36,429 bases of DNA. Origin: Acidobacteriota bacterium. Its GTDB lineage: Bacteria > Acidobacteriota > Vicinamibacteria > Vicinamibacterales > UBA2999. Location of the stretch: NCBI GenBank assembly GCA_020200025.1, contig JAIVJN010000019.1:1-36429 (forward strand), written 5' to 3'. Each line of letters opens with the position of its first letter. Within the stretch, counting starts at the first letter, position 1. Of this stretch, positions 1-36,429 are shown in pieces. The notes under the pieces were generated by a model. The model saw only the letters and a list, made by a program, of their open reading frames with translations. It ran no database searches and was not told the origin of the DNA. The translations under genes and the position numbers were made by a program.

Positions 1-1198
1 GGCAAAAGAGAAATTCGACCGTTCCAAACCGCACGTCAATGTCGGCACGATCGGCCACATCGACCACGGCAAGACCACGCTCACCGCGGCGTTGACAAAG
101 GTCGCGGCTGACAAGGGCTGGGCAAAGTTCGTCCCGTACGACGAGGTCGCCAAGGCGTCGGAGTCGCAGGGCCGTCGCGACGCGACGAAGATCCTGACGA
201 TCGCGACGAGCCACGTCGAGTACGCGACGCCGAAACGGCACTACGCGCACGTCGACTGCCCGGGCCATGCCGATTACATCAAGAACATGATCACCGGCGC
301 CGCGCAGATGGATGGCGCCATCCTCGTGGTCAGCGCCGTCGACGGCCCGATGCCGCAGACCCGCGAGCACGTGCTGCTCGCCAAGCAGGTCAACGTGCCG
401 TACATGGTCGTCGCCCTGAACAAGGTCGACGCAGTAGACGATGCGGAGCTCGTGGACCTCGTCGAACTCGAGGTGCGCGACCTGCTCAAAAGCTACGGCT
501 TCCCCGGCGACGACATCCCGGTGATCCGCGTCTCGGCGCTCAAGGCGCTGCAGGGCGACGCCGAAGGGGTGGACGGCCTGCTGAAGCTGATGGACGCGCT
601 CGACAGCTACATCCCGATGCCCGAGCGTGAAGTCGACAAGCCGTTCCTGATGCCGATCGAGGACGTGTTCTCGATCTCCGGCCGCGGCACCGTCGTCACG
701 GGCCGTGTCGAACGCGGCAAGGTGAAGGTGGGCGAGGAAGTCGAGATCGTCGGGTTCAAGCCGACCGAGAAGAAGGTCGTCACCGGCGTCGAGATGTTCC
801 GCAAGCTGCTCGACGCGGGCGAGGCGGGCGACAACATCGGCGTGCTCCTGCGCGGCGTGGAAAAAGACGACGTGGAGCGCGGGCAGGTGCTGTCCAAGCC
901 CGGCACGATCAAGCCGCACACCAAGTTCAAGGGGGAGGTCTACATCCTCTCCAAGGACGAGGGCGGGCGTCACACGCCGTTCTTCAACGGCTACCGTCCG
1001 CAGTTCTACATCCGCACGACCGATGTGACCGGCTCACTGAAGTTGCCGGAGGGCGTCGAGATGGTCATGCCCGGCGACAACACGAGCATCAGCGCGGAGC
1101 TGCACACGCCGGTGGCGCTCGAGAAGGGCGCCCGGTTCGCCATTCGTGAAGGAGGCCGGACCGTCGGCGCCGGCACGATCACCGAGATCGTCGAATAG
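1..1198 (+). CDS. tuf: Elongation factor Tu, 5' end cut by window edge
   Basis: Frame 2 is open from the window start: [27 protein letters not shown] (P-loop), [12 protein letters not shown], and C-terminal [17 protein letters not shown]. Stop TAG at 1196-1198. Only the initiator Met lies upstream of the window. Confidence 0.97.
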
Positions 1199-1202
1199 GC
1201 AT

Positions 1203-1290
1203 TGGGCTTTGGGCTCTGGGCTTTGGGTTCGTCCTGAAGCCTGGGGCTCTGCACAAAGCCTAACGCCTGAAGCCCAAAGCCCGAAGCCCA
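1203..1290. repeat. Long imperfect hairpin of tandem GGGCTYTG-like units followed by their reverse complement (tuf-rpmG spacer)
   Basis: Left arm tgggctttgggctctgggctttgg (1203-1226). The reverse complement of the right arm (1267-1290) is tgggcttcgggctttgggcttcag, about 21 of 24 matching. The 15-mer ggcattgggctttgg recurs at about 3504. Confidence 0.7.
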
Positions 1291-1302
1291 GGATAGAAAC
1301 CT

Positions 1303-1452
1303 ATGCGCGACATCATTGCCCTGGCCTGCACCGAGTGTAAGCGCCGCAATTACAGCACGACCAAGAACAAGAAAAAGACGAGCGAGCGGCTCGAGTTCAG
1401 CAAGTACTGCCGCTTCTGCCGCAAGCACGTGGCGCATAAAGAGACGAAATAG
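1303..1452 (+). CDS. rpmG: 50S ribosomal protein L33
   Basis: 49-aa ORF too short for the supplied track: [49 protein letters not shown]. It has CxxC...CxxC zinc-ribbon spacing and the canonical position between tuf and tRNA-Trp/secE. Confidence 0.9.
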
Positions 1453-1461
1453 CTTGGATTC

Positions 1462-1537
1462 AGGCCAGTAGCTCAATTGGCAGAGCACCGGTCTCCAAAA
1501 CCGGGGGTTGGGGGTTCGATTCCCTCCTGGCCTGCCA
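1462..1537 (+). tRNA. trnW: tRNA-Trp (anticodon CCA)
   Basis: 76 nt. Acceptor stem AGGCCAG/CTGGCCT, D-arm GCTCAATTGGCAGAGC, anticodon loop CTCCAAA, T-loop GGTTCGATTCC, discriminator G and an encoded CCA end. Confidence 0.93.
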
Positions 1538-1578
1538 ATCGCGCGGGCCCGGCGTCGGGCATCGAGGGACAGGCGGAC

Positions 1579-1848
1579 ATGAAAACGGCAATGGCCGAGC
1601 ACGACGACGACTCATTCGGCGGCCGCGCGCGAGACAGCGTCACTGGCTGGTGGGGCCGGTCGCGGCGCTTCCTCGCGGAAGTCCGCAACGAGATGTCCCG
1701 CGTCACGTGGCCCAGCCAGAAGGAAGTGTACGCGACAACGCTGGTGGTCATCCTGACGTCGGTCTTCTTCGGCGTCTATCTGTGGGGCATCGATCTGGTC
1801 CTCAACGGCATCGTGGGCTGGCTGTACAGGACATTCGGGGCGGCATGA
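1579..1848 (+). CDS. secE: Preprotein translocase subunit SecE
   Basis: Met at 1579; the upstream part of ORF 1477 overlaps the tRNA. Contains the motif [11 protein letters not shown] followed by one TM helix ([23 protein letters not shown]). ATGA overlap with nusG. Confidence 0.85.
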
Positions 1849-2396
1849 CCACCATGACCGACGATCGCACGAAGCAGTGGTACATCGTCCACACGTACTC
1901 GGGGTTTGAAAAGAAGGTGTCCGAATCGCTGGTGCAGCGGGTCCAGGCGTACGGGCTCCAGGATGAGATCGGCGAAATCCTGATCCCGACCGAGGACGTC
2001 GTCGAGATGCGCGGCGGGAAAAAGGTCGTCAGCTCGAAGCGGTTCTTCCCCGGCTACATCCTTGTCGAGATGCACATGTCCGACAACGCGTGGCACGTCG
2101 TGAAGAACACGCCGAAAGTCACCGGGTTCGTCGGCGCCGGCGCGAAGCCCACGCCGCTCAGCCGCGAGGAAGTGGATCAAATCCTCCACCAGGTGACGGT
2201 CGCCGCCGAGAAGCCGAAGCCGAAGTACACGTTCGAGAAAGGCGATCAGGTCCGCATCAACGAGGGACCGTTCACGAGCTTCAACGGTGTCGTCGACGAG
2301 GTGAATCTCGACCGCAACACGCTGAAGGTGATGGTCACGATCTTCGGGCGGTCAACGCCGGTTGAATTGGATTTTTTGCAAGTGGAAAAGCTCTAA
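1845..2396 (+). CDS. nusG: Transcription termination/antitermination factor NusG
   Basis: [16 protein letters not shown] (NGN domain) and [21 protein letters not shown] (KOW). Start ATG 1845 overlaps the secE stop. Confidence 0.95.
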
Positions 2397-2402
2397 CGTG
2401 AC

Positions 2403-2828
2403 ATGGCCAAAAAAGTAACGGCAATGGTGAAGCTCCAGATCGCGGCGGGGAAGGCGACCCCCGCGCCGCCGGTCGGGACCGCGCTCGGTCCGCACGGCGT
2501 CAATATCATGGACTTCTGCAAGAACTTCAACGCCAAGACGTCGAAGGACGAGGGCCTCATCATCCCGGTCGTCGTCACCGTGTACGCGGATCGGTCCTAC
2601 ACCTTCATCACCAAGACGCCGCCGGCGTCGATTCTGCTGAAGCGCGCGGCGAACCTCGCGAAGGGATCGAACGAGCCGAACAAGAACAAGGTCGGCACGG
2701 TGACGAAGAAGCAGGTCGAGGACATCGCCAAGCTCAAGATGCCCGACCTGAACTGCGAGTCGCTGGACGCGGCGTTCAAGACAGTCGCCGGCACCGCGCG
2801 CTCGATGGGAATCGATGTTATCGGGTGA
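2403..2828 (+). CDS. rplK: 50S ribosomal protein L11
   Basis: [44 protein letters not shown], a full-length 141-aa L11 that begins 6 nt after the nusG stop. Confidence 0.97.
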
Positions 2829-2945
2829 TCGCGCGATTGGTGATCGGGCAATCGGATCGCGCGATCGGGTGATTGCCGATTGATCGCCGATCGCTCGATC
2901 GCAAGACTGAACGATCGCCCGATGGCCCGATCGCGAGATCGCCAG
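2829..2945. repeat. GATC-dense low-complexity palindromic spacer (rplK-rplA)
   Basis: Ten GATC sites (mostly CGATCG) in about 120 bp. Includes the perfect 12-nt palindrome gatcgcgcgatc flanked by caatcg/cgattg-type arms. Confidence 0.7.
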
Positions 2946-2994
2946 ATTCAGTAGGTGGGAGGCCGGACGGCCGTCTGAACCACAGGAGCAACAC

Positions 2995-3477
2995 ATGCGC
3001 AAGTCAGGAAAGAAATTCACTGCCGCCAGGCAGCAGGTGCCAGAGCGTCCGCACTCGATCGAGGATGCTGTTCCCCTCATGCAGAAAGTGAAGTACGCGA
3101 AGTTCGACGAGACCGTCGAACTCGCGCTTCGGCTGGGCGTCGATCCGAAGCACGCCGATCAGATGGTCCGCGGCACGGTGGTACTGCCCCATGGGCTCGG
3201 CAAGAGCAAGCGCGTGCTGGCGATTGTTGGCGGGGAAAAGCAGAAAGAAGCGCAGGACGCCGGCGCCGACGTGGTCGGCGGCGAGGAGGTCGTCGACAAG
3301 ATCCAGGGCGGCTGGATGGACTTTGACGCGGTCGTGGCCACGCCTGACATGATGCGCGCGGTCGGCAAGCTCGGAAAGGTGCTGGGCCCGCGCGGACTCA
3401 TGCCGAATCCGAAGACAGGCACGGTGACGTTCGACATCGGTTCGCGATTGATACGAGTCACGTCACGGATGTGGTGA
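2995..3477 (+). CDS. rplA: 50S ribosomal protein L1, internally truncated or frame-broken in this sequence
   Basis: L1-like through residue about 149 (...[17 protein letters not shown]), then [11 protein letters not shown]-stop. Roughly 65-80 expected C-terminal residues are absent. An alternative frame from 3441 reads [14 protein letters not shown]-stop (3483-3485), which resembles a genuine L1 C-terminus. Confidence 0.85.
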
Positions 3478-3490
3478 AGCACTAAGCGGA

Positions 3491-3546
3491 CTTTGGGGAT
3501 TGGGCATTGGGCTTTGGCAACGAAAGCCCGAACCGAACGCCCAAGG
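3491..3546. repeat. Imperfect hairpin related to the 1203-1290 element (rplA-rplJ spacer / rplJ leader)
   Basis: ctttggggattgggcattgggctttgg ... cgaaagcccgaaccgaacgcccaagg. The core stem is gggcttt/aaagccc. Shares ggcattgggctttgg with the post-tuf element. Confidence 0.6.
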
Positions 3547-3567
3547 CCTGACAAGGATCAGAAGAAA

Positions 3568-4095
3568 ATGCCCGTCACGAAAGCAAGCAAGGAAATCGAC
3601 CTCAAGAGCCTCGAGGACTCCTTCAAGGAGACCGACAGCGCGATCCTGGTGGATTACCGCGGCCTCAAGGTGCCCGAGGTGACCGAGCTGCGCCGGCAGG
3701 TACGGCGCGCGCGCGGGCGCTACAAGGTCGTCAAGAATACGCTGGCACGGCGCGCCCTGAAAGGCACGGCCTTCGAATCGTTGACCGAGCACTTCATCGG
3801 CACCACGGCGGTGGCGTACAGCGGCGACGACCCCGTCGCGCTCGCGAAGGTGCTGACGACGTTCGCGAAAACGACGCCGGCGCTGCAGATCAAGGCGGCG
3901 GTCGTGCAGGGCCGCGCGATCAAGACGGCGGAGGTCAGCGACCTCGCGACGCTGCCCGGCAAGCCGGAGCTTTACGCGAAGCTGCTGTTCCTGCTCCAGG
4001 CGCCCATGGTGCAGCTGGTCACCGTCCTGCACGCGGTGCCACGGGACCTGATGAACGTATTGGTGGCGGCGGAGAAGAAGAGATCTGAATCGTAG
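3568..4095 (+). CDS. rplJ: 50S ribosomal protein L10
   Basis: Met at 3568 within ORF 3493. DSAILVDYRGLKVPEVTELRRQVR...YKVVKNTLARRAL is typical L10, 175 aa. Confidence 0.93.
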   Translation: MPVTKASKEIDLKSLEDSFKETDSAILVDYRGLKVPEVTELRRQVRRARGRYKVVKNTLARRALKGTAFESLTEHFIGTTAVAYSGDDPVALAKVLTTFAKTTPALQIKAAVVQGRAIKTAEVSDLATLPGKPELYAKLLFLLQAPMVQLVTVLHAVPRDLMNVLVAAEKKRSES

Positions 4096-4186
4096 GAAAG
4101 CTGTCAGCGTTCAGCTTTCAGCTCTCAGCCAGACGAGGCCAGGGAGCGACGAGCTGACAGCTGATGGCTGATAGCTGACAGCTTTC
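4096..4186. repeat. About 90-nt imperfect hairpin of CAGCT-rich units (rplJ-rplL spacer)
   Basis: Left arm gaaagctgtcagcgttcagctttcagctctcagcc (4096-4130). The reverse complement of the right arm (4153-4186) is gaaagctgtcagctatcagccatcagctgtcagc. Confidence 0.75.
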
Positions 4187-4205
4187 AGCGTTAGGAGAGA
4201 GAGAA

Positions 4206-4350
4206 ATGGCCGAAGTGAATCAGCAGCAGGTGATCGAGTACATCAAGGGCATCTCCGTCCTCGAGCTGTCGCAGCTCGTGAAGGAGCTCGAGAAGGAGCT
4301 CGGCGTGTCGGCGGCCGCGGCGATGCCGATGGGCATGCCGATGGCACCGC
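4206..4350 (+). CDS. rplL: 50S ribosomal protein L7/L12, N-terminal dimerisation domain only
   Basis: [48 protein letters not shown] covers the NTD and the start of the hinge. The conserved C-terminal domain is absent and the frame runs out of frame into rpoB (ORF 4206..5390). Confidence 0.75.
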
Positions 4351-4362
4351 GAGGTTTCATCT

Positions 4363-8648
<4,286 letters not shown>

Positions 8649-8659
8649 GGAAGGAATCG

Positions 8660-12865
<4,206 letters not shown>

Positions 12866-12953
12866 CACGAAGGGGACTGGCTCCTTTTCCTGACAGTCCA
12901 CGGAAAGGTACCTGTCCCGTGATGATTACCAAATACGGCCGTTGCGCGATCTG

Positions 12954-12991
12954 ATGGCGGTGGTTCTTTGGAGCCACCGCCATTTTTGTTT
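12954..12991 (+). terminator. Rho-independent terminator downstream of rpoC
   Basis: Perfect 10-bp stem atggcggtgg / ccaccgccat with a 10-nt loop, followed by tttttgttt. Confidence 0.8.
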
Positions 12992-13025
12992 GTCCGGCAT
13001 TCTGCCGCTCACAGCTTCAGGATTT

Positions 13026-13078
13026 GTAGTGTCCGGCTTCGGCCGGACCAGGACAGTCCGCCTGAAGTCGGACACTAC
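13026..13078. repeat. Intergenic hairpin element
   Basis: Arms gtagtgtccggcttc / gaagtcggacactac (14 of 15). An inner perfect stem-loop gtccggc-TTCG-gccggac lies at 13031-13048. Confidence 0.65.
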
Positions 13079-13323
13079 AGCGATCTTCACAGGCAGCGGA
13101 AGCGATGGAACTCGTCCGGCGACGGCCCCCGCTGCCGAAAGGAGGATCAGAGTCAAGCGCTAGTTTCCAAACGCGTACAAGTGACTTTCGGTACAACGGG
13201 TCGCTCCGTGCAGAGACATGGGGCGAAATCGAACGCTGGCTCGACGATGTAATTCGACTGTCGCCGCCGAGATAATATGGACGGCTCGACAGCGGCAGTC
13301 GCAGGGTCGGAGTAAGGCCGTTC

Positions 13324-14194
13324 ATGCTGTCGCTCTGGCGGCGGCTTCCCGTGATCGTGCGCGCTGTCCTCACCGGGGCCGTCGTGGCAACGGCCGGCAC
13401 CGTACCATGGGCCCTCCTTGTTGCGGCAAACTCCAGGCATTGGGTCGCCGTCCCGTGGGCGGTGCCCCCAACCGCGCTCTATCTGTGGCTCTTCTGGCGC
13501 TATGTCCGCGGAGCGGGATGGCCGCGGTCGACCTCGGAGGCACGACGCACGAACTGTCGCGCCAATCGGCTCTCGGATGAAGTCTGGGGAGCCGCGCTGT
13601 TGGCTGGCGTCCTGGGTCTCGTCGCCCTGGTGCTGTTTCTCACCGTTATCAACCGTCTGGTCCGCCTGCCGGCACAGCCCACTGACGAACTCTCGCATGT
13701 GCCAGTCCTGACACGGGTGACATGGCTGCTCATGAGCGCCGTTGTCGCCGGCATCGCCGAGGAATCGTCGTTCCGCGGGTACATGCAGGGGCCGATCGAG
13801 CGGCGTCATGGGCCGGTGGTCGCCATCCTCGTGACGGGGAGCCTGTTTGGATTCGCGCACTTCACGCATCCGGAAGTCACGCTGATTCTGATGCCGTACT
13901 ACCTGGCCGTCGCGGCCGTCTATGGCGCGCTGGCCTACCTGACGAACTCGATCCTGCCGAGTGTCGTTCTTCACACTGGCGGGAACATCTTTGGCGCTAT
14001 CGATCTGTTCGGGCGGGGTCGTGCGGAGTGGCAGGCATCGTCGAACCGGGCGCCCCTCATCTGGGAAACAGGCCGATGCGTCGTTCGTAATCTCATGTCT
14101 GGCAACCCTGATCGTCGGGGCCGCCGCGGTTTGGGCCTACGCCGCGCTTGCCAGCGTGGCGCGGAACGAACCGCAACGTGCCGCCTTGATCTGA
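13324..14194 (+). CDS. CPBP-family intramembrane glutamic endopeptidase (CAAX protease-like), apparent 1-nt frame break near 14070
   Basis: Motifs GIAEESSFRGY (EExxxR), FGFAHF (FxxxH) and VVLHTGGN (HxxxN) with multiple TM helices. After about 14070 the plausible continuation (ADASFVISCLATLIVGAAAVWAYAALA...stop 14194) is in another frame. The as-is ORF instead reads through the 14196-14312 hairpin. Confidence 0.7.
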
Positions 14195-14195
14195 G

Positions 14196-14312
14196 GTTCG
14201 GTGCGGAGATACGGAGAAGGCAGAGATACGGAGAAGACCAACCACGGAGACACGGAGATCACGAGGTCATGGTCTTACTCATGGTCTCCGTGTCCTCCGT
14301 GTCTCCGTAGTT
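14196..14312. repeat. Intergenic tandem plus inverted repeat (ACGGAGA units)
   Basis: gatacggagaa appears twice, then cacggagacacggagatcacgaggtcatgg - tcttact - catggtctccgtgtcctccgtgtctccgt, giving a long imperfect hairpin. Confidence 0.7.
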
Positions 14313-14354
14313 AGTATTCCCCGTGACCTCCGTTCGCGCCTGTAGAATGCGCGA

Positions 14355-15752
<1,398 letters not shown>

Positions 15753-15756
15753 GCAT

Positions 15757-15792
15757 CACATCTTGACAATCAAGATGTAGCATCACTATCAT
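15757..15792 (+). promoter_or_regulatory. Sigma70-like promoter (TTGACA-18 nt-TATCAT) overlapped by a perfect 9-3-9 palindrome
   Basis: ACATCTTGA-CAA-TCAAGATGT at 15757-15777. TTGACA at 15763-15768 and TATCAT at 15787-15792. Direct repeat agcatcac flanks the palindrome. Confidence 0.55.
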
Positions 15793-15798
15793 CCTGGC

Positions 15799-16214
15799 TT
15801 GCAGAAGCGGACGTCACTCTGGCGCTACCTTGTGCGTGGCTTCGCCGGCTGACGGACAGGACTGCGGCCGACCGGGACCTCACCGACGAACTGCAGCACT
15901 ACTTCGACCAGGCGACCGCGGCGTTCGTCGCGCGCGGACTCTCGCCTGAGGAGGCGCGCCGAGCCGCGCGCCTGGAGCTCGGCAGCATGGCAACCGTGAC
16001 CGAACAGGTACGGGCATACGGCTGGGAGCATGCTGTCGGGACGCTAATCAGCGATCTCCGCTACGCCGCGCGACGGCTGCGGGCGGCGCCCGGCTTCACC
16101 GCGATCGCGGTCCTCACCCTGGCGATTGGCATCGGCTCCACGACGGCGATTTTCAGCGCGGTGAACCCAATCCTGGTGCACCCTTGCCGTATCCGCAAGC
16201 CGACCGGATCGTGA
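15799..16214 (+). CDS. ADOP-type MacB/FtsX permease, N-terminal region (frame-broken; start unresolved)
   Basis: WLRRLTDRTAADRDLTDELQHYFDQATAAFVARGLSPEEARRAARLELGS...LISDLRYAARRLRAAPGFTAIAVLTLAIGIGSTTAIFSAVNPILV is the typical ADOP N-terminus. No in-frame start follows the stop at 15752. TTG at 15799 is in another frame (MQKRTSLWRYLVRGFAG-stop). There is a second break at about 16178. Confidence 0.6.
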
Positions 16215-18445
16215 TGATCTGGGAGATGCGCCCCGATGGGTCGCGCAGGGAAGGCACGTTCGGGATCTATCGCGAGCTCGTGGACCGGCTTCGCTCGTTC
16301 GACGCGATCGCCGTCATCAAGCCGTGGCAACCGACGATGACGGGACCCGACCAGCCGGACCGTTTCGAGGGGCAGCGTGTCAGTGCGAGCTACTTCCGCG
16401 TGCTGGGGGTTCCGCCGGTTCTGGGCAGAGACTTTCTGGCCTCGGACGATCGGCTCAATGCGCCAGACGTGACCGTCCTGAGCCGCGGGCTCTGGCAGCG
16501 TCGGTTCGGCGGTGATCGCGCGATCGTCGGCCGCCAGATCGTTCTCGACGACATCAGCTATTCGGTCATTGGCGTCATGCCGATAGGCTTTGAAAATGTG
16601 CTGGCTCCATCGGCGGAGCTGTGGGCACCGCTGAAGTACGACATGTCGCAGGGACGCGCGTGGGGTCATCACCTGCGGACCGTGGGTCGGCTGCAGCCAG
16701 GCGTCAGCGAGGATCGCGCTCTGCGAGAGCTCGATGTACTCGGGCACGAACTGGTGAAACAGTTTCCGAAGGAGTATGGCATCCCCGAGAGGTTCATCGT
16801 CGCGTCGCTGCAGGACGACGTCACGCGTGGCGTCAAGCCGGCGCTCGTGGCGATCCTCGGCGCCGTCATCCTCGTGCTCGTGATCGCCTGCGTGAACGTG
16901 ACGAATCTGCTGCTCGCCCGAGGTGTATACCGACGCGGCGAGTTCGGGCTCCGCGCGGCGCTCGGGGCCGGGCGTGGTCGCTTGATCCGGCAACTGCTCA
17001 CGGAGAGCCTGCTGCTCGCCGGCATAGGCGGGGTGGCCGGGATGGCCTTGGCGATGCTCTGCGTGCGCGCGCTCGTGGCGCTAAGTCCGCCCGGACTGCC
17101 GCGCGTCGGCGCCATCAGCGTCGATGGCGCCATGTTCGGCTTTGGATTGCTGATCACGACGCTAATCGGCGTGGCTTTCGGCCTAATTCCGGCCTTTCAG
17201 GCGACGCGCAGTGACCCGCACAGGGACCTTCAGCACGGCTCGCGAACTACCGGGGGCGCACATCGGCGCACCAGCAGCGCCCTGGTTGTCGCGGAAGTCG
17301 CGCTCGCCCTCGTTCTGCTCGTGAGCTCTGGCCTGCTCCTTCGCAGTCTGCAGCGCCTGTTCGCCGTCGAAGTTGGGTTCGATTCGTCGCACCTGCTGAC
17401 GATGCAGATCCAGACCTCGGGCCACCGATTTCAAGACGACAGCACTACCTTTCAGTTCTTCGCCCGGGCGCTCGAGGCGGTCAGGCAAGTGCCGGGTGTA
17501 ACGGCTGCCGCCGTTACGAATCAGCTGCCGCTGAGCGGCGACTTCGACTCGTATGGAGTGCACTTCGAGTCGAGTCCGACCCAGCGAGCGGATGAGGACC
17601 ACAGCGCGTTCCGCTACGGCGTCAGCCCGGGCTATATCGAAACGATGCGCATTCCCCTGCGGCGCGGCCGCCTGCTTAACGAGCACGACCGCGCAGGCGC
17701 GCCGCGCGTTGCCCTGATCAACGAGTCGTTCGCGAAACGCAGCTTCCCGGGAATCGACCCGCTCGGTCAGCGCCTGCGCATCGGACCGATGGACGGACCG
17801 CCCTACACCATGGTCGGCATCGTCGGGGACGGGAAACAGTTGTCATTGGCGGGGACTCCGGCGGACGCGGTGTACACCACCACGAGCCAGTGGCGGTTCG
17901 CCGACAACGTAATGTCGCTCGTCGTCCGCGCCCGCGGCGACGCAGCCGCACTCGCTCCAGCCGTTCGTCAGGCGATTTGGTCGATCGACAAGGACCAGCC
18001 GATCGTCCGAGTCGCGACGATGGACGACCTTGTCGCCGCCTCGGCCGCGGAGCGGCGCTTCGTTCTGCTCGTGTTCGAGGCGTTCGCGCTCGTGGCGCTG
18101 GTGCTGGCCGCCGCCGGCATGTACGGCGTGCTGTCCGGCAGAGTGGCCGAGCGTACTCGCGAAATTGGTGTGCGATCGGCGCTCGGCGCATCGCGTCGGA
18201 ACATCGTCGCGCTGGTCGTTCGTCAGGGGATGGTGCTCGCCGGCCTCGGGATCGCGATCGGTCTGGCCGGGTCGGCCGCGGCCAGCCAGGCCATCGCTGC
18301 GATGCTCTTCGGGATATCACGGCTGGATCCGATCACATATGCCGCTGTCATTGCGCTGCTCACGGTCGGCGCGGTGATCGCATGCTGGATACCCGCGTGG
18401 CGCGCGGCGCGGGTCGATCCAGCGATCACGCTGAAAGCAGAGTAA
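16184..18445 (+). CDS. ADOP-type MacB/FtsX-family ABC transporter permease, main body
   Basis: PLPYPQADRIVMIWE..., a periplasmic MacB_PCD-like region, and two FtsX 4-TM modules (LRALGAGRGRLIRQLLTESLLL; VRSALGASRRNIVALVVRQGM). It continues the 15846 frame after a 1-nt shift in gtgcaccc. Confidence 0.85.
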   Translation: MPYPQADRIVMIWEMRPDGSRREGTFGIYRELVDRLRSFDAIAVIKPWQPTMTGPDQPDRFEGQRVSASYFRVLGVPPVLGRDFLASDDRLNAPDVTVLSRGLWQRRFGGDRAIVGRQIVLDDISYSVIGVMPIGFENVLAPSAELWAPLKYDMSQGRAWGHHLRTVGRLQPGVSEDRALRELDVLGHELVKQFPKEYGIPERFIVASLQDDVTRGVKPALVAILGAVILVLVIACVNVTNLLLARGVYRRGEFGLRAALGAGRGRLIRQLLTESLLLAGIGGVAGMALAMLCVRALVALSPPGLPRVGAISVDGAMFGFGLLITTLIGVAFGLIPAFQATRSDPHRDLQHGSRTTGGAHRRTSSALVVAEVALALVLLVSSGLLLRSLQRLFAVEVGFDSSHLLTMQIQTSGHRFQDDSTTFQFFARALEAVRQVPGVTAAAVTNQLPLSGDFDSYGVHFESSPTQRADEDHSAFRYGVSPGYIETMRIPLRRGRLLNEHDRAGAPRVALINESFAKRSFPGIDPLGQRLRIGPMDGPPYTMVGIVGDGKQLSLAGTPADAVYTTTSQWRFADNVMSLVVRARGDAAALAPAVRQAIWSIDKDQPIVRVATMDDLVAASAAERRFVLLVFEAFALVALVLAAAGMYGVLSGRVAERTREIGVRSALGASRRNIVALVVRQGMVLAGLGIAIGLAGSAAASQAIAAMLFGISRLDPITYAAVIALLTVGAVIACWIPAWRAARVDPAITLKAE

Positions 18446-18514
18446 TCCCACCTCGGAGAGTAGTACACTTCCGCCGAACTCCAACGCGGACAACTCCGCC
18501 CGAAAGAGGTCGCC

Positions 18515-19804
18515 GTGAAGTCACTTCGACTGATCCCGCTCGCATTGATGCTGACCACGACGGCGTCGTCGGCGCAGGATCCTTTAGCGCGTGTGGAGCA
18601 GGAAGCGGCGAAGGTGTCGCCCGCGATGATCGAGATCCGGCACCACATTCATCAGAACCCCGAGCTGTCCAACCGCGAGGAAAAGACCGCCGCGCTGATT
18701 GCCGACTACCTCCGAAAGCTCGGACTCCAGGTGCGGACAGGAGTCGCGAGGCATGGTGTGGTGGCGCTCCTCGAGGGTGGCCGTCCTGGCCCGGTGGTGG
18801 CGGTTCGCGCGGACATCGATGCGCTGCCGGTCACCGAGCAGCCCGACCTGCCGTTCGCATCGAAGGTCCGCACGACGTACCTCGGGCAGGAGGTCGGCGT
18901 GATGCACGCCTGCGGGCACGATGTGCACACGGCCGTGCAGCTGGGCGTCGCGACCGTGCTGACCGCGATGAAAGCCGATCTCCCCGGCACGGTAAAGTTC
19001 ATCTTTCAGCCGGCGGAGGAGGGCCCGCCGCCCGGTGAAGCGGGTGGCGCGTCTCTCATGGTCAAGGAAGGTGTGCTCGAGAACCCACGCCCGCAGGCCA
19101 TCTTCGGCCTCCATGCGTTCTCGGAAATGGCGGTCGGGGAGATCGGCTACTCGGAAGGGCCGGCGCTATCGGCCGCTGATACATGGGAGGTCAAGATCGT
19201 CGGCCGGCAGTCGCACGGCGCCAGGCCGGAGTTGTCGATCGATCCGATCGTGACCGCCGCCGAATTCATCCAGGCTCTACAGACGATTCGATCGCGGAGC
19301 TTCTCTGGCCATGAGCCGGGCGTCGTGACGATTGGGACCGTGCACGGCGGGCAGCGGCATAACATCATTCCCGCTGACGTGACGCTGACCGGCACCATCC
19401 GGACGTTCCGCCCGGAGATGAGTGTGCTGGCCGAGGCGCGTTTGCGGGCGATCCTCAAGGGCGTCACCGAAGCGGGAGGGGCCACAGGGGAAGTCGTGCG
19501 GTACGAACGCGGCGCCCCCGCGACCATCAATCACACGGAACTGACCCGCCGGGTGGTCCCGTCTCTCGAACGTGCGGTCGGTAAACAGCACGTCACACGC
19601 GTTCCGCCGGCGATGGGCTCGGAGGATTTCTCGTTCTTCGCCAACGAAGTGCCCGGCTTCTTCTATCGGCTGGGCCAGGTAAAGCCCGGCACCACGTCCG
19701 GCGATCACCACACGCCGACATTTCTTGCCGACGACGGATCGATCCCTGTCGGGATCAAGGCGATGAGCGTCTTGATCCTGGACTACCTGTCTCGACCTCG
19801 ATAG
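18515..19804 (+). CDS. M20D-family amidohydrolase (aminoacylase/hippurate hydrolase-like), secreted
   Basis: GTG start after GAAAGAGG, a signal peptide, IRHHIHQNPELSNREEKT, VRADIDALPV, MHACGHDVHTA and GSEDFSFF. Confidence 0.85.
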   Translation: MKSLRLIPLALMLTTTASSAQDPLARVEQEAAKVSPAMIEIRHHIHQNPELSNREEKTAALIADYLRKLGLQVRTGVARHGVVALLEGGRPGPVVAVRADIDALPVTEQPDLPFASKVRTTYLGQEVGVMHACGHDVHTAVQLGVATVLTAMKADLPGTVKFIFQPAEEGPPPGEAGGASLMVKEGVLENPRPQAIFGLHAFSEMAVGEIGYSEGPALSAADTWEVKIVGRQSHGARPELSIDPIVTAAEFIQALQTIRSRSFSGHEPGVVTIGTVHGGQRHNIIPADVTLTGTIRTFRPEMSVLAEARLRAILKGVTEAGGATGEVVRYERGAPATINHTELTRRVVPSLERAVGKQHVTRVPPAMGSEDFSFFANEVPGFFYRLGQVKPGTTSGDHHTPTFLADDGSIPVGIKAMSVLILDYLSRPR

Positions 19805-19827
19805 CCGAATCGTAAGAGGAGGTTGAC

Positions 19828-19957
19828 ATGTCGCTGCAAGGCCAGCTCGCACTCATCACCGGAAGCTCGCGCGGGATCGGTAGAGGGATTGCGCTGAAGC
19901 TGGCCGAAAATGGCGTCAAAGTAGCCGTCCACTACTACCAGAATGAGCAGGCAGGTT
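19828..19957 (+). CDS. SDR-family oxidoreductase (FabL-like enoyl-ACP reductase family), N-terminal segment
   Basis: MSLQGQLALITGSSRGIGRGIALKLAENGVKVAVHYYQNEQA carries the Rossmann TGxxxGxG motif. The frame then becomes nonsense. Confidence 0.75.
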
Positions 19958-20476
19958 CCCGCTTTCTTTCAGGCGCCGATGGACATCACGCTGGAGCAGT
20001 GGGATGCGGCATTCGATTCCCAGGCCAAGGCCTTCCTCGTGGCCGTGCGCGAGGTCGCAGCGTTGATGGGCGACGGCGGCAGAATCTTCGCTATGACGTA
20101 TGCACCGGGGAGCCGCACGGGCGGACTCCAGCCGTGGGTCGGCATGGGGTCGGCGAAGGCGGCGGTCGAGTCGCTCGTTCGATACTTCGCGGTGGCGCTC
20201 GCCAAACGCGGCATAACCGTGAATGCCATCAGTCCGGGTTGGACGGAAGACAGCGTCCTGAACACCCTGCCGACGCAGGCACAAGATCTCATCAGGAACT
20301 GGCACGTGCGCGGATGGACGCCCATGGGCCGCCTGGGAACGCCGGAAGATATCGGCAATGTCGTGACGCTCCTGTGTTCGGCGCAGGCGGCGTGGATCAC
20401 CGGACAGGTCATTTACGCCGATGGCGGCGCGTCACTGATGAATGCTGAAGTTCCGACTGAAATCCAAGTGGGCTAA
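19943..20476 (+). CDS. SDR-family oxidoreductase, C-terminal segment (other frame; about 50 residues missing between the segments)
   Basis: FFQAPMDITLEQWDAAFDSQAKAFL...GMGSAKAAVESLVRYFAVALAKRGITVNAISPGW...GRLGTPEDIGNVVTLLCSAQAAWITGQVIYADGG. The Ser-Tyr/Lys region is present, but the block from strand beta3 to the NNAG motif is absent. Confidence 0.8.
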   Translation: MSRQVPAFFQAPMDITLEQWDAAFDSQAKAFLVAVREVAALMGDGGRIFAMTYAPGSRTGGLQPWVGMGSAKAAVESLVRYFAVALAKRGITVNAISPGWTEDSVLNTLPTQAQDLIRNWHVRGWTPMGRLGTPEDIGNVVTLLCSAQAAWITGQVIYADGGASLMNAEVPTEIQVG

Positions 20477-20529
20477 GGCCTCAATCGGAACCGTGAAGCG
20501 AAGACGCTCGAATCAAGATCCTGGACGAT

Positions 20530-20742
20530 GTGCCTGGCGATGGACAGGTGGTCGAGCGTCACCGCTTCTATCGCCTTCGGGTGCGTGTGTGGTTGTCCGA
20601 AGGGGCGCCCATTCGGTGGCAGACACCGTGGGGCCTGATCGACCGCGCGGTCCTGGAAGACGAAGGCACGACGCTGGTGACCGACGCGCGACTGGACCGG
20701 AACTCCCTCGTCAGTGGACTGCTCTATGACTCAGCGCTCTGA
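20530..20742 (+). CDS. Hypothetical protein fragment (start and end unresolved)
   Basis: In-frame RIKILDDVPGDGQVVERHRFYRLRVRVWLSEGAPIRWQTPWGLIDRAVLEDEGTTLVTDARLDRNSLVSGLLY looks coding, but it ends abruptly where the cyclase remnant begins. Confidence 0.35.
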   Translation: MPGDGQVVERHRFYRLRVRVWLSEGAPIRWQTPWGLIDRAVLEDEGTTLVTDARLDRNSLVSGLLYDSAL

Positions 20743-21020
20743 ACAAGGAACATCCCGAGCACCCGCTCGAGATCAGGGTCGGTGTGAATTCCGGTCCGGT
20801 GACGGCCGGCGATGTCGGATCACCAAGACGGCGCGAGTACACGGTGCTTGGGGATACGGTGAACACCTGCGCACGGCTGCAGTCGTCTGTGTGCAAGCCG
20901 GGTCAGATTGTCGTGTCGCGCGCAACTTATGAGCGCGTCCGCGACGTCGTGGAGGCGTCACCGCTCGGGTCCTTCAAGGTCAAAGGCCGCCAGAAGCCCG
21001 TCGAAGTCTTCGCGGTCTGA
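20730..21020 (+). pseudogene. Class III adenylate/guanylate cyclase catalytic domain, C-terminal half only
   Basis: LEIRVGVNSGPVTAGDVGSPRRREYTVLGDTVNTCARLQS...GQIVVSRATYERV...FKVKGRQKPVEVFAV. The N-terminal half with the metal-binding Asp residues is absent, and an in-frame stop lies at 20727. Confidence 0.75.
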
Positions 21021-21021
21021 C

Positions 21022-21585
21022 ATGAATCACTACGTCGCGTTCATGCGTGCGATCAACGTGGCCGGCCACGCCAGCGTGAGAATCAGCGACGTCCGGGACG
21101 CATTCGCTGCGGCTGGTCGCCGAACGGTCCGAACCTACATCCAGAGCGGCAACGTGATCTTCGAATCTCCCGCCCGGGAGGCGGCAGCCATTCTCCGAAG
21201 GGCTCAGCGGACGCTCCGCCACAGGCTCGACAATGAGCCAGAGATCGTGTGGCGAAGCCTGCGCGACATCGAGGCGTTGGTCAGGCGGGCGCCGTTCAGG
21301 AATGTCGAAGCCGGCCCGGCCGTCAAGCTATACGTCACGTTCCTGTCCCGGATGCCTCGGAGCATGCCGAAGTTCCCGTTGGTCTCGCTGACGGAGCGCC
21401 TGGAGGCCATTGCGATGCACGGGCGAGAGGTGTTCGTGGTGAGCCGTCCGAAGAATAATGGGTCCTTCGGCTTTCCGAACAATTTCATCGAGAAAGAGCT
21501 TGGGATCTCGGCCACCACGCGAAACTGGTCGACCCTGGCGAAGATCGCCGAGTTCGCGCAAACTGAAGCCAACGCCGCCCGCTGA
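21022..21585 (+). CDS. DUF1697 family protein
   Basis: MNHYVAFMRAINVAGHASVRISDVRDAFAAAGRRTVRTYIQSGNVIFES matches the DUF1697 signature (LLRGINVGG...TYIQSGNVVF). Confidence 0.85.
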   Translation: MNHYVAFMRAINVAGHASVRISDVRDAFAAAGRRTVRTYIQSGNVIFESPAREAAAILRRAQRTLRHRLDNEPEIVWRSLRDIEALVRRAPFRNVEAGPAVKLYVTFLSRMPRSMPKFPLVSLTERLEAIAMHGREVFVVSRPKNNGSFGFPNNFIEKELGISATTRNWSTLAKIAEFAQTEANAAR

Positions 21586-21609
21586 GCGGCAGGAATCGAG
21601 GCGCTCCGC

Positions 21610-21795
21610 ATGCCATTCAAGAGCCAGGCACAGCGCAGGAAGTTCGCGGCACTTCTGGTCGAGGGCAAAATCTCGGATCAGACATTCGAAGAGTGGAATC
21701 GGGAGACCGGAAGCGCGAAGCTGCCCGAACGCGTCAAGCCCAAAGCCAAGTCGACGTCCAAGCCGAAAGCCGGGTCCAGGCGGAAGGCGAAATGA
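21610..21795 (+). CDS. Small basic hypothetical protein
   Basis: 61 aa: MPFKSQAQRRKFAALLVEGKISDQTFEEWNRETGSAKLPERV plus a Lys-rich tail. ATGA overlap with the next gene. Confidence 0.6.
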   Translation: MPFKSQAQRRKFAALLVEGKISDQTFEEWNRETGSAKLPERVKPKAKSTSKPKAGSRRKAK

Positions 21796-22313
21796 AACGA
21801 CTTCTTCTATGGTCCTCCGCGCTGCTGTGGCTTGTGCCCACTGCCTGTGGCGGCCAAGCATCGCCAACGCAGCCGTCCGCAGCTGCAGCGCCTTCGGCGA
21901 GCGTGGTGGCCCTCGAGGGGGAAGCCGGAACCGGTGACGGAAGGATCGTCGAGCGCTCTCGGGCCTCGGGCGGACGGACAATCCACCTTGGCCCCGGTGA
22001 GCGCCGCCGCTGGACGTTTGCGGTCGGTGCCGCCGCGGCACACTACGCAGTATCGGTGACGTACTCAAACGGCAAGGAAGGGGAGAACGAAGTCATCAGC
22101 ATGAGAGTCGATGGGGTGTCCCTCAGCTCATTTCTGAATCGCGACTCGGGCGACAGCACCGAAGGCTGGAATGTCTTCGTGACGGATCCTGCAGGGACGT
22201 CGGCATTGCGCTCAGGGAGCCACACCATCGTTCTCGAGGTCAGCGGGGGAGACGGATGCGTGGAGATTGACCTGGTGACATTGACCCCCCCTGCGGCCGG
22301 CTTGGTGCCATGA
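21792..22313 (+). CDS. Putative lipoprotein with a carbohydrate-binding-module-like beta-sandwich
   Basis: MKRLLLWSSALLWLVPTAC (lipobox-like). LEGEAGTGDGRIVERSRASGGRTIHLG...YAVSVTYSNG...GSHTIVLEV resembles CBM6/35-type modules. Confidence 0.6.
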   Translation: MKRLLLWSSALLWLVPTACGGQASPTQPSAAAAPSASVVALEGEAGTGDGRIVERSRASGGRTIHLGPGERRRWTFAVGAAAAHYAVSVTYSNGKEGENEVISMRVDGVSLSSFLNRDSGDSTEGWNVFVTDPAGTSALRSGSHTIVLEVSGGDGCVEIDLVTLTPPAAGLVP

Positions 22314-23128
22314 CCCACGCGACCGATCGCTGCCGGGTGTTCCGCCAGCTCCACGCTTCTGGTTGCTTCGTGATCCCCAACCCGTGGGACGTCGGGAGTG
22401 CGCGCGTGCTTGCGCGACTGGGCTTTCCAGCGCTGGCCACGACCAGCTCCGGGTTCGCGTGGTCGCTGGGGCGTCCCGACAACCGGGTCACATTAGATGA
22501 GGCCGTGACGCACTTTCGGTCAGTCGCCGGGAGCGTCAACGTACCGGTCAACGCGGACTTCGAAAGCGGCTTTGCAACCGAGCCGGCGGCGGTCCGCGCC
22601 CACGTCACGATCGCAACCGACACCGGGATCGCCGGACTCTCGATCGAAGATTCCACGGGCGATGCCTCGAACCCGCTGTTGGACTTCACGCTCGCGGTCG
22701 AGCGAATCCGGGCGGCGCGGCGAGCGATCGACGACAGTGAAACGGGCATTCTTCTCACCGGGCGATCTGAAGGCTTCATTGTCGGACGTCCGGATCTTGT
22801 GGAAACGATTCGCCGGCTCACTGCCTACGCCGAAGCCGGGGCCGATTGTCTGTACGCGCCCGGCATTCGCGCGGCCCAGGACATCGCGGCGGTGGTCGGG
22901 GCGGTTGCCCCCAAACCTGTGAACGCACTGGTCGGGAGCGACTTCACCACGGTTGCGGAGCTTGCTGCCCTGGGGGTGCGACGGATCAGTGTTGGCGGCG
23001 CGCTGGCTCGCGCGGCGTGGACCGGTTTCCTCCAGGCTGCGACCGAAATCGCGGAGCGGGGCACGTTCACGAGTCTTGGCCTCGCCGCTCCGTTTGCCGA
23101 CGTCAACCGGCTGTTCGACTCGGAGTAA
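22310..23128 (+). CDS. Isocitrate lyase / PEP mutase superfamily enzyme
   Basis: FRQLHASGCFVIPNPWDVGSARVLARLGFPALATTSSGFAWSLGRPD, VNADFESGF, GLSIEDS. 272 aa. ATGA overlap with the upstream gene. Confidence 0.85.
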   Translation: MTHATDRCRVFRQLHASGCFVIPNPWDVGSARVLARLGFPALATTSSGFAWSLGRPDNRVTLDEAVTHFRSVAGSVNVPVNADFESGFATEPAAVRAHVTIATDTGIAGLSIEDSTGDASNPLLDFTLAVERIRAARRAIDDSETGILLTGRSEGFIVGRPDLVETIRRLTAYAEAGADCLYAPGIRAAQDIAAVVGAVAPKPVNALVGSDFTTVAELAALGVRRISVGGALARAAWTGFLQAATEIAERGTFTSLGLAAPFADVNRLFDSE

Positions 23129-23191
23129 CCCACGTTGTCCGTACCCGCTCCTGTACGCTGAGTCCCAAATGCGTCTAACGAACGGTGTGTG

Positions 23192-23644
23192 ATGGCCAAG
23201 ACCGGCGAGACCGAGTTGCCGTTGCGAATAGCTGTCGTCGATCCTCCGGCTGGTGTTCGATTTCGGCTGCAGCGCGGTGCGCGGGAACTGGAGCCGGCGG
23301 TGCGGACGACGTCAACGGCGCTCACGTTCGAGTTCGTCGTCCGGGTGGGAAAGCGGCCTGACGGCAAGCCCAACTTCCTCGGGCCATTCGCCCAAGGCCC
23401 CCCCGCCGGCCGCTTCGTTTATGTCAACTCCGGCACCCATGCCGGCCAATCCGGATCATGTTGGACGCGGAGAGCAAAGATTCCGCTCACCGACATTACC
23501 TGGGCATTGATAGACGAGGCGCGCGCGAAATCCGGCGCGCTCGAGACGGCGATCGCGGGAACGGGACGTGATGGCGGCCCCACATGCGGGACCGTCCGAC
23601 GCAGCGCCGGATGGCGCGTGGTCGGTCCGGCGACGCGCTCCTGA
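23192..23644 (+). CDS. DUF5990-like protein
   Basis: GPFAQGPPAGRFVYVNSG...RRAKIPL matches my recollection of the DUF5990 core (GPYVQG.PG.RFVYL.WG...RRAKL.L). GTG 23189 is an alternative start. Confidence 0.55.
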   Translation: MAKTGETELPLRIAVVDPPAGVRFRLQRGARELEPAVRTTSTALTFEFVVRVGKRPDGKPNFLGPFAQGPPAGRFVYVNSGTHAGQSGSCWTRRAKIPLTDITWALIDEARAKSGALETAIAGTGRDGGPTCGTVRRSAGWRVVGPATRS

Positions 23645-23665
23645 CCGCGCGGTAAGGAGGATCGT

Positions 23666-24391
23666 ATGGCCCGCTCGATTCGCCGTCAGCTCCGTTTCCT
23701 GCACGCTTACGTCGCCGTGTCCCTTCTGATGTTTGCGTTTCTCGCGGTCTCCGCATTCACCCAACCGACCAAGCCGGAGAACCTCGGCGAAATCACCGCC
23801 GAGCGCATCAACATCGTGGACGCGAATGGGACATTGAGACTGGTGATCTCCAACAAGGACCGGATGCATCCCGGCGTCATCGGCGGAAAAGTCCTGCAGC
23901 GGCCTCGGCCGTACGCAGGGCTCCTCTTCTTCAATGATCAAGGTGACGAAGCGGGCGGTCTGATCCTCAGAGGGCGGGAGCAGAACAGTACGCGTGCCGC
24001 GGATGCGGGAATCATGTTCGACCAATTGGGGCAGGACCAGACGATTGGATTCGACTACACGGAGGAAAGCGGGAGTCGAGCCGCAGCCTTCAAAGTGTGG
24101 GACCGGCCGGACGTTCCGTTGAGCGAGCTCGTCGAGAAGCTGAACGCCGCGAACGCCATTCAAGACCAGACCGAACGCGCCGCCGCGGTCGCACAGGTGC
24201 GCGCCACCGCCCCGAAGCCCGCCCAGCGCGTCTTCGTCGGCAAGGGCCGTGATCGTGTGGCCAGCGTGATGCTGTCCGACGCACAGGGGCGCCACCGGCT
24301 GGTTCTCAAGGTCGATGCTGACGGCAACGCGAGCATGGAGTTCCTGGACGGAGACGGCAAGGTCGTACACAGGGTCGCGCCGGGACGGTAG
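23666..24391 (+). CDS. Hypothetical membrane-anchored or secreted protein
   Basis: AAGGAGG RBS, an N-terminal hydrophobic anchor (YVAVSLLMFAFLAVSAF), and coding-like composition. No recognisable domain. Confidence 0.6.
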   Translation: MARSIRRQLRFLHAYVAVSLLMFAFLAVSAFTQPTKPENLGEITAERINIVDANGTLRLVISNKDRMHPGVIGGKVLQRPRPYAGLLFFNDQGDEAGGLILRGREQNSTRAADAGIMFDQLGQDQTIGFDYTEESGSRAAAFKVWDRPDVPLSELVEKLNAANAIQDQTERAAAVAQVRATAPKPAQRVFVGKGRDRVASVMLSDAQGRHRLVLKVDADGNASMEFLDGDGKVVHRVAPGR

Positions 24392-24522
24392 CGTTCGTGA
24401 TCTGCATTTCCGGCACAATCATCGCTGAGCAGAAAGAGCAGTTATGCTGGACCACGCAGGCGAGCTCGCGGCGGTGTGGCTAGGCGCCTGGAGGTTTCTG
24501 CTGAGCCCCGCCATCGGGTCGC

Positions 24523-25074
24523 GTGCATTTGTATGTCGGAATCAGTCTTGACGGCTACATTGCGGCGCCTGACGGTGGAGTGGAATGGCTCAATCCGTAC
24601 TCCGACGCTCGGTCGGGCTTCGCGCCGTTCATCAAGACCATCGGCTCGCTCATCATGGGCCGCGTCACGTACGATCACGCCGTGGCGCGCGGCTACAGCA
24701 ACTTCGGAAAGATGCCGTCGTACGTCGTGACGCACCGGCCGTTCACGGCGCCATCACGGTCGGTGATCCCGTTCATCGGCGATCCGACCGAGCTGGTCCA
24801 ACAGATCCGGGCACGTCATCCGGGCGACATCTGGCTCATGGGCGGTGGCGGCGTGACGAAGTCGTTCCAGGAAGCTGACCTCATCGACATCTGGTCGGTC
24901 GCGTTCGTGCCCACGCTTCTGGGGGCTGGACTCCCCATGTTTCCACCGGCTGCCTTTCACGAGCGTCGTCTTAGGCTCGCGCGGACGCACACCTATCCAA
25001 GTGGCGTCATCGAGTTGCGCTATGAGCGACTCGAAGACGCATCCGCTGGCATGAAGGCTGCCGCGAAGCGATGA
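24523..25074 (+). CDS. Dihydrofolate reductase-family (RibD C-terminal domain) protein
   Basis: MHLYVGISLDGYIAAPDGGVEWL...LIMGRVTY...IWLMGGGGV...FVPTLLGAGLPMF. Confidence 0.8.
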   Translation: MHLYVGISLDGYIAAPDGGVEWLNPYSDARSGFAPFIKTIGSLIMGRVTYDHAVARGYSNFGKMPSYVVTHRPFTAPSRSVIPFIGDPTELVQQIRARHPGDIWLMGGGGVTKSFQEADLIDIWSVAFVPTLLGAGLPMFPPAAFHERRLRLARTHTYPSGVIELRYERLEDASAGMKAAAKR

Positions 25075-25132
25075 TTACCACACGTGACGTGAGCCGGCAG
25101 GCGACGTTTGAAGACGACGCGGACGAAGCGTC

Positions 25133-25492
25133 ATGATCCTGCTCGCTGTCGTCATCCTGTTCCCCGCGGTGATAGCGGTCTTGTACTGGCATTTGCGCAG
25201 GCAACCGGATCGACGCAGCCTGTGGCGCACGACCCTCTGGATCGGCGCGGTGGGCGTTACGCGCGCGGTTCTCGCGTCGCTAGGCTGGTACGTCGTCGAA
25301 CACACCGGTGGCCTGCTCCAGATTCCAGCCTTCGCGTTTGCGATGTTTGCGTGGCCGGAAGCGGCGGTCTTCACGACAAGGCGTCTGACGCCGGCGCCCC
25401 CGGAGTTTTACGTCTGGCTGTCGTTTGTGCTGGTCGTTGGTACGCTGACGCTTGTCGGCCTGGTGGCTCTCGTAGCCGGAAGGGATCGGTGA
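25133..25492 (+). CDS. Hypothetical integral membrane protein
   Basis: 119 aa with 3-4 predicted TM helices (MILLAVVILFPAVIAVLYW..., FYVWLSFVLVVGTLTLVGLVALV). Confidence 0.55.
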   Translation: MILLAVVILFPAVIAVLYWHLRRQPDRRSLWRTTLWIGAVGVTRAVLASLGWYVVEHTGGLLQIPAFAFAMFAWPEAAVFTTRRLTPAPPEFYVWLSFVLVVGTLTLVGLVALVAGRDR

Positions 25493-25497
25493 ATGCG

Positions 25498-25980
25498 ATG
25501 CGAATCGTTGCAGTTACGGCCGTGATCTCACTTGTATGGGCAGGTGCGGGGTTCGCTCAGACGCCCGCTACGAGTAGCGGGGATGATGCAGCCATCCGGC
25601 GTGTCCTGCAGCAGCAGGATGACGCACGGAACCGCGGCGACTGGAAAGCGCTGGGGGAGCTCTTTACCAGCGATGCGGAGCAGTTCACCTCTGCAGGCCA
25701 GTGGCGCCGGGGGCGCGCCGACATCGAGAAGGGCGTTGCGGAGACCATGACAACGACCTACAAGGGCGGGAAGTACGCGACCAAGGTGGAGACAGTGCGG
25801 ATGTTGACACCGACCGTCGCGATTGCCGACGGGCCGTTCGAGATCTCAGGTATCGCCGGCGGGTCGGGGACCCGGCGCGGACACACGACGTATGCTCTGG
25901 TGAAGTCAGGGGATCGGTGGCAGATTGCGGCGTCTCGATCGATGGTCCCGACAGCCGTCGGCCCGACGCCGCCTCGGTGA
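25498..25980 (+). CDS. SgcJ/EcaC (DUF4440, NTF2-like) family protein, secreted
   Basis: Signal peptide MRIVAVTAVISLVWAGAGFAQ. DDAAIRRVLQQQDDARNRGDWKALGELFTSDAE...GRADIEK...GDRWQIAASRS. GTG 25489 is an alternative start. Confidence 0.75.
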   Translation: MRIVAVTAVISLVWAGAGFAQTPATSSGDDAAIRRVLQQQDDARNRGDWKALGELFTSDAEQFTSAGQWRRGRADIEKGVAETMTTTYKGGKYATKVETVRMLTPTVAIADGPFEISGIAGGSGTRRGHTTYALVKSGDRWQIAASRSMVPTAVGPTPPR

Positions 25981-26035
25981 GAAGCTGTAGAAGCCGAAAC
26001 GACAGTGCACTGTCTGCACAACAAGGAGGCAGGCC

Positions 26036-26467
26036 ATGGCAGTGACCGTGAAAGAAATTACATTGTGGCGGCGCGAGATCGACAATCGGCCCGGAATGCT
26101 GTCGCAGGTGCTGGAACCGCTGGCCGGAAGCGCCGCCGATCTCCAGGTGGTGATGGCGTACCGCTATCCGGGCGACGAAACCAGAGGCGCAGTCGAATTG
26201 TTCCCTGTCTCCGGGAAGAAAGTCACCGCCGCTGCGCAGGCGGCTGGCCTGTCGCCGGCGGGCATACCGGCGCTGCTGATCGAGGGTCCCAACCAGGCGG
26301 GCGTCGGTTTCGACACGACGAAGGCGATTGCCGCTGCCGGCATCAACCTCGCGTTTCTCGTGGCGCAGGTCATTGGTTCGAAGTTTTCTTCCGTCTACGG
26401 CTTTGACAGCGAGGCCGATCGCCAGAAGGCGGTAAGCGTTTTGAAGAAGCGTGCAAGCAAAATCTGA
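26036..26467 (+). CDS. ACT-domain (amino-acid-binding) protein, two ACT-like halves
   Basis: ITLWRREIDNRPGMLSQVLEPLAGSAADLQVV and LLIEGPNQAGVGFDTTKAIAAAGINLAFLVAQ follow the bab-fold ACT pattern. GGAGG RBS. Confidence 0.55.
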   Translation: MAVTVKEITLWRREIDNRPGMLSQVLEPLAGSAADLQVVMAYRYPGDETRGAVELFPVSGKKVTAAAQAAGLSPAGIPALLIEGPNQAGVGFDTTKAIAAAGINLAFLVAQVIGSKFSSVYGFDSEADRQKAVSVLKKRASKI

Positions 26468-26603
26468 TGCTCATCTTCTTTCACGGCGCGCCTTCGCTGG
26501 CGGACTTCGCCAGCGTCGGAGCACTGACGATTGTCGTCATCGCGCTACTCCCATGGGCCGACAGCCTAGGCGCTCGTGAGCCCGGCGGCAGCACTGACTG
26601 CGC

Positions 26604-29240
26604 ATGATTGGCCGAACCATCTCGCACTACCGCATCGAAGAAAAGCTGGGCGAAGGCGGGATGGGCGTCGTGTATCGAGCGCGGGATCTGAGCCTGATGC
26701 GCAGCGTGGCCATCAAGTTTCTTTCCTCCGACGTGACGACCGAGGAGCGGCGGCGCCGCTTCCAGCAGGAAGCGCAGACCGCATCGTCGTTGAATCACCC
26801 GCAGATCCTGTCGGTGTACGAAGCCGGAACGGAGAACGGCCAACAGTATCTGGTAACTGAGTACGTCGACGGCTTCACGCTTCGAGACTGGGCGAGCCGC
26901 GAGCGTCCATCCGAGCGGCAGATCATCGAAGTAATGATCGGCATCGCCGACGCGCTTGCGTGTGCCCATCAGGCAGGCATCATCCACCGCGACATCAAGC
27001 CGGAGAACATCCTGATTGCGCGGCAGGGGTACGCCAAACTCGCAGATTTCGGTTTGGCCAAGTTGCTGGAAGCCCAGTCCGGAGGTGCTGACGCCACGAG
27101 AACGGCCGTCGCGACGCGGGCGGGAGCCATCCTCGGGAGCGTTCCTTATATGTCGCCGGAGCAGGCGAATGGGATGCCGGTGGATGCGCGCACCGATGTG
27201 TTTTCGTTTGGGACGGTCCTGTACGAATTGTTGGCCGGTCAGCGGCCGTTCGTTGGAACTTCCGATCCCGATGTGTTGCACGCGATCCTCCATGCGCCTG
27301 CACGCCCGCTTGCGGAGGTGCGACCCGACGCACCCCACGACCTACGCCTCGCCGTTGAGAAGGCCCTCGAGAAAGATCCGGCAGACCGCTATCAGTCTAT
27401 GCGCGACCTGGTGGTGGATCTGAGGCGTGTGTTGCGGCGGAAAGCGCCCGGCGCCGTGGCTACCCCTGTCCCTCGATTGCCAAGTCGCCGACTTGGGTGG
27501 GCCATGGCAGCGGCCGCCGTTGCTCTGGTGTCGGCACTGGCGCTCTGGCAGCGCCAGCGGGGCGATGCGCAATGGCAGAACCCACTCGCCAACGCGCGGT
27601 TCGAGCGGCTGACGGATTTCGACGGTTCCGAACTGGACGCCGCGATCTCGGCTGACGGAAAGTTCGTCGTCTTCCTCTCGGACCGCGACGGGCCGTTCGA
27701 CGCCTTCGTCAGCCAGGTGGGCAGCGGCGAATTCCTCAATCTCACGAAGGGCCAGACGCCGGAGCTGCTCAATGAGATCGTCAGCAATGTCGGGTTTTCC
27801 GCTGACGGGGCCCACGTCTGGACTCGCGTCGGCGAGTTCGTTTCACCTGGAGAGCCGGTGCCTGAGCGCCTCTGGCTAACCCCCACTATGGGCGGCGCTG
27901 CTCGACTGTTCCTCGACAGCGCGGTGATGGCGGTGTGGTCGCCCGACGGAAGCAAGGTCGCCTATCATCAGCCGACGCCGGGCGATCCCATCCATATCGC
28001 CGACCGCAATGGGAGCAATCCAACACTGATTTTCGTGGACAAGCCAGGCGGTCACTGCCACTTCCTGACCTGGTCGCCCGACGCGCGGTTCCTCTATTTC
28101 GTGCGCGGCTTCCCACTCAACGAGATGGATGTCTGGCGCGTTCCCGCGACCGGCGGCGAACCGGAGCGCATCAGCCATCACAACTCGCGAGTGGCGTACC
28201 CGGTGCTTCTGAATGAACGCACGCTGATCTACATCGCCACTGCAGACGACGGCACCGGCCCGTGGCTCTACGCCATGGACCTCGAACGCAGGACGGCCCA
28301 CCGAGTGAACGTCAGCGTGGAGCAGTACATCTCCATCGCCGCCAGCGCCGAATCTCCGGGACGGCCCCGCCGCCTGGCGGCCACAGTGTCGAACCCTAGC
28401 GTCCACTTGTGGACCGTGCCCATTGCTGGAGGCATCGTCGACGAGTCCGCTGCGAGCCGCTTCGCTGTTCCCACCGCACGCTCAGCGAGCCCGCGCTTCG
28501 GCCCGGACTATCTCGTCTATCTGGCATCGCGAGGGGACAGCAACGGCCTCTGGAAATTCAAGGACGGTAGGGCGACCGAATTGTGGCGCGCCATGGACGG
28601 CGCGGTCGTCGGCGCCGCCGCAGTCTCGACCGACGGCCGGGAGGTCTGTTTCCCGGTGCGCCGTCAGGGCCGCACAACCGCGTACTGCACAACCGCCGAC
28701 GGAACGAACCCGCGGGAGCTCGCAGAGCCGGTCGACGTCCGTGGCCCGTTCTCCTGGTCGCCAGATGGCAAGTGGATCGCCATCACAGCGGGCCAGCTAG
28801 ATGGTGCCCGGTTGTTCAAGGTCCCGGTGGACGGCGGCCCTCCGGTCCGTCTAGTGGACACGTTCGCTTCGAATCCGCTGTGGTCACCGGACGGCGCGTT
28901 TATTCTCTATTCCGGATCGCAGATAGGACGGAACGTACCCGTGAAGGCGGTGACGCCTGAGGGCCAGCCCTATCCTCTTCCGGAACTCTGGGTCTACCGA
29001 ACCGGCGAGAACTACCGGTTCCTGCCGGGCGGACAGCAGCTGGTCCTCATGCAGGGTGGATTTCGCCGGCAGAACTTCTCGTTGTTCGATCTGAAGACCG
29101 GGCGCCAGAGGCAACTCACGAATCTGCAACCCGGGTCTTCGCTGCGGAGCTTCGATATCTCTGCCGACGGCAAGAGCATCCTGTTCGATCGTGTGCGGGA
29201 GAATTCGGACATCGTGCTCATCGAACTCCCCGGCCGGTAG
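26604..29240 (+). CDS. Ser/Thr protein kinase with a TM segment and an extracytoplasmic TolB-like (PD40) beta-propeller
   Basis: GEGGMGVVYRA, VAIK, HRDIKPENIL, DFGLAK and YMSPEQ, then TM WAMAAAAVALVSALALW, then repeated WSPDG/FSADG/ISADG PD40 motifs. Confidence 0.9.
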   Translation: MIGRTISHYRIEEKLGEGGMGVVYRARDLSLMRSVAIKFLSSDVTTEERRRRFQQEAQTASSLNHPQILSVYEAGTENGQQYLVTEYVDGFTLRDWASRERPSERQIIEVMIGIADALACAHQAGIIHRDIKPENILIARQGYAKLADFGLAKLLEAQSGGADATRTAVATRAGAILGSVPYMSPEQANGMPVDARTDVFSFGTVLYELLAGQRPFVGTSDPDVLHAILHAPARPLAEVRPDAPHDLRLAVEKALEKDPADRYQSMRDLVVDLRRVLRRKAPGAVATPVPRLPSRRLGWAMAAAAVALVSALALWQRQRGDAQWQNPLANARFERLTDFDGSELDAAISADGKFVVFLSDRDGPFDAFVSQVGSGEFLNLTKGQTPELLNEIVSNVGFSADGAHVWTRVGEFVSPGEPVPERLWLTPTMGGAARLFLDSAVMAVWSPDGSKVAYHQPTPGDPIHIADRNGSNPTLIFVDKPGGHCHFLTWSPDARFLYFVRGFPLNEMDVWRVPATGGEPERISHHNSRVAYPVLLNERTLIYIATADDGTGPWLYAMDLERRTAHRVNVSVEQYISIAASAESPGRPRRLAATVSNPSVHLWTVPIAGGIVDESAASRFAVPTARSASPRFGPDYLVYLASRGDSNGLWKFKDGRATELWRAMDGAVVGAAAVSTDGREVCFPVRRQGRTTAYCTTADGTNPRELAEPVDVRGPFSWSPDGKWIAITAGQLDGARLFKVPVDGGPPVRLVDTFASNPLWSPDGAFILYSGSQIGRNVPVKAVTPEGQPYPLPELWVYRTGENYRFLPGGQQLVLMQGGFRRQNFSLFDLKTGRQRQLTNLQPGSSLRSFDISADGKSILFDRVRENSDIVLIELPGR

Positions 29241-29766
29241 CCCAAGTCGCAACCCGCCTTGCGAGAAGTTCGGTCTAGGACCCTTGTTCGGGGTCGTTGT
29301 TTCCGTGCTGACCGCCTCAGCGGGCCACAGTGATCCACTGCTGTTTCCGTTTCTCGAGACGATCGGCTCTCGAGCCCCTCCAGCCTCGCAGCCCCGCACG
29401 AATCGGCCGTTTACGCATACCCGGTTCGAAGCGGACGTGAGTGCGCTTGGCATTCGCCATGCGCCTGTTTCTTCTCGCGCTGGGTCAGGACTGGAGAACA
29501 ATGTCGATCAAACAGCGGCTTCGCACACTCACCTGCTGCGCCATGCTGGAAGCGGCGGCACTTATGGGCATGCCCATGCGCCCCGAGCACGTGCAGGATC
29601 TGATGCGCAGCCTCAACCAGCCGAAGGTTGCGTGCACCCATCCGGAGGAGAGCAATCGTGGCGACGGACCTGGACCCGATTGCCTCCGATGCCGTGATTC
29701 AGCGAGCGCCAGAGCCTTGATGAGAGACGGCCGGTTCCCCACTTCCAGTAGAATCGCCGCAGTCCC

Positions 29767-31068
29767 ATGAGAGTCTTCCTCACACTTCTTCTCGTGTTAC
29801 TCGCCCTCGTGCCTCAGGCCGGCGGCCAAGAGGCCCGGCGCCGATGGGAGATGCAACGGCAGATTCGCCTGGACAAGTTCGAGCAGATACTGCCGCAGGC
29901 CATGCGAACCCATGGCATCGACATGTGGGTCGTCGCGGTCAAAGAAAACCGTCGCGACCCGCTATGGGAGGACCTGGGCCGCGGGTATGTCTCGGGCATC
30001 GGCTATTACGTCTTCACCGACCGCGGGCGAGACCGGATCGAGCGTGCGGCGCTCGGGCCGAGCGGCTATCTCGTGGAGCAGTCCGGCGCCTATGACATCT
30101 TCGGCCCGGCCTCGACACTCGCCGCGTTCGTCAAGGAACGGAATCCACGACGCATTGGCGTCAACATCTCCGACGAGATTGGGCCCGCTGACGGCCTCTC
30201 CCAGACCATGTATCAGCATCTGGTGAGATCGCTGGGCGAGCCGTACGCCTCGCGACTGGTGAGCGCCGAGCGTTTGGTGAGCGAGTTCCGTTCGCGACGG
30301 GTCGCGTCTGAGATCGTGGCCTTCGGTGAGGCGGCCGGCATCGCGATCCAGCTTGCGGAGCGCGCGTTGTCAAACGAGGTCATCACGCCTGGCAGGACCA
30401 CCCTCGAGGACGTGGCGTGGTGGCTACAGGATCGCCTCCTCGAGCGCGGCCTCGGTTCTGAATTCGACATGCCATCCGTCTACATCACCGGTTCCGACGG
30501 AATCGTCGCCACTTCCACGGCTCGCACCATCCGGCCGGGCGACGTCGTCATGATCGACTGGGGTGTGCAGCTCATGAACTTCGGCACTGACGTCAAGCGC
30601 GTCGCATACGTGTTGAAGCCAGGTGAGCTCGAGCCGACCAAGAGCATCCAGGTCGCGTTCGACAAGGCGATCGCCGTACGCGACGTGCTGAAGAAGGTCA
30701 TCAAGCCCGGCATCCGCGCCGACCTGACCATGAAGGCCATGGATGCCGCGTTGCGTGCGGCCGGCTACGGGGTCATCGAGTTCAACCGGCCAAACAGCGA
30801 TGACAAGACTGACGTCGTGTACGGCTTCCACCCCGTCGGCAATACGGGGCATGACATCGGACCGTCGATGACGACGTGGCAGCCCCTGCAGAGCACGTTC
30901 GAACTGTATCGGCAGCACATCTTCTCGTTCGAGTATTTCGCCTATACGCCGATACCCGAATGGGGCGGAAAGAAGTTGCGGATTCCTATCGAAGACGACG
31001 CGATACTGATGGAGCACGGGATTCAGTTCCTCCACTCGGCGAACTACAGGCTGCTTGTCGTCAGGTAA
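29767..31068 (+). CDS. M24-family metallopeptidase (Xaa-Pro aminopeptidase/creatinase-like), secreted
   Basis: Signal peptide MRVFLTLLLVLLALVPQAGG, a creatinase/prolidase N-domain, and the pita-bread region GDVVMIDWGVQLMNFGTDVKRV...GHDIGP. Confidence 0.8.
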   Translation: MRVFLTLLLVLLALVPQAGGQEARRRWEMQRQIRLDKFEQILPQAMRTHGIDMWVVAVKENRRDPLWEDLGRGYVSGIGYYVFTDRGRDRIERAALGPSGYLVEQSGAYDIFGPASTLAAFVKERNPRRIGVNISDEIGPADGLSQTMYQHLVRSLGEPYASRLVSAERLVSEFRSRRVASEIVAFGEAAGIAIQLAERALSNEVITPGRTTLEDVAWWLQDRLLERGLGSEFDMPSVYITGSDGIVATSTARTIRPGDVVMIDWGVQLMNFGTDVKRVAYVLKPGELEPTKSIQVAFDKAIAVRDVLKKVIKPGIRADLTMKAMDAALRAAGYGVIEFNRPNSDDKTDVVYGFHPVGNTGHDIGPSMTTWQPLQSTFELYRQHIFSFEYFAYTPIPEWGGKKLRIPIEDDAILMEHGIQFLHSANYRLLVVR

Positions 31069-31090
31069 AGGACCGAAGAGAGCTTTAACC

Positions 31091-32014
31091 ATGTCTGTTG
31101 TTCTCCTCGCTCTCGCGCTCCTGCTGGTCAGCCCCGCTCTCCGTGCACAGCAGGTCACCATTCCCGAGACCGTTCGCGCCGCGGCCGATCGGATCACCGC
31201 CGACCAGCTCGCGCAGGATCTGGAGTACCTCGCCTCCGATGCGCTCCTGGGCCGAAATACACCGTCGCCAGGCTTCGACACGGCGGCAGAGTACATCGCA
31301 AAACGACTCGAGCGGGCGGGTGTGAAGCCGCTCGGGGACAGTTCCACCTTCTTCCAGCATTACGTCATGCGCGAGTCGCACGTCGACACCGCGGCCGCAT
31401 ATCTCGAAATCGGCGAAGTCAAATTCCACTTCGGCGACCACTTCGTCATTCGCTCGTTTGCCGGCCCGATAACCGGGGCGCTGCCGGTCGTGTACGTGGG
31501 GCACGGGTGGACGGTGGCGGGACGGGACATCGATCCGTATGCGGGCGTGGATGTCAAAGGGAAGGTCGTGCTGGCGCACGGACCGCGCGCGCTGCCCAAA
31601 GGAGTCGAGATCCGGCAGATCGGCGGGATCAACGTCGGTGCGAATACGGCGTTCGCCGAAGCAGCGCGGCGCGGAGCCGCGGGCATCATCTTCATTCCTC
31701 AGACCAGCGCTCTGCAGAATTGGACGCAGATGCAGGGGCAGAACACGGTCGTGCGAGCGCTCGAGCCGCCCGTGCCCTCCGCGTACGCCGCGCCGCCGGT
31801 CACTTCCGTGCTGCTCGTGCAGAAGGCAACAGACGCGCTTCTCGCCGGCGAGCGTGTGGAAGGCGCGGAGATGGTGGCACGTGGCGATCGCCAGGATTAC
31901 CCGCTATCGTTTCAGCTCAAGAAGACGGTAACCCTGCACCTTCCGGTCGGATCGACCACCGATCACCGCCCCTACAACGTCGTGGGTCTGATGGAAGGGA
32001 GCGACCCGTCCTGA
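31091..32014 (+). CDS. M28-family peptidase with PA domain, N-terminal segment
   Basis: Signal peptide MSVVLLALALLLVSPALRAQ. LASDALLGRNTPSPGFDTAAEYIAKRLERAG, PA-domain DVKGKVVL, and NVVGLMEGSDP followed by a premature TGA at 32012. Confidence 0.85.
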   Translation: MSVVLLALALLLVSPALRAQQVTIPETVRAAADRITADQLAQDLEYLASDALLGRNTPSPGFDTAAEYIAKRLERAGVKPLGDSSTFFQHYVMRESHVDTAAAYLEIGEVKFHFGDHFVIRSFAGPITGALPVVYVGHGWTVAGRDIDPYAGVDVKGKVVLAHGPRALPKGVEIRQIGGINVGANTAFAEAARRGAAGIIFIPQTSALQNWTQMQGQNTVVRALEPPVPSAYAAPPVTSVLLVQKATDALLAGERVEGAEMVARGDRQDYPLSFQLKKTVTLHLPVGSTTDHRPYNVVGLMEGSDPS

Positions 32015-32715
32015 AGAGCGAATACATCACGATCGAATCGCACCTGGACGGAGCCGTCGGCACGCGTACGGCTGACGGCGACGACGTGTACAACTCCGCC
32101 GACGACAATGCCTCCGGCAGCTCGGCGAACCTGGCCATTGCCGAGCGGATGATGACCGGGCCCCGGCCGAAGCGGTCCGTGATCTTCATCTGGGACAGCG
32201 GTGAGGAACGGGGCCTGTGGGGAACCCGCTATTTCGTCCATCGGCCGCCCGTGCCGCTCGAGAAGATAGTGGCGCACGTCAACATCGACATGATCGGGGC
32301 GAGCCGCGCACCGGGCTCTCCTGATGTCGAGGCTGCTGGTGCCACCGGACCGAATGAGGTCTACCTCATCGGCCCCGGTGTGCTGAGCGCGCAGACTGAC
32401 GCGCTCCTGGAACGGACGAATCGCGAGTATCTGAATCTTCGCTTCAACCGTGACCACGATCGCGCCGACAGCGAGTTCTTCTATCCCCGCACCGACGCGG
32501 GGCCATTCCTCGAGCGGGGTATCCTGACCATCGGATTCACCACTGGCATCCACGCTCGTTACCATGCGCCGTCGGACGAAGCGCGGCATCTCGACGCCAA
32601 GAAGATGGAAGCCATTGCCCGGACGGTGTTTATGGTGGTCTGGATGCTCGCCGACTCTACCGAACGCCCGCGCATCGACCGGAGCATCCCGCCCACAGTG
32701 CTTCGATACCAGTAG
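32008..32715 (+). CDS. M28-family peptidase, C-terminal catalytic segment (shifted frame)
   Basis: VLKSEYITIESHLD...NSADDNASGSSANLAIAE...IFIWDSGEERGLWGTRYF...NIDMIG...YHAPSDE carries the M28 zinc ligands. It continues segment 1 after a 1-nt shift at about 32008. Confidence 0.85.
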   Translation, partial: VLKSEYITIESHLDGAVGTRTADGDDVYNSADDNASGSSANLAIAERMMTGPRPKRSVIFIWDSGEERGLWGTRYFVHRPPVPLEKIVAHVNIDMIGASRAPGSPDVEAAGATGPNEVYLIGPGVLSAQTDALLERTNREYLNLRFNRDHDRADSEFFYPRTDAGPFLERGILTIGFTTGIHARYHAPSDEARHLDAKKMEAIARTVFMVVWMLADSTERPRIDRSIPPTVLRYQ

Positions 32716-32798
32716 GAACAGACCGCGGCCGTCCGCCAACACCTCTGGCGCGTCTAATTCCCTGATGTGACGGGAAGACTCTAGGAAGGGAGCCTGTG

Positions 32799-33197
32799 AT
32801 GAATCGGACATCAACTCTGGGACTGGCGATGATGCTCGCGGCCTCGACGGTCGGCGCGCAGCCGCAGGAGGCGCGGACAACGACCGAGACCTGGACCGGC
32901 TGGTTTTCGGACAAGCTTTGCGCGCGCGTGAGGGATGAAACGCCGCGCCCCAACGGGACAGTATGCGTGAAGAAGTGCCTCGACGAGGGAGCGACGCCGG
33001 TTTTCATCAGCGAGCAGGCGAAGGCTGTTTTCGACGTTCGAAATCACCCGACGGTGAAGGATGACGTCGGCTACTACCTGCAGGTGACCGGCATCGTGGA
33101 TTCGAAGGCCAGGACGATCTCGGTGCAGTCAGTGAAGCGGCTTTCCGAGGTTACCGCGATGTGCGGGATCCGGAAGAAAGGTGCGAAGCAGAAGTAG
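32799..33197 (+). CDS. Hypothetical small secreted protein
   Basis: GGAAGGGAG RBS and signal peptide MNRTSTLGLAMMLAASTVGAQ. Cys-containing mature part (WFSDKLCARV...CVKKCLDEG). No domain recognised. Confidence 0.6.
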   Translation: MNRTSTLGLAMMLAASTVGAQPQEARTTTETWTGWFSDKLCARVRDETPRPNGTVCVKKCLDEGATPVFISEQAKAVFDVRNHPTVKDDVGYYLQVTGIVDSKARTISVQSVKRLSEVTAMCGIRKKGAKQK

Positions 33198-33569
33198 TGA
33201 GCGCCGCTGACTGGCTCGCTCCAGCGAGCGCGGGTTCTCGAGGTGTTCGATGTGGACGTGCGACTCCTGGATGTAAACAGCATTCTCGAACACAAACTCG
33301 CGACGCTGGCCAACGCCTCGGGCGCACGACCGGTGGAGGAGCAGCACTACAAGGACGCGATGTTGCTCCGCGCGCTGTGCGGCCGGCCGGTGCCTTCCAT
33401 CGCAGCATCGCATCTATGTAAACGCGGGTACTCTCGAGCGTCGGCTGGCTGAACTGCCGGATTGAACAAGCATCTGGACCCGTCGGACCGATACGGTCTC
33501 ACACCCTCGGCCGCGTGCCGCCAGACGGTGCCGGAGATAGTGGAGGAGTTCTGTCCCGCCCGCGTGAGG

Positions 33570-34373
33570 CTACTCGGCCAACCAGCGCGCGACGACTCTG
33601 CTCGTCGGTCGGGATGGCCGCGGCGGCACGTACAGAGTCATCGCCGGCAACACCTGCTTGTGCGGCAGCCTTTCGAGTATCGTCCGCTCGATGGTCGGGT
33701 CACAGATAGGGAATTGCGCCGCTTCGTACAAGATGACGGGGTGCCGGCCCGGGTAGTGACGTCGAAGCACCTGGGTCAGCACGCGCAGACGCTCAGGGCG
33801 GCATGACATACCTTCCCGGACACTCGCTTCACCGAGAAGTCCCACTTGCCACAGAATCAACGCGCTCCCGGGATCGAAGCGCCGCCGCGCCGCCAGAAAA
33901 TCCGTGGCCTCGAAACTCTGCCACCCTCGTCCCGTCGAGCTCACGCTGATATCGGCAAATAGACAGTCTTCGGCGGACACGCCCGGCAGCATCCGGGCGG
34001 CAAACCCCTCGCGGCGTGCCGTCGTCAAGGCTTCGCGTGACGGTTGCACCAGCACGCCCGGATGACCGTAGAACGCGGCGCAGACCTGCAGACCTCCTCT
34101 GACCGATTTCAGGATCCGATCCGCGATTTCGGCGTAGGTGTCGTGCCGCGGGCGGCCATCCGAGTAACTGTTCTCGAGACTTTCCGCCGATGGATTGAGC
34201 TCACGAAGCCACTCGGCAACCGCTGGATTCGGGACCAGGTAGAACAGCTTTTCAGCCCGCTGAATGTACTCCAGCGCCTCGACCGTGATCTGCCTGACGA
34301 GTGTGATGCCGGTGCCCACGATGATGAGCGAGCCGCGGCGTGCGGCACCGGCCACGTGTCGAGTCGGGTTCAT
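33570..34373 (-). CDS. Stand-alone borosin-type alpha-N-methyltransferase (tetrapyrrole-methylase fold, OphMA/SonM-like)
   Basis: GSLIIVGTGITLVRQITVEALEYIQRAEKLFYLV, RPRHDTYAEI, AAFYGHPGV, ARMLPGVSAEDCLFADI, ILWQVGLLG and TLYVPPRP align block for block with the OphMA methyltransferase domain as I recall it (GSLTIAGSGI..., KKRYESY, FYGHPGVF, MLPGVSAEDYMFADL, IIWQVGSVG, TFYVPPR). No fused core peptide. Confidence 0.85.
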   Translation of the reverse strand: MNPTRHVAGAARRGSLIIVGTGITLVRQITVEALEYIQRAEKLFYLVPNPAVAEWLRELNPSAESLENSYSDGRPRHDTYAEIADRILKSVRGGLQVCAAFYGHPGVLVQPSREALTTARREGFAARMLPGVSAEDCLFADISVSSTGRGWQSFEATDFLAARRRFDPGSALILWQVGLLGEASVREGMSCRPERLRVLTQVLRRHYPGRHPVILYEAAQFPICDPTIERTILERLPHKQVLPAMTLYVPPRPSRPTSRVVARWLAE

Positions 34374-34702
34374 CAGTTCTTCTTGCGCGCGGGCTTCGAT
34401 GGCTTCTTCGGTCCCGGTCTCCCCGGTTTGCCCGGCTTGGCGGGTTTCCCCGGCTTGCCGGGTTTCGGCCTGCTGCGAGGGGGCCGCGGCGGACCCTCGA
34501 AGGAGGACTCGCCGACCGAGAGGCCGCTGGCGTGCATCAGGCGGAGGAGTCGCCGAGAATCGCGGGAGATCACGGCAGCCCGTTCCTCCTCGGTGAGCCC
34601 GGCGCGCGTCACCTCCTCTTCCGGGTTCGCCTCGAACTGAGCGAGGCGGACTGGGTATCTGACGACGTCGCGCAAGAAACTGAACAGGGGCCTGTCGATC
34701 AT
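34373..34702 (-). CDS. Candidate split-borosin precursor peptide: SonA-like helical N-domain plus Pro/Lys/Gly-rich cationic tail
   Basis: GGAGGAGG lies 4 nt upstream of ATG 34702. The stop overlaps the methyltransferase start (ATGA). The N-domain FSFLRDVVRYPVRLAQFEANPEEEVTRAGLTEEERAAVISRDSRRLLRL resembles the SonA/LigA-like helical bundle. The tail is GPPRPPRSRPKPGKPGKPAKPGKPGRPGPKKPSKPARKKN. Confidence 0.75.
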   Translation of the reverse strand: MIDRPLFSFLRDVVRYPVRLAQFEANPEEEVTRAGLTEEERAAVISRDSRRLLRLMHASGLSVGESSFEGPPRPPRSRPKPGKPGKPAKPGKPGRPGPKKPSKPARKKN

Positions 34703-34770
34703 CGCGCCTCCTCCGGCCGCAGGGTCACGGCCGATCGCAGCTTTGCCTGTCTCGGAAAACGGATGATACC

Positions 34771-36429
34771 TTACTGCGTCACGCCCAGCGCCGCAAGCAG
34801 CGGGGCGTAACGCGGATCGGTGCGCAGGTTGTCAAAGAACGGGTCGACCGTCAGGTACCCAAGCCACGGATCGCGAAGTGACCGCGCGCGTTCGAGCCAG
34901 TCGAATGCCCGATCGTTGTCACGCAGGCAGGAGTACACGAGTGCGATCCCAACTGGTCCTCCCTCCTGCGTTTTTCGATAGCGATCGATCAATTCGTCGG
35001 CCGTTTTCTGCGCTTCAGGCTGCCGGTCTGCCATGGCAAGCGCGCAACCCAGGAAGGCCTGCAGTTCCGCGGTGCGGCCCCGGATGGTTGCAGCCTTCTC
35101 GATGGTTTCCAGAGCCCGCGCGTCCTCGCGCTTCTGAGCGTACGCCTCCGCCACGAACAGTTGTGCCCTTACGAATGTGGGATCGAGTTGCAGCGCCTTC
35201 TGCGCGCGTTCGATGGTCTCGTCATAGCGCCGCGAGAGAAAGAGGACGGCCGCCGCCTGGGTGTGCACGCTCGCAGACAACGGGTCGAGCTCCAGGGCCT
35301 TCTGAATCGCGGACGTCGCGTCCGCGAAGCGCCCGCGCTGCGCCAAGTGAGCCGCACGCCAGTGATAAGCCCGCGCGTAACCCGGATTCAGATCCAGAGC
35401 ACGTTTGAAGCTGCCCTCCGCGGCGTCCCACTCGAGACGGTTGTGCTGCACGAGACCGAGCGACGCATGGGCCTCGGCCAGCGACTCATCGAGCGCGATC
35501 GCTTTCGTCGCTGCCGTGCTCGCCCGCGCGAGGGATTCTCCGTACGGCATCGTCCCGAGCGCACCGAGGAGCACATATGCGTCCGCTAACCCGGCGTAGG
35601 CGGACGCATAACCGGGATCGCGATCGATGGCCTTCTGAAAGTACTCGACGCTTCGATTCAGACCGTCCGTGGTGCGGAGGTTCCAGTAATAGCGGCCGCG
35701 CAGATATAGATCGAACGCTTCGAAATCCTGAGGCTGGCCGTTGTCGCCTCCAGCCCGCGCGAGCACGCCTTGTTGTTGCCGTGACAATCGCAAATGGATC
35801 CCGTCCACGACCGCCTTGGCGACCTGACTCTGAAGGGCCAGCACATCGTCGACCACGGTCTCGAATGTGCGATCCCAGAGTTGCGTGTCGGTGCCTGCGG
35901 CGATCAGACGTGCATTGATACGGACCCTTTTGGTTGCCGCAGGAGCCGCCGGGAGTACCAGCACGGATCCTTCGAGAACGGCGTCCACGCCGAGTGTCCT
36001 CGCGATCTCCGGCAGCGATCTGGACGAACGCTTGAACGTCATGATCGAGGTGCGCGAAATCACGGCGAGACCGGGTAATCGTCCAAGCCTCGCGATGAGC
36101 TCCTCGGTCATGCCGTCGGCGAAGTACTCCTGCGACGGATCGCCCGATAGGTTGACGAGCGGGAGGACGGCAACCGAGTGGATAACACCGGGGACGGACG
36201 TACGGGGAGGGCTGCCGTTGAACGTTGTCCAGAAGAAGGCCGCGAGCGCCCCGATGACTGCGAGTATGGCCGCGATCGCGCTGCGTTGCCACGTAATGAA
36301 CTTACCTCCCGGCGCGGGCGTCGAGACTGTTTCCTGGGCTCGGAGCGCCGCGGCATCCTCGAGTGCCCGCACGAGATCGGCCTCCAGCTCCCCAACGCTG
36401 CCGTACCGCTGTACAGCGTCGGTCGAAAT
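34771..36429 (-). CDS. Ser/Thr kinase-associated sensor protein (end of kinase domain, TM, TolB-N-like module, TPR repeats); 5' end beyond window
   Basis: The frame is open to the window edge (ISTDAVQRYGSVGELEADLVRALED is the kinase C-lobe end). Then TM AIAAILAVIGALAAFFW, VAVLPLVNLSGDPSQEYFADGMTEELI, and multiple TPRs (AIDRDPGYASAYAGLADAY, ALDLNPGYARAYHW...). Confidence 0.85.
   Translation of the reverse strand: MSTDAVQRYGSVGELEADLVRALEDAAALRAQETVSTPAPGGKFITWQRSAIAAILAVIGALAAFFWTTFNGSPPRTSVPGVIHSVAVLPLVNLSGDPSQEYFADGMTEELIARLGRLPGLAVISRTSIMTFKRSSRSLPEIARTLGVDAVLEGSVLVLPAAPAATKRVRINARLIAAGTDTQLWDRTFETVVDDVLALQSQVAKAVVDGIHLRLSRQQQGVLARAGGDNGQPQDFEAFDLYLRGRYYWNLRTTDGLNRSVEYFQKAIDRDPGYASAYAGLADAYVLLGALGTMPYGESLARASTAATKAIALDESLAEAHASLGLVQHNRLEWDAAEGSFKRALDLNPGYARAYHWRAAHLAQRGRFADATSAIQKALELDPLSASVHTQAAAVLFLSRRYDETIERAQKALQLDPTFVRAQLFVAEAYAQKREDARALETIEKAATIRGRTAELQAFLGCALAMADRQPEAQKTADELIDRYRKTQEGGPVGIALVYSCLRDNDRAFDWLERARSLRDPWLGYLTVDPFFDNLRTDPRYAPLLAALGVTQ

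Follow-up and report, generated by a model that had tools for sequence, protein, structure and literature searches.

The window, by which we mean the whole 36,429-nt stretch of DNA analysed here, belongs to a contig of soil Acidobacteria and carries a SonM/SonA-type gene pair, made up of an enzyme and a small substrate protein. The pair and its surrounding features are as follows.

33570–34373, minus strand: stand-alone borosin alpha-N-methyltransferase of 267 aa (MCA1559468.1), with a TP_methylase fold and a SonM-type active site
34373–34702, minus strand: open reading frame of the 109-aa precursor protein (MCA1559467.1), whose TGA stop codon shares one base with the methyltransferase ATG
34376–34492, minus strand: disordered polybasic Pro/Gly/Lys-rich tail, precursor residues 71–109 (AF2 pLDDT about 50, and composition)
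34493–34528, minus strand: candidate core, precursor residues 59–70 (SGLSVGESSFEG), whose position relative to the binding domain matches that of the SonA core
34529–34690, minus strand: borosin-binding domain (BBD), precursor residues 5–58, with five helices (5–15, 17–25, 27–33, 38–46 and 49–58), from AF2, Foldseek, profile, hhalign and Pfam
34707–34714, minus strand: Shine-Dalgarno sequence GGAGGAGG of the precursor gene, whose ATG follows after 4 nt
34771–36429, minus strand: Ser/Thr kinase-TM-TPR sensor gene, of which the 3′ two-thirds are present before the contig ends (57% identity to the L001 protein)

Both open reading frames were found at the positions and on the strand given in the first-pass annotation, which had read them as a split borosin composed of a stand-alone alpha-N-methyltransferase and a SonA-like precursor; the analysis supports that reading for the enzyme, for the precursor's binding domain and for the pairing of the two. 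The strong Shine-Dalgarno sequence that it had noted before the small gene is present, and AAGGAGG occupies the same position in homologous loci. The stop and start codons also overlap, but not as the 4-nt ATGA that had been described; the junction is TGATG with 1 nt shared at 34373, and through it the precursor and methyltransferase would be translationally coupled. The small gene has a GC3 of 0.83, like the neighbouring genes, and homologous small ORFs with AAGGAGG-type ribosome-binding sites are found directly upstream of every related methyltransferase. A spurious small ORF in GC-rich DNA is ruled out by this GC3, by the conserved ribosome-binding sites and by more than 120 homologous clusters. 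The pairing of the two genes is conserved as well, with a BBD-containing ORF immediately preceding the methyltransferase gene in every related locus for which the sequence extends far enough.

The 267-aa protein contains all of the motifs previously quoted for it, namely GSLIIVGTGI, R76-x3-Y80, AFYGHPGV, LPGVSAEDCLFAD, WQVG and LYVPPRP. Against solved structures (phmmer), it gave significant matches to all three of the enzymes with which the first-pass annotation had suggested comparison, at E=3.6e-56 for SonM and dbOphMA and 3e-54 for OphMA, and its significant PDB matches were borosin methyltransferases only. The AF2 model of the enzyme (pLDDT 86.7) has SonM as its best Foldseek match (E=8e-30, TM 0.84), and its top 50 matches are all borosin methyltransferases. 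At the level of individual residues, SonM Y58, R67, Y71, Y93, E146, W166 and Q167 correspond to Y70, R76, Y80, Y102, E155, W175 and Q176, all identical; the roles of these active-site and lock residues are taken from the work on SonM (PMC8429565). These residues are invariant across loci with polybasic precursors, with the exception of the Y58 equivalent, which is Phe in one sub-branch (L006 and L023–L026). The enzyme aligns to SonM residues 2–243 and ends 14 residues later, with no fused BBD or extra domain. Because the protein stops about 10 residues past the methylase domain, it has no fused core, which agrees with the earlier statement that it lacks a C-terminal core of its own.

The precursor is harder to place from a single sequence. 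Alone, it matched 3 proteins in a word-indexed database search and aligned to SonA at a borderline E of about 1, and the wider family was reached by profile; its assignment is based on that profile together with the fold prediction. The profile of the precursor and its relatives matches SonA at E=1.6e-8 and the OphMA clasp/BBD region weakly (E=0.016), and hhalign relates the BBD to SonA with 97% probability. AF2 predicts a five-helix bundle with a pLDDT of about 90 over residues 10–55, which Foldseek matches best to chains of the SonA BBD (TMt 0.86, rmsd 1.1 Å), with E-values that are weak (0.6–2) for a domain this short. Profile, hhalign and fold agree for the N-terminal 58 residues, in keeping with the first ~54 residues that had been likened to the SonA domain.

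These comparisons make it highly probable that the module is a type IV "split" (SonM/SonA-like) borosin, with docking, methylation and regulation as proposed below. The RODEO dataset published with bioRxiv 10.1101/2024.01.09.574750, which comprises 2,699 methyltransferases, already counts the exact pair MCA1559467.1/MCA1559468.1 as a valid borosin, and further Acidobacteria pairs are also among the RODEO-predicted borosins. The novelty claimed for the pair was thus overstated, and it is limited to two features that look undescribed: the long, highly basic tail of the precursor and the conserved sigma-factor/kinase linkage. The literature searched for borosins together with Acidobacteria, protein kinases, or basic or cationic cores yielded no discussion of these combinations, and no description of the polybasic-tail family, of its own methyltransferase grouping or of the four-gene module was found there.

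The last 40 residues of the precursor (70–109) have a net charge of about +15 and are 35% Pro, and the DNA encoding the tail holds a 9/18-bp tandem repeat that specifies KPG units. Precursors with polybasic tails constitute a large soil family: of the best 150 clusters at 50% identity, 124 belong to it. Across more than 120 clusters the composition of the tail is kept, but its sequence is not. The methyltransferases of these precursors cluster together in a neighbour-joining tree, and the top-clamp motif GExSVRxxxxCR is specific to them. They are also net basic (+3 to +11), whereas most other borosin methyltransferases in the set range from −12 to +4; outside the polybasic group only the enzyme of L022, a locus whose precursor was not identified, also reaches a net charge of +10.

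The kinase-TPR gene that had been reported 68 nt upstream was only partly confirmed, as the 68-nt gap and the TPR part are correct but the kinase domain lies mostly outside the window. Because the contig ends, the window holds just the TM-TPR part of the gene. After the last stretch of the kinase C-lobe, this part encodes a single TM helix, a juxtamembrane domain, TPR repeats and a TPR_END_plus domain. It shares 57% identity with residues 374–866 of the L001 kinase-TPR protein, which is full-length at 866 aa. The reading frame has no stop up to 36429, and only from full-length orthologues do we infer that the kinase domain continues beyond the contig end. A Ser/Thr kinase-TPR orthologue is the next gene upstream, in the same orientation, in 17/17 polybasic loci whose sequence extends past the precursor on that side; L018 and L020, which end before that region, are outside the 17. 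An ECF sigma factor gene is present in all eight loci that extend far enough (L001, L002, L004, L005, L023, L024, L037 and L041), and the best NCBIfam match of the orthologous sigma factor scores below its cut-off. In orthologous loci this gene overlaps the Ser/Thr kinase gene that follows it, and an anti-sigma factor is absent. The conserved four-gene module runs in the order ECF sigma factor, Ser/Thr kinase-TM-TPR, precursor and methyltransferase; the contig analysed here stops short of the sigma gene.

Downstream of the methyltransferase, no gene is conserved across the related loci compared. The window's downstream M24 and M28 peptidase genes were considered as a cluster-encoded protease or exporter and rejected, as their orientation is convergent and they are not kept at other loci. 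A sigma-70 consensus scan around the pair found no sigma-70-like promoter, including none for the precursor, and no convincing terminator was detected there either, so the operon structure is proposed from spacing alone. In several loci a possible TTGCnn-N17-TAnnnT element overlaps the stop codon of the kinase gene, where it is indistinguishable from coding constraint.

The stretch that had been put forward as modified (LMHASGLSVGESSFEG, residues 55–70) is present in the precursor, but it spans 34493–34540, one codon more than the 34496–34540 originally given. In SonA, the core is methylated at L63 and I65 (PMC8429565). An ungapped alignment to SonA places these positions on E65 and S67 of the precursor, not on hydrophobic residues. 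A motif sG-[LFYM]-[SA]-[VLI]-G following the BBD is common to 7 cluster representatives and reads G-L-S-V-G in the window precursor; from this subfamily motif, L61 and V63 are the predicted N-methylation sites. Compared with characterised cores, the segment past the BBD is more polar, and the atypical polybasic tail comes next.

By analogy with the SonM-SonA crystal complexes, the five-helix BBD would dock on the methyltransferase and thereby feed the segment past the BBD (about residues 59–70, most likely the phi-x-phi triplet L61-S62-V63) into the active site, where SAM-dependent methyl transfer onto backbone amide nitrogens would be expected. The C-terminal 39 residues would form a disordered, polycationic follower, with methylation probably directed mainly elsewhere. 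In this scheme, the pair would form the distal half of a four-gene unit with an ECF sigma factor and a membrane kinase bearing an extracytoplasmic TPR domain. Because the pair sits in this conserved unit, its expression is probably tied to that signalling pair.

The tail is open to other readings. The precursor has no signal peptide and the module no conserved protease or exporter, tail composition is kept in more than 120 clusters while tail sequence is not, and the group's methyltransferases are themselves net basic, unlike most others in the set. These observations would suit an end product that is the intact, or nearly intact, methylated protein, tethered by its tail to a putative polyanion (nucleic acid, polyphosphate or an anionic membrane) and with an intracellular role in the ECF sigma/kinase circuit, either as its output or as a modulator. 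We consider this combined proposal unlikely: the Shewanella type IV cluster is also without a protease, yet it gives an excised 16-mer, and the shift in net charge could mirror proteome composition. Still lower in probability is that the polybasic tail itself is the core, with many Lys/Gly/Ala/Arg amides methylated as in types VI–VIII to yield a protease-resistant polycationic peptide. The AF2 model leaves the tail disordered and accessible, other split borosins have long repetitive cores on which as many as 32 methylations follow one another, and borosin cores frequently show repeats or compositional enrichment C-terminally (bioRxiv 10.1101/2024.01.09.574750). However, position i in SonM is a large hydrophobic pocket, characterised cores are hydrophobic or acidic and never polybasic, and Pro, which makes up 35% of the last 40 residues here, has no amide proton. 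In addition, conservation is seen in the short hydrophobic motifs beside the BBD but not in the sequence of the tail.

An ordinary tetrapyrrole (CobA/CysG/precorrin) or YabN/RsmI-type methylase beside an unrelated or spurious ORF or a LigA subunit would fit the enzyme's Pfam assignment to just the general TP_methylase family, the automatic annotation of homologues as "precorrin-3B methylase", "siroheme synthase" or "YabN", and the LigA Pfam match of the small ORF (E=1.6e-4, 22.2 bits, below the 25.3-bit gathering cut-off), but this reading, rRNA methylases included, is effectively refuted by the curated cut-offs (14–41 bits against 163–525 for the NCBIfam CobA/CysG/CobI/CobJ/YabN models, and 14–24 against 163–400 for the CobA, CysG and precorrin models alone) and by solved-structure matches that are all borosin enzymes, and the small ORF is conserved with coding-type GC3. 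A LigA dioxygenase subunit was rejected in its own right, as no LigB-like ORF is nearby and the profile prefers SonA (1.6e-8) over LigA (3.3e-5).

As a type IV split borosin, the locus brings no new enzymology; it represents a large soil family with a conserved polycationic tail. The polybasic precursors, their own methyltransferase branch and the linked ECF sigma/kinase-TPR genes could together mark a distinct and widespread soil borosin subtype, the backbone-methylated polycationic product of which would be functionally coupled to the sensor, although we put this forward as a rather improbable proposal. If true, the peptide could be a ligand of the kinase's extracytoplasmic TPR domain in an autoinduction loop like that of the proteobacterial TPR-GGDEF partners, or it could be an envelope-stress-induced cationic effector. 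Peptide engineering would also gain a new chemotype in a polycationic peptide with backbone methylation. Shewanellamide A was described as the first borosin product from bacteria (PMC10549244); it is the only bacterial borosin product in the literature covered. With TPR-GGDEF proteins in proteobacteria and TPR-kinases here, the recurring tie to TPR-bearing membrane signalling enzymes points to a possible purpose for bacterial borosins, in signalling or the envelope-stress response rather than as classical antibiotics.

The closest characterised system is SonM/SonA of Shewanella oneidensis MR-1 (type IV, shewanellamide A, PDB 7LTC and 7LTE among others). Both systems have a stand-alone methyltransferase of ~265 aa whose active-site residues agree, a precursor encoded by its own neighbouring gene, in which a five-helix BBD at the N-terminus precedes the core or, here, the candidate core, a cluster without a protease or other tailoring enzyme, and a TPR-bearing membrane signalling protein next door. 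The sole extras of the son cluster are a TPR-bearing GGDEF signalling enzyme and a cation efflux pump, and 56% of split borosin clusters include GGDEF proteins; here, the neighbours are instead an ECF sigma factor and a Ser/Thr kinase-TPR protein. SonA has 71 aa and ends in ...YLVISHGNGD, whereas the precursor here has 109 aa and a 39-residue polycationic Pro/Gly/Lys tail. The enzyme is 42% identical to SonM, net basic and equipped with the group-specific top-clamp motif, and the host belongs to the Acidobacteriota rather than the Gammaproteobacteria.

The fused fungal enzymes of types I–II (OphMA, dbOphMA and MroMA) share the methyltransferase fold and catalytic residues (E about 1e-54 to 1e-42), but they carry the BBD and core fused C-terminally and methylate the dimer partner, whereas here BBD and core belong to a separate gene product. 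As in split types V–VIII and X (RceM/A, SliM/A, AinM/A and the GGDEF-fused methyltransferases), the methyltransferase would act in trans, and the C-terminus of the precursor is compositionally biased, repetitive or biased C-termini being common in those types. In types V–VIII, however, the BBD is on the enzyme and the repeat cores are acidic or hydrophobic, while here the BBD is on the precursor; in type X the enzyme is fused to TM-TPR-GGDEF, while here it stands alone. The upstream genes resemble Ser/Thr-kinase-regulated ECF systems (ECF43, ECF59-62 and ECF217/267/283, with the V. parahaemolyticus VP0055 group as an example), as in orthologous loci the kinase gene follows the sigma gene with no anti-sigma factor; the literature searched held no reported link of such sigma factors to a RiPP pair. 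Lastly, the BBD is distantly homologous to the helical domain of LigA, the alpha subunit of protocatechuate 4,5-dioxygenase LigAB (PF07746). SonA itself was deposited as a "LigA domain-containing protein". Unlike LigA, the precursor has no LigB partner, its context is a borosin methyltransferase, and SonA fits its profile better.

The gene pair is a type IV split borosin locus. By definition, this type pairs a stand-alone methyltransferase with a precursor fused to a borosin-binding domain (BBD); the locus agrees with the definition in every testable respect. The first-pass annotation had proposed a stand-alone methyltransferase with a SonA-like precursor, which is correct, and its two ORF positions are exact.

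33570-34373, minus strand: methyltransferase ORF, 267 aa
34373-34702, minus strand: precursor ORF, 109 aa
Precursor residues 71-109: polycationic tail, PPRPPRSRPKPGKPGKPAKPGKPGRPGPKKPSKPARKKN
L001 (a related locus), ~395-440: promoter-like element 5′ of an ECF sigma gene

The SD noted for the small ORF, GGAGGAGG, sits 4 nt 5′ of its ATG, and its 68-nt spacing from the upstream gene is borne out by the sequence. The junction had been described as a 4-nt ATGA overlap; it is TGATG, with 1 nt common to the precursor stop and the methyltransferase start. GC3 is 0.83 in the helical half and in the tail half of the precursor ORF, and 0.74-0.81 in adjacent genes.

Pfam assigns the methyltransferase only to the general TP_methylase family (E=2.7e-18). 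An identity as CobA, CysG, CobI, CobJ or YabN is rejected, as the NCBIfam models give 14-41 bits versus cut-offs of 163-525. Among all solved structures, borosin alpha-N-methyltransferases are its sole significant sequence matches. In the comparisons that had been proposed, SonM (Shewanella oneidensis MR-1) and dbOphMA match at E=3.6e-56 and OphMA at ~3e-54; MroMA follows at 7e-42. Pairwise alignment with SonM gives 42% identity, and the SonM residues shown to matter (Y58, R67, Y71, Y93, E146, W166 and Q167; PMC8429565) correspond to Y70, R76, Y80, Y102, E155, W175 and Q176, with all seven identical. Every motif previously listed is present: GSLIIVGTGI, R76xxxY80, AFYGHPGV, LPGVSAEDCLFAD, WQVG and YVPPR. 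The AlphaFold2 model (mean pLDDT 86.7) is matched best in Foldseek by SonM (E=8e-30, TM 0.84), and the top 50 matches are all borosin enzymes. Because the chain terminates just past the catalytic domain, it has no fused clasp and, as had been observed, no core.

A neighbour-joining tree of 40 methyltransferases, built without support values, places all enzymes paired with polybasic (Lys/Arg-rich) precursors on one branch. They have in common a branch-specific top-clamp motif, GExSVRxxxxCR(P)ER, and a net charge of +3 to +11, versus -12 to +4 for most of the remaining borosin methyltransferases (L001-L026 were compared with L007-L046, SonM and dbOphMA); L022 is an exception, also at +10. Methyltransferases at most ~52% identical to the window enzyme have short precursors with a hydrophobic core at the end, such as ...PPGCVVFS or ...HMNFIVL. 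A second MAG contig (L003, JAIVJE010000186.1, 4985 bp) encodes a methyltransferase differing by one residue, E67G in window numbering, and the genes 3′ of it are identical, indicating that the same population was assembled twice.

The precursor alone is borderline, matching Pfam LigA (PF07746) at E=1.6e-4, under the gathering score, and SonA chains at E ~1. A profile of 19 aligned small ORFs, each directly upstream of a related methyltransferase, matches SonA at E=1.6e-8 (profile positions 4-62 on SonA 3-59), LigA at 3.3e-5 and the OphMA clasp region at 0.016. Against a reconstructed SonA sequence whose first two residues were assumed, hhalign reaches a probability of 97% (E=1.2e-10). The AlphaFold2 model, for which 36 family members were supplied, contains five helices (5-15, 17-25, 27-33, 38-46 and 49-58; pLDDT ~90) and no structure past residue 60. 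In Foldseek it is closest to SonA BBD chains (TMt 0.86, rmsd 1.1 A, 50 columns), with the weak E-values expected of a 55-residue domain. Given these profile, hhalign and model matches to SonA, the N-terminal half of the precursor is, as predicted from sequence and structure, a BBD. Residues 8-38 (34589-34681) also weakly match the NCBIfam model for the IniB N-terminal domain (E=7e-4, 19 bits versus a cut-off of 40). Mycobacterial IniB has a short helical N-terminus plus a long low-complexity tail, and its N-terminal domain may be distantly related to the BBD/LigA fold.

The last 40 precursor residues (70-109) have a net charge of ~+15, 35% Pro and zero acidic residues, and a 9/18-bp tandem repeat encodes part of the tail. 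Lys and Arg make up 35-53% of the tail in 19 of 19 neighbouring precursors. A profile run against 1.84 billion cluster representatives retrieved 1,817 BBD proteins with E<=1e-3, of which 187 reach E<=1e-10, and 124 of the best 150 have a polybasic C-terminus. The polybasic tail is thus a trait of the precursor family, although the Pro share in the window is unusually high (family median, 7.5%). The same search returned multi-BBD architectures unrelated to the window, with a BBD-like segment three times in P0168 (276 aa) and 12 times in P0205 (2,816 aa). Subfamily-specific short motifs occupy the stretch between BBD and tail: sG-[LFYM]-[SA]-[VLI]-G in the window precursor and six other representatives, and ADH[ML]TQ or GFRLQSF at the equivalent position in other subfamilies. 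The methylated residues of SonA, L63 and I65, form a phi-x-phi pattern ~10 residues past the BBD (PMC8429565), and by analogy we predict L61 and V63 as putative methylation sites; an ungapped SonA alignment would instead place them on E65 and S67.

The ORF upstream of the precursor is open to the contig end, with no stop codon, and encodes the final residues of a kinase C-lobe together with a single TM helix, a juxtamembrane domain and TPR repeats. Its earlier label, kinase-TPR, is right by orthology, since it shares 57% identity with residues 374-866 of an L001 protein of 866 aa, in which a Pkinase domain (E=2.7e-42) precedes the TPRs; the kinase domain itself lies outside the window. An orthologue is the immediate upstream neighbour, in the same orientation, in all 17 polybasic loci reaching past the precursor gene (L001, L002, L004-L006, L016, L017, L019, L021, L023-L026, L030, L034, L037 and L041; L018 and L020 are too short). 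It also occurs in L049, whose precursor lacks a polybasic tail, and in L022, a soil metagenome contig with tandem borosin methyltransferase genes (637-1401 and 1458-2186) 3′ of a kinase-TPR remnant, where no precursor ORF was identified. All eight loci extending further upstream carry an ECF sigma gene that overlaps the kinase start and is 75-82% identical among loci. ECF sigma factors whose partner is a Ser/Thr kinase rather than an anti-sigma factor form an established regulatory class (PMC7826278). A promoter-like element, CTTCAAAC-N17-TATGATAC, lies ~40-70 nt 5′ of the sigma start in six loci (L001, L002, L004, L023, L037 and L041) and resembles a sigma-70 promoter more than one of the ECF type. 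Across the related loci, no genes 3′ of the methyltransferase are conserved beyond close relatives.

Membrane kinases are abundant on the contig. A second Ser/Thr protein kinase (26604-29240, plus strand; Pkinase E=3.7e-50) has PD40 (TolB-like beta-propeller) repeats, not TPRs. Two plus-strand ORFs overlap in different frames, 31055-32014 with a signal-peptide-like N-terminus and 31507-32715 with a Peptidase_M28 match (E=6e-29); they are probably a single secreted M28 peptidase gene split by frameshift or assembly error. The region 31055-32715 is identical in L003 and is closely preceded by an M24 peptidase gene (29767-31068, plus strand). A PEP_mutase-family protein is encoded at 22310-23128 (plus strand, E=1.7e-73), and a tRNA gene at 1462-1534 (plus strand) is the sole Rfam match in the entire window.

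Eleven borosin types, 0-X, are now recognised (PMC11395268). Type IV is the commonest, with 746 members (bioRxiv 10.1101/2021.12.24.474128). The novelty claimed for the pair does not hold: the RODEO borosin dataset lists exactly this pair (MCA1559467.1, 'Acidobacteriota bacterium', 34702-34372, partner MCA1559468.1, score 23, valid 'Y') and other entries from Acidobacteria, among them the L002 precursor OLC43585.1 (bioRxiv 10.1101/2024.01.09.574750). The pair is a catalogued, experimentally untouched example of a known borosin kind. The borosin main texts consulted make no mention of Acidobacteria, basic tails or kinases, and in them we found no description of the polybasic subfamily's size and coherence or of its fixed ECF sigma/kinase-TPR context. 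It is improbable that the locus represents a distinct subtype in which the TPR sensor and a methylated, polycationic peptide are functionally linked.

A TPR-bearing signalling enzyme recurs as a borosin partner, with its output domain swapped. In two more distant split-borosin loci, the slot of the Acidobacteria kinase-TPR gene is taken by a TPR-GGDEF gene (2405-4168) in L015, from Alteromonadaceae, and by an adenylate/guanylate cyclase-NB-ARC-TPR gene (2547-5537) in L008, from Ardenticatenaceae. The Shewanella son cluster likewise encodes a GGDEF protein, as do 56% of split borosin clusters. These GGDEF proteins are predicted to have a periplasmic TPR domain (bioRxiv 10.1101/2021.12.24.474128).
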